Translations under genes and position numbers: made by a program | Notes under the pieces: model-generated | Databases searched by the model: none | What the model saw: the letters and a program-made list of their open reading frames with translations, nothing else | Told to the model about the DNA's origin: nothing | In this document: one piece after another, positions 1 through 64,000 of the stretch | How positions within the stretch are numbered: position 1 is the first letter of the stretch | Layout: the number at the start of each line of letters is the position of its first letter | Origin: an uncultured Bacteroidales bacterium | GTDB taxonomy: Bacteria; Bacteroidota; Bacteroidia; Bacteroidales; FEN-979 | Reading direction: 5' to 3' | Length of the DNA: 64,000 bases | Assembly (NCBI GenBank): GCA_903824935.1 | Contig: CAIJYT010000092.1 | Span: 13,119 to 77,118, forward strand

Positions 1-1
1 A

Positions 2-1579
2 CAGAAACCAGCATGGGGTTATTACGAACATCCGCCAATGGTCGGCATGATGATAAGGGCGGGTTATGAGATCTTTCACAACGAGTTCGGTGTAAGGCTT
101 TTCTTCGTGATCATTAATACGCTTTCGTTTTACCTTGTCTCAAAGCTGGCCGGGGTAAAAGATCCTGTTTTGTTCGCAGCCCTTGGCTTTTCTGCGATAA
201 TAGCCCAGGCCGGTGGTTTTATGGCTGCACCGGATGTGCCCCTGCTTTTCTTCACCTTACTGTTTTTCCTGGTATACAAAAAGCTGCTCGAAGAGGAGTC
301 GCTATGGCTTGCTGCCGTGTGGGGAGTAATCATGGCAGCCATGATATACAGCAAGTATAACGGCATACTAGTCATCCTGTTCACAGTCATGTCGAACACG
401 AAGCTGTTCAAAAGCCGCTCTCTATATATTGCTGCCGCAAGCGGGATCATTTGCATGATACCCCATATCCTCTGGTCCTTCGCGAATGATCATCCGACAG
501 CATATTATCATCTCTTTGAAAGAAGTTTTGAGCAATTCAACATTTTAAAGTATTTCAGCGAATACATCGTTGGACAGGCAGGGATATACGGTCCGCTTAT
601 GGGGTTCATCTTTTTCTGGGCCATTATTGTATTCAGGCCGGTAAACACCTTCGAAAAGAGCCTTAAATTTACTTCCATCGGCATGCTGTTGTTTTTCCTG
701 GCTTATTCTTTCCGTGGCAAGATAGAGCCCAACTGGACGGTACCTGCTTTTGCTCCCATTCTGATCATAGGTTACAAGGTATGCAGCAACAGGGCCGGCT
801 TAAGGAAATGGATACTCGGACTGGCAGCAGTAAGCCTGGTTTTTACAGTCGGACTGAGGGTTTACCTAGTAAATGATTATTTAAAACTTCCGAGGAGCCT
901 TGTCAATTTATCCGAATTGTACGGATGGAAGGAATGGGCAGTGGAACTGGAAAAAAGAGCGGGCAGCAAGCCGGTGCTGTTCATGAACTCTTATCAGCGC
1001 TGCTCAAAATACATCTTCTATACAGGGAGGCCTGCTTATACCATGGACGATTATTCGGGTCACCGTACCCAGTATTATTACTGGAGCGATATGGAAAAAT
1101 GCCTGCAGGGCAGGGAAGTCATGATTGTTGATTTTCAGCCCTGGAGATTCCTGCCCGGCAAGCAATCCTTCGAGACTTCAAACCATATCATGACCTATTA
1201 CGGGTACTGGGGACCTTTCTATTCACATTACAAACTGGGCCTTAAATTCAGGCTGAAAGAACTACGATTCCCTGCGAATTCAATAATCACGCTGCCTATT
1301 ACTATTGTCAATCCCTACAAAGAAACAGTTACGTTCAATGAGAACCAGTGGATGCCTGCATGGCTGGTCTACCACATCCACTTCAGGGGTACCTTTATTG
1401 CCCAGGCAGTGCCATCGACCGACATCACTAAAATGATCATTCAGGGGGCAAGCAAGGATACCTCGATCCGCTTCCGCACGCCCTCCCAACCGGGGAATTA
1501 TTACTTTTGGGTCTCTGTTTCTTCTGGCTGGCTACCCCCTGCCCGGAACATGAACTATCAACAGATGGAGATCTTCTGA
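2..1579 (+). CDS. GT-C fold glycosyltransferase (ArnT/PMT-like, family 39/83), 5'-truncated by window edge
   Basis: Frame is open from position 2 (QKPAWGYYEHPPMVG, the WGYxD/EHPP motif); multi-TM protein with PDVPLL and SKYNG motifs. Confidence 0.8.
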   Translation, partial: QKPAWGYYEHPPMVGMMIRAGYEIFHNEFGVRLFFVIINTLSFYLVSKLAGVKDPVLFAALGFSAIIAQAGGFMAAPDVPLLFFTLLFFLVYKKLLEEESLWLAAVWGVIMAAMIYSKYNGILVILFTVMSNTKLFKSRSLYIAAASGIICMIPHILWSFANDHPTAYYHLFERSFEQFNILKYFSEYIVGQAGIYGPLMGFIFFWAIIVFRPVNTFEKSLKFTSIGMLLFFLAYSFRGKIEPNWTVPAFAPILIIGYKVCSNRAGLRKWILGLAAVSLVFTVGLRVYLVNDYLKLPRSLVNLSELYGWKEWAVELEKRAGSKPVLFMNSYQRCSKYIFYTGRPAYTMDDYSGHRTQYYYWSDMEKCLQGREVMIVDFQPWRFLPGKQSFETSNHIMTYYGYWGPFYSHYKLGLKFRLKELRFPANSIITLPITIVNPYKETVTFNENQWMPAWLVYHIHFRGTFIAQAVPSTDITKMIIQGASKDTSIRFRTPSQPGNYYFWVSVSSGWLPPARNMNYQQMEIF

Positions 1580-2655
1580 TGAAAACCTTTGACCTGTATA
1601 TCATCCGTAAATTCCTGGGGACGTTTTTCTTCACCCTGATACTGCTGATATTCATTGTCGTGATCTTTGACATTTCTGAAAGGATAGACGATTTCCTGCG
1701 CACAAAACCACCGCTGATGGCAATCATCGTTGATTATTACTTCAATTTCATCCCTTATTTCATCAACCTTTTCAGTTACCTTCTCACCTTTATTGCCGTT
1801 ATATTCTTTACTTCCAAGATGGCCTCAGATTCTGAGATCATTGCCATCCTGGCCAGCGGGGTCAGTTTTCGGAGGATGCTTTTCCCATACATACTTTCGG
1901 CCCTTATCCTTGCAAGCCTTTCTTTCGTGCTGGCCAACTTCATCATCCCATACACCAACCAGGGCATGTTCGCTTTTGAGAAGAAATACATCAAGGACCC
2001 CAAGGAGTTCAATGATATGAATATCCACCGCCAGATCAGCCCAGGCACTTTCATATATCTTGAGAACTTCAATGCCAGGTCAAAAAGCGGATGGAAGTTC
2101 ACTATCGAAAAGTTCGTGAACCGGGAACTGGTTTATAAGATGAAAGCCGAACGTCTCGACTGGGACAGTATCCGCAAGCGTTGGATCATTTCAACCTATT
2201 ATACAAGAAACCTTGACGGACTTAAGGAAAATATCCGCAAAGGTGTCAAGCTTGATACGGTATTGCCCCTTGTCCCAGCCGATTTCACGGAGGATATTGA
2301 AGAGGTGAAGATCATGAATTACTTTGTGCTCAGGGACCACATCAGGAAAAAGGAATTGCGTGGTGACCCGGATGTCATGAAGTATAAGGTCAAAGGCTAT
2401 ACCAGGGTTTCCGATCCCATTGCAACCATAATCCTGACCCTCATCGGTGTGGCGGTTTCTTCCCGCAAGGTAAGGGGAGGCATAGGATACCACCTTGGGC
2501 TCGGGCTCTCACTTACTTTTCTTTATATCCTTTTCATGCAGATCTCCACGGTCTTTGCCACCTTCGGCAACCTGCCTCCGCTGATTGCAGTTTGGATCCC
2601 CAATATTATTTTCGGGATTATTGCTTTGATCCTTCTCAGGCTGGCGCCGAAGTAA
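1579..2655 (+). CDS. LptF/LptG family LPS export permease
   Basis: Starts MKTFDLYIIRKFL; SEIIAILASGVSFRR motif; ends AVWIPNIIFG; ATG overlaps the upstream TGA (TGATG), so 1579 is preferred over 1507. Confidence 0.9.
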   Translation: MKTFDLYIIRKFLGTFFFTLILLIFIVVIFDISERIDDFLRTKPPLMAIIVDYYFNFIPYFINLFSYLLTFIAVIFFTSKMASDSEIIAILASGVSFRRMLFPYILSALILASLSFVLANFIIPYTNQGMFAFEKKYIKDPKEFNDMNIHRQISPGTFIYLENFNARSKSGWKFTIEKFVNRELVYKMKAERLDWDSIRKRWIISTYYTRNLDGLKENIRKGVKLDTVLPLVPADFTEDIEEVKIMNYFVLRDHIRKKELRGDPDVMKYKVKGYTRVSDPIATIILTLIGVAVSSRKVRGGIGYHLGLGLSLTFLYILFMQISTVFATFGNLPPLIAVWIPNIIFGIIALILLRLAPK

Positions 2656-2726
2656 GTCGGCAGTCAGCAGTCAGCAGTCTGCCGACTCTTTTCAACTGCC
2701 GACAGCAGACTGCCGACTGCCGACTG
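2655..2726. repeat. Heptamer tandem-repeat inverted element (AGTCRGC arm / CTGCCGA arm)
   Basis: agtcggc agtcagc agtcagc agtc followed by ctgccgac...ctgccgactgccgactg; lies between convergent genes and overlaps the ispE 3' end. Confidence 0.85.
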
Positions 2727-3534
2727 TCTTTGATATCCATACAAAGCATCCCGGGAACAGGCCTTCAACGGGAGGGATTTCACTGAACAAGCCATAAACC
2801 GCCGAGCCGCTTCCGCTCATGGCTGAATATATTGCTCCTTTATTATAGAGCAGGTCTTTGATCTGGCCGATCAGGGGATATTTGCTGCAAACCGGGGCTT
2901 CGAAATCATTGACCAGTTTACCTTTCCACTCGCTGACAGGAAGAGAGACAATCTCTTTGAGCAGTTTTGCAGGCTTCGTGGGCTGTATCATGGAATAGGC
3001 ATCCGAGGTGCTCACATGAACCTGTGGGATAACGATGAGCATATATAATCCGGAAAGGTTCAGCTGAATTTTCTCAAGCTGTTCTCCCCTTCCCTTTGCA
3101 AAAGAAGGGGTGTTCTCAATAAAAAACGTGCAGTCGCTGCCAAGCCTCGAAGCAAAGGCCTTCAGGTGAGCAGTGCTTAAACCCAGTTTGAAAAGTTCAT
3201 TGAGCCCTGTCAGGGTATACGCGCCGTCGGAGGAACCTCCGCCCAGTCCTGACCCTATAGGGACTATTTTTTCAAGACGGATGTTGACAGCAGGAATCTG
3301 AAAATGTTCTTTCATTAACTCGTATGCCTTCACACAAAGGTTGGTCGCCGGATCACCCGGGATCTTCAAACCCGTGGATGAGAAACGGAATTGGCCATCC
3401 GCCGAAAGGGTTATTTCAAGTGAATCACTTAACCCCAGTGGGAAGAAAACGGTTTCGATATCATGATAGCCGTCAGCACGTTTTCGCACGACGTGTAAGC
3501 CAAGGTTTATCTTACTGTTAGGTTTCAGTACCAT
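2692..3534 (-). CDS. ispE: 4-diphosphocytidyl-2-C-methyl-D-erythritol kinase
   Basis: KINLGLHV, GYHDIET, PIGSGLGGGSSD, GSDC and MSGSGS motifs of the GHMP kinase IspE. Confidence 0.95.
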   Translation of the reverse strand: MVLKPNSKINLGLHVVRKRADGYHDIETVFFPLGLSDSLEITLSADGQFRFSSTGLKIPGDPATNLCVKAYELMKEHFQIPAVNIRLEKIVPIGSGLGGGSSDGAYTLTGLNELFKLGLSTAHLKAFASRLGSDCTFFIENTPSFAKGRGEQLEKIQLNLSGLYMLIVIPQVHVSTSDAYSMIQPTKPAKLLKEIVSLPVSEWKGKLVNDFEAPVCSKYPLIGQIKDLLYNKGAIYSAMSGSGSAVYGLFSEIPPVEGLFPGCFVWISKTVGSRQSAVGS

Positions 3535-3542
3535 TGTATTTC

Positions 3543-4772
3543 CTACTTTTCGCCGGGCAGGTTTGCCGGCCTTGCAAAGGCTGCGGTTTTCACAAAATTA
3601 CTGTCGGTCAAAGTTAAGATGAATTTCTTCAGGTCCGATTTCCCGGAAGGAGTAAGTTGAACCCCGTGGGTTGCGACATGGTGCATCAGCGGACTTATAC
3701 TGGGCGACCATACGACTACTGAACTGTAAAAATCTATGACCTCATCCAGGGTTTTAAAACGGCCGTCATGCATATAAGGCGCAGTGAACACAACATTCCT
3801 GAGGGTTGGTGCCACATATGCGCCAATATCCATTGAATTCCCTGTAAAACCGGCCCTGTCGAAGGGGTCGGTGAACACCGAATCCTTGCCATTGTTATAA
3901 AAAAGATTGGTGGTGAACAAAGGGTTGCCTTCCCCGCCATGGCAGTGAAAACAATCCCCTCCCATCTCGGTCATGAACAGGTTATACCCCCTTCGCTCAG
4001 GCTCGCTTAGTTGGGCCTTACCCTGCAGAAACCTGTCGAACTTCGAATCGGCCGATACCAGAGTGCGCACAAACTGCGCAATAGCCCGCCCCATATTCTT
4101 TACCGTTACGGTGGAACTGCCAAAAGCCTTGTTAAACATTTCAGGATAGCCGCTGGTACTCTGGATAAGCGCTTTGGAACGGTTTGTATCCCCGGCCATT
4201 TCATGCGGGTCGGTAATTACAATCCAGGTCATATCTTCCAGAAAGCGTTTTTCCTTTACCGGGTTCCCGTGAGCAAGGGACCCGTTCCAGGTAAACCCGT
4301 TATTGACCCAGGCTATATTGATAAGGGGAAGCATGAAATGCGGGGTGAATATACCTGAAAGACCATACGGATGACCGCCGGGGAAACGGGGATTATCAAT
4401 TCCGCAGACAAACGAATGCGACTGAAGATGGCAGGTTGAACAGCTCATCAGGGAATCAGGGTCAGTGCGGCCCGAAACCCTTCCGTCGTAAAACAGATTA
4501 CGCCCGAGCTCAACTCCTTCAACAGTCATAGGATTATCGGCCGGGATGTTAAGTTCGGTGGGAAAATATTTTGGAATGCTGATGACGTATGGAGTTGGCT
4601 TTACCGTGGTGGATTGCTGCGAACTTTTCGTACAGGCGGCTGAAAGCATGACCATGAAAGCGAGCAAGATGAGGGATGCGGGATGCGGGTTGCGGGTTGC
4701 AGGATGCGGGCTGCAGGGTCTTTTACCTGCATCAATTCTCATCTCACATCCCGTATCTTGCATCCTCTTCAT
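3543..4772 (-). CDS. Di-heme cytochrome c peroxidase family lipoprotein (bCcP/MauG/MbnH-like)
   Basis: Two CxxCH motifs (CSTCH, CFHCH), LGRNLFYD, PTLRNV, PYMHDG; lipobox LSAAC; start placed at ATG 4772 just after the upstream stop (uncertain). Confidence 0.85.
   Translation of the reverse strand: MKRMQDTGCEMRIDAGKRPCSPHPATRNPHPASLILLAFMVMLSAACTKSSQQSTTVKPTPYVISIPKYFPTELNIPADNPMTVEGVELGRNLFYDGRVSGRTDPDSLMSCSTCHLQSHSFVCGIDNPRFPGGHPYGLSGIFTPHFMLPLINIAWVNNGFTWNGSLAHGNPVKEKRFLEDMTWIVITDPHEMAGDTNRSKALIQSTSGYPEMFNKAFGSSTVTVKNMGRAIAQFVRTLVSADSKFDRFLQGKAQLSEPERRGYNLFMTEMGGDCFHCHGGEGNPLFTTNLFYNNGKDSVFTDPFDRAGFTGNSMDIGAYVAPTLRNVVFTAPYMHDGRFKTLDEVIDFYSSVVVWSPSISPLMHHVATHGVQLTPSGKSDLKKFILTLTDSNFVKTAAFARPANLPGEK
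4671..4767. repeat. Heptamer tandem-repeat inverted element (GGATGCG arm / CATCCYG-like arm) inside the peroxidase 5' end
   Basis: ggatgcg ggatgcg ggttgcg ggttgca ggatgcg ggctgca followed by catctcacatcccgtatcttgcatcctc. Confidence 0.8.
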
Positions 4773-4779
4773 CACCAAA

Positions 4780-5643
4780 TCATTTCCCCCCGCTGGTGAA
4801 CCTGACGGTAAAAGCATTTTTCCCGTTGAGACAGGCATTATGGATTGCAACCTGGTTCTGCATCATCATATTCGGGTATTTTGCAAAATCAAAGTCATTA
4901 TTGCCCGAAAACCAGCGATTGACATTCATCGTAATAATCATATTCCTGGTCTGGCCCTCTCCTATCGAGAAAGCAGATGCAGGCAGGTTCACAAAGAAGT
5001 AATTCTGAACATACCTTTCAATTGAATCCGGGTCGATGTAATTGTCCCTGTATATCTGTCCAATACCAAGATGAAAATCAAAAGGGAAGGTCCTGCTCAG
5101 CCCCGATTTTGTCCACATGAGGTTCATCTTCATGTAATGGTATCCGCCCCCCAGGATATCCGGCCAGTTCATATCCCTTTCAGGCGGATTGGGGAAACGG
5201 TAAGAATAATTTTTTTCGGCGCTGATTCCGAAAGTGAAGGATATTGAATCAAAAGTCCCCGAGGGAACCGATGAGTTGATGACCCATTGCCGACTAGACG
5301 GAATTCTCTCATCCACATAATGTATTCCGTTATTATTCAATGAAGTATAAATAAGGCCGTCATTCCTGTGCAGCCTGATGTCGGAGATGAAATACTGCAG
5401 ATCGGAGACCAGGTAATAGTCGGAGGACGCATTTTTATAGATCAGCGTATCGAGCAGCAGAGGTATGCTGTCGACCTGATTTACAAAACTCACCATCAGG
5501 GTGGTGGCTTTTGGCTGACCTTCTTCCGCAACACCTGATTTATTGCAGGACTGGCACATCAGCATGCAGAAAACACTGAATAAACAGGCTATTGCTGCAA
5601 AGCTGGTGATTTTTACGTTTTTCATGACTGCGGATGTCTTCAT
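4780..5643 (-). CDS. MbnP-like lipoprotein
   Basis: Lipobox CQSC; LQYFISDIRL, ISFTFG, GGYHYMKM and FHLGIG motifs; directly upstream of the di-heme peroxidase, as in MbnP/MbnH pairs. Confidence 0.65.
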   Translation of the reverse strand: MKTSAVMKNVKITSFAAIACLFSVFCMLMCQSCNKSGVAEEGQPKATTLMVSFVNQVDSIPLLLDTLIYKNASSDYYLVSDLQYFISDIRLHRNDGLIYTSLNNNGIHYVDERIPSSRQWVINSSVPSGTFDSISFTFGISAEKNYSYRFPNPPERDMNWPDILGGGYHYMKMNLMWTKSGLSRTFPFDFHLGIGQIYRDNYIDPDSIERYVQNYFFVNLPASAFSIGEGQTRNMIITMNVNRWFSGNNDFDFAKYPNMMMQNQVAIHNACLNGKNAFTVRFTSGGK

Positions 5644-6320
5644 GTAAGCCTCCAGTCTATTTCGTCCTTGCCCATCTGCCTGAGCAGTTCATTGACCCGG
5701 GAAAAATGCCTGCAGCCGAAAAAACCCCTGTTGGCAGAGAACGGCGAAGGATGGGGAGATTTGAGGATGAAATGCTTCGTTTGATCAATCAGTATGGTTT
5801 TGGCTTCGGCAAACTTCCCCCATAAAACAAAGATAAGACCTTCGCTGCGCTCCGAAAGTTGCCTGATGGCTTCATCGGTGAATGTTTCCCAGCCTTTATT
5901 GTGGTGGGAGCCTGGCTGGTTTTCACGGACCGTCAGGGTGGCATTGAGCAAAAGCACTCCCTGGCGTGCCCAGGCGGTAAGGTTGCCCGACTTTGGAGGA
6001 GGCAGCCTGAGATCACTTTCAATTTCCTTGAAAATATTGACCAGGGATGGAGGTTTTGTTATCCCGTCGAGAACAGAAAAACATAAGCCGTGGGCTTCAC
6101 CGGTTCCGTGGTAGGGATCCTGACCAAGGATCACGACCTTGACACTGCCGAACGGGGTTTGATTGAACGCATTGAAAATCAACGGTCCTGGGGGAAATAC
6201 TTTGTGTTTCTTTTTCTCTTCCACCAGAAATGCCTTAAGTTCAGACATATATGGTTTAGCGAATTCGTTTCCAAGGACGATTTTCCAACTTTCTTCTATC
6301 GCAGGATTAAGTTGTTCCAT
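5640..6320 (-). CDS. ung: Uracil-DNA glycosylase
   Basis: GQDPYH, HGLCFSV, GVLLLN and HPSPFS motifs. Confidence 0.97.
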   Translation of the reverse strand: MEQLNPAIEESWKIVLGNEFAKPYMSELKAFLVEEKKKHKVFPPGPLIFNAFNQTPFGSVKVVILGQDPYHGTGEAHGLCFSVLDGITKPPSLVNIFKEIESDLRLPPPKSGNLTAWARQGVLLLNATLTVRENQPGSHHNKGWETFTDEAIRQLSERSEGLIFVLWGKFAEAKTILIDQTKHFILKSPHPSPFSANRGFFGCRHFSRVNELLRQMGKDEIDWRLT

Positions 6321-6405
6321 CAGGGATTTTAGGTTTTAAACCTTACAGGGTTAATAACTTTAAACAATAATGTGCTTAAACTGGAGTTTTCTATTTAATA
6401 TTGCA

Positions 6406-6413
6406 TACCTTTG
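6406..6413 (+). promoter_or_regulatory. Bacteroidota -7 promoter element TACCTTTG
   Basis: Matches TAnnTTTG about 30 nt upstream of the ATG at 6443. Confidence 0.6.
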
Positions 6414-6442
6414 CAAAACTTTATAAATCCCGGTTTATCATC

Positions 6443-6565
6443 ATGAGAAAAATAGCCATCCTATTACTTGTAGTGATACTTTCAGGTATCGTTCTTTCGT
6501 GCACCTCCAACAGGGGTTGTGCTGCTTACGGCGAAAAGCAAAGATACCAAATGGAACGTCGCTGA
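6443..6565 (+). CDS. Small 40-aa lipoprotein (absent from the ORF track)
   Basis: MRKIAILLLVVILSGIVLSCTSNRGCAAYGEKQRYQMERR*; basic N-region, hydrophobic core, lipobox VLSC; has its own promoter and terminator. Confidence 0.75.
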   Translation: MRKIAILLLVVILSGIVLSCTSNRGCAAYGEKQRYQMERR

Positions 6566-6586
6566 TCACCTCTTAAAAGAATTTTT

Positions 6587-6619
6587 AGGCTGCCCTTTCT
6601 TTATAAGGGCAGCCTTTTT
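6587..6619 (+). terminator. Intrinsic terminator
   Basis: AGGCTGCCCTT-loop-AAGGGCAGCCT followed by a T tract. Confidence 0.8.
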
Positions 6620-6654
6620 ATTTTTCTTAATTTTGTTATCCCTTTCTCCGGCGC

Positions 6655-7413
6655 ATGAAAAAGATCTCCTTTGTGCTCATTCTCTTTGTTGCGATTCCCT
6701 GCTTTATTCAGGCCCAGGAGAAATTCACCGATTACAGTGACTCTGTGCCCGACAATGTATTGTTTGAAAGGCAGTGGAGCCTGGGCGCCATGCTGCACTC
6801 CAACGGATGGGGCCTCAAATTCAGGAAAGGATATAACCTTACCGCCCTGAAGCAGTTTATGTGGGAGCTGGAATGGTCCACCTACAAATCGGCCAAGGAA
6901 GTGAAGGTGGTCAACCCGTATTACTCCGATTCCAGGCCTTTTATTTTCGGAAAACTGAATTATGTTTCCTTCCTGAGGGGAGGCGTGGGGGTTAACTACA
7001 TTTTTAACCGAAAGCCTTACTGGGGCGGCGTCCAGGTAAGCGGTTTGCTTTACGGAGGATTGAGTATCGGGATCACCAAACCTGCATATGTTTTTGTGGC
7101 TTATCCCACTATCGGGAATAATTATGAGCTGCGTGAGCAAAAGTATTCGGCCGATATCAACCCCGATTATATTTATGGGCGGGGATCATTCCTCGCAGGA
7201 ATACTGGAACTGAATTTCTTCCCCGGCCTGTACGCTAAAACCGGTTTGGATTTTGAATTCGGCAGCAAGAATAAAATGATTTCATCGCTGGAAGCAGGCG
7301 CCACGCTTGATTACAGCCCGATCGGCATCCCCATCATGGCCCTGAATCCGAAGCAGAATTTTTTTCTCACGGTATATGTGAGCGCGATGTTCGGGAAGAG
7401 GTACAACAGGTAG
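6655..7413 (+). CDS. Exported protein, probable outer-membrane beta-barrel of unknown function
   Basis: Signal peptide ending IQA; alternating aromatic/Gly beta-strand pattern; ends SAMFGKRYNR. Confidence 0.7.
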   Translation: MKKISFVLILFVAIPCFIQAQEKFTDYSDSVPDNVLFERQWSLGAMLHSNGWGLKFRKGYNLTALKQFMWELEWSTYKSAKEVKVVNPYYSDSRPFIFGKLNYVSFLRGGVGVNYIFNRKPYWGGVQVSGLLYGGLSIGITKPAYVFVAYPTIGNNYELREQKYSADINPDYIYGRGSFLAGILELNFFPGLYAKTGLDFEFGSKNKMISSLEAGATLDYSPIGIPIMALNPKQNFFLTVYVSAMFGKRYNR

Positions 7414-7437
7414 TCGCTCGCACAGCGCACCGCCGCT

Positions 7438-7563
7438 ATCGCTTGCATATCTTATCGCCGCTACGGTGACAGCGGAGCGATGTGATGGTAGGCTCCTCAA
7501 GTTTATCCCAGGCTCCTCGCACCTGATACGGCTCATGTGATATGCTTCGCTTGAGATAATTTC
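7438..7563. repeat. Dispersed ~126-nt structured element, copy 1 (candidate ncRNA or MITE/REP-like element)
   Basis: Its reverse complement aligns almost without gaps to 14507-14633 (about 98/127 identities by hand); nested inverted segments. Confidence 0.75.
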
Positions 7564-8305
7564 ACACATGAAATGATATTTCTCCATGATTAAATATCCG
7601 GATCTTTCCATCTTGGGTCATTATGAGCAAACGGCCCAGGTCGTCAACACTTTTTATCCGCCCGGTGAATAAGGAAGAACCGGATGTAAATTCAAGGTCG
7701 CTCCCATATCCGAAGAGAGAAGAATTATAATCATTATTGATTGAATTGAATTCGCCCCGGATCAGCCTGGAATATTCCAGGTCGAGGTTTTGACAGGTAC
7801 TTTCAAGGAATTTTTCATTTTCGTGATCGAGGCCGGTAAGTTGTTTCAATGATACCGGGTTTGGGAGGTTTGTCGGGAATTCCTGCTGGTTCAGGTTAAC
7901 GCCGATACCGATAATTGAATGCTTCAGGGAATTGCCCATGATGGTGTGCTCGATCAGTATCCCGGCAATTTTCCGGATCCCGGCGTAAATGTCGTTGGGC
8001 CATTTGATGGAAGTTATAGTTTCAGACGAAAGAGACTGCTTCACCGAATTCATCACTGCCAGGGCGATGGCTTTGTTGAGGATGAACTGTTTGTGGGGCG
8101 GAAGAAATACCGGCTCAAGTACCAGGCTGAATGTCAGGTTCATACCAGCCTGCGAATGCCAGGTGTTCTCGCCCTGACCCCGCCCTGCATACTGTTCCCT
8201 GGCCATGATCACAGTACCTTCGCCGGCTTTTGACTCATCAATCATGCGGCGGACAAAGGCATTGGTGGAATCAACACGATCAATTACAGTTACTGAAAAC
8301 TTCAT
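7562..8305 (-). CDS. birA: Biotin-protein ligase (class I, no HTH)
   Basis: VDSTN, QYAGRGQ, KWPND, KIAGIL and GIGVN motifs. Confidence 0.93.
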   Translation of the reverse strand: MKFSVTVIDRVDSTNAFVRRMIDESKAGEGTVIMAREQYAGRGQGENTWHSQAGMNLTFSLVLEPVFLPPHKQFILNKAIALAVMNSVKQSLSSETITSIKWPNDIYAGIRKIAGILIEHTIMGNSLKHSIIGIGVNLNQQEFPTNLPNPVSLKQLTGLDHENEKFLESTCQNLDLEYSRLIRGEFNSINNDYNSSLFGYGSDLEFTSGSSLFTGRIKSVDDLGRLLIMTQDGKIRIFNHGEISFHV

Positions 8306-8392
8306 AATGCCGGAATTTCATCTGCAAACATAAATATAATTACAAAAGTGGTATCACTTGTTGACATATGGCGGATTAAGTAAGAAAACATC

Positions 8393-9091
8393 ATGGATAA
8401 TTACGTCAATCACATTCCCATCAGCAAATGGGCCGAAGACGACAGGCCCAGGGAGAAACTTGAAACCAAAGGCAGGCATGCGCTGAGCGATACCGAACTC
8501 CTGGCGATACTGATCAGCACCGGGACAAGGCGGGAGTCGGCCGTGGATCTGTCGAAGAACCTCTTGCAAAGAGCAAGCAACAACCTGATCGAACTGTCAA
8601 AAATGTGCCTGAGCGACCTTATCAAAGAGAAGGGTATAGGCAAGGCAAAGGCACTTACGATCATGGCGGCGCTTGAGCTCGGCCGCAGGAGGAATGAAGC
8701 CGGGGCTGTGTGCCTTGAAAAGATCACCCAGAGCCGGCAGGCTTATGAGATATTCAACAGCCTCATGGGCGACCATCTTTACGAGCAGTTCTGGATGCTG
8801 CTGCTGAACCGGGGGAATAAACTTCTGCGCAAGATCCAGATCAGCGAGGGTGGGATCTCAGGGACGGTGGTGGATCCTAAAAAAATCTTCAACATTGTGC
8901 TGGAATTTCATGCTTCCTCAATAATAATAGGGCACAATCATCCTTCGGGAAACCTCGAACCCAGCGAAGCCGACCGAAAACTTACGAGGAAGATCAGGGA
9001 TGCCGGGCTGTTGCTCGATATTGATGTGCTTGACCATATCATCGTGGGGGATGACAGCTATTACAGCTTCGCTGACCAGGGGGAGATGTGA
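8393..9091 (+). CDS. radC: RadC/JAB domain protein
   Basis: DRPREKL, LSDTELLAIL, HNHPSG and LDHIIVG motifs. Confidence 0.95.
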   Translation: MDNYVNHIPISKWAEDDRPREKLETKGRHALSDTELLAILISTGTRRESAVDLSKNLLQRASNNLIELSKMCLSDLIKEKGIGKAKALTIMAALELGRRRNEAGAVCLEKITQSRQAYEIFNSLMGDHLYEQFWMLLLNRGNKLLRKIQISEGGISGTVVDPKKIFNIVLEFHASSIIIGHNHPSGNLEPSEADRKLTRKIRDAGLLLDIDVLDHIIVGDDSYYSFADQGEM

Positions 9092-9097
9092 GAAGAT

Positions 9098-9158
9098 AGT
9101 CGGCAGTCGGCAGTCAACAGGAAAAAAGTCAGCAGTCGACAGTCGACAGTCGACACTC
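9098..9158 (+). repeat. Heptamer tandem repeats (AGTCRRC), single orientation
   Basis: agtcggc agtcggc agtcaac ... agtcagc agtcgac agtcgac agtcgac, starting 7 nt after the radC stop. Confidence 0.85.
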
Positions 9159-9163
9159 AATTT

Positions 9164-9186
9164 GCACATCGTACATTGTACATTCA
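9164..9186 (-). repeat. Heptamer tandem repeats (ATGTACR)
   Basis: Minus strand reads atgtaca atgtacg atgtgc just after the deacetylase stop; same unit as at 26732. Confidence 0.65.
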
Positions 9187-9810
9187 TCACAGTTTCTCAT
9201 TCAGCACCTCAAACCTGTATCCCTGTTCGATTGCATATTCAATGAACCGCGGCAGGGCAAACAACATCTTTTCCCGGGCTTTGATGGAATCGTGGAATAC
9301 GATGACGCAGCCGGGTTCAAGGCCGGAGGTGGCATTTTGAAGGCATTGTCCGGGGCTGACTGCATGGTGGTAATCCATGGTAAGCACCGACCAGAGTACA
9401 AAACGGAAATCATTCCTCAGGACGATATACTGTGCCGGGCTGAACCTTCCGTGGGGTGGCCTGAACAGTCTGCTTTCGAACTGCTCCCTGCATTTCATCA
9501 CATTATTGTAATAGGCCCCGGGCGAAACCTTCCAGCCGTTCAGGTGGTTGTACGAATGGTTACCCGCAGCGTGCCCATCCGCAGTAATTAAATCAAAGAT
9601 ATCCCTGTGTTTATGCACATTTTCACCCACGCAGAAGAAGGTGGCCTTCACCCCATGATCCTTCAGGATCTTTAAAACCGCAGGAGTGGCTTCAGGCACA
9701 GGCCCGTCGTCGAAAGTGAGATATGCTACCTTATCCTGAACCGGAACCCTGCAGAGAAGGTATTTCGGGCTGAGAGCCCTGTAAAACCATGGCGGATGAA
9801 CGGCGTACAT
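9187..9810 (-). CDS. Polysaccharide deacetylase (NodB/CE4)
   Basis: LTFDDGP, ATFF, NHSYNH, FRPPHG and VFHD motifs. Confidence 0.92.
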   Translation of the reverse strand: MYAVHPPWFYRALSPKYLLCRVPVQDKVAYLTFDDGPVPEATPAVLKILKDHGVKATFFCVGENVHKHRDIFDLITADGHAAGNHSYNHLNGWKVSPGAYYNNVMKCREQFESRLFRPPHGRFSPAQYIVLRNDFRFVLWSVLTMDYHHAVSPGQCLQNATSGLEPGCVIVFHDSIKAREKMLFALPRFIEYAIEQGYRFEVLNEKL

Positions 9811-9811
9811 C

Positions 9812-12800
9812 TTACTCGGGTTTGTAAACCTTATTTACATAAAGTTCGTAGTATTTGTTCATGCCCTGCTCAGCGGCAGCGGCAAGCTTTACCTGGCCTG
9901 CGTCCTTTGCGCTCACTGCTATCTTCTGAAGCGTATACAGGGCTTCACGCATGGGCATGTCCATATCTTTCAGGTCTTCATCGGGGAAAGAGAAATAATA
10001 TGCCAGCTTCTCAACCGATGAATTGACCAGCTTTTCAGCAATCCCTTTGGCTTTCTCAGTATCGCCCAATTTGAACAAGCCTTCGGCAAGCCCTACCACG
10101 AAATAATCGTAAGGAATAGTATTATCCGGCATATCGGTCAAACAACGGTCTATCACCTTACGTGCCGAATCTTTCTTCCCTTCGGCTATCAAAGCCTGCG
10201 CAAGCCTTGCATAAACCGAACGTATGTTCATCACCATGCGGGTATTGTTCTCATCGAGGTACACCCCGGGATTATTCATCCCCCCGTTCCTGAACTTATT
10301 CATGATATTATCGTACATCACATCGGTGTTCACATCACCTATGTCCTGCCCTGCTGCAGGAGCCTGCACAGGCAGAAGGCGGTACGCCAGCCCTTCAAGG
10401 TGAAGGTAATGGTCAAGCCCCAGATAAGTCTCGGGTCCCGTGGTAGCCACAAAGTAAACCGGCCGTTTCCACTCGTTCGTGGCAAGCAGGTCGAGCACCA
10501 TAAGGCTTGATTTCTCAAGGGCTTCCCTCTGGACCATCCAGATCAGGTTATCGATTTTACCGGCAAATTTCTTAGGAACAGCGCCGCTTCTCAACAGCTC
10601 AAGAGTATCGGAAGGCAGGACGAATTTTTTTGTCGGGAAGAAATCTATACTCACATTGCCATCACCAGGGCTCATTTTCAGCTGTTTGTCATCGGTATTT
10701 ATAATCTGAAACAGCTGGCGGATGTCAATGTACTTATCCTTAAACGATGGGTCTTCCACAAGGTAAGTCACATCATGGCTCCCCTGGTGATACTTATCCC
10801 AGGTCATAGAAAAAGGTACAGGATCCGAATCATAAGCCTTCCGCTTAAGCCCATCGATATACCAGTCGGAATTCAGCAGACTTAGGTTTACCACGCGAAT
10901 ATCGGTACGGATTCCTTCAACCTCCTGTGCATACCAGAGCGGGAAGGTGTCGTTGTCACCGTTGGTGAACAGGATGGCGTTGGGGGCACAGGAATTCAGG
11001 TAGTTTTCGGCCAGGGCCAGGGCGGTATACCTTCCCGAACGGTCATGGTCGTTCCATCCCTGCTGGGCCATCACTCCCACCGTGATTAGCCCAAGCACAA
11101 ACGAGATGACCAGGGCCAGGTTTGCTTTCAGCCACTTGCCCAGTTTCTCGGCCAGGAATATCACCCCAAGCCCTATCCAGAAAGCAAAGGCATAAAATGA
11201 TCCGGCATAGGCATAATCCCTCTCCCGGGGTTGCGGCGAATACTGGTTAAGGTACATTAAAATGGCAAGTCCGGTCATCAGGAACAACAGTCCGATAATT
11301 ACAGCCACCTTGTAATCCTTCCTGAACGTGAAATACATGCCCAGGAATCCGAAGATCAGGGGCAGGAAATAAAAGCTGTTATTCCCTTTATTCCTGCGGC
11401 TCTCAGGGATATCCTGGGTTCCCAGCCTCCACTGGTCAAGAAACCTGATGCCGCTTTTCCAGTTACCGTCTATCTTGTTTCCATCGCCCTGCCAGTCGTT
11501 TTGTTTCCCTGCAAAATTCCACATGAAATAACGGTAATACATATGGATGACCTGGTAATTCCACATAAATGTGAGGTTCTCTCCAAAGGTAGGTTTCATG
11601 CGTGTCTCGGTCTTGTCCCCGTTCCTGACCTGGACAGGAACACCTTTGACATGCCCGAATTTAACATAATCACTGGCGTGACGTGCTTCGCGGTTCGACC
11701 ACATCCTCGGAAAGATCGTAGTAAACTGCGGGTCATAAATTGGTTCTACATTTTCTCTTTTATCGGTGACTTCGTACTTCCCGGTCTTGGTGCTCTTGGT
11801 ATAAACCGGGTTGCCATTTTCATGGCCGATCACCGGGGCGTTGTAGTACGGCCCGCTGAGCAGCGGCCAGTCCCCATACTGCTCGCGATTGAGATAAGAA
11901 AGCAGGTACATGGCATTTTCGGGGTTGTTCTCGTCAATCGGCGTGTCGGCATTACTGCGGATAATGAGCATAAAAAAAGAGGAATAACCGATAAGCATGA
12001 ACGAAAAAGCAAGAATGACAGTATTTAAAGCGGGTTTCAGTTTGCCTGACGAATAACGCAGTCCGAATACAATAGCAGAGATCAGAATGATGAAGAATAT
12101 AATAGTACCGATGTTGAACGGCAGGCCTAATAAATTAACCGAAAAACGTTCAAAAAGGGCGGCAAGTTTAAGCACGCCGGGGATGATTACCGACATTACG
12201 GTTCCAAGGATCAGGATTGAAACAACGATGGCAATAAGTATCCCTTTCCAGCTTGGATTTTTATATTTTTTAAAATACCAGATCATCGTCATGGCGGGTA
12301 TGGTAAGCAGGTTGAGCAGGTGAACGCCGATGGACAAACCTACCAGGTAAGCGATAAGTATAAGCCAGCGGTAATTATGCTTTTCATCGGCATGCTCCTC
12401 CCATTTGAGCATGGCCCAGAACACAATGGCCGTGAAAAACGATGACATGGCATAGACTTCTCCCTCCACTGCCGAAAACCAGAATGAATCGGTGAAAGTA
12501 TAAGCCAGGGAGCCTATAAGTGCGGCGGCAAATATCAGCTTCATTTTGTAACGGCTCATTTCCTCATTGCGCAGTATCATTTTCCTGGCAAGCATAGTAA
12601 TGCTCCAGAAAAGGAAGAGTATTGTAAACCCGCTAGAAAGGGCGCTCATGGTGTTCACCATGCGTGCGACCATGGTCTTGTCGCCGAGAGCGAAGAGTGA
12701 AAAGAACCTGCCTATCATCTGGAACAGCGGAGCCCCAGGTGCATGGCCGACTTCGAGCTTGTAACTGGTAGTGATGTATTCCCCGCAATCCCAATAACTC

Positions 12801-12892
12801 ATGGTGGGTTCCGAGGTGATGATATAGACTGAGGATGCAATGATAAAAACCATCCAGCCAAGAATGTTGTTGAGTCGTTTGTACTGCTGCAT
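9812..12892 (-). CDS. DUF2723 / TMEM260-like GT-C membrane glycosyltransferase
   Basis: SYWDCGEY, HAPGAPLF, FWFSAVEGEVY, PRERDY and GDNDTFPLWY motifs; start at MQQYKRLNN. Confidence 0.88.
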   Translation of the reverse strand: MQQYKRLNNILGWMVFIIASSVYIITSEPTMSYWDCGEYITTSYKLEVGHAPGAPLFQMIGRFFSLFALGDKTMVARMVNTMSALSSGFTILFLFWSITMLARKMILRNEEMSRYKMKLIFAAALIGSLAYTFTDSFWFSAVEGEVYAMSSFFTAIVFWAMLKWEEHADEKHNYRWLILIAYLVGLSIGVHLLNLLTIPAMTMIWYFKKYKNPSWKGILIAIVVSILILGTVMSVIIPGVLKLAALFERFSVNLLGLPFNIGTIIFFIILISAIVFGLRYSSGKLKPALNTVILAFSFMLIGYSSFFMLIIRSNADTPIDENNPENAMYLLSYLNREQYGDWPLLSGPYYNAPVIGHENGNPVYTKSTKTGKYEVTDKRENVEPIYDPQFTTIFPRMWSNREARHASDYVKFGHVKGVPVQVRNGDKTETRMKPTFGENLTFMWNYQVIHMYYRYFMWNFAGKQNDWQGDGNKIDGNWKSGIRFLDQWRLGTQDIPESRRNKGNNSFYFLPLIFGFLGMYFTFRKDYKVAVIIGLLFLMTGLAILMYLNQYSPQPRERDYAYAGSFYAFAFWIGLGVIFLAEKLGKWLKANLALVISFVLGLITVGVMAQQGWNDHDRSGRYTALALAENYLNSCAPNAILFTNGDNDTFPLWYAQEVEGIRTDIRVVNLSLLNSDWYIDGLKRKAYDSDPVPFSMTWDKYHQGSHDVTYLVEDPSFKDKYIDIRQLFQIINTDDKQLKMSPGDGNVSIDFFPTKKFVLPSDTLELLRSGAVPKKFAGKIDNLIWMVQREALEKSSLMVLDLLATNEWKRPVYFVATTGPETYLGLDHYLHLEGLAYRLLPVQAPAAGQDIGDVNTDVMYDNIMNKFRNGGMNNPGVYLDENNTRMVMNIRSVYARLAQALIAEGKKDSARKVIDRCLTDMPDNTIPYDYFVVGLAEGLFKLGDTEKAKGIAEKLVNSSVEKLAYYFSFPDEDLKDMDMPMREALYTLQKIAVSAKDAGQVKLAAAAEQGMNKYYELYVNKVYKPE

Positions 12893-12912
12893 GATGAGTG
12901 TATTGGAATGCT

Positions 12913-12949
12913 CAAAGGTATGTAAAATAAGGATTATTTCGTACTTTTG
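12913..12949. promoter_or_regulatory. Divergent pair of -7 elements (DUF2723 gene / gpmA)
   Basis: TACCTTTG on the minus strand at 12913-12920 and TACTTTTG on the plus strand at 12942-12949. Confidence 0.6.
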
Positions 12950-12976
12950 CCACTTAACAGCAATACTAAACACACT

Positions 12977-13723
12977 ATGAACAAGCTCGTTTTAATCCGT
13001 CATGGCGAAAGCACATGGAACAAGGAAAACCGGTTTACCGGCTGGACAGATGTTGAACTTTCGGAACGCGGCATAAGAGAAGCCACGGAAGCAGGTCTAA
13101 CACTTAAAAAAGAAGGTTTCAATTTCAAGATGGCTTACACCTCTTACCTGACACGTGCAATCCGCACGCTATGGCTCATCCAGGAGCAGATGGATCTTTT
13201 ATGGATACCCGTTTACAAGACCTGGAGGCTTAACGAAAAACATTACGGGATACTTCAGGGTCTTAACAAGGCTGAGATGGTTGAGAAATACGGAGACAAG
13301 CAGGTGCTTATCTGGAGAAGGAGTTACGACGTTGCCCCTCCTCCCCTGCCCCTTGACGACCCCCGCCACCCTATACATGACCCCCGTTACCGTGACCTTG
13401 ACCCAAAGGATGTTCCTGCCACCGAAGCTTTGAAAGACACGGTGAACAGGATTGTTCCTTTCTGGAAGGACGAAATGGAGCCGAATCTCATTGTTCACAA
13501 GGAGATACTCGTAGCAGCCCACGGCAACAGCCTCCGCGGCATTGTGAAGTACCTGAAAAATATTTCGGATGAGGATATCATCGGATTGAACCTGCCTACA
13601 GGGATCCCATATGTTTTCGAGTTTGACGACAATATGAACCTGCAAAAGGACTACTTCCTCGGTGATCCGGAAGTCATTAAAAAACTGATGGAAGAAGTCG
13701 CCAACCAGGGAAAGAAAAAATAA
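12977..13723 (+). CDS. gpmA: 2,3-BPG-dependent phosphoglycerate mutase
   Basis: [23 protein letters not shown] and AHGNSLR motifs. Confidence 0.97.
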
Positions 13724-13758
13724 TACGCAGCCTGATTTCAGGCAAGAAACAGAATTCA

Positions 13759-14475
13759 ATGGCTAAACGCTGGGTGATCCCCGATATTCACGGTTGTTCA
13801 AAGACCCTTAAAAGCCTGGTCACGAACCTGATCAAAGCTAACAGGAATGATGAACTGTATTTTCTCGGGGACTATGTTGACCGCGGCCCCGATTCAAAAG
13901 GAGTTATCGATTTCATCAGGGGCCTCGAAAAAGACCAGTACAATGTGACTTGCCTCAAAGGGAACCATGAAGATTTCATGGTTGAACTCTGGGATGCCGA
14001 GAGCAAGGCAAAAAACACCTGGTGGCACAGGCTGGGCGACCGCAAGCACAAGGTATGGAACGAGATAGGGGGCAAGGCCACACTTGAAAGTTTCGGAGCC
14101 GAAAACATCCGCCAAGTGCCAGTGGAGTATATCGAATGGATGCGCAACCTCAAGTATTATGTGACTCTCGATAAATTCGTGCTGGTACATGCAGGGCTCA
14201 ACTTTAAAAATGAAGACCCCTTCGAGGACCAGAGGGCCATGCTCTGGCTGCGCGATTACGATATCAAGCCCGACAAGATCGGCAACCGCAAGATCATCCA
14301 CGGGCATGTGCCTGTGAATATGGAACTCATCATGCTGGCTGCAAAGAGCAGGATCTATAAATTCATCGACCTCGACAACGGCCCCTATATCTCAGGTAAA
14401 GACGGCTTCGGGAACCTGGTTGCACTCGAGCTTGACAGCATGGAGATGGTTATTCAGAATAATCTCGATCTTTAA
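13759..14475 (+). CDS. Calcineurin-like metallophosphoesterase (PPP/PrpA-like Ser/Thr phosphatase)
   Basis: DIHG, GDYVDRG, GNHE, HAG and HGH motifs. Confidence 0.9.
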   Translation: MAKRWVIPDIHGCSKTLKSLVTNLIKANRNDELYFLGDYVDRGPDSKGVIDFIRGLEKDQYNVTCLKGNHEDFMVELWDAESKAKNTWWHRLGDRKHKVWNEIGGKATLESFGAENIRQVPVEYIEWMRNLKYYVTLDKFVLVHAGLNFKNEDPFEDQRAMLWLRDYDIKPDKIGNRKIIHGHVPVNMELIMLAAKSRIYKFIDLDNGPYISGKDGFGNLVALELDSMEMVIQNNLDL

Positions 14476-14477
14476 AA

Positions 14478-14644
14478 GTAGTGAAATAGCGAAGTAGCGA
14501 GGTAGCGAAATTGTCAGGAGCGAAGCATTCTACAAAAGCCGCATCAGGTGCGAGGAGCTTGTAAAATGCCAGATGAGCCTATCATTATATCGCTCCGTTG
14601 CCACCGTAGCGGCGTTGTAGAAATGCAATCGATTTCGCTACTTC
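14478..14644. repeat. TAGCGARR octamer inverted element enclosing structured-element copy 2
   Basis: Left arm tagtgaaa tagcgaag tagcgagg tagcgaaa (14479-14510); right arm tttcgctacttc (14633-14644) supplies the TAG stop of the 14638 gene. Confidence 0.85.
14507..14633. repeat. Dispersed ~127-nt structured element, copy 2
   Basis: Homologous to the reverse complement of 7438-7563; shared blocks agcgaagcat, atcaggtgcgaggagc, atcgctccg, caccgtagcggcg. Confidence 0.75.
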
Positions 14645-15939
14645 CCTATTCCACCTATCGCAGCTTTCAGGCTCTCCTCAACAGGTAAATAGTTAAAGTG
14701 GGCCCAGAATTCTTCGTCGGCGGGGCCGGCAAGCTGGTCCCAGCGCTGAGCTGCACCCGTTGCTTTATCTCCTTTGAAACTCCCGACCTTTTCCGGCGCC
14801 CGGCTTACATCTGTCACAACCAGGTCATTTTTATATCCTATCATTATTTTTTTACCTGCGGATGGCTGGGTGAAGGTGATCCATTGTTCGTCGTGTATGG
14901 TGTTAAGATACCAGCAGCCATTTCGTTTTGAATAGATCATAGTCTTGTCAAACAATGGTAGTTCGGCTATCCATCCCGGAATCTTATTTATGGTGTAGGT
15001 CCTTTTACCCTTGTCTTTTTCAAACGCATCAAAACCCTTAAAACTCGGCTTCAGCCTGATCTTCATAAGAGCATACGAACTTCCATCAATGAACATCTCG
15101 CCTTTGAACCCCTTGATTTTATTATTCGCCTGGTCGAACCAGATATGGTAAATCTTTCCGCCTTCAGGGTTTGAAAGTTCTTGCATTTTATACGAATAAA
15201 ACCTGAAATATTTTTCGTCAAACAATGCGCCAGAATTGTTCTCCACCAGGTCTTCTGCAAAGATGCAGCCCAGGCAGCCTGCCATTTTGCCCACCTCTCC
15301 CATGGCATTGACAAGGTTGGTATCCGACACCACCCTGCCCTTTACCAGCTGCGTCTTATTTGACTGCCCGGCTGTAAGCTCAACATCCCTAATTGAATGC
15401 TGGTGGGAATAACCCGTCTTAAGATCCACAATGATAGCCTCAGAATATTCTGCAAGCTTTTTGCCGGTGTACTTCTGTGAACGGTAGAATGCCGTCAGCA
15501 ATAAGGAATCCTTACCATAATTCAGGGGAATGTTGCTGAACATCCTTCTCATCACCTCTTCGGGGGTCAGAGCGACAACCTCAACTTCCTTAAGGCTGAC
15601 TTCTTTCGGCTTCAGGCTGATCTCAGTAATCTTACCGGCAATCTCGCTAAGAGCCAGCTTTATCGTTTCATACCCCAGGTACGATACGACAAGTGTATCC
15701 TTAAGCCTGCCTTCAGGGATGACAAGGAAAAATTGTCCGTCGTCATTGGTGACTGTGCCTGTCGTGGAATTGTTGATAGCCATCTGCGCAAATGGCAGGG
15801 GGCTTCCATTCACTGCATCTGTAACACGGCCGGAGATAACGTTTGTGATCTGTGCTGCAGCATCAACTCCGCGAAACTGCAGGATGAACAAAAGCCCGGC
15901 AAGAAAAGCATAACGAAACGGTGTTCTGCAGGAAATCAT
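14638..15939 (-). CDS. Exported protein with N-terminal carboxypeptidase-regulatory-like domain
   Basis: Signal peptide; ISGRVTD...PLPFA...GTVTNDDGQF...SYLGY...LKEVEV pattern. Confidence 0.8.
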   Translation of the reverse strand: MISCRTPFRYAFLAGLLFILQFRGVDAAAQITNVISGRVTDAVNGSPLPFAQMAINNSTTGTVTNDDGQFFLVIPEGRLKDTLVVSYLGYETIKLALSEIAGKITEISLKPKEVSLKEVEVVALTPEEVMRRMFSNIPLNYGKDSLLLTAFYRSQKYTGKKLAEYSEAIIVDLKTGYSHQHSIRDVELTAGQSNKTQLVKGRVVSDTNLVNAMGEVGKMAGCLGCIFAEDLVENNSGALFDEKYFRFYSYKMQELSNPEGGKIYHIWFDQANNKIKGFKGEMFIDGSSYALMKIRLKPSFKGFDAFEKDKGKRTYTINKIPGWIAELPLFDKTMIYSKRNGCWYLNTIHDEQWITFTQPSAGKKIMIGYKNDLVVTDVSRAPEKVGSFKGDKATGAAQRWDQLAGPADEEFWAHFNYLPVEESLKAAIGGIGK

Positions 15940-16033
15940 TATGTAAATCTAATAAAATCCAATAAGTTACGATCAAGTGTTACTCTGATTATTATCTTTG
16001 TAATAACCCCTTTAAAAACCAGGTAAATTTAAG

Positions 16034-18700
16034 ATGAAGGTTTATCCCATCATAATTATTTTCTTGTTTAGTGGATTTCTTCTTCCCATAGCACATTCAC
16101 AGGGATCCTGGAACCCGCCGGGGGCCGACCTGAGTTATCCGCGCACCCTGCTCGACAGCAATTCAATCGGTCAGATCAGGGGCACCCTTCCGAACCCGCT
16201 CATCATCGACCTTTACCATTCCATATGGAATACCGCGAATGGCTCCATCCCTGCTGAAGATTCCACCGACGGTGCCCGCATTACCAGGGCCATCATGGCC
16301 AGGGAAACGGCATTCGTACTGTTAATGGACAAAAAATGGGAAAACGGGAGCATAACCAATCTGCTGCCGGCCGAGAGGGATACGCTGACTGCCAGGGCCG
16401 GCACGCTTCTCAGGAGCATGAACACCCATGTAGGATACCAAAGCGGATGGGTCTTTTACCAGGAATGGCAGAACCGGTCGAAAGAGCTGATCAATTACCT
16501 TGAGGCTTACGACCTTCTTAAAGGTGCAGGAACATCAGATACCATAGCCAGGGATTCCCTTGTCCATTTTACAGGAAACCTGTATTACCGGGCCATGGCA
16601 ACATATACTGTTTTTTTCATACCGTTCAAATTCTTTGATTACCAGTTCGACAACCACAGCATCATGACAGCTTCTGCACTTGGCCTTGCTGCCGTCGTTC
16701 TCAATGATCATGAAGATGCAAAAATCAATTACCAGCCGCAGAACTGGATCAATGCCGGCTTATGGAACCTCGACAACACGCTTTGGGTTCAGGATGGAAC
16801 CTACCCCAGGGTTTCCGAATCCGACACTCTTGCAGGTTATGCCGAAGGGCCTGCATATTTCAATTACGCTTTTCAGAATGCTTTCCCGTTCGTCCGTTCT
16901 TTATATAATTTCCTGCCGGACGACAGCATAGCGGTGACCTTCAAGGCGCAGCAAAGGATGATACGAAATCCCTGGTACGATCCGCGCTATGATCGCATTT
17001 ATGACTGGATGAATAAACTGCAGCTGCCCGACGGCAGCGAACCTGCCATTCATGACAGCCCTATCGGGTTCCGCACACATATCACGGCACTTTCGGGTAA
17101 ACCTGAATTTAACCTTTACGATCCCTCCACTTCCTACGACGATCCCTATGTCAGAACCCAGTATATTTCGACCAATGTGTTACAGGGAAGCCGTAGCGAC
17201 AGCCTTTTCCAGGTACTGCCTGCAGCAGGCAGCCTGATTTTCAGGTCATCCTGGTCTGCCGACGCTTTATACATGCACTTTATCGGCAAGCATGGCATCG
17301 CGCTGACCGGCGCCAAATCTCACCACCAGGGAGATGCATCAAGTTTTTCCCTTATGGCTTACTCACAGCTTTTTGCGGTCGACCCGGGATATCCCGGCGC
17401 TCCTGAAAGCAATTTCGTAAACAAGGCAACAAACCACAACTGCATACTGGTGAATGGGGGCGGGCCCCAGCCTCCAACAGGGGAGTTCGTCAACGTGGCG
17501 TCCAATACGGCTTATATTGAAGATTGTTTTCATGTTCCCTCTCTCGAATACGGGGAGGTCCGCACCAGCTACTGGGGCGACAGCATTATCCGCTGCAACC
17601 TCTTCATCAGGAACCGTTACTTCATTCTGAACGATTTGTGTTCCGCGCCAGATAAAAGAAAATACACTTTCCAGTTCCATGGGAACGGCCTGTTTGGCAG
17701 CAGCCCCTCATCCGCCGAAGGCGCATTCATTCCCGATTTTAATAATTTCAGGGGAACCTATAAGCGTGATACGGTTTCATTTCTGCTTCAGGTGCAATGC
17801 GACATGGGTCCTGCAGCTTATGCTTATGAAACGGATTCCCTGGCTGCAGGTTATTCCTCTTACAGGCATTACAGTAAGATGTTTGTGCAGTCAGATTCCG
17901 TTCCTGATGCCAGCTTCCAGAGCATCATGTTTCCTTATATTTCAGATTCGGCAGCCTGCCTGCCGGTCACAGGAATTCCGGGTGCAAGCGCATCCGTTCT
18001 GAAATACCATAATTACAGCGATTTCATAATGACCCAATCGGGGAGCAATACTCAGTCTGTTTCAGCCTCACAGAGCGGCCTGCCGGATGCTGTCAGCTGT
18101 AACGGTCAGATCAACTACCTCGGTCTGGATGGATCGGGGCATGTTTCAACGATTCTGCTAAGGGGCGGAGACCACATTAAATTTGGCAAACAGATTATGA
18201 CCACGACAAACCATCCGATGCTAATTGCCTGGAATGAAATCCAGCCCGGAATAATTGAGGGCTACACCGGTGACAGCGGAAGGGTTTCAATCTACAACAC
18301 ATCGGCATTGAGGGCAGTGAAGGGCAGTATCAAAAGCGTCACCTATGACAGCACGGGCAAAATGAACATCATTGAATTCTCGGGTGAAGGAAAATTCAGG
18401 CTCGAGCCATCAAACGGGATTGCACCATCAACGGAGCACGAAGGCATCGCCATCACCGCGTTTCCCAATCCATCGGCCGACGGCCATTTCACGATACGGC
18501 TGTATTCCGGGACATACTCATCCGCAGTCATTAAAATAACAGACGGACAAGGAAAAACGACAGAGAACAGGACGGTGCAATTGAGGCCGGGCGAAAACGA
18601 TGTGGAGGTAAGCCTTGAGGGTATGCCGGCAGGCGCTTACCTTTTGGGTGTGAGCGCAGCAGGAAGCAAATGCAGCCTTGTTTTGATCAAATGCAGGTAA
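16034..18700 (+). CDS. T9SS-secreted heparinase II/III-like polysaccharide lyase
   Basis: Signal peptide; YAEGPAY, FRSSW, HHQGDASSF, VDPG and HNCILVNG motifs; C-terminal AFPNP...GAYLL T9SS type A signal. Confidence 0.7.
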   Translation: MKVYPIIIIFLFSGFLLPIAHSQGSWNPPGADLSYPRTLLDSNSIGQIRGTLPNPLIIDLYHSIWNTANGSIPAEDSTDGARITRAIMARETAFVLLMDKKWENGSITNLLPAERDTLTARAGTLLRSMNTHVGYQSGWVFYQEWQNRSKELINYLEAYDLLKGAGTSDTIARDSLVHFTGNLYYRAMATYTVFFIPFKFFDYQFDNHSIMTASALGLAAVVLNDHEDAKINYQPQNWINAGLWNLDNTLWVQDGTYPRVSESDTLAGYAEGPAYFNYAFQNAFPFVRSLYNFLPDDSIAVTFKAQQRMIRNPWYDPRYDRIYDWMNKLQLPDGSEPAIHDSPIGFRTHITALSGKPEFNLYDPSTSYDDPYVRTQYISTNVLQGSRSDSLFQVLPAAGSLIFRSSWSADALYMHFIGKHGIALTGAKSHHQGDASSFSLMAYSQLFAVDPGYPGAPESNFVNKATNHNCILVNGGGPQPPTGEFVNVASNTAYIEDCFHVPSLEYGEVRTSYWGDSIIRCNLFIRNRYFILNDLCSAPDKRKYTFQFHGNGLFGSSPSSAEGAFIPDFNNFRGTYKRDTVSFLLQVQCDMGPAAYAYETDSLAAGYSSYRHYSKMFVQSDSVPDASFQSIMFPYISDSAACLPVTGIPGASASVLKYHNYSDFIMTQSGSNTQSVSASQSGLPDAVSCNGQINYLGLDGSGHVSTILLRGGDHIKFGKQIMTTTNHPMLIAWNEIQPGIIEGYTGDSGRVSIYNTSALRAVKGSIKSVTYDSTGKMNIIEFSGEGKFRLEPSNGIAPSTEHEGIAITAFPNPSADGHFTIRLYSGTYSSAVIKITDGQGKTTENRTVQLRPGENDVEVSLEGMPAGAYLLGVSAAGSKCSLVLIKCR

Positions 18701-18750
18701 TATTGCTTATTTTTGAATAACCTATTCCATTAATTTTAAAAATCAAAAGA

Positions 18751-19383
18751 ATGAAAGCTTCAAAAAAAATTCCAGCAGTCCTTGCTGCGCTGATGCTCAT
18801 CTCTGCAGCTTTCACCTACGCCCAGGTAAAACCGGGCAAAGCCAAAAACGTAAGAGAATTTATCGCAGGATGTGATTCGGTATGGTATTATGGCATTGAC
18901 GTCTCACATGTAAGGGTTACCGATGGGAAGAAGATCCCCAAATGTTCCTCTTATGCCCCGGTTTATCCCCAGGCCTGGATCAGTTATATCGAACAGGAAC
19001 TGCCGCCATTGACCGTAGTAAAACCCGGCCTGAAAGTTAAAGGCTTTACTTATGTCCCTGTTGATGTTCAGAAGCCAACTGCACGGGTAGTGCCGGATTT
19101 CATCATTGGCATCGATTATTCCTTTCCACTCGACACCATTGCCAGGGCGGTTAAAGGATATCAATTGTCGCAGAAAACCGGCACAGGCCTGGTAATCATA
19201 GCCGAGAATTTCAACAAACCAAGGGAAGCCTCGAGCATCTGGATAGTGTTTTTCGACATACGCAGCAGGGAATTGCTTTGGACTGTTAAGCAATCGGGGC
19301 CGTGCGCTCATATGGGATATACTGCCCATTGGGGTTCAGGAGTGGTTAAGGGGTTCAATTATTTTCTGCAGTCAGTGAATTAA
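18751..19383 (+). CDS. Exported hypothetical protein
   Basis: 210-aa ORF with signal peptide ending TYA; no recognised motif. Confidence 0.7.
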   Translation: MKASKKIPAVLAALMLISAAFTYAQVKPGKAKNVREFIAGCDSVWYYGIDVSHVRVTDGKKIPKCSSYAPVYPQAWISYIEQELPPLTVVKPGLKVKGFTYVPVDVQKPTARVVPDFIIGIDYSFPLDTIARAVKGYQLSQKTGTGLVIIAENFNKPREASSIWIVFFDIRSRELLWTVKQSGPCAHMGYTAHWGSGVVKGFNYFLQSVN

Positions 19384-19410
19384 ACCCCGGCCTTATTAGA
19401 CGGGCTGCGG

Positions 19411-22389
19411 CTAACCTGGAAATTCCGGTTTGAACACCACCCCATAGTTCCGTTTGCCGTCGATCTCGATGCGGATGGGTTTTTCAAAACTTACGTGGCG
19501 GATGTATTCGTCTTCGAAAAGGGCGGGTTGGTCGTTTAGGAAATCAAGGTTGTAAAATCCTTCGTTGATGTAGGGATTGATGGTAAAATATCCCACGCGG
19601 AAAGAAGTGAGGTTCTGAAAAAAATGGGTGCCCTGGCTTGGATCAATGCGGTATTTATCCAGTCCCGATTCAACGATGACCCTTGAATTGGAGATCTGCG
19701 GCCAGCGAACCGGTACACCGAGCCAGGGATCGCTGGACCCCCAACGGCCGGGGCCTACCAGAACATAATATTTCTTTTCGGCCTGGAACCAGTCATTCCG
19801 CTTTTCAAGCCTCAGCGCAATCTCCTGTGTTTTCGAGGCATCCCAGGCAGCTGGCTTCACATATACTACATCATGCAAATCTTTGATGATGCCGTTGCCA
19901 AGGGCTGTCGTGGAGATAAGGATGGTGTTATCGTGAGTAACTTTTTCTTCATCTATGTGGATGGTCTGGTCCCTTCCTGCAATAGGCCTGATCTGAAGAA
20001 GGCTGAACACCTTGGGCTCTCCGGGTGGAGAATCAAGGTTTACGGCAAATTCAATTTCCACCGGCTTGTTCATTTCCCTCTGTCCTATCTCAAGCACCTC
20101 CTGCAAAATCTCTGCAAGCGGGAAAGTGCCATGGGTGAGCTGGGGCGAAAAAGTGATCAGGCGTTTTCCCGTATGCATGATCCCTTCCTTGAGCTGGTGG
20201 CTGTCGTAATCGAAAGTGGATGCAACGATTTTAAGCGAAGGATCATTCTCTGCGTCCTTGATCTTGAGCTTCAGAAGGTTTATGGTGTCGTCGGTATCCG
20301 GCGAAAAACTCTCAGGTTTCAGGTCCAGTGCGAAAAAGAATTTCTGGGTCTCGCTCAGGGCCAGTTCGGGCGTTGAAAGCTGCAATATTTTCTTTGGATA
20401 TTTTGGTGAAAACCTCAGTCCGTTGCCTCCGTCTACGATGTATTTCCCCAGTCCGAATGCGATGTTGGCGATGCCGTCCTCCGGCTTTTCAGGGGCAATG
20501 GGATAGAAATTAATAGATCTTGCAACACCCGAAATAGCAGGATAAAACCTTTCATTATACTGTGTGCCTATGACTTCCTGCAGCACCACCCCCATCTTCT
20601 CTTCGTCTATCATATTAAGGGTGGCGGTCATGTATGACTTGCTGTCCTTGAAATATACCGAAGCATATACCATTTTGATTGCTTCTGTGAGGGTTTCTAT
20701 CATCAGCCTTTCATTCGACCTGATATTCGGTATCATGTAGGTGGAATAGATCCCCGCGAATGGCTGGTAATGGGAGTCTTCAAGCAAACTGGACGAGCGG
20801 ATCGCAATTGGGGTATTCACACAGGAAACAAAAGCGTAAAGGTCTTCATGGATGCGGTATGGAAGACGGGCTTTGATAAAGCGTGCGAGAATCTCAGAAT
20901 CCGAGCGATCCGATAAAGCAATCTCATGAAGATTATTCTCTTCCATGAATTCATCGAAAATATCAGTTCCAATCACCACGGTGCGTGGAATCGAAATTAC
21001 CACGTCGGGATATTTGTACGAAAGCCTGTTCCTCTTGATCAGTGAATCGAGAAATGCCAGTCCGCGTGCCTTTCCGCCAATGGATCCCTCGCCTATCCTT
21101 GCAAACTGAAGATATTCATCATACTTTTCCCTGTCAAAATCTGCAATAACACCTTTGGCCTTGTTGATCCTGAAAGCCGTGATGCCTTCAAAGATATAGC
21201 GCTTGGCCTCATCCATGTCGGCAAATTCCGAAAAGGACACTTCCCTGAACATTTCAGCAATGGGGAAAAGGGCGCGTGCATTGAGCCATTTCGAGAAATG
21301 GTTCCTCTGCATATGATATTTCAGGGAGTCATCGGGAATCTCAAAAATCTTGTCCTGCAAATCCTTCAGGTCGATGGCCCTGGTGATTTCCCGCCCGGAA
21401 CGTGGATCAATGAATAAAAAATCACCGAACGAAAAATGTTCATTGATATAATTTCTGAGTTCAAGAGCCAGTGTTTTCGAATTTTTATTAAGAAACCCTG
21501 TCCCCATTTTTTTGGCCAGCTCTTCGTATTCCTCGTCGGTTGACTGAAACAGCACCGGCATGAATTCATCCTCGGCCCTCACTTTCTCAACAAACCTGAT
21601 ACCTGCTTCCTTATCAGTGTCTCCCTGGCGGGGGAAACTGATGTCGGTGATGATCCCAAGCAGGTTGTACTTGTATTTCTCCCAGAGGTTGACAGCCTCC
21701 TCGTAATTGGTGGCCAGCAGGATCTTGCAACGCCCCCTCATCCGCAGCATTTTATTATGCTCATTCAGCCCTTCGGTCATGAAAGTTTTCGACTGCTTGA
21801 GCATAATCTTATACATATTCGGCAGGTAGCTCGAATAAAACCTGATAGAGTCTTCAACAAGCATGATGGCCTGAACACCCTGTTTCACATCCGAAGGCAT
21901 GTTCATTTTATCCTCTATCAGCTTGATAATGGCCAGGAGGATATCGGCATTGCCCAGCCATGAAAACACATAGTCGATGGCGATGAGGTTCTTTTCGGCG
22001 AGTTTGATATTGACCTCCCTTGAGAACGGGGTCAGCACAACGATAGGGATCCTGGGGTATTTATTCTTGATCTGCATCGCGAGGTCGAAGGTATCGGCCT
22101 GCTCGATATTGAGCATGGAGATCACCAGCTCTATACTTTTATCCTCAAGTACTTCGAAAGCTTCCTTTTCGGAAGTCACCTTGATGAATTGGGGCGGATA
22201 ACGAAGGTTGAGCGAAACATACTCCATGAAAATAGTCTCGTCAATCCTTCCGTCCTCTTCCAGCATGAACGAATCGTAGGTACTTGAGATCAGCAGGATC
22301 TGGTAGATCCTGCGTTTCATCATCAGGTTAAATGAAGTGTCGATGAAGTAATACTTCTTCGGGTTTAAAGCGTTTTGCTTAACCTTCAT
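19411..22389 (-). CDS. Receiver-domain + PEP-synthase-like ATP-grasp (PPDK_N) protein, paralog A
   Basis: Receiver motifs LVEDS, IITDISFP, FQST, LNK; ATP-grasp motifs GGKARGL, AIRSSSLLED, FAGIYST, EIEFA, LQIRP; C-terminal GPGRWG and SQGTHFF. Confidence 0.85.
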   Translation of the reverse strand: MKVKQNALNPKKYYFIDTSFNLMMKRRIYQILLISSTYDSFMLEEDGRIDETIFMEYVSLNLRYPPQFIKVTSEKEAFEVLEDKSIELVISMLNIEQADTFDLAMQIKNKYPRIPIVVLTPFSREVNIKLAEKNLIAIDYVFSWLGNADILLAIIKLIEDKMNMPSDVKQGVQAIMLVEDSIRFYSSYLPNMYKIMLKQSKTFMTEGLNEHNKMLRMRGRCKILLATNYEEAVNLWEKYKYNLLGIITDISFPRQGDTDKEAGIRFVEKVRAEDEFMPVLFQSTDEEYEELAKKMGTGFLNKNSKTLALELRNYINEHFSFGDFLFIDPRSGREITRAIDLKDLQDKIFEIPDDSLKYHMQRNHFSKWLNARALFPIAEMFREVSFSEFADMDEAKRYIFEGITAFRINKAKGVIADFDREKYDEYLQFARIGEGSIGGKARGLAFLDSLIKRNRLSYKYPDVVISIPRTVVIGTDIFDEFMEENNLHEIALSDRSDSEILARFIKARLPYRIHEDLYAFVSCVNTPIAIRSSSLLEDSHYQPFAGIYSTYMIPNIRSNERLMIETLTEAIKMVYASVYFKDSKSYMTATLNMIDEEKMGVVLQEVIGTQYNERFYPAISGVARSINFYPIAPEKPEDGIANIAFGLGKYIVDGGNGLRFSPKYPKKILQLSTPELALSETQKFFFALDLKPESFSPDTDDTINLLKLKIKDAENDPSLKIVASTFDYDSHQLKEGIMHTGKRLITFSPQLTHGTFPLAEILQEVLEIGQREMNKPVEIEFAVNLDSPPGEPKVFSLLQIRPIAGRDQTIHIDEEKVTHDNTILISTTALGNGIIKDLHDVVYVKPAAWDASKTQEIALRLEKRNDWFQAEKKYYVLVGPGRWGSSDPWLGVPVRWPQISNSRVIVESGLDKYRIDPSQGTHFFQNLTSFRVGYFTINPYINEGFYNLDFLNDQPALFEDEYIRHVSFEKPIRIEIDGKRNYGVVFKPEFPG

Positions 22390-22423
22390 ATCTTAAGCGG
22401 AAATTTGCACTAAGATAAGGAAA

Positions 22424-22879
22424 TCAATTCTCTTTCAATACCACATCGTCATATTCGATCTCGAATCTCAGCTTATGCCTTGATTCTTCAAGGGCCAGGG
22501 ACAGTAACAACTGTTTTACTTCAGGGTCGTCGGCCTGGCCTGCAAGCACAGTGTACATGCGGAATGCAGCTTTTTCCTTTTTCATGGCAAGGATGAGAGC
22601 CTCCTGGTAATCCATCTTGGGCGAGGGTTTCACGTCGACCAGGTATTCGGTGATCTTAAGATCCCTTACTTTCTCATCGCTCATGCGAAGGGTCCCGTTC
22701 TCTTTTATTTTCATGAGATTGGCTTTATGCCTCATCTCTTCCTCGGCGAATTCGTGGAAGATCTTTTTTGTTTCCTGGCTTTTTGACTGGGCCGCCAGCT
22801 GTAGATAAAAATCGACTGCAGACTGTTCCTCGCCTATAGCGAAATCAAGTATCTCAGTTATGTTTTTGAATTCTTTCAT
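22424..22879 (-). CDS. Ferritin-like (rubrerythrin-type) di-iron protein without rubredoxin domain
   Basis: Two E-x-EExxH repeats (EEEMRH, LEESRH); no C-terminal CxxC. Confidence 0.85.
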   Translation of the reverse strand: MKEFKNITEILDFAIGEEQSAVDFYLQLAAQSKSQETKKIFHEFAEEEMRHKANLMKIKENGTLRMSDEKVRDLKITEYLVDVKPSPKMDYQEALILAMKKEKAAFRMYTVLAGQADDPEVKQLLLSLALEESRHKLRFEIEYDDVVLKEN

Positions 22880-22917
22880 ATGTCGTAGTATGATTATTAA
22901 TCGGTTTTCCTTTTTTT

Positions 22918-23001
22918 AAGTAGCGAAGTAGCGAGGTAGCGAAGTAGCGAAAATGTAAAACCATAATTTCGCTATTTCGCCTTTTCGCTATTTCGCTATT
23001 T
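22918..23001. repeat. TAGCGARR octamer inverted element
   Basis: 4 forward units (22918-22953), 12-nt AT-rich spacer, 4 reverse units (22966-23001); encodes the last residues and stop (IAK*) of the 1233-aa gene. Confidence 0.9.
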
Positions 23002-26000
23002 GTTTTTCAAACTCCTCTTCAAACTTCTTCGTGACTGCATCGCAGCCAAAATTGTATTTATGTTGGTGATTATCTTTTTCGGTGATTTTAAGCTGCAGTT
23101 TTTTCTCATCTTTCTTTTCAGGGAACAAGGTAACAACTTCCATAAAGACATCGATGGGGTTGCTGCTCACTTTGTGTCCAAAGACTTCCAGAAGGGCAGC
23201 CAATTGCTGCAATCCTGTCAGTTCAACTTTTGGCTTCATGCCTGCCTGGAACTGCTGCAAGACCTTCTGGGAATTGGTAAAGGATCCCCCGCTCTCTGCC
23301 GGTAATGAAGCCGGAAGAATAAGATCTGCCTTTGCTGTTGTTGCCGTCATGAAATAATCCTGTACCATCACGAATTCAGTGGCTTTGAATATGGGTTCAA
23401 TATAAGTCGTATCCAGTGCACAGCCCACGGGATCTTCACCAAAGACGAACAGGTTCTTAACCTTGCCGTCCTGGATCTGCCCGTGCAGGCATTCGGTTTC
23501 GGATGAAGCCAGCGCAGAGCTGTTCCACTTCTCCTGAAGCTTTGCAACATAAGTTGCATCTCCCAGTTCCTGTCCGCCAATACCGTAATGAGGGCTAACG
23601 CCCATATCAAACAGTCCTTGCGAATTGTTCTTCTCCCTGATGGAAACGAGCCCGCTGGATGTCTTGCCAAGCTTCCCGGTGATCATGGCCAGGTTGAACA
23701 GTTCTTTTGAAGCTGCGCCCGAGATCTCTTTTTCAGAGAACAGGATCACTGCATTCATCTCTTTATTGTACATCTCGGCAAAGGCCGCAAGTTCGGGTTC
23801 ACTGATTCCTGCCTCCTTTAATAGGTCGCCGAAGTTCAGTGCAAGAAGCTGCTTACGATATGCTTCAAATCCTTCCACCCTGTCTCTCAGGAAGAGTGCA
23901 TTTTCAAGACCTTTCGAAAGAATGTAGTGGTTGACTGCCTTGATAAAATGGTAATAGGATTTGACCTTCAGTTCCTGGTTCACCTTATGAGTAAGACTGT
24001 TGTTCTCCTTCACCGTTACCAGTAACTGGGGGATCTTCTTCAGGTAATGTGCATTCTGGGCCATAAACCCTGCAACTGCATGGTCGCGGTTGATTTCCGT
24101 GCCTATAAAACAGATCAGGCTGGCATTTTTAATCTCATTGAAAGGAACATTATTTTCGCAGTTCCTGCGGTAACTTTCGCCTCTTCCGAGGTAATGGAAA
24201 CTGCCTACGTTATTGGTCTTCACAGCCAGTCTTGCCAGCTTATGAATGAGATACATCTCTTCGTTGGTCAGCCTGGCGCCTCCGAAGAATGCATTCTGTT
24301 CAGGTTTGACTTTCGAAATTTTCTCCTTTATAAGTCCGAAGGCCTTTTCAAAACTGATCTTTTCAAACTTTCCGTTTACTTTCAGCCAGGGAGCTGTGAT
24401 CCTGGATGCGTCGTTCATGAAATTGTAACCGAATTTCGCGAACCTGCATATGTTCCCGTCGGTGTTGACCAGCCCTTTGCGGCCGGTGACCCCGCAGGTA
24501 AACCCGTTGACCGTTTGCAGGTTGATTGCGCAACCCACCGAGCAGTAGGAGCAGATGCTTTCGACAGCCTTTGTTTTCACAGGGCCCGGTTTGAAGATCA
24601 CATTCTCGGTGATTGCTCCCGTGGGACAGGTAGAGATACACATGCCGCAGGATTCGCAATGGGTATCCTGAAGCGAATCACCCATTGCCGGGGCGACATA
24701 GGTATCAAATCCGCGGTTAACGAATCCGAGTGCGTTGGCTCCCACGACCTCCCTGCAAATCCTGATGCAGCGGCCGCAAAGTATACACTTGTTGTTGTCT
24801 ATCTCTATATAAGGATGACGGAAGTCAACCTGGTATTCCCTGAATTCTCCTTCGAAATATTTCTGCTGAGCATTATATTCAGTCGAGTATTTTTGAAGGT
24901 CGCAGTTGAAGAAAGCGATGCAACCGCATTCAAGACAACGCTGAGTCTCATGATGCGCGACTTCGGCTGCGGAATAGCCCAGTTCAACCTCTTTGAAGTT
25001 GAGCCGCTCTGCAGCAGGCATAGTGGGCATTTCCTCGCGAAGCTGTTTCTCAAATTTATCCAGGTAATCCTCAGCCTTTTGTTTTTTGAAATTGTCGCGT
25101 TTGCTGGTGAAAGGCTTTTTCATGGGAACAATGGGATTGCCCATCACAAACTGGTGAGCGCTGTTCGATGCAAGCCTGGCCTGTGCAATGGCTTCAATGA
25201 TGGTTGCAGGTCCTGTTACCCCGTCACCTGCTGCAAACACCGACGGGATGCCGGTTTGCAGGGTGTTCTTGTCGGCGTCAAGGTCTCCCCATTTGTTTAT
25301 TTTAAGTTCCCCGCCGTTGGCATGGGCGTTGATATCTTCGAGGAAATTCACATCGGTCTTCTGCCCTATAGCTGCGAGAATGTAATCCACCTTCAGTTCA
25401 AAATCGGAACCTTCGACCGGAACAGGCCTGCGGCGGCCCGACGCATCGGGTTCTCCAAGCTCCATTTTAATGCAGGTGACCGATTCAACTTCGCCTTTTG
25501 CATTTTTATTGATCTTCTTCGGAAGGGTCAGGAACATGTATTCAACGCCTTCTAGTTTTGATTCGTGGATCTCGATGGGGTTTGCAGGCATTTCCTTTTC
25601 GGTACGGCGGTAGATCACATACACCTTGTCGGCATGGCAGCGGATGGAGGTGCGGCAGCAGTCCATGGCTGTATTCCCGCCACCTACCACGGCAATAGTC
25701 TTGCCTTTGAAATCATATCGTTTGCCTGTTACTTCCATGTTCTTCAGGAAATCAATACCTGAATATACATTCCCTGCATCATCACCTTCGCAGCCCACGC
25801 CTGTCCCCTTCTGGGATCCTATCGTCAGCACCATCGCATCGTATTTTGATTTGATGTCCTTATAGCTGAGGTTGTCGCCGAACCTCTGGTTGTAAAAAAT
25901 ATTTACGCCGAGATCGGTGATATTCTTCACTTCCTTGTCGAGGATATCGTTGGGAAGGCGGTATTCGGGTATGCCGTAACGCAGCCAGCCACCCGGGTTA

Positions 26001-26689
26001 GTGGCGGCTTCATAGATATCGACCTGGTGGCCTTCGATCTGCATGAAGTGACCTACGGATAAGCCTCCTGGGCCTGCGCCTATTACTGCTATTTTTTTGC
26101 CCGTGGATGGCTTCACGGCGGGTTTATACTTATCGGGACTTTCAAGGTCATGATCAGAAGCATAGCGCTTCAGGTAATCGATTCCGACCGGGGCTCCTTC
26201 ATCGAGCAGGTTCCTGCGGCATTCGTTTTCGCAGGGACGAACGCAAACACGGCCGCAGATGGCGGGAAGGGGGTTGGTTTCCTTGATCAGAGCAACTGCA
26301 TCGCTGTACATTCCTTTTTCGATGAGGGAAATGTATCCCTGTACATCAACTCCTGCCGGGCAGGTTTGCTTGCATGGACCAAGACAATCGGCATAGTGGT
26401 TGCTGAGCATAAGCTCAAGCGCCATTTTCCTCGATTTGCGGATGCCTTCATTTTCTGTGATGATCTTCATCCCCTCGGTGATCTTTGTAGAACAGGCGGG
26501 CTGATGGCCGCGCATACCTTCCACTTCAACCACGCATACATAGCATGAGGTGAAAGGTTCAAGACGTTCATCATTGCAAAGGGTGGGTATCTCTATTCCG
26601 TTACGGTTTGCCACCTGAAGAATGGTCTCACCGGGGTAGCCTTTTACGATATTTCCGTTTAAGATGATGTTTAATGAGTTGTCGGACAT
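22988..26689 (-). CDS. Fe-S flavoprotein: 2Fe-2S + GltD-like NADPH domain + Fdh/NuoG-like domain (StnC/SfrA-B-like)
   Basis: IPTLC..CYVCVVE..C; PCKQTCP and CGRVCVRPCE; GAGPGG and GGGNTAMD; CILCGRC and CESCGMC; CSYCSVGC; Mo-ligand region reads NNVGSFHYL (no Cys/Sec). Confidence 0.85.
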   Translation of the reverse strand: MSDNSLNIILNGNIVKGYPGETILQVANRNGIEIPTLCNDERLEPFTSCYVCVVEVEGMRGHQPACSTKITEGMKIITENEGIRKSRKMALELMLSNHYADCLGPCKQTCPAGVDVQGYISLIEKGMYSDAVALIKETNPLPAICGRVCVRPCENECRRNLLDEGAPVGIDYLKRYASDHDLESPDKYKPAVKPSTGKKIAVIGAGPGGLSVGHFMQIEGHQVDIYEAATNPGGWLRYGIPEYRLPNDILDKEVKNITDLGVNIFYNQRFGDNLSYKDIKSKYDAMVLTIGSQKGTGVGCEGDDAGNVYSGIDFLKNMEVTGKRYDFKGKTIAVVGGGNTAMDCCRTSIRCHADKVYVIYRRTEKEMPANPIEIHESKLEGVEYMFLTLPKKINKNAKGEVESVTCIKMELGEPDASGRRRPVPVEGSDFELKVDYILAAIGQKTDVNFLEDINAHANGGELKINKWGDLDADKNTLQTGIPSVFAAGDGVTGPATIIEAIAQARLASNSAHQFVMGNPIVPMKKPFTSKRDNFKKQKAEDYLDKFEKQLREEMPTMPAAERLNFKEVELGYSAAEVAHHETQRCLECGCIAFFNCDLQKYSTEYNAQQKYFEGEFREYQVDFRHPYIEIDNNKCILCGRCIRICREVVGANALGFVNRGFDTYVAPAMGDSLQDTHCESCGMCISTCPTGAITENVIFKPGPVKTKAVESICSYCSVGCAINLQTVNGFTCGVTGRKGLVNTDGNICRFAKFGYNFMNDASRITAPWLKVNGKFEKISFEKAFGLIKEKISKVKPEQNAFFGGARLTNEEMYLIHKLARLAVKTNNVGSFHYLGRGESYRRNCENNVPFNEIKNASLICFIGTEINRDHAVAGFMAQNAHYLKKIPQLLVTVKENNSLTHKVNQELKVKSYYHFIKAVNHYILSKGLENALFLRDRVEGFEAYRKQLLALNFGDLLKEAGISEPELAAFAEMYNKEMNAVILFSEKEISGAASKELFNLAMITGKLGKTSSGLVSIREKNNSQGLFDMGVSPHYGIGGQELGDATYVAKLQEKWNSSALASSETECLHGQIQDGKVKNLFVFGEDPVGCALDTTYIEPIFKATEFVMVQDYFMTATTAKADLILPASLPAESGGSFTNSQKVLQQFQAGMKPKVELTGLQQLAALLEVFGHKVSSNPIDVFMEVVTLFPEKKDEKKLQLKITEKDNHQHKYNFGCDAVTKKFEEEFEKQIAK

Positions 26690-26731
26690 GATGAGTATTA
26701 TTTTCGATGTAATATTTTCAATTGATGTAAA

Positions 26732-26793
26732 ATGTACGATGTACGATGTACGAATTATATTTCGCTACTTCGCTACCTCGCTATTTCGCTACT
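26732..26793. repeat. Mixed-arm element: ATGTACG x3 followed by TTCGCTAY x4
   Basis: atgtacg atgtacg atgtacg (26732-26752), then ttcgctac ttcgctac ctcgctat ttcgctac (26761-26792). Confidence 0.85.
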
Positions 26794-26795
26794 TT

Positions 26796-28586
26796 TTATG
26801 TTAATACGATGCTGCTGAATTTGCATTTGGTGAAGCAGACCCCGCACTTGGTGCAGAGTTCCTGGTTGATGAAGTGTGGTTTTTTGCGTTCTCCGGTGAT
26901 AGCTTTCGAAGGGCAATTCTTCAGGCAGACCAGGCAGCCGGTGCATTTTTCCTGGTCGACTGTATAAGTAAGCAGGGGGCGGCAGACTTTGGCCGGGCAT
27001 TTCTTGTGGAAGATATGAGCCTCATACTCATCCCTGAAATACTTGATGGTGGTGAGAACAGGGTTTGGTGCAGTCTGTCCAAGTCCGCAGAGTGAATTAT
27101 CCTTGATCTGGTAGGCAAGCTCCTCGAGCTTTTCAATATCTCCTTCCCTGCCCTGTGCGTTGGTGATACGCTCAAGTATTTCGAGCATCCTCATCGTGCC
27201 CATGCGGCAGAAAGTGCATTTGCCGCAGCTTTCCTTGCGGGTGAAATCCAGGAAAAATTTGGCTACATCGACCATGCAGGTGGTTTCATCCATTACGACC
27301 ATACCGCCTGAGCCCATGATAGCGCCTGTGGCATTTACCGAATCGTAATCCACAATAGTATCGGAGAGATATTCGGGAATACATCCTCCCGAAGGGCCAC
27401 CAAGCTGAACTGCTTTGAACCTTTTATCATTCTTGATCCCGCCTCCCAGCTTGAAGATCACATCCCTGATGGTCATTCCCATGGGGACTTCAACAAGTCC
27501 CGAACGCCTGATCTTTCCTGCGAGTGCGAAAACCTTGGTGCCCTTGCTTTTCTCTGTGCCGTATTTTGCATACGCGGGAGCGCCGTTAAGTATGATCCAT
27601 GGAACGTTGGCAAAAGTTTCAACATTATTGATGTTGGTAGGTTTCTTCCAGAGCCCTGATGCTGCAGGGAATGGCGGGCGTTTGCGGGGCATGCCGCGTT
27701 CGCCTTCTATGGATGCGATAAGAGCGGTTTCCTCACCGCAAACGAATGCGCCTGCTCCTTCCTTGATGTAAACGTCGAAATCCCATCCTTTGATGCCGAA
27801 TGCATTTTTGCCGAGATATCCTTTTTCATGGGCCTGGCCGATGGCTATGTTAAGCCTCTTGATGGCCAGCGGGTACTCGGCCCTGCAGTATATGACACCA
27901 CCTGTGGCTTCGATTGCATAGGCTGCAATGATCATGCCCTCCAGCACGGAATGCGGGTCGCCTTCAAGCACAGAACGGTCCATGAATGCACCGGGGTCTC
28001 CTTCATCCGCATTACAGATTACATATTTCTGTTCCGATTTATTGGCATTGGCGAATTTCCATTTCATCCCTGTCGAAAATCCACCGCCCCCGCGGCCGCG
28101 TAGCCCCGATTCAAGAATGGTTTTGATGATATCTTCACGGGAGATCTTATCCATCACTATCTTTTTCATGGCAGTATAGCCATGCCGGTGCTCATAATCT
28201 GCAATGGATTCGGGGTCCATATAACCGCAGTTGCGGAGAACGATCTTAACCTGGGAATTGATGAAGTCGTTTTCGGCAGCATCAAACAGATCGGTGTAAA
28301 CTATATAATCCCTGATGGGGTCGTTCTGGTTTATATGCTTCTCTATCACCTCAACAGCGCGGTCTTCATTGATATCGCCATAGAGGTAAGTTCCTGTTTC
28401 ATCGGTGATCTCCACCAGTGGTTCCCGATAGCACATCCCGACGCAGGAAGTCTTATGCAATTCGAATGCAAGGTTTTCCTGTTCCTTTAAAGCTTTTATT
28501 TTTTCATAGGTCTTATGAGCTCCAGCTGCGATGCCGCAACTTCCCAGACCGACTGTTACTGTAGTCATCATAACTTTTTCTCTCAA
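26796..28586 (-). CDS. HydB/NuoF-like NAD(H)/FMN-binding subunit (StnB-like)
   Basis: N-terminal thioredoxin-like 2Fe-2S domain; GRGGGGF, NADEGDPGAFMDR, GAGAFVCGEETAL, ESCGKCTFCR, SLCGLG; C-terminal 2x[4Fe-4S]; start uncertain (TTG 28586 or ATG 28571). Confidence 0.92.
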   Translation of the reverse strand: MREKVMMTTVTVGLGSCGIAAGAHKTYEKIKALKEQENLAFELHKTSCVGMCYREPLVEITDETGTYLYGDINEDRAVEVIEKHINQNDPIRDYIVYTDLFDAAENDFINSQVKIVLRNCGYMDPESIADYEHRHGYTAMKKIVMDKISREDIIKTILESGLRGRGGGGFSTGMKWKFANANKSEQKYVICNADEGDPGAFMDRSVLEGDPHSVLEGMIIAAYAIEATGGVIYCRAEYPLAIKRLNIAIGQAHEKGYLGKNAFGIKGWDFDVYIKEGAGAFVCGEETALIASIEGERGMPRKRPPFPAASGLWKKPTNINNVETFANVPWIILNGAPAYAKYGTEKSKGTKVFALAGKIRRSGLVEVPMGMTIRDVIFKLGGGIKNDKRFKAVQLGGPSGGCIPEYLSDTIVDYDSVNATGAIMGSGGMVVMDETTCMVDVAKFFLDFTRKESCGKCTFCRMGTMRMLEILERITNAQGREGDIEKLEELAYQIKDNSLCGLGQTAPNPVLTTIKYFRDEYEAHIFHKKCPAKVCRPLLTYTVDQEKCTGCLVCLKNCPSKAITGERKKPHFINQELCTKCGVCFTKCKFSSIVLT

Positions 28587-28609
28587 TTAATGATGGATAA
28601 TTATCAATT

Positions 28610-28692
28610 AAGTAGCGAGGTAGCGAGGTAGCGAAGTAGCGAAATTTTATTATTTGTTTTCGCTATTTCGCTATTTCGCCATTTCGCTATTT
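28610..28692. repeat. TAGCGARR octamer inverted element
   Basis: 4 forward units (28610-28645), AT-rich spacer, 4 reverse units (28657-28692) abutting the HydC-like stop. Confidence 0.9.
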
Positions 28693-29209
28693 AGTTTTGT
28701 TCAGCTAACTTGATATTCTTGATTATCCTGACTGCTTCGTTACCGGTAAGCTTGCCGTAGGTCTGATCGCCTATCATCATGACCGGTGCAAGGGAACAGC
28801 AGCCCAGGCAGGCTACTGATTCCAGGGTATAAAAGCGGTCTTCGGTGGTTTCACCGTCCTTTACTTTGAGCATTTCTTCAATGGCTTCGGTGATCTCCTT
28901 GGCGTTCTGCACATGGCAGGCTGTTCCGTGGCAAACCTTGATGATATGCTTTCCAACGGGTTTCAGCCTGAACTGGGCATAAAACGTGGCGACGCCGAAC
29001 ATATCGCCCAGGGGTATGCCGCATTCGGAGCTGATCTTCTCAAATACAGGCCTGGGGATAAACCCGAAAAGTTCCTGGGCCCCCTGCAGCAATGGGATAA
29101 GGTTCCCTTTTTTTCCTTTGTTCTTTTCAATCAGAGGTTCGAGCAGCCTCAGGTCAACATCCTCTTCGGCATTCTCAGTCTTCTTTGTGGTTAATCGTGT
29201 GATTCGCAT
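28691..29209 (-). CDS. HydC/NuoE-like 2Fe-2S subunit (StnA-like)
   Basis: LIPLLQ, VATFYAQF, VCHGTACHV and ACLGCCSLAP motifs. Confidence 0.93.
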   Translation of the reverse strand: MRITRLTTKKTENAEEDVDLRLLEPLIEKNKGKKGNLIPLLQGAQELFGFIPRPVFEKISSECGIPLGDMFGVATFYAQFRLKPVGKHIIKVCHGTACHVQNAKEITEAIEEMLKVKDGETTEDRFYTLESVACLGCCSLAPVMMIGDQTYGKLTGNEAVRIIKNIKLAEQN

Positions 29210-29210
29210 T

Positions 29211-32200
29211 TTATTTATTTGTGTCTTGTTGTTTATCTTGTTTCCAGGTGATCACCGAGATCCTCTGCTTCCCGTCCATGCGGATAGAAAGCGGCTGTTC
29301 AAAGTGAACGATGCTGAAATATTTAGTTTTTCTTATATTCTTTTGCTTTTTCAGTACATCATACCGGATGAAACTGTTGGAAAGCTCAGGCTGAATGCTG
29401 AAATACCCAACGTTCATGGAAGTCACATTGTGAAAGAAATGTGAACCCGAAGAAGCATCCAGGGGGAAACCCTCGAGGCTGGTCTCGACGATCACCTTTG
29501 CCTGGCTTATCTGGGGCCAGTTCACAGGTATTCCAATCCATCGGTCACGTGTGCCCCATCTGCCGGGACCTATCAGTACGTACTTCTTTTCGGCCTTGAA
29601 ATACTCATGGTTTATATGATTGATCTCTTCGGCCATCTCCTGGGTTTTTTCCTTGTCGAAAGTATCCGGATCTACAAAAACCACATCATGGATATCCTCC
29701 ACATGGCCATTACCCATCTCTTTTTCGGCAAACAGCAGGATCTCGGCAGGATTGATCTTGCTCATATCCACATTATAATCTGTAAGGTTGCCGATCAGGG
29801 GTTTGATCTGGAGCAGGTAAAATGAAGCCCTGTTCTCGTCATCCTTGTTCAGGTCAACGGCAAATTCAATCTCAACAGGGGTTCCAAGAGCTTCCTTCAC
29901 CACGTCGAGCACCACTTCCACGGTCTTTGCGAGAGGGGCGAAGTTGTATTTGAGGATATCTGCAAAATTGACGACCCTGGGTCCTGGCTGGTTCAGTCCC
30001 GGAGAGATACGGTTGTTCTCAAGGGAGTAAACCGAGGCAAGATGCTTAAGGGTTCCATGTTCTTCGGCTACATCGATATCCATCATCCGCAACCCGGCAT
30101 CTTCCCCTTCGAGCAGGTTCACGTTCTCCTTTTTAAGGTCTACAGCATAAAAATGCAGCTGCGAGCCTTTGTACTGATCCGTTGGGGTGTTTATCTCGAG
30201 GTTGGGGTATTTGGGCGAGAACCTGAAAGCCTTCTCCCCTTCCACCACGTAACGGCCAAGTCCGAGTGCAATAACCGCTACACCTTCCTCGGGTTTCATA
30301 TGTGCAAAGGGATAATAATTGTATGAATGTGCAACTCCGCTGATATGCGGGTAAAACACATCATCATACCGGTGGCCCACAACCTCCTGTATCACTACGG
30401 CCATCTTCTCCTGCTCTATCCTGTAGTTCACTGCCTCAATATACCCCTTGGCAATAGGAGAATACACCGAAGCATAGACCAGCTTGATGGCATCCATAAG
30501 CTGTTCAAGCCTTACATTGGGATCGGGATGGTTATTGGGGATGAGGTAGGTTTCGAATATCCCTGCGAAGGGCTGGTTCAGTGAATCCTCGAAGAGCCCT
30601 GAAGAACGTATGGCCAGGGGATTCCTGATGGACTTGATCACCGATTTCAGCCTCGGATCAAGGTATCGGTGAGTCTTCCGTTGATGAACCTGTGCCTCAG
30701 GAGAGTATAGTCGCTCTCGAGCAAGGCCTGTTCCCTGAGCCTGTTCCTGTCGAGGAAATACTCGAACTCCTCTGTTCCGATAATGGATGTTTTAGGGGTC
30801 CTTATATTGATATTCGGGATGATCTGCGAAAAATCATAATTATAAATAAGGGTGCTTACAAAAGCAAGTCCCCTTCCTTTCCCTCCCAGAGCACCTTCGG
30901 ATAAGGCCAGGATGTTTCTCTCATCGGCAATGGCATCTTCCTCGAAGGGAATGACCTTCCCCACATTCTGCTCGTTGCGGAAATGCTGTATCATGGTGAT
31001 GAGATACTCCCTGAGATCCTGGGGTTTCTCAAAATCGGTAACCTTGGCCGGGTTGATAATCTTTGCTGCCTGGACCTCTCCCCTGGCCATCAGCCATAAA
31101 GAAAAATGATCCTTGCGGGCATGGTAAAGCAGGGATTCCTCGGGAATGGTCTTCAGCAGGTCTTCAAACTCCTTGAGGGATTTTGCAACTGCAATCTGGC
31201 TTCCGCCGGTATCCCTGTATATAAAACTCCCGAATCCAAGGTAGTGGGTGATAAAACTGCGGAAATCGGCCAGAAGGGTTTCTGAATTCTTATTGATGAA
31301 GGATGTCTTGAGTTCGTATGCCTGCTGGGCGTTCATGTTATCGGCCGACTGCAGTATGATTGGTAGTTCTTTCAGCTCTTTCCTTGTCTGTTTTACCAGG
31401 GAGAAACCTGCAGTTTCGTTCAGCCTTCCGTCTTTATTGAATTTCACATCAGAGATCAGGCAAAGGATGTATTCCTTGTACTTATGAAAGATATAAAGGG
31501 CTTCCTCGTAGGTGGATGCCAGAAGTATCTTGGGCCTGGCCTTGAGACGGAGAATGCGGTAAAGCTCATCGGTAGTCACATCTTCAATAATGGTCTTGGT
31601 CTGCTCCAGCACAATATTATACAGCATCGGGAGATACAGCGAATAATAGCTCGGTGAATCTTCAACGAGCAGTATCACCCTCACCATACCGATATTCGTG
31701 TCGTTTTCAACGTTCACCTTGTCTTCAAGGTAGTTGATCATTGCGAAGAATATCTTCGAATCCCCGTTCCAGACAAAGACCCTGTCGATCCATGTCAAAC
31801 GTTCAGGGGCATTATCGAACAAATGGATATCGGTATTGCTGTTCAGCAGCAGGAAAACCGGGATATACTGGTATAGGTCCTTGATCTTCCTGCTGAGTTC
31901 TACAGGGAATTGCTTATCAACCCCCATCATAATTATTACGAGGTCGTAATGTTTGGAACCAAGCTGCTCCATGACTTCCTCGGTGCTGGAAACCCCGGTG
32001 ATACGCGGCATGGTTGAGAGGCTGAGCTGGTAGAACTCGCCCAGCACGTGTTCCGAAAACCTTCCTTCCTTTTCAATGCTGTATGCATCGTAAAGGTTGG
32101 CAACCAGAAGTATCTCCCTCACCTTAAAAGGCATGAGGTCGTGGTAGAGGTCTCGGTTGTAGTTCGTCCTGTTGAGGAAGGTATGCAGAAGCTTGCGGCT

Positions 32201-33097
32201 GGCCCTGGTTTCCTGTTCAGAATCGGACCTGGGGCCCTGGGCCATGGCAAAGCCGCTTTTGCGCATTATCGCCTTCCCTTTTACGCTGTTAAGGTAGCCT
32301 GTGACAAGATTGGCAAGGTTGATGATCAGGTAACGCTCTTCTTCAAGGAAAGGCCCCTCAAACGCAAGGGGAAAAGCTTTAAGATAGAATATTTCAATGG
32401 ATCCGACCTGGCTGTCGATAGTCTCGAACAACTGCCGCTGGCACCATTTGGTTTCGCTGAAATTCTGGCTGGTGATCTCAATCTTACCGTACCTGATGCG
32501 GCATACAGCATTTTCGGGGAATTGCCAGGCCGAAGGAAGTATCATACAGACCTGGTGAAGCGCTTCTTCAACAGGGCGGCCGGCCCTGAGGATGTTGGTG
32601 GTCTGGTTGATGGCCGAAAGCTCTTTCAGTCTTTCCTTTGTGATATAACGGCCTTCACGCCCTTTGACCCCGTTGAGGAAACCCTCAATAAGGCTGGCCA
32701 TGTTCAGGATGAGATTCCTTTCTTCCTTCATGAAAGGACCTTCATCGCTGGCTGGAAATTCTTTTGTGTAAAAAATTTCTATGGTGCCGGTAAGCCCGTC
32801 AATGCTCTCAAATACCTGTTTCAGGCACCATTGGGTTTCGGTAAACTCCTGGGTGGTAACATCTGTTTCATCATACCTTATCCTGGCCGCAGTATACTCA
32901 GGGTACTGCCAGGCTTTGGGAATGATCGAACAGATTTCGTAAAAAGTTTCCTGTATTGGTTTATTCTTTTTCAGGATGGCTGTGGTGGCATTTAAAGCTG
33001 CAAGCTCTTTAAGCCTCTCCCGGTTGTCGTATACCAGACGGTCCAGATCGATATTTTCAGACAGATTATTCTTGTTGCCGTTACCCGGATCATCCAT
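29211..33097 (-). pseudogene. Receiver + PEP-synthase-like protein, paralog B, with two N-terminal GAF-like repeats; split by a 1-nt frameshift near 30653 (pseudogene or sequence error)
   Basis: ORFs 30647-33097 and 29211-30641 are in different frames; adding one base gives FINGRLTDTLIRRLKSVIKSIRNPLAIRSS, colinear with paralog A, and a 1295-aa protein. Confidence 0.8.
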
Positions 33098-33118
33098 AAA
33101 CCAATAGGATTAAGGCTT

Positions 33119-33302
33119 CAAAGGTATAGAAATCTTCATTCCGTTTTGAAGCAGAATCCGCAATTTTAGCACATTACGGAATATCCTTACCCGCGGTACG
33201 TGTTTCCCTTACTGTCAATAAGTAAAATGCCGGTTTTATGGTAAATTCTTCAATAATATTTTTCCGCCCACTGATTTCGGGTTGATGAGGTAAGTACATT
33301 TG
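33119..33302. promoter_or_regulatory. Divergent promoter region (paralog B operon / gdhA)
   Basis: TACCTTTG on the minus strand at 33119-33126; TACATTTG on the plus strand at 33295-33302; TTACT-N7-AGTAA palindrome at 33209-33225. Confidence 0.55.
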
Positions 33303-33338
33303 CTCATTATTGTGAAACTATTAACATTCATATATTAA

Positions 33339-34700
<1,362 letters not shown>

Positions 34701-34726
34701 ACTACCAGATGTTCATTTTGATTCAG

Positions 34727-34751
34727 AAAAGGCGCCTCACGGCGCCTTTTT
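34727..34751. terminator. Bidirectional intrinsic terminator
   Basis: AAAAGGCGCC-tcac-GGCGCCTTTTT between convergent genes. Confidence 0.85.
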
Positions 34752-34797
34752 CGTGACTCGTGAACCGTGAACCGGATCACGAGTCACGGTTCACGGT
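34751..34797. repeat. Heptamer inverted element (CGTGAMY arm / RKTCACG arm)
   Basis: cgtgact cgtgaac cgtgaac cg-ga-tcacg agtcacg gttcacg; encodes the terminal TVNRDS* of the 34777 gene. Confidence 0.85.
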
Positions 34798-36006
34798 AAA
34801 GAGGATGGCGTTGAAGAACGCATACCACACCACTCCCGCCTGTTCTTCAAGCATTGATTCTGAAACGATGTTCACCGAGAACAAAAGAATGAAAACAAAG
34901 TAAAGGTAGTAGCGGTTCCGGAAGGAAGCAACCATCGGGAGGATCAGCATCAGCAGAAGCGCTAGAATACCCGGCAGACCCAGGGTCAGAAAAGTCTGCA
35001 GGAACTGGTTGTGCGCGTTCAACCTGAATTCCAAGGCATGTTCAATGTTCTTTTCCTTATACTGTTCGATCAGCCGGTCTTTCACATCACCGGTACCAAC
35101 TCCAAACCACAGGTTCGACTTAATGATTTCAAAAGAAGCCTTCCATATTTCAACCCGGTCGGATGTGCTTTTTGATGTTTCAGGAGGAGCCATACCGGCA
35201 ATGGTTTCTGTGCTTGCAGCCACCCTGGCTGAAGTACCTGAAAACACATGCAATCCGGCCCACATCAGGATCAAAGTAAGGATGAGCAATCCAAGACCTC
35301 CAAAGACTTTCCTTTGCCTGAAAACGAGTTCCGCCGAAGCAAGAACTGCGATCATGACCATGCATAACAGGCCCATCTTGGAACTCAGGAGAAATATAAA
35401 TACAAAAAACCAGGCAAGTAAGAAGAAAAACGTGAAGGAAGGTCGTGAGGAAGAACGTAAAGAAAAAGCTGAAAGGAGTTCGATGATGATGAAAGCCATG
35501 GCAAAATCCAGGTACATGGCGAAATAGCTCGGATGGAAGTACCATCCGAGCTTCATATAATAGAAAGATCCCGGGATGTTTTCCTGCCACAAAACAACTG
35601 CATGCCCCAGTAATAATAAGGAACCCGTCACACAGCCTGCGACATACCACAGCATCATAAGCCGGAGCCGCTTTGAATCCAGGAATCCAAAATCCGCAGT
35701 CGAAAAAACAAGAGGAAAAATCAGGAGTGAAAGTTTCACCTCCAGGTCAAACCATGCATAGGAGAAGTTGCTGGTATACAGCAGCCCGATGACATACAGG
35801 ATATATATTCCCGCAAACAACAGGGTGTTTCTGCGGCTTTTTACACTGAATAATGCAGGTAGGGTCTTAATATAATCGCCCGAAAGCAGCCAGTTCAGGA
35901 TAAAGATCACGATGATGGTTGGGATGAGTTTTCCCCAGACCGGCAGCATGAATGCAATTCCCAGGCAGGAGTACCAATAGATATGCTGATGAATCTTTTT
36001 ACGCAT
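34777..36006 (-). CDS. O-antigen ligase (WaaL/Wzy_C) family membrane protein
   Basis: Multi-TM; HPSY, RVEIW, FGVGTG, NAHNQFLQ..G..G motifs; start at MRKKIH overlaps the upstream stop. Confidence 0.85.
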   Translation of the reverse strand: MRKKIHQHIYWYSCLGIAFMLPVWGKLIPTIIVIFILNWLLSGDYIKTLPALFSVKSRRNTLLFAGIYILYVIGLLYTSNFSYAWFDLEVKLSLLIFPLVFSTADFGFLDSKRLRLMMLWYVAGCVTGSLLLLGHAVVLWQENIPGSFYYMKLGWYFHPSYFAMYLDFAMAFIIIELLSAFSLRSSSRPSFTFFFLLAWFFVFIFLLSSKMGLLCMVMIAVLASAELVFRQRKVFGGLGLLILTLILMWAGLHVFSGTSARVAASTETIAGMAPPETSKSTSDRVEIWKASFEIIKSNLWFGVGTGDVKDRLIEQYKEKNIEHALEFRLNAHNQFLQTFLTLGLPGILALLLMLILPMVASFRNRYYLYFVFILLFSVNIVSESMLEEQAGVVWYAFFNAILFTVNRDS

Positions 36007-37216
36007 TGAGGCGGTTCCAGAAATCGTTAACAATTAGTGTGGGATTGAATTCTTTGAGCAGGTAATTGTACCCGTTGATTCCGAATTCAATCCTTTCCTG
36101 CGGGTGCGAATAGAGGTATAGCGCCTTTGCAGCAAGATCTTCAGCATCTTCAGGAGTGAAAGCAAGCCCGGCCCTGCCGGTTTCGATGAGCAACTCCTTT
36201 GCCTCTCCTTCAACACCGAGCAATAAAGGTTTTTTTAAGGCCAGGTTCTCGAAGATCTTTGAAGGGATGGCTCCTTTGAAAAGGTCAAGTCTCTTAAGCG
36301 GGATCACCGCGGCGTCTGATATACTGATGAAGGGGATGACCTCTTTCTTAGGCCTGCTGTCAAAAAAGTACACATTGCAAAGGGTTTCAGATGCTTTCAG
36401 CCTGAGAAGTTTTTCTTTTTCGGGGCCGCTGCCCATGATCAGGAATTTAATATCCGGGTATGAGCGCAGCTTTCCGGCAGCCTGCAGTATAACTTCCAAC
36501 CCCTGGGCAAACCCCAGTATGCCGGCATACAGCAGCAGGAAGTCGCCCTGGCTGAACCCCAGTTTTTCGCGAAGTCCTTCTTCTGCGGCATAAGGCTCAA
36601 GTTCTTTAGCCTCAACCCCGTTCTTCAGCCAGAATACATTTTTTTGAGGGAAACGTGAAGAAATATTCCGGACTATCCCTTTGGTCTGCCCTGTAACCAT
36701 GAATGATTTGCGGTAAAGAAAACGTTCAAGCCATGAAGTGATGCCAAGCAGGAAACGGTTTGTGACCAGGCCCAGCTTTTCGGCACTTTCAGGCCAGAGG
36801 TCCGAAACATTGAAGATCAGCCTGGCGCCTTTAAATACTTTCAGGAGGTAAGCCGAAATCCCAAGGAACAAAGGAGGGGATTCACATAATATATAATCAA
36901 ACTTCCCGGTGCGGAACACACCGGCCAGGAAGGAAGTGAAAACAAAACTGAAATAGTTAAGCAGCCTTGGAAAAATCGCCTTGCTCGTCCCGACATAGAT
37001 CCAGGCCCTGTGTATTTTTAGCCCCTGTACATCTTCTGAAATATAAAACCTGCCCCTGTAGCCTTCATGTATCTTCATCTCGGGGTAATTCGGCATGGCT
37101 GTCAGAACTTCCACCGTCGCGCCCTTTTTCATGAGCTGCATTGCCCATTGCAAAAGCCGGCTCTGCGGAGCCCCGGTCTCCGGAATAAAATACTGGCTGA
37201 TGATTAGGATCCTCAT
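35999..37216 (-). CDS. GT4 glycosyltransferase (WbuB-like)
   Basis: MRILIISQYFIPETGA, PNYP, ESPPLF, DLWPES and IPSKIFE motifs. Confidence 0.9.
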   Translation of the reverse strand: MRILIISQYFIPETGAPQSRLLQWAMQLMKKGATVEVLTAMPNYPEMKIHEGYRGRFYISEDVQGLKIHRAWIYVGTSKAIFPRLLNYFSFVFTSFLAGVFRTGKFDYILCESPPLFLGISAYLLKVFKGARLIFNVSDLWPESAEKLGLVTNRFLLGITSWLERFLYRKSFMVTGQTKGIVRNISSRFPQKNVFWLKNGVEAKELEPYAAEEGLREKLGFSQGDFLLLYAGILGFAQGLEVILQAAGKLRSYPDIKFLIMGSGPEKEKLLRLKASETLCNVYFFDSRPKKEVIPFISISDAAVIPLKRLDLFKGAIPSKIFENLALKKPLLLGVEGEAKELLIETGRAGLAFTPEDAEDLAAKALYLYSHPQERIEFGINGYNYLLKEFNPTLIVNDFWNRLNA

Positions 37217-37256
37217 GAAATTCTGTTTTCTGATCAGCCCGGGATGACCCGCTTGC

Positions 37257-38342
37257 CTAAAACGCGCCCTCGGGTTTTTCTTCCGGCGATTTGAAACCTT
37301 TTTTGAAATAAGGTTTCGGCCTGAGTATCTTATTGAAGGAGAAATACTGTATAAGCACAAAGTCTTTCCCGTCGTTCACCATGGCATACAAACGGTCGGG
37401 ATCATATGGCAGAATGCGGCCCTGGTAATCCTTCTGTCCGAAGAGATTAGGTTTGTGGTAGGTCTTAACTACCCAGGTTTTATTCAAAGTGTCGGTAAGT
37501 GTGATGATGATGAACGGATGGCTTGAGAGTACCGAATCGCGGGTGTGCTTGTCCATATCATTCAAAAAGGCTTCAAAATTCAAGCTCCTGAAGCCCGAAA
37601 GGAAATTAAGGACCTTCAGCGTATCCAGGTCAGGCATGGGTTTGTTATCCGAAAGAGAGATAAAGCTTTTAAGCCTGCCTTTGTCAAGGGCAACCTCGAA
37701 AGAGTAATCGGGATTGTCGGGCACGTCGAACTTCACTGTTCTGATCTCTTCAATATTTGTCCTGAATACGGTAAGGTCCCTCCAATATTTCTCTATTGTA
37801 CTGTACCGCGGTGTGACAAACCCCCTGAGGCCGGGGAGGTAGATCACATAAGGTTCTTCGGAGTTCTCCATCAGGGCGTAATTGGCCTGGTTGTCGGGCG
37901 TGGCCCCTCCTATATAATATACCTTGGTTAGTTTCTCATGAGGGAACCACCTGAGGCCCAGGAAATCGATACGGTAAACCACCTGGTAAACCTCAACCTT
38001 CACTCCGTTAACAGCCAGGTGTTTTACAATGGTATTGTATGCAGCAACAGCTACAGGCGCCTTGACCTGTATATCCGACATGGTTTTCAGCATCATGTCG
38101 ATATTGAACTTCAACGCAGGGTAAGCGTCGTTGAGAACCCAGTTGCCTGTTTGGGTCCTCGTAAGTTTAACCGAGTTGTTGTTCTTGTCCGACATGAAGA
38201 TCTTGGTCACCGTAGAGGTGTCGGCAACCGCAAAATCGCTCATCGAGCGCCTGAATGTATTGGACGAATTGGTAAACACCAGGACCAGGGCTACAACTGC
38301 CAGCAGGATCACGAGTATAACGATGTACCTGTTTTTCTTCAT
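37257..38342 (-). CDS. Membrane-anchored protein downstream of gldG (DUF4340-like)
   Basis: N-terminal TM anchor; W.LN..Y motif; position typical of GldFG-type ABC operons. Confidence 0.65.
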   Translation of the reverse strand: MKKNRYIVILVILLAVVALVLVFTNSSNTFRRSMSDFAVADTSTVTKIFMSDKNNNSVKLTRTQTGNWVLNDAYPALKFNIDMMLKTMSDIQVKAPVAVAAYNTIVKHLAVNGVKVEVYQVVYRIDFLGLRWFPHEKLTKVYYIGGATPDNQANYALMENSEEPYVIYLPGLRGFVTPRYSTIEKYWRDLTVFRTNIEEIRTVKFDVPDNPDYSFEVALDKGRLKSFISLSDNKPMPDLDTLKVLNFLSGFRSLNFEAFLNDMDKHTRDSVLSSHPFIIITLTDTLNKTWVVKTYHKPNLFGQKDYQGRILPYDPDRLYAMVNDGKDFVLIQYFSFNKILRPKPYFKKGFKSPEEKPEGAF

Positions 38343-38359
38343 ATGTTGGGTAAGGCTTT

Positions 38360-40117
38360 TTATATGGATTTACGGGCATACTTCATCTGGCGAATACGGA
38401 GTCTTACAAGGGCAAATACAAGGATAAGGAATACCGGCAGGGTTATGTTCAGGAGCTTCCAGAACAGTCCCTCGCTTTCCACTTTTTTCATATCCAGCAG
38501 CCTCATTTTCAGTTCACGCGAACGCACGGTGATCAGTCCCGATTCATCGGTAAGGTAATTCATTGCGTTGAGGATGAAATCCCGGTTCCCGAAGGTCTCC
38601 CGGGTCCATTGGTCATATCCCATCGGCAGGGGGTAACCTTCTTTCAGATTGAACTGGTTCTTCACGATATCCCCGTCGCCTACGATGATCATTTTAGTAG
38701 GCTTGCTCTTATTCCTGAATTCAAGCCCTTGATTTTCTGAAAGTTCGGGAGGTATCCTGAATATATAGGATGAAGTAAACTCACCTTCGAGCAGGACAGC
38801 CACAGGGAAAGGCCCCCTGTTAAAAAGTCTTTCATCAGGCTGTTCCTTCAGCATCTCCAGGTCAACAAGCACCGGTGCGTTTACAGTATAAGAATAAGGG
38901 GATGAAGTAAGTATGACTTGTTTCTTTATACCCGGTGCCTGCACGGTATCCACAGTGCTGATGAATTCGCTTTTGATAGCGTTCAGCCCATGAACAATAG
39001 GGTGATTGATGGTGGGCGTGAGCAGGGGGAAATAAAACCACCTGAAAAAAGTGAATTGAGGCTGGTTGCCAATCTGGCCTGTCTTCAGGGGGATGGGCAT
39101 CGATGACATGTCCAATACGAGGTTGCCGTTAAGGCGGGCGCCGTATGCATACAGCATGTCCTCAAGGTTCACATCCATTGTTACACCCATGGTTGAATTG
39201 TATTTTTCGAGGCTGTCCCAGGGAGTGTATACCGGGTCGATAAGCCAGAGAGTTTTGCCACCGCGCATAATGAACTGGTCGATCAGGAATTTGTCTTTTT
39301 CATCAAATGGCTTGGTGGGCTTTGCAATGATAAGGGCTTTGTATTTGTTGGCAAGCCTGGAGTGAAGCGAATCCATCTTCACCCTTAAAGTCAGTGCATT
39401 GATCTTATGGTTAATAGTCACCCTTTCGACATTATAAAACTGTGAAAGGGAACGTTCAAGATCATAGGTCTCCATGTCGGATAGTTCGCCCTGCCCTTCG
39501 AGTATGGCAATGGTAGGCTTTATGATCCTGGTCAGCACCGACATGGCGCTTGCAAGATTGTATTCGAGCGACTGCACCGAATTGTTCAGCATCATCTCCG
39601 GGTCTTCTCCGTGGGCGGAGCCTGTAAGCAGTTGCACCGGTGTATCATGCCCGCGGTAAGTCACAATGGCCCCCGGGAATATCACAAGCTGCGATGACTG
39701 CCCTTTTTTATTGACCCTTAATCTTGTAGGCTGAAGGCCTTTCTCCGTAAGGCTGCGGTAGGCAAGGTTCCTGTCTTTTTCGTCGGCGATGGCGCTGAGG
39801 TCTACGAACTGGTATTGAACGAATTTGCTGTAAGCTCTGAATTCATCAAGCATTTCCCTTGTTTCGTTTGCCAGGCGTTGGAAGGCAGGAGGCAGGTCGC
39901 CCGAAAGATACACCTTGAAAAACATCACATCGTCGAGATGTTTTACTACTTTTTTAGTGGCAGGGGCCAGGGAATATCGTTTTTCGGAAGTCAGGTCAAA
40001 ACGGGTAAACACGTAGCCCGAAATGATATTGATGAGGGTAATAACAACCATCACCAGCAACAGCTGTATAATGTTGTTTTTCCTGATATCTTTTTTCTTT
40101 TCGTTCACTTTCTCCAT
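38360..40117 (-). CDS. gldG: Gliding-associated ABC transporter auxiliary protein GldG
   Basis: RFDLTSEKRYSL, IDQFIMRGGK, GDGD and GNRDFILNAMNYL motifs. Confidence 0.92.
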   Translation of the reverse strand: MEKVNEKKKDIRKNNIIQLLLVMVVITLINIISGYVFTRFDLTSEKRYSLAPATKKVVKHLDDVMFFKVYLSGDLPPAFQRLANETREMLDEFRAYSKFVQYQFVDLSAIADEKDRNLAYRSLTEKGLQPTRLRVNKKGQSSQLVIFPGAIVTYRGHDTPVQLLTGSAHGEDPEMMLNNSVQSLEYNLASAMSVLTRIIKPTIAILEGQGELSDMETYDLERSLSQFYNVERVTINHKINALTLRVKMDSLHSRLANKYKALIIAKPTKPFDEKDKFLIDQFIMRGGKTLWLIDPVYTPWDSLEKYNSTMGVTMDVNLEDMLYAYGARLNGNLVLDMSSMPIPLKTGQIGNQPQFTFFRWFYFPLLTPTINHPIVHGLNAIKSEFISTVDTVQAPGIKKQVILTSSPYSYTVNAPVLVDLEMLKEQPDERLFNRGPFPVAVLLEGEFTSSYIFRIPPELSENQGLEFRNKSKPTKMIIVGDGDIVKNQFNLKEGYPLPMGYDQWTRETFGNRDFILNAMNYLTDESGLITVRSRELKMRLLDMKKVESEGLFWKLLNITLPVFLILVFALVRLRIRQMKYARKSI

Positions 40118-40121
40118 GGCT

Positions 40122-40853
40122 TTACCATTTTCTGCTTTCCAGTGAAAGTTTGGTTAAAAAAACGAAAAGGGCTGTCACACTAACGAAATATATCAGGTCA
40201 CGGGTGTCAATCACGCCACGGCTCATCGAGGAATAATGCGCATTAAGCCCGAGCCCCTGTACCATGAGCCCGGTTTTACCTGAAAGGATAAATGAGTAAA
40301 TGAAATCAAATCCGAGGTAAAGAAAAAAACAGAGGATGAGCGAAATGACAAAGGCAACAACCTGGTTATCGGTAAGCGAGGATGAGAATATGCCAACCGC
40401 CACGAAACTCATCCCCAGGAACATCAGTCCGGTATAGGAGCCCCATATGCTCCCCGAATCAAGATTCCCCGGGGGCATTCCCAGTTTATATACCGAGAAA
40501 TAATAAACCAGGGTGGGGAGCAATGAGAAGATCACCAGCACCAGTCCGGCGAAAAACTTGGCCAGGATGATCTGGAGGTCGGTGAGAGGCTGTGTCATCA
40601 GCAATTCCAGGGTCCCGCTTTTTTTCTCATCGGCGAAGGAACGCATGGTGATGGCAGGTATCAGGAACAGGAAAACAAAGGGCCCGAGTATGAACAATCC
40701 GTCGAGATTGGCATACCCGAAGTCCAGTATATTGAACTGCATAGGGAACACCCAGAGGAACAATCCTGTCATCAGCAAAAAAACCACGATGACAATATAA
40801 CCGATAAGTGAACTTAAAAATCCGTTGATTTCTTTCTTGAACAGCGTGTACAT
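40122..40853 (-). CDS. gldF: Gliding-associated ABC permease GldF
   Basis: KKEINGF, IPAITMRSFADEKKSGTLELL, TDNQ and RGVIDTRD motifs. Confidence 0.93.
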   Translation of the reverse strand: MYTLFKKEINGFLSSLIGYIVIVVFLLMTGLFLWVFPMQFNILDFGYANLDGLFILGPFVFLFLIPAITMRSFADEKKSGTLELLMTQPLTDLQIILAKFFAGLVLVIFSLLPTLVYYFSVYKLGMPPGNLDSGSIWGSYTGLMFLGMSFVAVGIFSSSLTDNQVVAFVISLILCFFLYLGFDFIYSFILSGKTGLMVQGLGLNAHYSSMSRGVIDTRDLIYFVSVTALFVFLTKLSLESRKW

Positions 40854-40910
40854 TTTTCCGCTTTGAGGGTTGCAAAGTTACGATTTTTTCGTTTTTCTTA
40901 TATTTGGCGT

Positions 40911-41897
40911 ATGAAAAGCTTTTTCAGAAAGAAATCCGCCGGGCCGAAAATGCCTGAAACTTTGCATGAACCCGGCCCCTGTTTAAACTGCGGGACCCAT
41001 TTATGGCCAAGTGATACATTCTGCACGAAATGCGGTCAAAAACGTCTAGAGCGTGAGGATCTGTCGATCAGGCATATGTTCCGTGAATCATTCCTTGACT
41101 ATTTTCATTTCGATTCAGGGTTTTTTCGAACAATCGTTCCATTGGTCACAAAACCCGGCTGGCTTACAGTTGAATTCATGAAAGGCAAAAGGAAGTCGTA
41201 TGTAGAGCCGTTCAAACTGTTCCTTGTGATCAGCGTGATCTATTTCATCCTGCTTCCGTTCAGCGGCGAGACTGTACCCGAACAGAACGAAAAGGCCGGA
41301 AATTCACCCGCTCCCTCATCCGCAGTTGACACAAAACAAAGTCATACTCACTATAGTGTTAATGGCCTCCCTGTGAACAGCGATGCAATAGATTCAATGC
41401 GTAACGAAATTGACAGCACCGGCATAAGGCAATATGTCGAAAAACATTTTAAGAAGGAATCAGGGTGGACGAAACTTTTCATGAGACAGGCTCTTAAAAT
41501 CATGATTTCGACAGGGCAGTCGTTCACCACGGTACTGGAACATACTGCATCGAAGCTGATTTTCCTGCTCATACCCGTACTGGCACTGCTGCTGAAACTT
41601 TTTTATATAAGGAGTAAGCGCTTATACTATGAGCATCTTATCTTTTCGCTTCATATCCATTCCTTTTTCTTCCTGTTCCTCATCTTTTACCTGTTGGCCG
41701 GTTTCTTTATTCACATCAGCATATGGATCATTTTGCTTGTGTTCCTGATCTATACCCTGCTCGCCCTCAGGAGGTACTACAGGCAATCGACGGGAAAAAC
41801 GCTTGCAAAGATCTTCGTGATCTCAATTTCATACCTGCTCATCGCACTGCCAATATTCATGATAGTTCTTATGGCTGTTGCAGTGATGACTTACTGA
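40911..41897 (+). CDS. DUF3667-like membrane protein with N-terminal zinc ribbon
   Basis: CLNCG...FCTKCGQ, KPGWLT..F..GKRKSYVEP and YYEHLIFSLH motifs. Confidence 0.8.
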   Translation: MKSFFRKKSAGPKMPETLHEPGPCLNCGTHLWPSDTFCTKCGQKRLEREDLSIRHMFRESFLDYFHFDSGFFRTIVPLVTKPGWLTVEFMKGKRKSYVEPFKLFLVISVIYFILLPFSGETVPEQNEKAGNSPAPSSAVDTKQSHTHYSVNGLPVNSDAIDSMRNEIDSTGIRQYVEKHFKKESGWTKLFMRQALKIMISTGQSFTTVLEHTASKLIFLLIPVLALLLKLFYIRSKRLYYEHLIFSLHIHSFFFLFLIFYLLAGFFIHISIWIILLVFLIYTLLALRRYYRQSTGKTLAKIFVISISYLLIALPIFMIVLMAVAVMTY

Positions 41898-41924
41898 TAA
41901 ATTGATTCGGTGAGATCCCTGCGC

Positions 41925-42704
41925 TTAACCCAGCTCGACATTGACAGCCTGGTCAACATGCAGGCCCAGGAGGCTGGCGGCATTGCCCTTGTTCATTGCG
42001 ATCTCGAGGTAACCGCTGCTGCTGAACAATGCCAGCATTTCGCCTTCGGGCACATCCTGGTATGATTTACTAATCTGGGTGATACGGTAGTTCGCGGTGC
42101 GGAAGGTAATGGTGAATTTCTTTCCTTTAGTGGCCGATTTGAACAGGGTTTCGGTAATATTGGTGAAGGCATTCTCGTAATTGTCAACATAGATGACCTG
42201 GCCTTTGATGAGGTCTCCCTGTATCACCGGGCGGAACGCGATCTTCTGCATGACTTCCTTTTTCATATGGCCGAGCTTTTCGACAGGCTCGCCCGAGGCA
42301 ATATGACAGGCCACCTTAGCAAACACATCCCGGGTGGGAAATGTAAAATAATCCGAATCCTGCATGACATCCAGGTCGAAGATCAGTTCGGGTTTTTCAT
42401 CGAAGATCAAAGAGAATATCCCGTTGTCGGCGCCTATGAACCAATGCCCTTCATATTTTACCAATGTATGTGGATGACGGATGGAAGCCTCAGTGTTTAC
42501 GGCGAGTATGTGAATGCTGCCGGCCGGGAAGTTCTTATAAAAATTACGGATGATAAAAGCAGCCTGGTTCAGGTCAAAAGGCGGAATATGGTGGGTTATA
42601 TCGACAATCGTGGCATCCGGCATCTGCCGCAGAATAGTACCTTTTACAGCTCCGACATAATGGTCTTTAATGCCCCAGTCACTGGTCAGCGTAATGATAG
42701 CCAT
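41925..42704 (-). CDS. SAM hydrolase / SAM-dependent halogenase family (DUF62)
   Basis: ITLTSDWG, VDITH, GADNG, RDVFA, YVDNYENAFTN and YLEIA motifs. Confidence 0.9.
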   Translation of the reverse strand: MAIITLTSDWGIKDHYVGAVKGTILRQMPDATIVDITHHIPPFDLNQAAFIIRNFYKNFPAGSIHILAVNTEASIRHPHTLVKYEGHWFIGADNGIFSLIFDEKPELIFDLDVMQDSDYFTFPTRDVFAKVACHIASGEPVEKLGHMKKEVMQKIAFRPVIQGDLIKGQVIYVDNYENAFTNITETLFKSATKGKKFTITFRTANYRITQISKSYQDVPEGEMLALFSSSGYLEIAMNKGNAASLLGLHVDQAVNVELG

Positions 42705-42715
42705 TGAATTATTCG

Positions 42716-42737
42716 TACTTTTGCGTATTCAAAGGTA
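42716..42737. promoter_or_regulatory. Interlocked divergent -7 elements in a 44-nt gap
   Basis: TACTTTTG (+) at 42716-42723 and TACCTTTG (-) at 42730-42737. Confidence 0.55.
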
Positions 42738-42748
42738 CGCTTTTTTTA

Positions 42749-43693
42749 ATGAGTGAGAAAATCATCCGCATTGAATCGGTCCATCCACTGGACATATTCG
42801 GCCCCAACGACCAGAACCTGGAACTGGTCAGGAACCGGTTCCCGAAACTGAAGATCCTGAGCCGCGACAATTATATCAAGGCATTGGGCGAAGAATCGGA
42901 CCTCCTTGATTTCGAGGAAAAATTCACTTCCCTTATGCTTCATTTTGAGAAATTCGGAAGGCTTACGACTGATGACATCTCCCAGCTGTTCGAGGCTGCC
43001 GACCTTTCGCCAGCCCTTGCCCCTGAAACCAGCCCTGAGGTCCTTGTTCATGGCAAGAACGGCATGCTGGTGAGGGCCCGTACCGCCAACCAGCTCAGGA
43101 TGGTGGAAAGCTGCGACAAAAATGACCTTGTTTTCGCAATCGGCCCTGCCGGGACAGGAAAAACTTATACCGCTGTAGCACTTGCCGTGCGTGCCCTGAA
43201 AAACCGGCAGGTAAACCGTATCATCCTAACCAGGCCTGCGGTTGAAGCCGGTGAAAACCTCGGCTTCCTTCCTGGCGACCTCAAGGAAAAACTCGATCCT
43301 TACCTTCAGCCTTTGTATGACGCCCTCAGGGATATGCTGCCGGCGCAGAAACTGCTGCAGTATATCGAAGACCGCACCATAGAGATCGCCCCTCTTGCTT
43401 TCATGCGCGGCCGTACTCTCAATAATGCTTTCGCTATCCTGGACGAAGCCCAGAATACCACTCCCAACCAGCTCAAGATGTTCCTTACCCGCATGGGTGC
43501 TTCCGCCAAATTCATGGTTACAGGTGACATAACCCAGATAGATCTCCCGAAACACCAGGTTTCAGGCCTCATCCATGTACAGGCAGTCCTCAACGATGTC
43601 CCAGGCATTGAGTTCATTTACCTGGATAATTCCGACATCATCCGCCATAAGCTGGTGAGCAGGATCATCAACGCCTACGGTGCAAAACAGTGA
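42749..43693 (+). CDS. phoH: PhoH-family ATPase (YbeZ-like)
   Basis: GPAGTGKT, RPAVEAGE, AFMRGRT, DEAQN and GDITQIDLP motifs. Confidence 0.93.
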   Translation: MSEKIIRIESVHPLDIFGPNDQNLELVRNRFPKLKILSRDNYIKALGEESDLLDFEEKFTSLMLHFEKFGRLTTDDISQLFEAADLSPALAPETSPEVLVHGKNGMLVRARTANQLRMVESCDKNDLVFAIGPAGTGKTYTAVALAVRALKNRQVNRIILTRPAVEAGENLGFLPGDLKEKLDPYLQPLYDALRDMLPAQKLLQYIEDRTIEIAPLAFMRGRTLNNAFAILDEAQNTTPNQLKMFLTRMGASAKFMVTGDITQIDLPKHQVSGLIHVQAVLNDVPGIEFIYLDNSDIIRHKLVSRIINAYGAKQ

Positions 43694-43780
43694 GTGATGA
43701 GAGAAACTCAGGCAAGGCAGTAATTTCAAAAAAACATCTTTATCCAGCTCCTTCGTATATTTGAAAATGTTTTTCAGAAC

Positions 43781-44533
43781 ATGAAATTAAGATACGACAT
43801 TGCCTGCGGATTGGATTCTCCAGAAAGGACCTTGCGTCACCGTGAAATCATATTGCATAAAAAATTCTTAAAAAAACTTTACGAACAATGGTACGATGAA
43901 TTCCTGAAGGAAATTAAAACCCTGCCGAACGACGTATATGTTGAGATCGGTTCAGGAGGGGGATTCCTTAAGGAAGTGGCACCCGGGGTGATCTGTACCG
44001 ACGTTCTTGAATTGCCAACAAATGATAAAACCTTCTCGGCACTGGAAATGCCTTTTGAAAACAACTCTGTTGGAGGCATATTCATGGTCGATACATTCCA
44101 TCATATAAGTGATGCTGAAAAATTCCTGGCCGAAGTATCAAGGGTGCTGGTAAAAAATGGGAAAGTAATAATGATCGAGCCGGCAAATTCTTTATGGGGA
44201 AGATTCATTTATAAAAATTTCCACCACGAGCCCTTTGATGAAAAAGGCGGGTGGACCATCCCCGTTACCGGCCCCTTATCCGGGGCAAACCAGGCCTTGC
44301 CCTGGATTGTTTTTGAACGGGACCAGGCAATTTTCAGGAAAAGATTCCCGAACCTGATAATAGAAAAGATCAGCTACCGAAACCCATTGCTATACCTTTT
44401 AAGCGGAGGGGTTTCTTACAAACAATTTCTGCCTGATTTCATGTTTCCCCTTATTAATTTTTTGGACCGGGTTTTGCCCCGAATATCAAAACAGGTATCA
44501 ATGTTCGAGATGATCAGGATAATATCCATATAA
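43781..44533 (+). CDS. Class I SAM-dependent methyltransferase
   Basis: VEIGSGGG, MPFENNS, DTFHH and IEP motifs. Confidence 0.85.
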   Translation: MKLRYDIACGLDSPERTLRHREIILHKKFLKKLYEQWYDEFLKEIKTLPNDVYVEIGSGGGFLKEVAPGVICTDVLELPTNDKTFSALEMPFENNSVGGIFMVDTFHHISDAEKFLAEVSRVLVKNGKVIMIEPANSLWGRFIYKNFHHEPFDEKGGWTIPVTGPLSGANQALPWIVFERDQAIFRKRFPNLIIEKISYRNPLLYLLSGGVSYKQFLPDFMFPLINFLDRVLPRISKQVSMFEMIRIISI

Positions 44534-44646
44534 TACGATTGACCAGGCAGAAAAACAGCAAAGCAATGGCATGAGCCCCGGGGCAAGCCCCGGCCTCGGT
44601 TTCCGCAGTATGCGGAATCAAACCCTTTAGAGATTAAATTATCGGC

Positions 44647-46533
44647 ATGGCAAGAGGAAAAAAGCAACAAGAAAACAGAGAGGAAATCAAAGTCAGGGAA
44701 AGGGATCAAAAGACAGTTGCTGTCAAAATGAGATCCGGGTTTAAAATACCTCATCCTCTCTGGTTTATTTTACCATTGGTCGCAATCGCATTCTTCCCGA
44801 TCCTGAACAACGGTTTCGTTAATTGGGATGATAACGAACTGATCACAGGCAACCCCCTCATCCGCAGCCTCAGTCTTAATGGCATTTACAAGATATTCAC
44901 GACCTTCTGGGTAGGGAATTACCAGCCTTTGCACATCCTTGCATATGCCTTGCAGTATCATTTCTGGGGGCTGAACCCAGCAGGTTACCATGCAGTGAGC
45001 CTGATCCTCTTCCTTGGCATTACTTGCCTGGTTTATTTTTTCATCAACAGGATCAGCCGTAAGAATATTACTGTTGCAGTTATCGCCACCCTTCTTTTCA
45101 GCATCAATGCAATGAGGGTTGAATCTGTTGCCTGGGCCTCCGAGCACAAGGATATGCTGTATGCGCTTTTTTATTTGGCGGCACTGATAACCTATGTCAA
45201 ATATATATTGAGCGGCAAGGACCAGCCCCGGGGCTGGAAGTTCAGATATCTTATTTACACCTTTGCTTTTTTTTGTTTTTCAGTCCTGTCGAAAGTTATG
45301 GCTGTGAGCCTTGTGGGCGCCCTGGTCATGCTTGATTACTATTATGAACGCAGGCTAAATATCCGCATGCTCCTTGAAAAGGTTCCGTTCGTCATCGTCA
45401 GTATTATTATCGGGCTTGTTCAGGTTAAAGCAACGGCATCAACCAATTCCATCGATACCAGCAACCAGTTTACACATGTTGAACGACTCCTCATCGCTTC
45501 CCGAAACCTGATGTTCTTTTTTTATAAGATGCTGGTCCCGATAAATCTCTCGAATTACCATCCTTATCCCTACAGGGCAGCAGGATTGCCCTGGCCCGTT
45601 GAGTTTTATATTGCACCATCCTTCGTTCTCATCCTCCTGGCCCTGGTGATATGGTCGATGAGGAAGACAAGGATCATTGCATTTTCTGTGGGTTTTTTTA
45701 TCATTTCTCTCTTGTTGGTGCTGCAATACATAGCTATTGGCCCAACCCTTTTCAACGAACGCTACTCCCTTTTACCGGCAATCCCTTTGTCGTTCCTGCT
45801 TGCCAGCGGAATTTACCTGCTGACATCCCGCTTCCCGGCTATGAAAATGCTCAGCCTCGGGCTTACCGGTGTTTACATAGCGATCATGTTTTACCTTACT
45901 TTCTTTCGCTGCAGTGTATGGCAGAACCCTGCGAAACTCTGGACCAACGTAATCTCACAGTATCCGCATGAAGCTTACCCATATTATGTGCGCAGCGAAT
46001 ACTACGGAAGGACCCTGGGCGATGTAAGGCAGGAGATGGAAGACCTGAACACCTCCATCAGGCTCAGCCCCACTATTAATATGGCATTCATAAACAGGGG
46101 CATCGTCTATTACCAGAACAATATGTACGATTCAGCTATTTCGGATTTTACAACGGCTATCCGCCTGAACGCAGGTTCCTGTGAAGCATTCATAAACAGG
46201 GGTGTAACCTTGTCCATGATGGGTCGTTATACCGAGGCGTTGAACGATTATAACAGGAGCATTGAACTGGATCCGTCGAAAGTAAATAACTACCTGTACA
46301 GGGGATACTGTTACTTCCGTATGGGCCAGCCCGACCTGGCGCTTCAGGATTATAGTACAGGTATTGCAATGGCTCCTGACAATGTAAGCATGTTTTATTT
46401 TCAGCGTTCCCAGGTATTGTATTCAATGAAAAGATTCGACGAGGCTTTTCAGAACATCCAGGCTGCAAGGAATGGAGGGGTTAAAGTGGAAGACGCCTGG
46501 TTTGACATGTTGAAACATGCAGCCGGGCAATGA
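44647..46533 (+). CDS. TMTC-like GT-C glycosyltransferase with C-terminal TPR repeats
   Basis: FVNWDD, NYQPL, YH, VESVAW, SK, ERY and VW motifs; TPRs with AFINRG repeats. Confidence 0.82.
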   Translation: MARGKKQQENREEIKVRERDQKTVAVKMRSGFKIPHPLWFILPLVAIAFFPILNNGFVNWDDNELITGNPLIRSLSLNGIYKIFTTFWVGNYQPLHILAYALQYHFWGLNPAGYHAVSLILFLGITCLVYFFINRISRKNITVAVIATLLFSINAMRVESVAWASEHKDMLYALFYLAALITYVKYILSGKDQPRGWKFRYLIYTFAFFCFSVLSKVMAVSLVGALVMLDYYYERRLNIRMLLEKVPFVIVSIIIGLVQVKATASTNSIDTSNQFTHVERLLIASRNLMFFFYKMLVPINLSNYHPYPYRAAGLPWPVEFYIAPSFVLILLALVIWSMRKTRIIAFSVGFFIISLLLVLQYIAIGPTLFNERYSLLPAIPLSFLLASGIYLLTSRFPAMKMLSLGLTGVYIAIMFYLTFFRCSVWQNPAKLWTNVISQYPHEAYPYYVRSEYYGRTLGDVRQEMEDLNTSIRLSPTINMAFINRGIVYYQNNMYDSAISDFTTAIRLNAGSCEAFINRGVTLSMMGRYTEALNDYNRSIELDPSKVNNYLYRGYCYFRMGQPDLALQDYSTGIAMAPDNVSMFYFQRSQVLYSMKRFDEAFQNIQAARNGGVKVEDAWFDMLKHAAGQ

Positions 46534-46555
46534 GGCGAAAGTCGCCTGCCAGACC

Positions 46556-47959
46556 TTACCTGAACTTTAATTTACGTGCTGCAAACAGGCTCATTTTGAT
46601 CAGGAGCCATCCATGTTTGAACCTGCTGATCTGGGTGGATCCGTATACGCGTTCCCTGTACCTGACAATGATCTCGGTGATTTCCAGCTGAAGCCTGGAT
46701 GAGCCAAAGAGCAGGTCGAAATCTCCGAAAGGATCAAAATCCCCGAAGAATGCCCGGTTCTGCTTTATCTTTTCATAATCCTTTGTGAACAATACCTTGG
46801 TACCGCACAAGGTATCTTTAAGCCTTTGCCCCAGCAGGTAGGTAAAAAACAAGCCGAATAATTTGTTTGCCACCAGGTTAAGAAAGCGCATTGCATCTTT
46901 CTCCATGGGATAAACCAGCCTGCAGCCGTTGATAAACTCACCCCTGCCGGTTTTAAGAGCCAGGTAGAACTTTTCAAGTTCCTCAGGGGGCACCGAAAGG
47001 TCTGCATCAAGTATCATCAAAACATCTCCGGCTGCCGCATCAAAGCCCTCCCTTACAGCGTTTCCTTTCCCTTTCAGGCTTTGTTTCATCACTTTGATAT
47101 CCTTGCCGGGGAAGTTCTCCCTTACCCGCACCATCTCTTCGAATGTCAGGTCCGATGAATGTCCTTCCACAAAGATGAATTCCTGGGAGAGGCCGAACAA
47201 CGGCGTTCTTAGTATTGCATTTTCAATATTCCCCCTCTCATTTCGGGCAGGAATGATGATTGAAACGCTGTAATCCCTCTCTTCTTTTAAAACCGGCCTG
47301 GCTACAATGACGTTGACCAGGTCGAGCTTGTCAAGAAGAGGAAGGTTGGCCAGGATGCGGTTGAAAAACTGGTTGATTACCGGGATATTTTTAGGGAACA
47401 TCAGCTTATGCTGTACCGTGATGATCCGGAACCCCGTTAACTCAAGAAGGTTGTTGATATCGGCCGTCGACAACCAGTTCTGCCTTGGCTGTGAAAGCTT
47501 CAGATGCAGGCTCTCGGCCATCAGCATAACAGGCTGCCAGAGGAAATTAAAGTTTGAAATGATGAGTCGTGTATGTTCGTTACAATGCCGCGACACACAT
47601 TCCAGGGCTTTCTGCACATCCCATAAGGAGCATGCCAGGTCTGACATGATGATATAATCAAACGTTTCATGCAACGAAAGGGATTCTGCTTCCTGTAGAT
47701 GAAATATTAGATCCGGGTACCTGTTCCTCGCAAGTTCAATGGTAGCTTCCGAGAAATCCACACCAACCCCGTAAGCAGGTTTAACCGAGGCAAGCAGATC
47801 GCCCAGGCCGCATCCGACTTCGAGAACACGGCTTCCCCCCGGAATTATAAACGAGAAATAACGCTGCAGGGATTTATGATAAAAACTGTTCCTTTTTTCC
47901 CATTTCGCCCGTGAACCCGCCGTACGATTGAAAAAATCCCTGACATCTTCCTTGCTCAT
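46556..47959 (-). CDS. Fused SAM methyltransferase + GT2 (Dol-P-Man synthase-like) glycosyltransferase
   Basis: VLEVGCGLG; SIIIPARNE, GKGNAV, ILDADL and DTLCGTK motifs. Confidence 0.88.
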   Translation of the reverse strand: MSKEDVRDFFNRTAGSRAKWEKRNSFYHKSLQRYFSFIIPGGSRVLEVGCGLGDLLASVKPAYGVGVDFSEATIELARNRYPDLIFHLQEAESLSLHETFDYIIMSDLACSLWDVQKALECVSRHCNEHTRLIISNFNFLWQPVMLMAESLHLKLSQPRQNWLSTADINNLLELTGFRIITVQHKLMFPKNIPVINQFFNRILANLPLLDKLDLVNVIVARPVLKEERDYSVSIIIPARNERGNIENAILRTPLFGLSQEFIFVEGHSSDLTFEEMVRVRENFPGKDIKVMKQSLKGKGNAVREGFDAAAGDVLMILDADLSVPPEELEKFYLALKTGRGEFINGCRLVYPMEKDAMRFLNLVANKLFGLFFTYLLGQRLKDTLCGTKVLFTKDYEKIKQNRAFFGDFDPFGDFDLLFGSSRLQLEITEIIVRYRERVYGSTQISRFKHGWLLIKMSLFAARKLKFR

Positions 47960-48022
47960 CGTAGTATGGTTGATAAAACAGGCTGCAAGATAAAAAAAAG
48001 ACTCCGCAATATGGCATATTTT

Positions 48023-48355
48023 CTAGTAGGTCATTATCTCCATGAGCCCCTGCCTGAGCCTGGAAAGCATGGCGGGACTGATTTCACCGAGCTTCCTGAT
48101 GAAACGGGATGCTGTAATGGTCCGAACCTGAAAAGTGAGTATCTCAGAATCCTTTTCCAGTCCAGATTCCTTGCCCTTCTCAATAATCACACAACCTGCA
48201 AATCCTTTAATCTTCGAAGTCAGGGGGCAAACAATGCCTATGCCAAGGTGATCGTTCATTGCATTTCCGCTGATGATAACCACCGGACGTATCCCGCTCT
48301 GCTCACTTCCTTTCACCGGGTTAAGGTCGGCCAGCCAGATTTCCCTTTGTCTCAT
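48023..48355 (-). CDS. mazF: MazF/PemK family toxin
   Basis: IWLADLNPVKGSEQSGIRPVVIIS, VCPLTS and QVRTI motifs. Confidence 0.92.
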   Translation of the reverse strand: MRQREIWLADLNPVKGSEQSGIRPVVIISGNAMNDHLGIGIVCPLTSKIKGFAGCVIIEKGKESGLEKDSEILTFQVRTITASRFIRKLGEISPAMLSRLRQGLMEIMTY

Positions 48356-48594
48356 TCGTCTCCAAGCATTTTCAGGTAATCTTCCATCCCCTCCTCCGCC
48401 ATACTGAGCATCTCCTCATCTCCGGCTGCTTTTTTGAACGACCGAATATATTCTGCTTTTTTCAGATGCCCCAGGTAATTCCTCAAAGCATTCTCCAACA
48501 GTTTGTTTTTGGGCATTTTAAGCTTTCTCGCATAGAATTCCAGCAGATCCCAGACATCATCTGGCAAAGTACTTGTATAAGTAACCGGCTTCAT
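48352..48594 (-). CDS. Ribbon-helix-helix antitoxin
   Basis: 80 aa; TYTSTLP..L...A..LKMPKN.L...AL RHH pattern; acidic tail; ATGA overlap with the toxin gene. Confidence 0.82.
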
Positions 48595-48676
48595 AACACC
48601 AATATTTTTTACAAATATAATTTATAAATACCAATTTTTATTTAAATTCCTTACTTTTGTCCTAAATCTTCCATTT

Positions 48677-49636
48677 ATGCAAAACGTGCTTACGAAAACC
48701 AGCTTCAGTTTCCCGGGACAGAAATCCTTGTATAAAGGGAAAGTCAGGGATGTGTACAATATAGACAATAAATACCTTGTGATGGTGGCCAGCGACAGGA
48801 TCTCAGCTTTCGATGTTGTGCTCCCGAAAGGCATTCCATATAAGGGGCAGGTGCTGAACCAGATTGCATCCAAGTTCCTCGATGCCATGGCCGATATTTG
48901 CCCGAACTGGAAAATCTCCAGTCCTGATCCTAACGTGACTATCGGCAGGTTCTGTAAGATATATCCTGTTGAGATGATCATACGAGGATATCTTACCGGC
49001 AGTTCCTGGCGCACCTATCAAAAGGGAGCAAGGCTGATCTGCGGTGTACCGGTCCCCGACGGGATGAAGGAACACCAGAGGTTCCCCGTACCAATCATCA
49101 CGCCCACCACCAAAGCGGCTGCCGGCCATGATGAGGACATCACCGAAGAAGAACTGCTTGCAAAAGGGATCATCCCTAAGGAAGAATACGAACTGATCAA
49201 GAAATACACTTACGCCATCTTCAAAAGGGGAACGGAGATCGCTGCAAAACACGGACTCATCCTGGTCGATACAAAATATGAATTCGGTAAGGGTGACGAC
49301 GGGAAAATCTATCTCTGCGACGAGATACATACCCCCGATTCTTCACGGTATTTTTACCTCGATGGGTACGAGGAAAGGCAGGCCAAAGGCGAACAGCAGA
49401 GGCAGCTTTCCAAGGAATTCGTAAGGGAGTGGCTCATGGCAAACAATTTTATGGGTAACAAAGGACAAACGGTTCCCGACATGCCCGATTCTTTTGTCAA
49501 CGAGATCACCGAACGCTATATCGAACTTTACGAGAGGATCACCGGTGATACCTTTGTACGCTCCGACACTTCCGCAATGGAGAAACGGATCGAGGCTAAT
49601 ATACTGTCCTTTTTAAGTAGCGAAATAGCGAAGTAG
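48677..49636 (+). CDS. purC: SAICAR synthetase
   Basis: [25 protein letters not shown] and [10 protein letters not shown] motifs. Confidence 0.97.
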
Positions 49637-49747
49637 CGAAAAGCAAAATTGCATCAAATAAAATTTTCACTTATTCAATTGAATTAAAGGCAAAAAGATG
49701 ATTCAAAACTATTTCACCATTTCGCCATTTCGCTATTTCGCTATTTC
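49615..49747. repeat. TAGCGARR octamer inverted element with ~60-nt AT-rich spacer
   Basis: Left arm 49615-49648 encodes the purC terminus SEIAK*; right arm 49709-49747 ends 3 nt before the next ATG. Confidence 0.85.
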
Positions 49748-49750
49748 ATT

Positions 49751-50956
49751 ATGATCCCCTTCTCCCCTCCCCGCATGGACCAGCGTATCGTCGATGAAGT
49801 CGTCGATACGCTTTATTCAGGCTGGATCACTACGGGTCCCAAAACCAAGAGGTTCGAGAAACTGCTTACCGCTTACGGAGGCCAGAAGGCGACTTTATGC
49901 CTCAATTCGGCAACAGCCGGGCTGGAACTTGTACTGCACTGGTTCGGGGTCGGTCCGGGCGACGAGGTCATAGTTCCTGCTTATACATACAATGCCACGG
50001 CCAACGTGGTGGTGCATTGCGGGGCGACCGTCGTCTTTGTCGATTCTTCCGAAGATTTCAATATAAGTGCCAGTGCAATCGAAAAAGCCATCAGCCCGAG
50101 AACGAAGGTCATTATACCGGTGGATATCGGGGGCTGGCCCTGTGATTATGATGCGATCAACGTATTGGTAACCCGCTCCGACATCCGCAGTCAGTTCAAA
50201 CCAAATTCAAAAGAACAGGAGCAGCTGGGCAGGATCTTAATCCTTTCCGATGCCGCCCATTCCATTGGTGGGAATTACAAGGGAAAGAACGTGGGAAGCC
50301 TCACTGATATCACCGTGTATTCATTCCATGCAGTGAAAAACCTCACGACAGCCGAGGGGGGGGCGATCTGTTTCAACCTGTCTGATCCCTTCGACAACCA
50401 GCAGCTTTATCAGAGGCTGAACACGAAATCCCTGCATGGTCAAACCAAGGATGCCCTTGCAAAAAACCAGATCGGCAACTGGAGATATGATATTGTTGAA
50501 GCGGGTTACAAATGTAACATGACCGATATCCAGGCATCCATGGGCCTGGTTGAGATACAGAGGTACGAAGAGGATATGCTGGTGAGGCGGAAACACATAC
50601 TCGACCGCTACAGGGATGCATTATCCAAATATTCATGGGCTGAGATCCCTTTGTACGAAACCCATGACTGCCACTCCTCTTATCATCTTTTTTTACTGCG
50701 GATAAGGGAAGCGACGGAAAGCCGGCGTGACCAGATAATACAAGAGATCTTCAGACAGGAGGTTGCGGTGAACGTGCATTTTGTTCCCCTGCCTATGATG
50801 ACCTACTACAAGTCTCTTGGTTACCGCATGGAGGATTATCCGGTGGCTTACAATAATTATTCCAGGGAGATCACACTCCCGGTTTACTATGACCTCACGG
50901 ATGATATGGTGGATGAAGTGGTGAGGGCGGTGGTAAACGCCGTGAATCGTGAATAG
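49751..50956 (+). CDS. DegT/DnrJ/EryC1/StrS aminotransferase
   Basis: SGWITTGP, NSATAGL, DAAHS, SFHAVKNLTTAEGG and GYKCNMTD motifs. Confidence 0.93.
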   Translation: MIPFSPPRMDQRIVDEVVDTLYSGWITTGPKTKRFEKLLTAYGGQKATLCLNSATAGLELVLHWFGVGPGDEVIVPAYTYNATANVVVHCGATVVFVDSSEDFNISASAIEKAISPRTKVIIPVDIGGWPCDYDAINVLVTRSDIRSQFKPNSKEQEQLGRILILSDAAHSIGGNYKGKNVGSLTDITVYSFHAVKNLTTAEGGAICFNLSDPFDNQQLYQRLNTKSLHGQTKDALAKNQIGNWRYDIVEAGYKCNMTDIQASMGLVEIQRYEEDMLVRRKHILDRYRDALSKYSWAEIPLYETHDCHSSYHLFLLRIREATESRRDQIIQEIFRQEVAVNVHFVPLPMMTYYKSLGYRMEDYPVAYNNYSREITLPVYYDLTDDMVDEVVRAVVNAVNRE

Positions 50957-50974
50957 TGAACCGTGAACCTGAAT
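50941..50974 (+). repeat. Heptamer tandem repeats (MGTGAAY), single arm
   Basis: cgtgaat cgtgaat agtgaac cgtgaac spanning the DegT stop up to the next start; same family as 34751. Confidence 0.75.
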
Positions 50975-51557
50975 GATACGTTTTTTCGACATAGTATTTT
51001 CACTCTTTGGGCTGATCATCTGCTTTCCCTTATTCATTATCATCGCTTTATTCATTACCCTTGATTCAAAGGGAGGTGTATTTTACACCCAAACCCGCGT
51101 GGGTAAAGGCAATAAGGATTTCAGGCTTCTCAAGTTTAGATCTATGAGGACCGAGAGCGACAAAAAGATCGGGCTCACCATCGGCAGCCGCGACAGCAGG
51201 ATTACCAGAGTGGGATATTATTTACGCAGGCTTAAGCTTGACGAACTTCCTCAGCTTTTCAATGTGTTGAAAGGCGAAATGAGCCTGGTAGGTCCCCGGC
51301 CTGAGATAAGGAAGTATGTCGACCTTTATTCTGATGAACAAAGGAGAGTGCTGAAAGTAAAGCCCGGTATCACCGATTATGCCTCGCTGGAATATATCAA
51401 CGAGAACGAGATCCTCGGGAAATCATCACATCCCGAAAAGGATTATATTGAAAGTATCATGCCGGCTAAAATTACCCTGAATATGAAGTTCATCAATAAT
51501 CCCAGCCTTTCAAACTATTTCAGGGTCCTTTTATTGACAATTAATAAAATATTCTGA
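50973..51557 (+). CDS. Bacterial sugar transferase (initiating phosphoglycosyl transferase)
   Basis: RFFDI, KFRSM, LDELPQL, MSLVGPRP and KPGIT motifs. Confidence 0.93.
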   Translation: MIRFFDIVFSLFGLIICFPLFIIIALFITLDSKGGVFYTQTRVGKGNKDFRLLKFRSMRTESDKKIGLTIGSRDSRITRVGYYLRRLKLDELPQLFNVLKGEMSLVGPRPEIRKYVDLYSDEQRRVLKVKPGITDYASLEYINENEILGKSSHPEKDYIESIMPAKITLNMKFINNPSLSNYFRVLLLTINKIF

Positions 51558-51579
51558 CCTGAGATCAGAACTAATCTGA

Positions 51580-52857
51580 TTATTTAGGGAGCAGTTGTGG
51601 TTCTGTCGTCCCGAGAAGAATGGATTCGGAAGAAGGTAAAGCCAATCCTGTATTTTCATTCCTTCCCTGGAGAATATACCTGGGCATGCTGTCGTTCACC
51701 TGATCAACCGCCTGCTTGCATAACTTTCCAATATCTCCTCCTTTGACCCTGTTCCATATCAGGCTCAGCCTGCTGCCGGTGAATTCGGTGAACATGGCAT
51801 AATCGCCATCGCTGTCGCCTGCCGTGAACAAGGGATCCCAGTTCTTCCCGGTTTCTGATTTTATTTTTTGGTTTACAGCCTCGACTTTACCGTGTTTGAA
51901 TGTTTTAACCCATCCTGCCTTGTATTCGGGGATGATCCTGCCGTCGCTCCCTGTCTCAAGATCCATCGCGATCACATGGTCGGCCGGCAGGTTGTAGCCG
52001 TAAGCCCCGACTCCCGAAAATGCTTCAACAACAGGTTTGTAACTTGCCGAAACAATAAAAACATCGATGCCGTTGCGTTGCAGGGCCGAGAAAAGGTCCT
52101 GTATCTCGGGGATCAAACGCAGCCCAGTCCGGTATGAGCAGGCAAGAATGCCCGACCTGGTTTTAAAGCCCGGCGGCGACTGAAGGGTTTCTTTGCCGAT
52201 ACGGTTGGCGAGTTCAAAGGAAACAGCCTCGCCGGCCATGAGTTTAACTTCCGAAGGGGTAAATCCGGAAAACAAATAGATCACCCAGGTCAGGGCGTAT
52301 TCCTCTCCTATTCCCTGGGTATCTCCATAACCTTCGAAGAGAAAAAGCAATTTAGCAATGAAATCCTGGTATTGAGGAGTATTGTGTATTTCTTCAAGGC
52401 TCTTTTTGCCCGCCATCCCCGAAAAATTATCATACAGGAAAGAATAGTCGTTGAAAAGATCCTGGTCAATGCCGGCAAGTTCAATTTTTTTATTGTCCTC
52501 CGTCAATTGCCTCACCCCCTTGATCTCGTCTTTCAGCAATCCCCTGAACTGCTCCTTGGTCATTTTATAACGCAGGTTGAACATCTGGTAGCGCATCAGG
52601 GCTTCTTCCACATCGAAATGGGCGCAGGTCTGATCCCAGTCAAACACAGCGTATGGGGCCTTGTTCTTATCATTATATTTGCCCCCCAGACCATAATCAT
52701 TTATGAATTTATTCAATACAGTGTAATTTCGTTCAGACCAGTTCAGCCTGTCGAGGGGCTTTGAAGTCGTATTTCCCTGTTTCGAATTATTGCAGGAAGT
52801 CAAAATCAGTCCCGACATCAGGACTGGCAGGAACCATTTTTTTATGTTCAATATCAT
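51580..52857 (-). CDS. HAD-superfamily phosphatase lipoprotein
   Basis: Lipobox LTSC; DWDQT (motif I), VSAS and AGDSDGD motifs. Confidence 0.82.
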   Translation of the reverse strand: MILNIKKWFLPVLMSGLILTSCNNSKQGNTTSKPLDRLNWSERNYTVLNKFINDYGLGGKYNDKNKAPYAVFDWDQTCAHFDVEEALMRYQMFNLRYKMTKEQFRGLLKDEIKGVRQLTEDNKKIELAGIDQDLFNDYSFLYDNFSGMAGKKSLEEIHNTPQYQDFIAKLLFLFEGYGDTQGIGEEYALTWVIYLFSGFTPSEVKLMAGEAVSFELANRIGKETLQSPPGFKTRSGILACSYRTGLRLIPEIQDLFSALQRNGIDVFIVSASYKPVVEAFSGVGAYGYNLPADHVIAMDLETGSDGRIIPEYKAGWVKTFKHGKVEAVNQKIKSETGKNWDPLFTAGDSDGDYAMFTEFTGSRLSLIWNRVKGGDIGKLCKQAVDQVNDSMPRYILQGRNENTGLALPSSESILLGTTEPQLLPK

Positions 52858-53032
52858 AGCGTTGATTTTTCAGAAAGACCTGGTCAGCTTAGTTATTAAC
52901 ATCTGATATATATCCCTTTACAAGCCCCTAACCAGGTTTTCAACTTCCTGTTGTATAGATTATATCTCGTGAGATTCAAAAATAAGTATTATTCCCGTTC
53001 TTCTATTCCGAAATTATTTCAATCTTTGTTCC

Positions 53033-54298
53033 ATGAACATAGAGATCATCAACATAGGTGACGAACTCCTGATAGGTCAGGTCGTTAACACCAATGCATC
53101 CTGGATGGGAGAACAGCTTAGTCTTGCCGGGTTTAAGGTGCATCAGTTTACAATTATAGGGGATACCCGGGAGCACATCCTGGAAGCCTTGTGGAGAGCC
53201 GGTGAACGCAGCGAAGTAGTGCTTATTTCAGGTGGCATTGGTCCTACAAAAGATGACATCACCAAAACGACCTTATGCGATTTCTTCGGGACCAGGCTGG
53301 TTTTCAATGAGGAAGCTTATAAGGATGTTGAAGCGCTTTTTGCCCGCCGCGGATACGCGGTCACCGAGTTGAACAGGCAGCAGGCATACATGCCCGAAGA
53401 ATGCTTGAGCATTGTCAATAATTTCGGGACTGCCAGGGGGATGTGGTTTGAAAAGGATATCCCGGTTCCGGGCAGGCAGGGAAAGACCATCTATGTTTCC
53501 ATGCCGGGCGTTCCTTTTGAGATGCAGGCTATGATGAAAGATTACATCATACCCGAATTAACAACGAGGTTCCATCCGAATTCAATATACCATAAAACTA
53601 TCATGACACAAGGGATAGGGGAATCTTTTCTTGCCCAGATCATTGAAGAATGGGAGAATAACCTTCCCCAGTCCATTAAGCTGGCATACCTGCCTCAGCC
53701 CGGGATGGTCCGCTTGCGGCTTAGCGGCACCGGAGATGACGAGACTTCAGTTCATGCCCTTGTTGAAGAGGAAGCAAACAAACTGTCTTTATTGATTCCT
53801 GAATATATTTATGGTACTGATGATGACCGCCTTGAAGCCCTTGTCGGGAAACTTCTGAAGGAAAAGAACTGCAGCCTGGCCACCGCTGAAAGCTGCACGG
53901 GAGGCTATATTGCTCACCTGATCACCAGCGTTCCCGGGAGTTCGGCATACTTTAAAGGATCCATTATTGCCTATGACAATGATGTGAAAGAACAGATGCT
54001 GGGGGTAATGCCCGAGACATTGGAGGAATTCGGGGCCGTGAGTGCAGAAGTTGTTATCGAAATGGCTATCGGGGCACAATCCAATCTCAATGTTGACTAC
54101 GTGATCTCCATTTCCGGCATTGCCGGACCTGAAGGCGGGACCAAAGACAAACCGGTGGGGACGACCTGGATAGCCATTGCCACACCCGAAGAAGTTTTTT
54201 CAAAACAATATCTTTTTGGCGACAGCCGCGACCGCAATATCCGTCGTGCCGCCCTTCAGGCATTGAATCTGCTTCGAAAGAACCTTCTTAGCCATTGA
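53033..54298 (+). CDS. cinA: Competence/damage-inducible protein CinA (with PncC domain)
   Basis: GDELLIGQVVNTN, GGIGPTKDD, PGVP, AESCTGG and GIAGP motifs. Confidence 0.95.
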   Translation: MNIEIINIGDELLIGQVVNTNASWMGEQLSLAGFKVHQFTIIGDTREHILEALWRAGERSEVVLISGGIGPTKDDITKTTLCDFFGTRLVFNEEAYKDVEALFARRGYAVTELNRQQAYMPEECLSIVNNFGTARGMWFEKDIPVPGRQGKTIYVSMPGVPFEMQAMMKDYIIPELTTRFHPNSIYHKTIMTQGIGESFLAQIIEEWENNLPQSIKLAYLPQPGMVRLRLSGTGDDETSVHALVEEEANKLSLLIPEYIYGTDDDRLEALVGKLLKEKNCSLATAESCTGGYIAHLITSVPGSSAYFKGSIIAYDNDVKEQMLGVMPETLEEFGAVSAEVVIEMAIGAQSNLNVDYVISISGIAGPEGGTKDKPVGTTWIAIATPEEVFSKQYLFGDSRDRNIRRAALQALNLLRKNLLSH

Positions 54299-54321
54299 CT
54301 GCCGACTGCCGACTGCTGACT
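54296..54321 (+). repeat. Heptamer tandem repeats (GACTGCY), single arm
   Basis: tgactgc cgactgc cgactgc tgact, beginning in the cinA TGA; same family as 2655 and 9098. Confidence 0.75.
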
Positions 54322-54338
54322 AAATAATTCCTCCTACC

Positions 54339-54370
54339 TTTGGCGGATTCAAAAAGTATTCCTACCTTTG
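54339..54370 (+). promoter_or_regulatory. Canonical Bacteroidota -33/-7 promoter of rpmB
   Basis: TTTG (54339-54342), 20-nt spacer, TACCTTTG (54363-54370). Confidence 0.75.
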
Positions 54371-54404
54371 CACTCCCATTTTAAAATATAATACCATTCA
54401 AGCC

Positions 54405-54644
54405 ATGGCAAGGATTTGTGAAATAACGGGTAAAAGCTCAATGAGAGGGAACAAGGTTTCTCATTCAAATCATAAGACAAAACGCGTATTCAGCGCGAAT
54501 CTTCAGACTAAGAAGTTTTTTATTCCTGAAGAAAATAAAGAAATTACAATCAGGGTTTCGGCTGAAGGTATCAGGCACATCAACAAAAATGGTGTCTACG
54601 CAACTATCAAGAAAGCAAGAGAAAAAGGTTATTTATCTAAATAA
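54405..54644 (+). CDS. rpmB: 50S ribosomal protein L28
   Basis: MARICEITGK..GNKVSHSNHKTKR.F..NLQ motif. Confidence 0.97.
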   Translation: MARICEITGKSSMRGNKVSHSNHKTKRVFSANLQTKKFFIPEENKEITIRVSAEGIRHINKNGVYATIKKAREKGYLSK

Positions 54645-54659
54645 GTATTTTTACAGGCT

Positions 54660-54702
54660 GAAAAAGGCTGACGCATTAACCATGCGCCAGCCTTTTTCTT
54701 TT
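54660..54702 (+). terminator. Intrinsic terminator after rpmB
   Basis: GAAAAAGGCTGACGCAT-loop-ATGCGCCAGCCTTTTTC followed by Ts. Confidence 0.8.
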
Positions 54703-54776
54703 AAATCACCGGATCCTGGCGGAAATAAATTACAGGAATCCTCGTTATCTTTATCACCCGTATCTGTTACCTGCGC

Positions 54777-55463
54777 ATGACTTTAAGGAAATTTATTCTT
54801 GCTATTACCTTCGCTTTAATTTGCAGCGTTAACGGGCTTTACGCGCAGGAGAAACCAGCTGATGAGAAAAAAAATTCCGACGAAAGGCTGGTACAGTTTT
54901 CGGGGATAACCATCACCGCCGACAGTCTTAATCCTGTTCCCTATACTAAAATACTGGTAAAGAACACCAACTACGGCACATCCAGCGATGTTTACGGGTT
55001 CTTCTCTTTCGTTGCACACCAGAGGGACACAGTTCTTTTCACCGCCATCGGTTTCAGGCCTGCTTCCTTTATTATCCCCGACACCATAACCCAGAAAAAA
55101 TATTCCCTTCTCCAGCTGATGACGAACGACACCCTCACCCTTCCGGCTGCCATCATATTCCCCTGGCCCACCCTGGATGATTTTAAACGTGCCTTCATCG
55201 AGACCAAGATACCTGATGACGAATATGAGATTGCCAGGAAAAACCTTGACGTTTACAATCTGAGGCTGGCTGCCCTGGATTATCCCATGGATGCCCGTAT
55301 GAATTACAACAACTATATCGAAAACACCACCTCCAGGCTATACTATTTCGGGCAGCAGCAACCATTCAACATTTTCAATCCTTTCGCCTGGGCCCAGTTC
55401 GTAAAAGCCTGGAAAGACGGGAAATTCAAAAAGAAGGAAGAACGGCTCAAAGAACAGCAATGA
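54777..55463 (+). CDS. Exported carboxypeptidase-regulatory-like domain protein
   Basis: Signal peptide; VQFSG...GTSSDVYGFFS...DTVLFTAIGF pattern. Confidence 0.8.
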   Translation: MTLRKFILAITFALICSVNGLYAQEKPADEKKNSDERLVQFSGITITADSLNPVPYTKILVKNTNYGTSSDVYGFFSFVAHQRDTVLFTAIGFRPASFIIPDTITQKKYSLLQLMTNDTLTLPAAIIFPWPTLDDFKRAFIETKIPDDEYEIARKNLDVYNLRLAALDYPMDARMNYNNYIENTTSRLYYFGQQQPFNIFNPFAWAQFVKAWKDGKFKKKEERLKEQQ

Positions 55464-57883
55464 CGGCTTTAAGCAGGCTTCTCACCGGTTTTCTGCTGCT
55501 TTTCTGTGCCACAGTCATGGCGCAGGAAGCGAAGGTGCATGGTTATTTGAATGATAGTGAAGGCAAGCCCCTGGAATTTGCGAATATAGCTGTTAAAGGC
55601 ACGACCACAGGGACATCGACATCCAAAGACGGCTCATATGAACTGAGTGTTCCTTCCGGGAAGGATATTGTTTTGTTATTCTCCAGCGTAGGATTTGCCA
55701 CTGATTCCATCAGGGTGAACCTGAAAAAAGGGGAGAAAAGACTGCTCAGCCGGCAACTTAAGCCAAGCGCCACCCAGCTTTCGACGATTGAAGTCAAAGA
55801 CCAGCAACTGAGGACCAACACCTTCAGCAGGCTTGACCCCAAGGCAATTTCCTATATTCCCACCATCAATGCCAGCGTGGAAGACCTTATAAAAACTATG
55901 CCGGGTGTGAGTTCACGGAATGAACTTAGTTCCCAGTATTCAGTCCGTGGTGGTAATTTCGACGAGAACCTGGTGTTCGTGAATGATATTGAGATCTACC
56001 GTCCATACCTTGTAAGGGCAGGGCAGCAGGAAGGCCAGAGTTTCCTGAACCCCGACCTGGTTTCAGGGATCAGTTTTTCGGCTGGGGGATTTGACGCAAA
56101 ATACGGGGATAAGATGTCGAGTGTCCTGGATGTAAAATACAAGAAACCCACGCAGTTTGCAGCTTCATTCGAAGCGAGTCTCCTTGGGGCAACTGCCCAT
56201 GCAGAAGGGAAAATAACAAGAAAACTGGCCTACCTTTTTGGTGTGAGGTATAAGACCAACACCTACCTGCTGAATTCCCTTGATACCAAAGGGAATTATA
56301 AACCCAGGTTTTTCGATGTACAGGGCATGCTGTACTATGATTTCAGCAGTAAATGGGAATTATCGGTATTTGGGAGTTACACCGCAAATGCATTTAAACT
56401 CATCCCGCAGAGCCAGACCACCACCTTCGGAAGCGACGCGGTGACAGCATACCAGGTGAAGATCTTTTTTGACGGGCAGGAGAACGACCATTATGAGAAC
56501 TGGCTGGCTGCAGCTACCCTGACCTTTAAACCAAACGACCATCTGCGGCTGAAGCTCATGGGATCGGCCTACCAGACCTGGGAAGCCCAGACCTATGATA
56601 TATCCGGAGAGTACTGGCTCGGCCAGGTTGAACTTACCGGTAAGGATGCCGGGAACCTGATACAGCTTCTTGGCGTTGGCGCTTACCTGGACCATGCCAG
56701 GGATTACCTTGACGGCACTGTTTACAACATAGAACACCGGGGGTCTTATGAGCAAGGCAGGAGCCAGATGCTCTGGGGCATAAAATACCAGCATGACTTG
56801 TTCAGTTATACCATGAATGAGTGGCAGATGCTTGATTCGGCCGGTTACTCCTTACCCCGCCCCCATGATTCACTCGGGAAAAACCCTCCTCCGCATGGAG
56901 ATTTCTATCTTTCCGACGTGCTGAAAGCCACGGGAGGTATGAGCACCAACAAGGGAGATGCTTTTATCCAGAACACATGGACTTTCAAAAATCAAAAGAA
57001 TGATATCGGGCTCACTGCCGGGGCAAGGTTCATTTATTCAGATTATAATGGCCAGTTCCTGTTCAACCCCCGGGCCAATTTTTCGTTCAAGCCGCACTGG
57101 AAAAAAGAGATGGTTTTCAGAATTTCGGGGGGAGTTTATTCCCAGCCTCCAACCTTCAGGGAAATGACAGACCTCCAGGGCCTTATTGTTCCCGGGCTTA
57201 AAGCTCAAACCTCTTACCAGGGCGTGGCCGGCAGCGATCTCTACTTCAGCATGTGGCACAGGCCGTTCAAACTCGTTGCCGAAGTGTACTACAAGTACAT
57301 TCAGGATCTTATACCTTACGAGATAGACAACCTCAGGATCAGGTATTACGGCACAAACGACGCCCATGGCTATGCCGGGGGCATTGATTTCAGGATCAAC
57401 GGCGAATTTGTCAAAGGGGCCGAATCCTGGGCCAGCCTTTCACTGATGCGCACCGAGGAATATTTCCAGGGCCACTGGGTCCCTCGCCCCACTGATCAGA
57501 GGTTCAATCTTTCAATCTTTTTCCAGGACTATATCCCCGGCTTTCCAACCTGGAAGGTTGCTATCACCCTGGTCTACGGCAGCGGTCTGCCTTACGGGGC
57601 GCCTGATTCACCAAGGTACGCCCAGACATACAGGATGCCTCCCTACCGTAGGGTCGATATTGGCCTCTCAAAACAACTGATTGGTGAATACACACACTTT
57701 TCAGGGAAAAATCCACTCCGGGCATTCAAATCCCTGTGGATAGGACTCGATGTATTCAACCTCTTCGACTTTGCAAACACCGTCTCTTACCAATGGATCA
57801 CCGACGTGCAAGGCAGGCAGTACAACGTTCCCAACTACCTCACCCCGAGGTTGTTTAACCTGAAACTGGTGGCAGCATTTTAA
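55460..57883 (+). CDS. TonB-dependent receptor
   Basis: N-terminal extension domain; plug MPGV..VRGG..ENLVFVND; C-terminal PR..NLKLVAAF. Confidence 0.88.
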   Translation: MTALSRLLTGFLLLFCATVMAQEAKVHGYLNDSEGKPLEFANIAVKGTTTGTSTSKDGSYELSVPSGKDIVLLFSSVGFATDSIRVNLKKGEKRLLSRQLKPSATQLSTIEVKDQQLRTNTFSRLDPKAISYIPTINASVEDLIKTMPGVSSRNELSSQYSVRGGNFDENLVFVNDIEIYRPYLVRAGQQEGQSFLNPDLVSGISFSAGGFDAKYGDKMSSVLDVKYKKPTQFAASFEASLLGATAHAEGKITRKLAYLFGVRYKTNTYLLNSLDTKGNYKPRFFDVQGMLYYDFSSKWELSVFGSYTANAFKLIPQSQTTTFGSDAVTAYQVKIFFDGQENDHYENWLAAATLTFKPNDHLRLKLMGSAYQTWEAQTYDISGEYWLGQVELTGKDAGNLIQLLGVGAYLDHARDYLDGTVYNIEHRGSYEQGRSQMLWGIKYQHDLFSYTMNEWQMLDSAGYSLPRPHDSLGKNPPPHGDFYLSDVLKATGGMSTNKGDAFIQNTWTFKNQKNDIGLTAGARFIYSDYNGQFLFNPRANFSFKPHWKKEMVFRISGGVYSQPPTFREMTDLQGLIVPGLKAQTSYQGVAGSDLYFSMWHRPFKLVAEVYYKYIQDLIPYEIDNLRIRYYGTNDAHGYAGGIDFRINGEFVKGAESWASLSLMRTEEYFQGHWVPRPTDQRFNLSIFFQDYIPGFPTWKVAITLVYGSGLPYGAPDSPRYAQTYRMPPYRRVDIGLSKQLIGEYTHFSGKNPLRAFKSLWIGLDVFNLFDFANTVSYQWITDVQGRQYNVPNYLTPRLFNLKLVAAF

Positions 57884-57971
57884 GTAGCGAAATAGTGAAA
57901 TAGCGAAATAGCGAAATAAAGTATAAAGCGGTCTATGTATTTTCGCTACTTCGCTACCTAGCTACTTCGCT
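57882..57971. repeat. TAGCGARR octamer inverted element
   Basis: 4 forward units starting at the receptor stop, ~21-nt spacer, then 4 reverse units; between convergent genes. Confidence 0.88.
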
Positions 57972-57980
57972 TTTTTGCTT

Positions 57981-59204
57981 TTATTCCAACTCCTTGATCG
58001 ACTCTTTTATGATCGCAACTGCTTCGCGGATCTGGGCTTCATTGATCACCAGTGGAGGTGCAAAACGGATGATGTGGTCGTGTGTGGGCTTTGCAAGCAA
58101 TCCGTTATCACGCATTTTGAGGCAGACATCCCATGCGCTTTTGCCGTTATGAGGTTTGATCACGATGGCATTAAGCAAGCCCTTACCGCGGACCAACTCG
58201 ATGAAGGGTGAGTTGATAGCCGACACTTCCGAACGGAAAATCTCTCCCATTTTCTGGGCATTTTCGGCCAGCTTTTCATCCCTTACCACTTCAAGGGCTG
58301 CAATTGCAACGCGGGCGGCTACGGGATTCCCTCCGAAAGTGGATCCGTGTTCTCCCGGATGAATGGTAAGCATGATATGGTCATCGGCAAGCACTGCTGA
58401 GATAGGAAGCACGCCGCCTGACAATGCTTTTCCAAGTATGAGCACATCGGGTTTGAAGCCTTCCCAGTCACATGCCAGGAGCTTTCCTGTACGTGCAATC
58501 CCGGTCTGTACCTCATCGGCAATGAACAAAACATTCTTTGCCTTGCACATTTCGTAAGCCTTTTTAAGATATCCTTCCTGCGGCACGTAAACCCCGGCCT
58601 CACCCTGTATGGGCTCAACAAGGAAACCCGCTACCGTCGGGTCCTGCAGGGCTTTTTCGAGAGCCGGCAGGTCGTTATAAGGAATAATGACAAAACCTGG
58701 GGTGAAGGGCCCGAAATCATCCCTTGCCTGCGGGTCGGTCGACATGGAAATCACAGATATCGTCCGTCCGTGAAAATTATTTTCACAGCAGATGATCTTG
58801 GCCTGGTTTTCAGGAACTCCTTTGACCTTGTATGCCCATTTGCGGGTAAGCTTCAGGGCGGTTTCATCGCCTTCGGCCCCTGTATTCATAGGCAGTACGC
58901 GTTCGTAGCCGAAATATTCGGTGATGAATTTTTCATATACCCCAAGCACGTTGTTGTAAAATGCGCGGGAAGTAAGTTCCAGTTTCTGTACTTGGTCTAT
59001 CAAGGCTTTCGTGATCTTCGGATGGCAATGTCCCTGGTTCACGGCCGAGTATGCTGAAAGAAAATCGAAATAACGTTTTCCTTCAACATCCCACATGAAT
59101 ACGCCCTCGCCTTTTGCAAGCACCACGGGCAGCGGATGGTAGTTATGAGCCCCGTATTTATCCTCCAGCTCAATAGCTTCCTGTGATTTTTTTATTTCAG
59201 TCAT
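57981..59204 (-). CDS. rocD: Ornithine aminotransferase
   Basis: [42 protein letters not shown] and HGSTFGGNP motifs. Confidence 0.95.
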
Positions 59205-59243
59205 ATGTCGTGTACTTTATATTATCCTCTATTTTTAATCAGT

Positions 59244-59296
59244 AAGTAGCGAAGTAGCGAAATTTTCACTTCTCGCTACCTCACAACCTCGCTACC
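59244..59296. repeat. TAGCGARR octamer inverted element (degenerate)
   Basis: aagtagcgaagtagcgaaat followed by ctcgctac ctcacaac ctcgctac. Confidence 0.75.
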
Positions 59297-59301
59297 TGTT
59301 C

Positions 59302-60264
59302 TTATCGGTTGACAATGAATGAGCCTGTTCCCAGTGAAGTATTGTCTTTGCTCATCCTGTAATAATACATTCCTGAAGGGAGTGAACTTATATCGATACG
59401 TGCGCTGACATCGCTCACCTGGTACTTTCCGACAAGGCGGCCCTGCAGGTTGTAAATTTCAAACCTCCCGTCCTGAACTGCTTTCTCGAGGGTAACATTG
59501 ATATGGTCCGAGGCAGGATTTGGGCTTACACTGAGTGTGAGGTTTTGGGTTAACATATTCTCAACACCCCAGGGGAAAACGCCGGTGAGTGTAACGTCAT
59601 CAAACAAGGCAGTGCTGCCGACAGTACCGACGGATCCGAACATGTTTGAAGCGCTGTAACCTGCGCAGGATAGCAGCAGCATGCAAATCGTGTCGGGCAT
59701 CGTTGTCGTGTTCCTGTAAATAATAGCAGTGTCAAATTTGGTCCAGGTTGAAATAGTTCCATGGAATACCAGCTTGTTATAGGCCAGGGTATCCCTTTTC
59801 TTAGTCGTAGGGTTCCACTTCGACAACCGGATTATAACGGCTGAAGAATCATTGTTAAGTGGGAATGACTGGTACCAACCCTGGAAACGCACGGGCTTGG
59901 TGGTCCACTTAAAGGGTACTCCCAGAATCGCTGAACTGGTTTGAAAATTGAGGCCGATATTCCCGACAACTCCGGGAATTATAATACTCAGGACGTCGAT
60001 CTTCCTGGTTACGCATCTTGCTGAATAGGTTCCTGAATGGGCTGTGTCGCAACGGTAAACTGTAATACCCGGGGGCGTGGGAATAGTGTCAAGGATATTC
60101 ATGGTTTTAAAGAAACCGCCGGTAGGTTCATAGAACGGGGCCGAAGCAACCGGAGTATATAACTTCCAGGTTTCGAAATCGCCGTCAGGTAAAATGTTCT
60201 GAGCTTTACTGATACTGCTGAATCCAAGAAAGGAAAGAGCTACAAGAAATACTAATTTTTTCAT
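59302..60264 (-). CDS. T9SS type A sorted protein with carbohydrate-binding-like (PCMD-like) domain
   Basis: Signal peptide; DGDFETW, AHSGTYSA, LFDDV; C-terminal VSPNP...IYNLQG...SGMYY. Confidence 0.8.
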   Translation of the reverse strand: MKKLVFLVALSFLGFSSISKAQNILPDGDFETWKLYTPVASAPFYEPTGGFFKTMNILDTIPTPPGITVYRCDTAHSGTYSARCVTRKIDVLSIIIPGVVGNIGLNFQTSSAILGVPFKWTTKPVRFQGWYQSFPLNNDSSAVIIRLSKWNPTTKKRDTLAYNKLVFHGTISTWTKFDTAIIYRNTTTMPDTICMLLLSCAGYSASNMFGSVGTVGSTALFDDVTLTGVFPWGVENMLTQNLTLSVSPNPASDHINVTLEKAVQDGRFEIYNLQGRLVGKYQVSDVSARIDISSLPSGMYYYRMSKDNTSLGTGSFIVNR

Positions 60265-60294
60265 ATCGTTTTTGTTGGTTTGTTTTGGGTTCTG

Positions 60295-62715
60295 TTAAAT
60301 GTTCACAAGCACCTGGACTGATGTTGTCCTGGGCGCTTCAATAGTAATAGGCCTCAGGGAATACTCGGTATTCATCAGGTTATTGACCATGAGAGAAACC
60401 TTGAATATCCCGAAAGCATAGCCTACCCTGCAATTCACAATGAAATTACCTCCATGGTGTTCCTGACGGTATTTGACAATTCCCGAATGCATGGCCTTCG
60501 GAGTATCAAGCTGGTACAGGAAAATATCGATGTTCTGCATGTAGCCGTAATAGTTCCCGCTTATACCCGCCGAAAAACGTTTTTTAAACGTAAACTGCAG
60601 GTCTGATTTCACGAGGTGCTGTATACGGTACTTAAGAATATTATTGGCTGTATCAGTGGAAGTGTTTGCATAGGTGTAATTCCTGACTTTCTGGGTGGAG
60701 GATTCAAAATTCTGATAATATACCTCGTCGGGCTTTACAGCCTGGGGCGCCGAATAGGTGTATCCGAGGAGAACTGAAAGTTCAAGGTCTTTGGTTAGTT
60801 TACCCTCTCCTGCAAAAGTGAAATCACCTCCATATACCCTGGCCGGTCCTATATTCAGGAATTTAAAACCAAGGCTTTTATTAATGGGTCCGTTACCCCA
60901 AACCCCGAAATTGAACTCAACATAATTCCAGTAATCCTCGTAAAACCCTGCAAGGTCAAGCATCCCGGCAAATTTCCCTATCCTGAACATTTGCTTAATA
61001 CCGAGTTCGTAAGAATTACAGTACTCCGACTGCAGCTGGGGGTTGGGATAAAACCCGAATCCTCCGCTGTTGGTGGTTATGTACCGTTCGCCGATACTGG
61101 GTGCGCGGTAACCCTGCCCTGCTGAAATCCTGAGGTAGGTCGTCTTCGAAGCCTGGTAATTCAACCCTGCCCTGAAAATCGGTTTGCTTTCCTTCAGGTC
61201 GGCAATATTATAATATTCGTACCTGGCCCCGGCTTCAACACTCAGTCGTTTGAAAAATTTCTTTGAAAGCTGCACATAAAGACTGGCATTTTCCGAACTG
61301 AAGCTTCCGGACTGGTTTGCAGTGGTGGTTCCGTCAGGAGCGAGGATACCACTGAACACCTCCCCAATTGAATGTGAATAAATGCTGACGATCCCCGCTG
61401 TGAGTGTGAAATCCCCAAGCTTGGTGAACCTCCTGCTGTATTTTAACTCATCAAACACCGTTACATAACGGTTTGACTGGTTATTGGTGGCATTTGTATT
61501 CCCGTAATAGACCCTGTTCTTAAAACTGAACTGGTTGCCTTGCTTATCGTAATACTGTATAAACGGATCCACATAAAAACTGAATACCTTGAAATAAGAG
61601 AGAGCACCCGGATAAGATTTGTAAATGTTTGTATCAGCATCATACCAGAAGTAAGTTTCGGCGCTCTGGCTGTACATGAAATTGCCGTTAAGCCCGTACG
61701 AAAGTCCGGCCACCTTTTTATTCCTTACCCTGGTATTGAAATAAATCTTGGCTCTCTTGATAAATTCACCTTTATTATAAGCTGTGTCAGAGGCCACTTC
61801 CGGTACACCGCCGATATACCCCCCGTCGCTGTAATAACTGGCACCCACACTCAGATCAATATTGTCGAACTGCTGTAAATGTGAAATTGAAAAGCCGTAT
61901 TGCAAAGGGTTGAATCCCGACCATGGCTTGGTATAACTCCTGGGCGGAGTGCTGTAAATACCCATAAACGTATTGATCCTGGTCTCGGGAATTGATTTAG
62001 GGTAGACCGTCCTGATATTGATTGCACCAGTGATAGCCGAGGATCCGTACACTACCGAAGAAGCACCTTTTACAAGCTCTATCTGCTCCACATCATCCAC
62101 AGGCAGAAAACCCCAGTCAGGCCTTCCTGCATCCCCCCTCATCATCGGTATTTCATCCACCATCACCATGACCCTGCTGCCCAGCCCTGAACTGAATCCG
62201 CTTCCACCCCTGATCTGGGGTTCATTGTCAACTATGGCAATACCGGGAATCTTGTCAATGGCTTTATCCACGCTGGATGGATTTGAAGACTGAATGGTCT
62301 GGGCCTTCAAAACCTCAATGGTTGCAATGGACTCCTCAACTTTTTGTTCATACCTTGAACCCGAAACAACAACCGTGTTCAGTTCCTGGGCGGTAGGTTT
62401 CATAAGAATATCAAGTAAAATCTGCTTTCCATCGCCCTGAATGCCGATAGGCCGCTCAAGTTTCTCATATCCTATACAGGAAAACACGAGGACATGCTCT
62501 CCCTTTTCCATTTCTATTTTATAGAAACCGTTAACATCGGTAAACGTGCCTCCAGGTTTTCCTTTGATGCCGATGTTGGCAAACGAAACAGGTTCGGCAT
62601 TCGAAGCATCCGTGACCTTGCCTTTTACCACCGTGTGGTTCTGAGCCAGGAGGCCTGTAAAAGGAAGGACAGAGATAGATACCAGAAATATAATTAACAG
62701 TATGGTTTGCTTCAT
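60295..62715 (-). CDS. TonB-dependent receptor
   Basis: VKGKVTD, VVVSGSR, IPGI..IRGG, IELVKGASSVVYG plug, NPQLQSE and NNLMN motifs. Confidence 0.9.
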   Translation of the reverse strand: MKQTILLIIFLVSISVLPFTGLLAQNHTVVKGKVTDASNAEPVSFANIGIKGKPGGTFTDVNGFYKIEMEKGEHVLVFSCIGYEKLERPIGIQGDGKQILLDILMKPTAQELNTVVVSGSRYEQKVEESIATIEVLKAQTIQSSNPSSVDKAIDKIPGIAIVDNEPQIRGGSGFSSGLGSRVMVMVDEIPMMRGDAGRPDWGFLPVDDVEQIELVKGASSVVYGSSAITGAINIRTVYPKSIPETRINTFMGIYSTPPRSYTKPWSGFNPLQYGFSISHLQQFDNIDLSVGASYYSDGGYIGGVPEVASDTAYNKGEFIKRAKIYFNTRVRNKKVAGLSYGLNGNFMYSQSAETYFWYDADTNIYKSYPGALSYFKVFSFYVDPFIQYYDKQGNQFSFKNRVYYGNTNATNNQSNRYVTVFDELKYSRRFTKLGDFTLTAGIVSIYSHSIGEVFSGILAPDGTTTANQSGSFSSENASLYVQLSKKFFKRLSVEAGARYEYYNIADLKESKPIFRAGLNYQASKTTYLRISAGQGYRAPSIGERYITTNSGGFGFYPNPQLQSEYCNSYELGIKQMFRIGKFAGMLDLAGFYEDYWNYVEFNFGVWGNGPINKSLGFKFLNIGPARVYGGDFTFAGEGKLTKDLELSVLLGYTYSAPQAVKPDEVYYQNFESSTQKVRNYTYANTSTDTANNILKYRIQHLVKSDLQFTFKKRFSAGISGNYYGYMQNIDIFLYQLDTPKAMHSGIVKYRQEHHGGNFIVNCRVGYAFGIFKVSLMVNNLMNTEYSLRPITIEAPRTTSVQVLVNI

Positions 62716-62747
62716 CAATTGTTCAATTTGAGCACAAAATTACAAAA

Positions 62748-63998
62748 TTAATTTTGTTTATCCGGCCCCCCCGCCCTGGCAACAGCTAAGTCTCCAATTG
62801 TCAGCGATTTAAATTGCCGGGAAGGAGAAGGGATGAAGCTCCCAAGGCCCATGGAATTCCATCGGGAATCTATGCTTTCTATGGTCTTGTCGTCCATAAC
62901 GATCACGTTAGGCCAGTCCCGTTTAAACCCGTCAGTTTCATAGCTCTTCATGGTCCCGTCTATGAACAGCACAGGGAATTTATTTCCACCGGTATCTTCG
63001 GTGTAAAAACAATCCCTCATAGGGTCGAGATTATTGGCAACAATCCAGCTCATTGTCGAAAGATTTTGAATGTCGGTTTGAGCATCGGTAAAAATGATGA
63101 AGTTTACATCCTTTATCAGCCCGGCATCATTGATCTGCCTGGCAATCTGGCGGACTTCAGCAGGCTTTGTCTTATTTACTCCAAGTATTAGTGCAGATAT
63201 CCCTTCTTTTATAAGTTCAGTGTTTGCGGATGTGAGAGCGGGTATGGCCGTCATAAGCCTCTTTTCATCAACATATGGACTGCCCCTTTCGATTGGATCA
63301 GGTTTTTCCCCGCCTGTCTTTGACGTAGCATCCAGTCCGACCTTGCTTCCAAAGCCGTATCGTCGGCTCGAATGGTCAAGGATATCCACAGGCCCCTGAA
63401 TGAAATGTATATCTTCTACCGGGTGTGTATTCTTACTGATGATCCGGGCCAGTTGCATATAATCTGTTAGAACAGTCCCTGCATCGAACACGCCCATGAT
63501 CTTGTTGAACATCATCTGCCCTGCCCCCCATAAGGAACTCATGACTTTAATGGCCTGCCCGGGATAATGTTTGTGGATTGATGCCAGAACTATATTATGG
63601 AACACCCCTTCGGGAGGCATATGCATGTCGTCAAGTTCCGGAACAACAGAGAGTTTAATAGGGGTCAGGAACAACCGTTCCGTAGCTTTGCCAATCCAGG
63701 CATCTTCCTGGGGAGGTATTCCCACGATGGTAGAAGGGTAAACCGCATCCTTCCTGTGTGTAATGCATGTCACATGAAAACGCGGGAACATTCCTTCAAG
63801 GGAATAAAACCCTGTATGATCCCCAAAAGGGCCTTCGTTAATAAGTTCTTCCAGCGGATCGACATACCCTTCTATAATAAAGTCAGCATCGGCAGGCACT
63901 TCAATATCATTGGTAAGGCATTTTACCAGTTCAACCTTTTTCTTTCTCAGGAAGCCTGCAAACAGGTATTCATCCAGGTTCTCGGGCAATGGAGCAGT
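62748..63998 (-). CDS. UbiD-family prFMN-dependent decarboxylase (menaquinone-type), 5' end outside the window
   Basis: EGPFGDHTGFYS, VGIPPQED, MPPEGVFHN, LWGAGQM and DILDHS motifs; frame open to the window edge. Confidence 0.88.
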   Translation of the reverse strand, partial: TAPLPENLDEYLFAGFLRKKKVELVKCLTNDIEVPADADFIIEGYVDPLEELINEGPFGDHTGFYSLEGMFPRFHVTCITHRKDAVYPSTIVGIPPQEDAWIGKATERLFLTPIKLSVVPELDDMHMPPEGVFHNIVLASIHKHYPGQAIKVMSSLWGAGQMMFNKIMGVFDAGTVLTDYMQLARIISKNTHPVEDIHFIQGPVDILDHSSRRYGFGSKVGLDATSKTGGEKPDPIERGSPYVDEKRLMTAIPALTSANTELIKEGISALILGVNKTKPAEVRQIARQINDAGLIKDVNFIIFTDAQTDIQNLSTMSWIVANNLDPMRDCFYTEDTGGNKFPVLFIDGTMKSYETDGFKRDWPNVIVMDDKTIESIDSRWNSMGLGSFIPSPSRQFKSLTIGDLAVARAGGPDKQN

Positions 63999-64000
63999 GG

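Follow-up and report, generated by a model that had tools for sequence, protein, structure and literature searches.

The two hairpin copies in the window (the whole 64,000-nt stretch of DNA analysed here, from an uncultured Bacteroidales bacterium) belong to a genus-wide, non-coding fold-back repeat that is probably a non-autonomous mobile element, handled as single-stranded DNA and targeted to the tips of hairpins. The repeat is real and is of the non-autonomous hairpin-repeat kind; its single-stranded substrate and its enzyme are what we infer. The family records its own history: nested arms and orthologous sites show new copies taking the place of hairpin tips. Because complete copies replace the tips of older ones, we regard the repeat as a probable small selfish element that moves in single-stranded DNA form. 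The first-pass annotation had set two readings side by side, a structured RNA and a palindromic non-autonomous mobile element. Many copies, sites that are empty or differently filled in relatives, fixed ends and nested insertion support the latter, whereas the former is weakened by an orientation unrelated to transcription and by short variants with DNA-type GNA triloops.

The first-pass annotation had aligned the reverse complement of 7438-7563 with 14507-14633, and the alignment is reproduced exactly (98/127 identical, 77.165% over 127 columns, E 9e-21). The stems it listed are found in the sequence of both copies, which sit, as it said, in gaps between convergent genes; these genes are of housekeeping type. 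Both copies are real, but their true ends are those given in Table 1. Likewise, the GGAGC/GCTCC stem is present, but it characterizes one subfamily only: other copies have GGAGC...GCGAC instead, or their entire apical part is absent. A second GAGC in the loop had been proposed to act as a competing switch, which is not supported because that GAGC is missing in most subfamilies. Copy 2 alone folds better than its shuffles (z -4.0 as RNA, -3.4 as DNA) and copy 1 alone does not (z -1.1, RNA and DNA alike); it is the family, not single-copy folds, that lifts the evidence above chance. Indeed, the two copies first noticed are 2/48 near-full copies at 60 loci in the genome. Copy 2 occupies the tip of a host fold-back built from 8-nt words, and the stop codon (14638-14640) of the convergent gene falls within the inverted word. 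Gene ends vary among relatives at both sites (site 1, copy 1; site 2, copy 2), and the repeats therefore reshape C-termini. The window also encodes T9SS and TonB-type genes, which help to assign the genome to the Bacteroidales.

Table 1. Coordinates of the features (window positions unless a contig is named; G000, genome under study; R1, covariance model of the repeat)
Feature	Position	Strand	Remark
Copy 1, whole (5' leader, left arm, apical module, right arm)	7439..7558	-	R1 101 bits
Copy 1, unpaired 7-nt 5' leader, conserved T first	7552..7558	-	
Copy 1, left arm	7520..7551	-	terminal GA mismatch motif, outer stem, 5-bp GC stem, ATCA loop strand, GGTG
Copy 1, variable loop, 33 nt, unstructured	7479..7511	-	from sequence; loop classes fold like shuffles
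Copy 1, right arm	7439..7468	-	
Second, outer right arm at copy 1, remnant of an older copy	7414..7437	-	
Copy 2, whole	14512..14632	+	R1 118 bits
Copy 2, 5' leader	14512..14518	+	
Copy 2, left arm	14519..14550	+	
Copy 2, variable loop, 33 nt	14559..14591	+	
Copy 2, right arm	14602..14632	+	
Tandem 8-nt word array, left half of copy 2's host fold-back	14480..14511	+	
Inverted 8-nt word, right half of copy 2's host fold-back	14633..14641	-	overlaps stop codon of convergent gene
Flanking gene, no Pfam/NCBIfam match	6655..7413	+	kept in 10/10 genus genomes
Flanking gene, biotin/lipoate protein ligase family (PF03099)	7562..8305	-	
Flanking gene, metallophosphoesterase (PF00149)	13759..14475	+	
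Flanking gene with CarboxypepD_reg-like domain (PF13715)	14638..15939	-	
Tandem 8-nt/7-nt word arrays in the window	14480-14511, 22922-22997, 26759-26790, 28614-28688, 49619-49742, 57886-57917		
Promoter-like motif upstream of radC	8352-8379	+	
Y1/HUH gene	G000 C133:38678-39115 (L001)		further loci L143-L151, L367-L372

The element is about 120 nt long and folds back on itself. Its 5' part is an unpaired 7-nt leader that starts with T (at -7 in 42/48 copies carrying AGCGAAG) and is T-rich but otherwise weakly conserved. There follow, as read off the alignments, a 2-bp terminal stem (variants GC/GC, AT/AT and GG/CC) and tandem G.A mismatches. The outer stem further inward has 11 bp and is followed by a GC stem of 5 bp, a conserved 4x3 internal loop and a 3-4-bp helix that is capped by a replaceable apical module. 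The left and right arms differ in sequence, and each pairs only with the other. In its long form the module is an unstructured loop of 33 nt or about 40 nt; in its short form it is a stem of 5-13 nt, and 13 of 19 short variants finish in C-GNA-G loops, the other 6 having no triloop. C-GNA-G loops are a DNA mini-hairpin signature: GCGNAGC mini-hairpins are described as extraordinarily stable as DNA and considerably less so as RNA (PMC13037366). The triloops thus lean towards a DNA fold.

The pairing that the first-pass annotation described as conserved holds across the family. On 22 copies, 95.2% of cells are paired, which none of 500 shuffles matches. Such tests are inflated both by deriving the structure from the same alignment and by the relatedness of the copies, but in slid controls only 25-60% of cells are paired. 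Two-sided changes occur at 11 of 23 pairs on the same 22 copies (0/500 shuffles reach this), and the internal loops are conserved while the stems covary. At four outer-stem positions in 133 distinct copies, 489 of 532 pairs are Watson-Crick, 15 are G-T, 3 are A-C and 25 are other. The excess of G-T over A-C (15:3, p 0.008) marks one strand as the folded strand. Since this element strand also folds better as RNA (112/133 copies), the G-T bias cannot tell DNA from RNA. We detected no structure in the loops, with z values of 0.5, -0.2 and -0.2 for the loop classes (37/114 loops were unclassified by the pattern used). Searched against the genome at E<=1, loops gave 194 matches and reversed loops 108; a guide-like role was set aside, the best loop matches being scattered 16-17-mers. 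The non-coding nature claimed for the element is borne out, each frame being open in at most 34 of 114 long copies. Closed frames and loop lengths that spread across all three frames rule out a decayed coding gene.

An iterated profile found further copies, with 69 matches at E<1e-3 in the genome under study (G000; 3.63 Mb, 289 contigs) and 0 in the reversed genome; 48 copies are near full length. Arm profiles place the family at 60 loci on 36 of the 289 contigs, where 49.5 +/- 2.7 contigs would be expected (0/5000 simulations), and copies are also clustered in G002 and G008. In all three genomes a copy-rich region surrounds a single long, UvrC-sized GIY-YIG gene, a putative uvrC (G002 C24, G008 C4, G000 C28). 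As the same region is copy-rich in the three genomes, the clustering is regional and shared. This region is not the dnaA contig in any of them. Clustering at dnaA was rejected: dnaA contigs hold 0 copies in G000 and 1/43 in G002, with none listed for G008 and G009.

The covariance model R1 matches 10/10 other genomes of the genus, with at least 3-45 copies per genome among the 61 candidates scored in each; with 150 candidates scored, it gives 43 in G002, 47 in G008 and 17 in G009. Among 50 genomes from the family's other genera one is R1-positive, and G013 holds 2 copies of the repeat. A distant variant with other stem ends is found in G013 and on two metagenome contigs (L089, L268 and L312; R1 23-29 bits), and a long palindromic element of a different type directly adjoins it at L268:1830-2010. 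Across the order, a left-arm pattern gave at most 2 matches in each of 300 genomes versus 47 in G000 (its reversed control gives up to 3 per genome), and R1 had no match on the 29 left-arm loci retrieved. A wider spread in the phylum was rejected, as every match to an inner-module pattern (7/400 other genomes) lacked arms. Of five matches inspected outside Bacteroidota, four lacked a right arm. A phage or plasmid origin fared no better: two patterns had 0 matches in viral contigs, two looser patterns gave 15 and 9 matches lacking the partner arm or the outer stem, and BLAST against plasmids and phages found no repeat. The Rfam search suggested earlier gave 0 matches at gathering score for both window copies; among 12 other copies, it gave one sub-threshold match to mir-31 (28.6 versus 51 bits), lying on flanking word arrays. 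We found no published description of the repeat in a search that was thin in subscription journals; the 'atypical' Bacteroidetes hairpins (subclass 2.6) mentioned in PMC6006769 may bear on novelty.

Crude ORF calls place the 48 copies in 16 convergent, 25 co-directional and 7 divergent gaps. A gene 3' end faces 41 of the 48 copies as compared with 482 of 740 gaps, so that divergent gaps are avoided (p 0.0015). In co-directional gaps, 11 copies are sense and 14 antisense, an orientation that is random (p 0.69). By a crude per-contig skew we detected no leading- or lagging-strand bias (14/34, p 0.39); IS200/IS605 enzymes are described as favouring the lagging strand (PMC6006769).

Among the orthologous sites in relatives, empty as well as differently filled ones exist. 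The gene pair of site 1 is kept in 8/10 relatives: G006 has a copy of a different subfamily, five have unrelated 7-nt word arrays, one keeps remnants of 8-nt words, and in another the gap is longer and unrelated. By eye, the outer left arm in G006 is complementary to the outer right arm in G000, and both likely derive from one older copy. At site 2, the copy is reversed in two of 9 relatives and scrambled in one, a fourth keeps a terminal remnant, and the remaining five have word arrays only. A comparison of G000 with a close relative gave 18 rows, 14 of them comparable, with 11 sites occupied in both and 3 lacking a copy in G000. The relative carries a single simple copy at each of C219 and C206. 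G000 shares its outer arms there, but in place of the core it has one complete copy at C219 and two at C206. At C146 the two genomes have their arms in common and differ in the apical module, which looks more like gene conversion, and at C144 the core has been deleted between short direct repeats.

At the ends of the copies, direct repeats do not exceed their length in shuffled sequence (1.26 versus 1.59, n=27), indicating no target duplication. By contrast with their shuffles, the flanks are complementary to each other (3.19 versus 2.12, 0/1000 shuffles, n=27), and the copies therefore sit in the tips of older hairpins. In 17 arrays with at least two arms per side, nested pairing wins 15 times and crossed pairing never, with 2 ties. 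Because the inner pair matches by construction, we tested the second layer separately: its arm pairs average -13.6 kcal/mol, compared with -9.9 for random pairs (p about 1e-4) and -16.9 for own pairs; the two scripts used arm windows differing by one base. Host sites are older copies or 7/8-nt word fold-backs, and a word pair lies within 30 nt in 13 of the 56 loci that have a left arm. The T(-7) boundary stays fixed when an 8-nt word lies to its left as well as when a truncated left arm or an inverted right arm does. The cut points within the resident hairpin vary. Right arms form irregular tandem runs at L012 and L021, which show later duplication. An autonomous form, in which the arms would enclose a gene, was rejected: deletions, inversions or remnants account for the 12 partial loci of G000, and the left and right arms lying 4.6 kb apart at C144 have housekeeping genes between them. 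The comparison of sites shows both nested tip replacement and mobility.

The neighbours of the repeat do not reveal a mobilizer. The 101 ORFs (60-330 aa) that adjoin copies in relatives and metagenomes form 72 groups; representatives of 43 groups matched Pfam, none of them as a transposase, recombinase or reverse transcriptase, and those of the other 29 had no match. Reverse transcriptases over the Pfam cut-off are absent from the four genus genomes searched (G000, G002, G006, G008); a sub-cut-off fragment lies at a contig end in G000, and G013 has two. A Y1/HUH gene is present in 11/11 genus genomes, in single copy except for an extra IS200-like copy in G008. It is syntenic with its relatives, its HUH and Y---Q--H/HH motifs are intact, and synonymous changes exceed replacement changes in 9/9 comparisons, by which count it is under purifying selection. 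The protein resembles solved transposases, which we take to be those of the IS200/IS605 family. By motif, not by tree, it fits subclass 1.2, a group described as low-copy, generally without IS-type hairpins and found mostly in Cyanobacteria and Bacteroidetes (PMC6006769). Its REP_Tyr_transpos score is 28 against a cut-off of 80. None of 21 Y1 loci from 11 genomes has an arm, in draft assemblies that could miss a repeat-flanked gene. The extra copy in G008 has no arm nearby either, and multi-copy IS often drop out of such assemblies; this IS200-like tnpA (L096, G008 C14) is placed within another transposase-like frame. Orthologs of the Y1 gene are present in genera g8 and g12, where R1 finds no copy, and none was found in G013 despite its 2 copies. 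In g12, a second ORF with HUH-like motifs directly follows the Y1 gene.

A promoter-like motif (TATCACTTTT, 9-12 nt, GGATTAA; 25 sites in G000 versus 0 in the reversed genome) precedes the Y1 gene and the ssb, radC, YifB/comM-like, comF-like and topA genes. It also stands before DUF2851, ORF6N, YhcG/DUF1016, antitoxin-like and several small mobile-type genes, and in relatives it is common to several four-helix-bundle cassettes. This set is possibly an alternative-sigma DNA-uptake regulon of Bacteroidales.

These findings suggest how a round of insertion might proceed. One strand would fold as DNA, with its tandem G.A mismatches, 4x3 internal loop and GNA triloops, and be recognized by a protein. 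A host-encoded enzyme would then cut and rejoin the element as single-stranded DNA. The resident hairpin that receives the new copy, either an older copy or a fold-back of 7/8-nt words, would lose its tip. Each round would add one further pair of arms, and slippage between short direct repeats could later duplicate or delete arms. Alternatively, the old tip could be lost by a separate deletion following insertion. The best candidate for the enzyme would be the HUH/Y1 protein of subclass 1.2, encoded in single copy; it would act in trans, probably on induction of genes that handle single-stranded DNA. As the repeat's mobilizing enzyme this protein is a tentative candidate only. Somewhat more doubtful is the fuller picture of a hairpin-tip-replacing element, in which a subclass-1.2 HUH enzyme, domesticated and induced together with the DNA-uptake genes ssb/radC/comM/comF, would cut resident fold-backs and splice new single-stranded hairpins into them.

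Nested arms and module swaps could also be by-products of processes that need no dedicated enzyme, with hairpins stalling replication or inviting recombination and template switching or gene conversion copying parts of the repeat. The shared arms and differing module at C146, the deletion at C144, the irregular runs of right arms, the lack of a mobilizer gene linked to the repeat and the re-use of sites by the two close relatives would all fit. This explanation is nevertheless unlikely, as homology alone does not predict a fixed T(-7) donor boundary across differing left neighbours, nor does it sit well with opposite-orientation copies at one orthologous site. Arm-templated correction, moreover, would be expected to erase the internal loops, which are conserved while the stems covary.

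The strong covariation, the G-T over A-C bias and the enrichment of gene 3' ends beside copies would equally suit a structured RNA with a fold selected at the RNA level, either transcribed in its own right or spread through an RNA intermediate. Tandem G.A pairs occur in RNA as well. Such an RNA is improbable given an orientation independent of transcription, no Rfam match at gathering score, triloops instead of GNRA tetraloops in the short variants, the lack of a reverse transcriptase in the genomes searched and a single marginal, chance-level terminator-like match. The regional clustering, in turn, might reflect a DNA site selected by the host and spreading only secondarily, serving in priming, in gyrase or nucleoid-protein binding or as a transformation handle like NTS for SsnA. 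Mini-hairpins at single-stranded DNA priming sites (PMC13037366) would count in favour of such a role. We hold it to be very improbable: most orthologous sites have unrelated word arrays or nothing, so no position needs the repeat, and each of 5/5 genomes has one GIY-YIG match, in a frame of 605-624 aa, with no small Ssn-type gene.

The preferred reading, a mobile element handled as single-stranded DNA, finds its closest parallel in REPINs/BIMEs and their RAYT (TnpA-REP) enzymes. Like these, as described in PMC3116915, PMC6006769 and PMC3733652, the repeat is extragenic and multi-copy, forms a long hairpin with a variable spacer, is scarce between divergent genes, has an unpaired 5' tail and occurs in tandem arm arrays; like REPINs it inserts into or beside existing copies (PMC3116915). 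Unlike REPINs, it does not consist of two inverted copies of one REP, as its arms differ, and it lacks a GTAG/GGAG or CGTC tag at the foot of the hairpin (a GTAG lies within the right arm, across an internal loop). Nor, in the genomes searched, is an enzyme gene flanked by the repeat as in RAYT systems, and the repeated replacement of resident tips with matched nested arms departs from REPINs as the cited work describes them. Since we found neither REP tag, nor twin-REP build, nor flanked RAYT gene, the repeat is REPIN-like in its working and not a REPIN member. The genus Y1 protein shares with subclass 1.2 TnpA-Y1 the DH[IV]H and Y---Q--H/HH motifs, a length of about 145 aa, a low copy number and the lack of flanking IS-type hairpins (PMC6006769). 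No REP is listed for this subclass in the table of that paper, and we propose a link between the protein and the repeat as a hypothesis.

Other known repeats share single features. The size, fold-back shape and position near gene ends recall ERIC (127 bp), Correia elements and other bacterial MITEs (PMC3184786). Yet the repeat is not a MITE, because it has no terminal inverted repeats (its ends are asymmetric, with G.A-mismatch pairing and a one-sided leader) and no target-site duplication. With the NTS/SRM (CGTC-type) repeats of Ssn GIY-YIG nucleases it shares oriented, clustered single-stranded DNA hairpins and possibly a tie to natural transformation (PMC11893778). It is not an Ssn/CGTC repeat, however: it is about four times longer than these, lacks the CGTC tag (PMC11893778, PMC3733652) and has no small single-domain GIY-YIG gene beside the one long match in each of the five genomes searched. 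Its host sites resemble the heptamer arrays of Cyanobacteria, Beggiatoaceae and Bacteroidetes (PMC4679880), being 7/8-nt word arrays that are often paired into fold-backs, whereas the repeat itself is a 120-nt structured insert within such arrays.

Given this layer-by-layer record, the mechanism of insertion can be tested directly using short oligonucleotides. If the enzyme proves to be the orphan Y1 protein, a protein subclass without a listed DNA partner gains a function, and the system points to a small, structure-guided cut-and-paste tool for single-stranded DNA. If the reading of a tip-replacing HUH enzyme is true, the repeat would be the first substrate of the orphan subclass-1.2 enzymes. 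The 7/8-nt fold-back arrays and the four-helix-bundle cassettes, which fill the intergenic DNA of Bacteroidota, might then also be products of this machinery. If Y1 is not the enzyme, what we describe is an apparently undescribed REPIN-like family in one uncultured genus, of modest general interest.

Arrays of 7/8-nt words are themselves abundant in G000 (233 array matches at 175 loci). Such short repeat arrays also go by the names STRR and SDR. They are often inverted pairs that form fold-backs, and the orthologous gaps of relatives carry other words. The word in G000 resembles the left end of the element, and the ends of the distant variant resemble another word. Four-helix-bundle genes (PF05635/TIGR02436) lie between inverted word arrays (G000 C183:1261-1551, L043; L217-L238); the flanking word differs by locus, the promoter-like motif is often inside, and each genome has one syntenic copy without arrays. 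A further dispersed repeat of about 60 nt, which begins with a GNA-triloop hairpin, adjoins word arrays on six G000 contigs (C106, C107, C49, C69, C95 and C166). In the window, finally, a small gene pair at 48023-48600 (minus strand) occupies the gap before a SAICAR synthetase gene; by resemblance, it is presumably a MazF/PemK-type toxin with its antitoxin.

What the first reader, a model, noticed from the sequence alone, without database searches (positions are those of the whole stretch)
19411..33097. Two receiver + PEP-synthase-type ATP-grasp + His-motif proteins with no pyruvate domain: candidate non-canonical phosphorelay kinases bracketing a redox operon
Seen: paralog A (19411-22389) and paralog B (29211-33097) each have a degenerate receiver, then a receiver with the acidic pocket, phospho-acceptor Asp and Lys apparently intact (A: LVEDS/IITDISFP/FQST/LNK; B: LVEDS/LISDVKF/LQSA/INK). 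Next come a PPDK_N-type ATP-grasp domain (GGKxRGL, AIRSS, FAG, EIEFA, LQI(R/K)P) and a short C-terminal domain with a shared His motif (SQGTHFF, His codon 19624-19626; SSGSHFF, His codon 29439-29441). Both end there. Established: true PEP synthase/PPDK need a C-terminal pyruvate-binding barrel and pass phosphate through a swivel-domain His (TSH motif). Inference: these are not PEP synthases. They may autophosphorylate the His and transfer to a receiver Asp or to a protein target such as GdhA or the enclosed complex, possibly as an A/B hetero-oligomer. I recall such genes lying next to gdh in other anaerobes under automatic PEP/pyruvate-binding annotations, but I know of no demonstrated function.
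Basis: partly seen in the sequence, partly recalled or inferred. Interest (0 to 1): 0.8.

Follow-up and report, generated by a model that had tools for sequence, protein, structure and literature searches.

The report
Dikinase-like switches for glutamate dehydrogenase
Two large genes around a predicted NADPH-handling enzyme operon encode signal-receiver proteins with the ATP-using half of PEP synthase, a predicted phosphate-carrying histidine domain and no pyruvate site; because each type of these genes sits beside its own type of glutamate dehydrogenase in related bacteria, they are likely an unstudied control switch for that central nitrogen enzyme.

Summary
The motifs are real. A (19411-22389) is intact. 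Neither has a PEP/pyruvate barrel. The end domain is predicted (pLDDT 94) to resemble PPDK/RPH swivel domains (top ranks, Z 6.1-6.6, no sequence signal). Its His is invariant in 147 of 147 homologues, 19 of which have no receiver, so the receiver is probably an input, not the acceptor. In a phylum sample, 49 of 63 carrier genomes have gdh within 7 kb; NfnABC linkage is local (1 of 80 loci). Subfamilies pair with GDH types: A with PRK14030-type (22 of 23), B with this window's GdhA type (11 of 11), receiver-less forms with family-II GDH (10 of 10). Best reading: receiver-gated, VadK-like His autokinases that control a cognate GDH. Binding and phosphotransfer are untested; the complex predictor was unavailable, and a published B. 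fragilis mutant shows no phenotype. The scan found this family before on other DNA.

The parts
19411..22389 (-). Paralogue A, 992 aa: pseudo-receiver, receiver, small helical domain, ATP-grasp, His domain
21895..22311 (-). A REC1, pseudo-receiver (Met92 at the acceptor site); approximate bounds
21424..21879 (-). A REC2, intact receiver; acceptor Asp249 at 21643-21645
19975..21102 (-). A PPDK_N ATP-grasp domain (K440, R531, T550, E780, Q799)
   Evidence: Pfam E 1.9e-40
19414..19974 (-). A C-terminal His domain, predicted swivel-type fold; His922 at 19624-19626
29211..33097 (-). Paralogue B, about 1295 aa; one base missing at 30653 in this assembly only
32267..33040 (-). B: two tandem 129-aa N-terminal repeats, possibly GAF-like sensors (lead only)
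31238..32125 (-). B pseudo-receiver and receiver; acceptor Asp550 at 31448-31450
29211..30890 (-). B ATP-grasp and His domain; His codon 29439-29441
28691..29209 (-). NuoE-like NfnC/StnA-type subunit, 1 nt after B's stop codon
26796..28586 (-). NuoF-like NfnB-type subunit (ATG start at 28571 is more likely)
22988..26689 (-). NfnA-type subunit, 1233 aa (NfnL/GltD-like plus Fdh/NuoG-like)
   Evidence: best PDB 9bov E 2.7e-235, 8oh5 6e-215, 9n5u 6.4e-182
22424..22879 (-). Rubrerythrin/ferritin-like protein, 151 aa
33354..34700 (+). GdhA, family-I glutamate dehydrogenase (PRK09414, NADP-type by annotation), divergent from B across 256 nt; predicted partner of B

Best explanation
A and B are pyruvate-barrel-less relatives of PEP synthase/PPDK that likely work as signal-gated histidine autokinases, each predicted to control its own glutamate dehydrogenase. 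Shown: the domain order, intact ATP-grasp residues, invariant His, absent barrel, and subfamily-matched gdh linkage. Predicted: the end domain is a swivel-type phosphocarrier. Inferred: the ATP-grasp domain phosphorylates the His from ATP (releasing AMP and Pi as in dikinases); phosphorylation of REC2 by an unknown kinase, and ligand binding to B's repeats, gate this step; the phospho-His state then changes GDH activity, by state-dependent binding as proposed for VadK or by transfer of the phosphate to GDH. By pairing, B would act on the adjacent GdhA and A on the second GDH on contig C113. NfnABC is likely a lineage-specific recruit that balances NADPH for GdhA.
For: His922 invariant in 147 of 147 full-cover homologues down to 25% identity, and the motif is in 119 of 119 and 120 of 120 database hits not picked by it. 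RPH residues needed for ATP use (Lys22, Arg117, Thr136; PMC4844700 passages) map to K440, R531, T550: R531/T550 by alignment, K440 by motif; K440 and R531 are invariant in 147, T550 in 132 of 132. Model pLDDT 93.8 with the His at a helix start between two strands; top structural matches are His-carrier domains of PPDK, RPH, pyruvate kinase and Enzyme I. gdh within 7 kb in 49 of 63 carrier genomes, 26 of 80 genome loci, 29 of 80 metagenome loci, against about 1% by chance. Adjacent pairs match by type: A-type with GDH2-like 22 of 23, B-type with GDH1-like 11 of 11, receiver-less forms with family II 10 of 10; B-adjacent GDHs form one branch, support 87. All 51 genomes with the near subfamily have a family-I GDH, against 49 of 249 others. 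Precedent: VadK autophosphorylates and co-purifies with enzymes encoded beside it (PMC13400623).
Against: No biochemical or binding evidence. Fold Z scores are under 8, Foldseek finds nothing at E<=0.001 and profile comparison with true swivel domains gives no signal, so the His register is argued from secondary structure only. About half of the loci with full flanks lack gdh (13 of 29 and 16 of 30 have it), and A here is not adjacent to its predicted partner. Genomes are kin: 8 of the 11 B pairs come from the window's own family, and all my genome surveys are Bacteroidota (GTDB sense). In B. fragilis P207, insertions in the adjacent gdhA gain +0.8 to +1.25 fitness in deoxycholate (8 of 8 replicates) while insertions in the family gene PTOS_003162 are neutral (-0.11 to +0.08); which GDH type that gdhA is could not be checked.
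Confidence: 0.52

Rival explanations
1. Small-molecule dikinase or ligase like RPH, PigC or HpeHI: the phospho-His activates a metabolite of the glutamate/2-oxoglutarate node, with the acceptor site supplied by a partner (the paralogue, or GDH), so GDH is a pathway neighbour and not a target.
For: Nearest NCBIfam models are PigC/RedH and RPH-like PRK06241; HpeHI shows dikinases can be split over two chains (PMC12167813 abstract); tandem and fused two-core forms exist.
Against: No substrate domain lies between ATP-grasp and His domain, and 580-aa forms consist of the core alone; no other metabolic gene recurs in the loci I annotated; pairing follows GDH type.
Confidence: 0.2
2. Self-contained His-to-Asp phosphorelay: the His phosphorylates REC2 of the same protein or of the paralogue, replacing a classical histidine kinase.
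For: D249 is kept in 126 of 128 receiver-bearing homologues, the other 2 being gaps; a crude motif found no classical kinase in 0 of 80 loci, about 4 expected (weak).
Against: 19 of 147 homologues lack receivers but keep the His; N-terminal modules vary (repeats, REC pair, unrelated domains) as inputs do; no separate output domain exists in A or B.
Confidence: 0.12
3. A and B regulate the enclosed NfnABC complex.
For: B-nfnC-nfnB-nfnA-(rbr)-A is kept in 10 of 10 own-family loci chosen for having both paralogues on one contig; nfnC starts 1 nt after B's stop.
Against: NuoF-like gene near 1 of 80 and 1 of 80 wider loci, while gdh is near about a third.
Confidence: 0.07
4. Regulated PEP synthase that borrows a pyruvate-binding barrel from another chain.
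For: Database names; PF02896 was not found in the own genome.
Against: That search would also have found a stand-alone barrel; 9 of 10 other genomes of the genus have a full PF02896 enzyme, so the gap in this 95%-complete assembly is probably missing sequence.
Confidence: 0.03

Closest known systems
VadK (Rv1127c) of Mycobacterium tuberculosis (PMC13400623; abstract, passages, sections 11 and 16 read)
   Same: ATP-grasp plus catalytic-His domain with no pyruvate/PEP barrel; proposed to regulate metabolic enzymes encoded nearby, post-translationally.
   Different: VadK is a truncated PPDK of about 50 kDa without sensor domains and targets methylcitrate-cycle enzymes. A and B carry receivers and repeats, a His motif S.G[TS]HFF with no sequence match to PPDK-type swivel domains, and track GDH. 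Direct homology to VadK was not tested.
PEP synthase / pyruvate phosphate dikinase
   Same: PPDK_N ATP-grasp directly followed by a predicted swivel-type His domain.
   Different: No C-terminal barrel; N-terminal receivers; far below curated cut-offs (TIGR01418 34 bits against 740).
Rifampin phosphotransferase, PigC/RedH, HpeHI (PMC4844700 passages; PMC12167813 abstract)
   Same: Same ATP-site residues; C-terminal His domain; RPH swivel is a top fold match (Z 6.5-6.6).
   Different: They have a substrate-binding domain before the His domain; A and B have none there.
PleD-type REC-REC-output response regulators
   Same: Tandem receiver pair before an enzymatic output; PleD is the best Foldseek match of the N-terminal half (E 6e-7).
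   Different: Here the first receiver is the degenerate one and the output is a dikinase core.
NfnABC / StnABC Bfu-family transhydrogenase (PMC11829005 passages; PMC10482914 and PMC12018979 search listing only)
   Same: Three enclosed genes match in subunit size and domain order; best PDB hits 9bov, 8oh5, 9n5u.
   Different: Known enzyme type; here it is flanked by A and B, in this family only among my samples.

Membership tests
PEP synthase / PPDK | N-terminal ATP-grasp (PPDK_N) with catalytic Lys, Arg, Thr | tested here: met
PEP synthase / PPDK | Swivel phospho-His domain (fold) | tested here: inconclusive
   top-ranked matches are swivel His domains but Z 6.1-6.6; Foldseek none at E<=0.001
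PEP synthase / PPDK | PF00391 sequence signature (GG.TSHAA) | tested here: not met
   no Pfam hit; profile comparison no better than shuffled columns
PEP synthase / PPDK | C-terminal PEP/pyruvate-binding barrel (PF02896) | tested here: not met
   both proteins end about 70 aa after the His
VadK-type regulatory dikinase | ATP-grasp plus conserved His, no barrel | tested here: met
VadK-type regulatory dikinase | ATP/Mg-dependent autophosphorylation on the His | not testable with these tools
   needs purified protein
VadK-type regulatory dikinase | Binds the neighbouring metabolic enzyme | not tested
   complex predictor not available; linkage only
VadK-type regulatory dikinase | Sequence orthology to VadK | not tested
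   no VadK sequence was fetched
RPH/PigC small-molecule dikinases | Substrate-binding domain between ATP-grasp and His domain | tested here: not met
   PPDK_N ends at 809 and the His domain starts at about 806-815
Response regulator | Receiver fold with acidic pocket, Asp, Ser/Thr, Lys (REC2) | tested here: met
Response regulator | Phospho-acceptor Asp in REC1 | tested here: not met
   Met in 114 of 128, no Asp among the listed residues
Response regulator | Cognate histidine kinase | tested here: inconclusive
   crude motif: 0 of 80 loci, none in the window, 16 elsewhere in the genome
NfnABC / StnABC | NuoE-like, NuoF-like and NfnL+Fdh-like subunits in one cluster | tested here: met
NfnABC / StnABC | NADPH-dependent bifurcation to NAD and ferredoxin | not testable with these tools
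   needs enzyme assay

The most novel reading that the evidence does not exclude
A widespread third route of covalent control in nitrogen assimilation: dikinase-derived enzymes with a divergent swivel domain pass the beta-phosphate of ATP through a His onto glutamate dehydrogenase itself. Each paralogue co-duplicated with its GDH isoenzyme and has swappable inputs (receivers, GAF-like repeats); in one branch a fused nucleotidyltransferase would add a GlnE-like modification. It would fill for GDH the role GlnE/GlnD play for glutamine synthetase, in anaerobes including gut Bacteroides.
Probability: 0.25. Interest if true: 0.88.

Novelty: new variant of a known kind. Interest (0 to 1): 0.66.

Why it matters
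GDH is the carbon-nitrogen junction in anaerobic Bacteroidota, including gut and rumen species, and this genome shows neither GlnE nor P-II (95% complete). A family with at least 7,994 database members, labelled 'PEP synthase' or 'PEP/pyruvate-binding protein', would be a post-translational GDH switch; the label also risks adding a false reaction to metabolic models. The pairing gives a sharp test: B with the adjacent GdhA, A with the distant GDH, not crosswise.

Tried and rejected
Complex prediction of the A core with its predicted GDH partner was not available, so binding is open. The 1.84-billion-protein profile search never ran (queue full, 10 tries), so range outside Bacteroidota rests on Atlas cluster labels (Chloroflexota, Bacillota) and earlier notes. 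One search was meant to sample another phylum through a genome whose record title names Acutalibacteraceae, but returned largely the same genomes as (same contig coordinates; 79 of 401); it is not counted as independent. Sequence searches of the His domain against PDB and true swivel domains found nothing. No RNA holder was listed. Programmed frameshift or pseudogene for B: rejected. Baggio and Morrison 1996 (title seen only in the reference list of PMC4539542; text not held) reports trans-acting genes downstream of gdhA in B. thetaiotaomicron; in my Bacteroides, Phocaeicola, Parabacteroides and Prevotella loci the family gene is mostly divergent from the PRK14030-type gdh, so it does not fit simply and is not used as support. 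A post hoc column contrast found S/T33+P42+M389 in 49 of 55 linked GDHs and 2 of 37 GDHs from genomes without the family (37 of 49 such genomes fetched); the columns were picked from 448 and kin are confounded, so it is a lead only. The careful GDH tree did not finish; the quick one is cited. Paper searches that found no study of this family: (open-access library only; locus tags were recalled).
Full report
Observation. The listed motifs and both His codons are in the sequence at the stated places. A (19411-22389, minus strand) is one ORF of 992 aa; Pfam finds Response_reg and PPDK_N (E 1.9e-40) and no PEP-utilizers or PEP-utilizers_C in A or B. B is split in the window: an 816-aa ORF stops at 30647 and the rest lies in another frame. 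Contigs from three of four runs laid on the region carry one more base behind 30653; two of them are otherwise identical to the window over that contig and come from different studies, though X1 may be the window's own source. B is a single ORF of 1285-1327 aa in 11 of 11 own-family loci. The break is an assembly error. B also starts with two 129-aa repeats, 53% identical, with a weak GAF lead; relatives carry from none to several.

Setting. Hits name Bacteroidales and the holders are freshwater metagenomes. Between B and A lie NuoE-like, NuoF-like and 1233-aa NfnA-like genes and a rubrerythrin. The large subunit's best solved relatives are 9bov, 8oh5 and 9n5u, and its domain order fits the NfnABC description in PMC11829005 (passages). 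gdhA lies divergent from B, 256 nt away. A second GDH is on contig C113.

Catalytic anatomy. I collected 156 family ORFs from 120 loci, kept the 150 of 550 aa or more and set aside 3 partial ones. In the other 147, K440, R531, S532, S533, E537, D538, E780, Q799, G881-R-W-G, D887, E907, G920, H922, F923 and F924 are invariant. One of the two seed patterns contained the His motif, so those 80 loci are biased toward it; the motif is also in 119 of 119 and 120 of 120 hits, which were not picked that way. R531 and T550 align with RPH Arg117 and Thr136 (assuming a 12-residue tag offset) and K440 matches Lys22 by motif; these residues are needed for RPH function (PMC4844700 passages). The last 187 residues fold with pLDDT 93.8, the His opening a helix between two strands, the pattern seen around the TSH motif of PPDK sequences. 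Among 48,161 chains the best matches are the PPDK phosphoryl carrier (Z 6.6, rmsd 3.5, 117 aligned), RPH swivel (6.5, 3.3, 112), the pyruvate kinase extra domain (6.4), maize PPDK (6.1) and Enzyme I (5.8); a second look ranks RPH and PPDK chains first to seventh. All Z are under 8, Foldseek gives nothing at E<=0.001 and profile comparison gives no signal. A divergent swivel domain is likely, not proven.

Receivers. The N-terminal half folds well (pLDDT 90.7); REC2 matches receivers at Z up to 14.5 and the pair resembles PleD. D249 is kept in 126 of 128 receiver-bearing members. But 4 core-only proteins of about 580 aa and 15 distant ones have no receiver and keep the His. Many distant ones end in a nucleotidyltransferase domain (GS..DxD in 111 of 120 hits). 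The constant part is ATP-grasp plus His domain; the N-termini vary like inputs.

Partner. In an even sample of 301 genomes of the phylum, 64 carry the family. Using 97 of the 102 listed matches and the gdh matches among the 150 of 431 listed, 49 of 63 other carrier genomes have gdh within 7 kb, a lower bound; chance is about 1%. Most distances are about 1.7 kb from the C-terminal half, meaning gdh is the next gene. Independent locus sets give 26 of 80 and 29 of 80, or 13 of 29 and 16 of 30 with full flanks, while a NuoF-like gene is near 1 of 80 in each. The Nfn operon between A and B is kept in 10 of 10 own-family loci, which I chose for holding both genes on one contig, with gdh divergent from B in 8. 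Among genes within 1.5 kb of a gdh, A-type pair with the C113-like (PRK14030) GDH in 22 of 23, B-type with the window's GdhA type in 11 of 11 (12 rows, one GDH in two pieces), distant and core-only forms with family-II GDH in 10 of 10; three unclassified receiver forms went two to family I and one to family II. The one A exception is a gene flanked by both GDH types. A quick tree puts the B-adjacent GDHs on one branch (support 87). Eight of the 11 B pairs are from the window's family, so this is not 11 independent events. All 51 genomes with the near subfamily have a family-I GDH, against 49 of 249 others, counted by hand. Tandem paralogues occur in 13 of 80 loci, and six 1630-aa proteins fuse two cores, which fits paired action.

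Not PEP synthesis. PF02896 is found in 36 of 41 related genomes as a separate enzyme; it was not found in this 95%-complete assembly, probably a gap.

Published data. VadK of M. tuberculosis lacks the barrel, autophosphorylates His422 and co-purifies with PrpC and PrpD encoded beside it (PMC13400623: abstract, passages, sections 11 and 16). I found no paper on this family in eight searches of the open library. In B. fragilis P207, PTOS_003162 (2970 nt, PPDK_N plus two receiver folds; identified by annotation, not sequence) lies next to gdhA, is transcribed (about 110 RPKM), rises 2.2-fold in deoxycholate and is non-essential (PMC10197588 supplement rows). Its mutants are neutral where gdhA mutants gain about +1. 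This speaks against an obligate activator of that GDH in rich medium; the strain has a second GDH, PTOS_003143, also neutral, and I could not tell which is the cognate one.

Mechanism. Most likely (0.52): a gated His autokinase that tunes its cognate GDH. Shown: anatomy, conservation, linkage, pairing. Predicted: swivel fold. Inferred: autophosphorylation, gating by REC2 and the repeats, action on GDH by binding or phosphotransfer. Rivals: small-molecule dikinase (0.2), own His-to-Asp relay (0.12), NfnABC regulator (0.07), PEP synthase (0.03).

Novelty. It works like VadK but is not shown to be its orthologue, and it fails the PEP synthase/PPDK and RPH membership tests. It is a new variant of a known kind. 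The scan noted the family on other genomes before; those notes are leads, not support. Added here: the frameshift resolved, the fold ranking, the receiver-less controls and the paralogue-to-GDH pairing with a crosswise test.

Noticed in passing
window 22908-23007, 26753-26800, 28600-28706: Intergenic arrays of an 8-nt unit (TTCGCTAC-like and its reverse complement), often as inverted pairs that could form hairpins. 144 sites on 82 contigs genome-wide, 26 as inverted pairs, none in 1.5 Mb of shuffled sequence. REP-like element.
   Followed up: partly
L135, L137, L138, L141-L146; proteins P0123-P0242: Distant subfamily in Ignavibacteria-type genomes with a C-terminal polymerase-beta-like nucleotidyltransferase (motif intact in 111 of 120), often in an operon gdh (family II) - core-only gene - NTase-fused gene.
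   Followed up: partly
P0228, P0231, P0233, P0237, P0240, P0241: About 1630-aa natural fusions of two ATP-grasp/His cores, five with the NTase motif.
   Followed up: partly
L185:1803-4199 (G000:C112): A separate 798-aa RPH/PigC-like dikinase with a canonical swivel domain, below all curated cut-offs; substrate unknown.
   Followed up: no
L139, L150 (773-780-aa distant forms): These members lie divergent from a fumarase/aspartase-family lyase gene, with no gdh in the 11-kb region fetched; possibly a different partner at the same metabolic node.
   Followed up: no
L053:6696-7697; similar-length genes in L045, L042: A Crp-family regulator gene sits between the A-type gene and gdh in L053.
   Followed up: no
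G000 whole genome: No P-II (PF00543) and no GlnE (PF03710) found in this 95%-complete assembly, although P-II rings in 13 of 14 control genomes.
   Followed up: no
window 16034-18700: 888-aa protein with a weak heparinase II/III-like hit and a T9SS sorting domain, downstream of A on the other strand.
   Followed up: no
L088, L089: Record titles say Acutalibacteraceae, but the phylum search centred on the genome of L088 returned the Bacteroidota sample; the title is probably a mislabel.
   Followed up: partly
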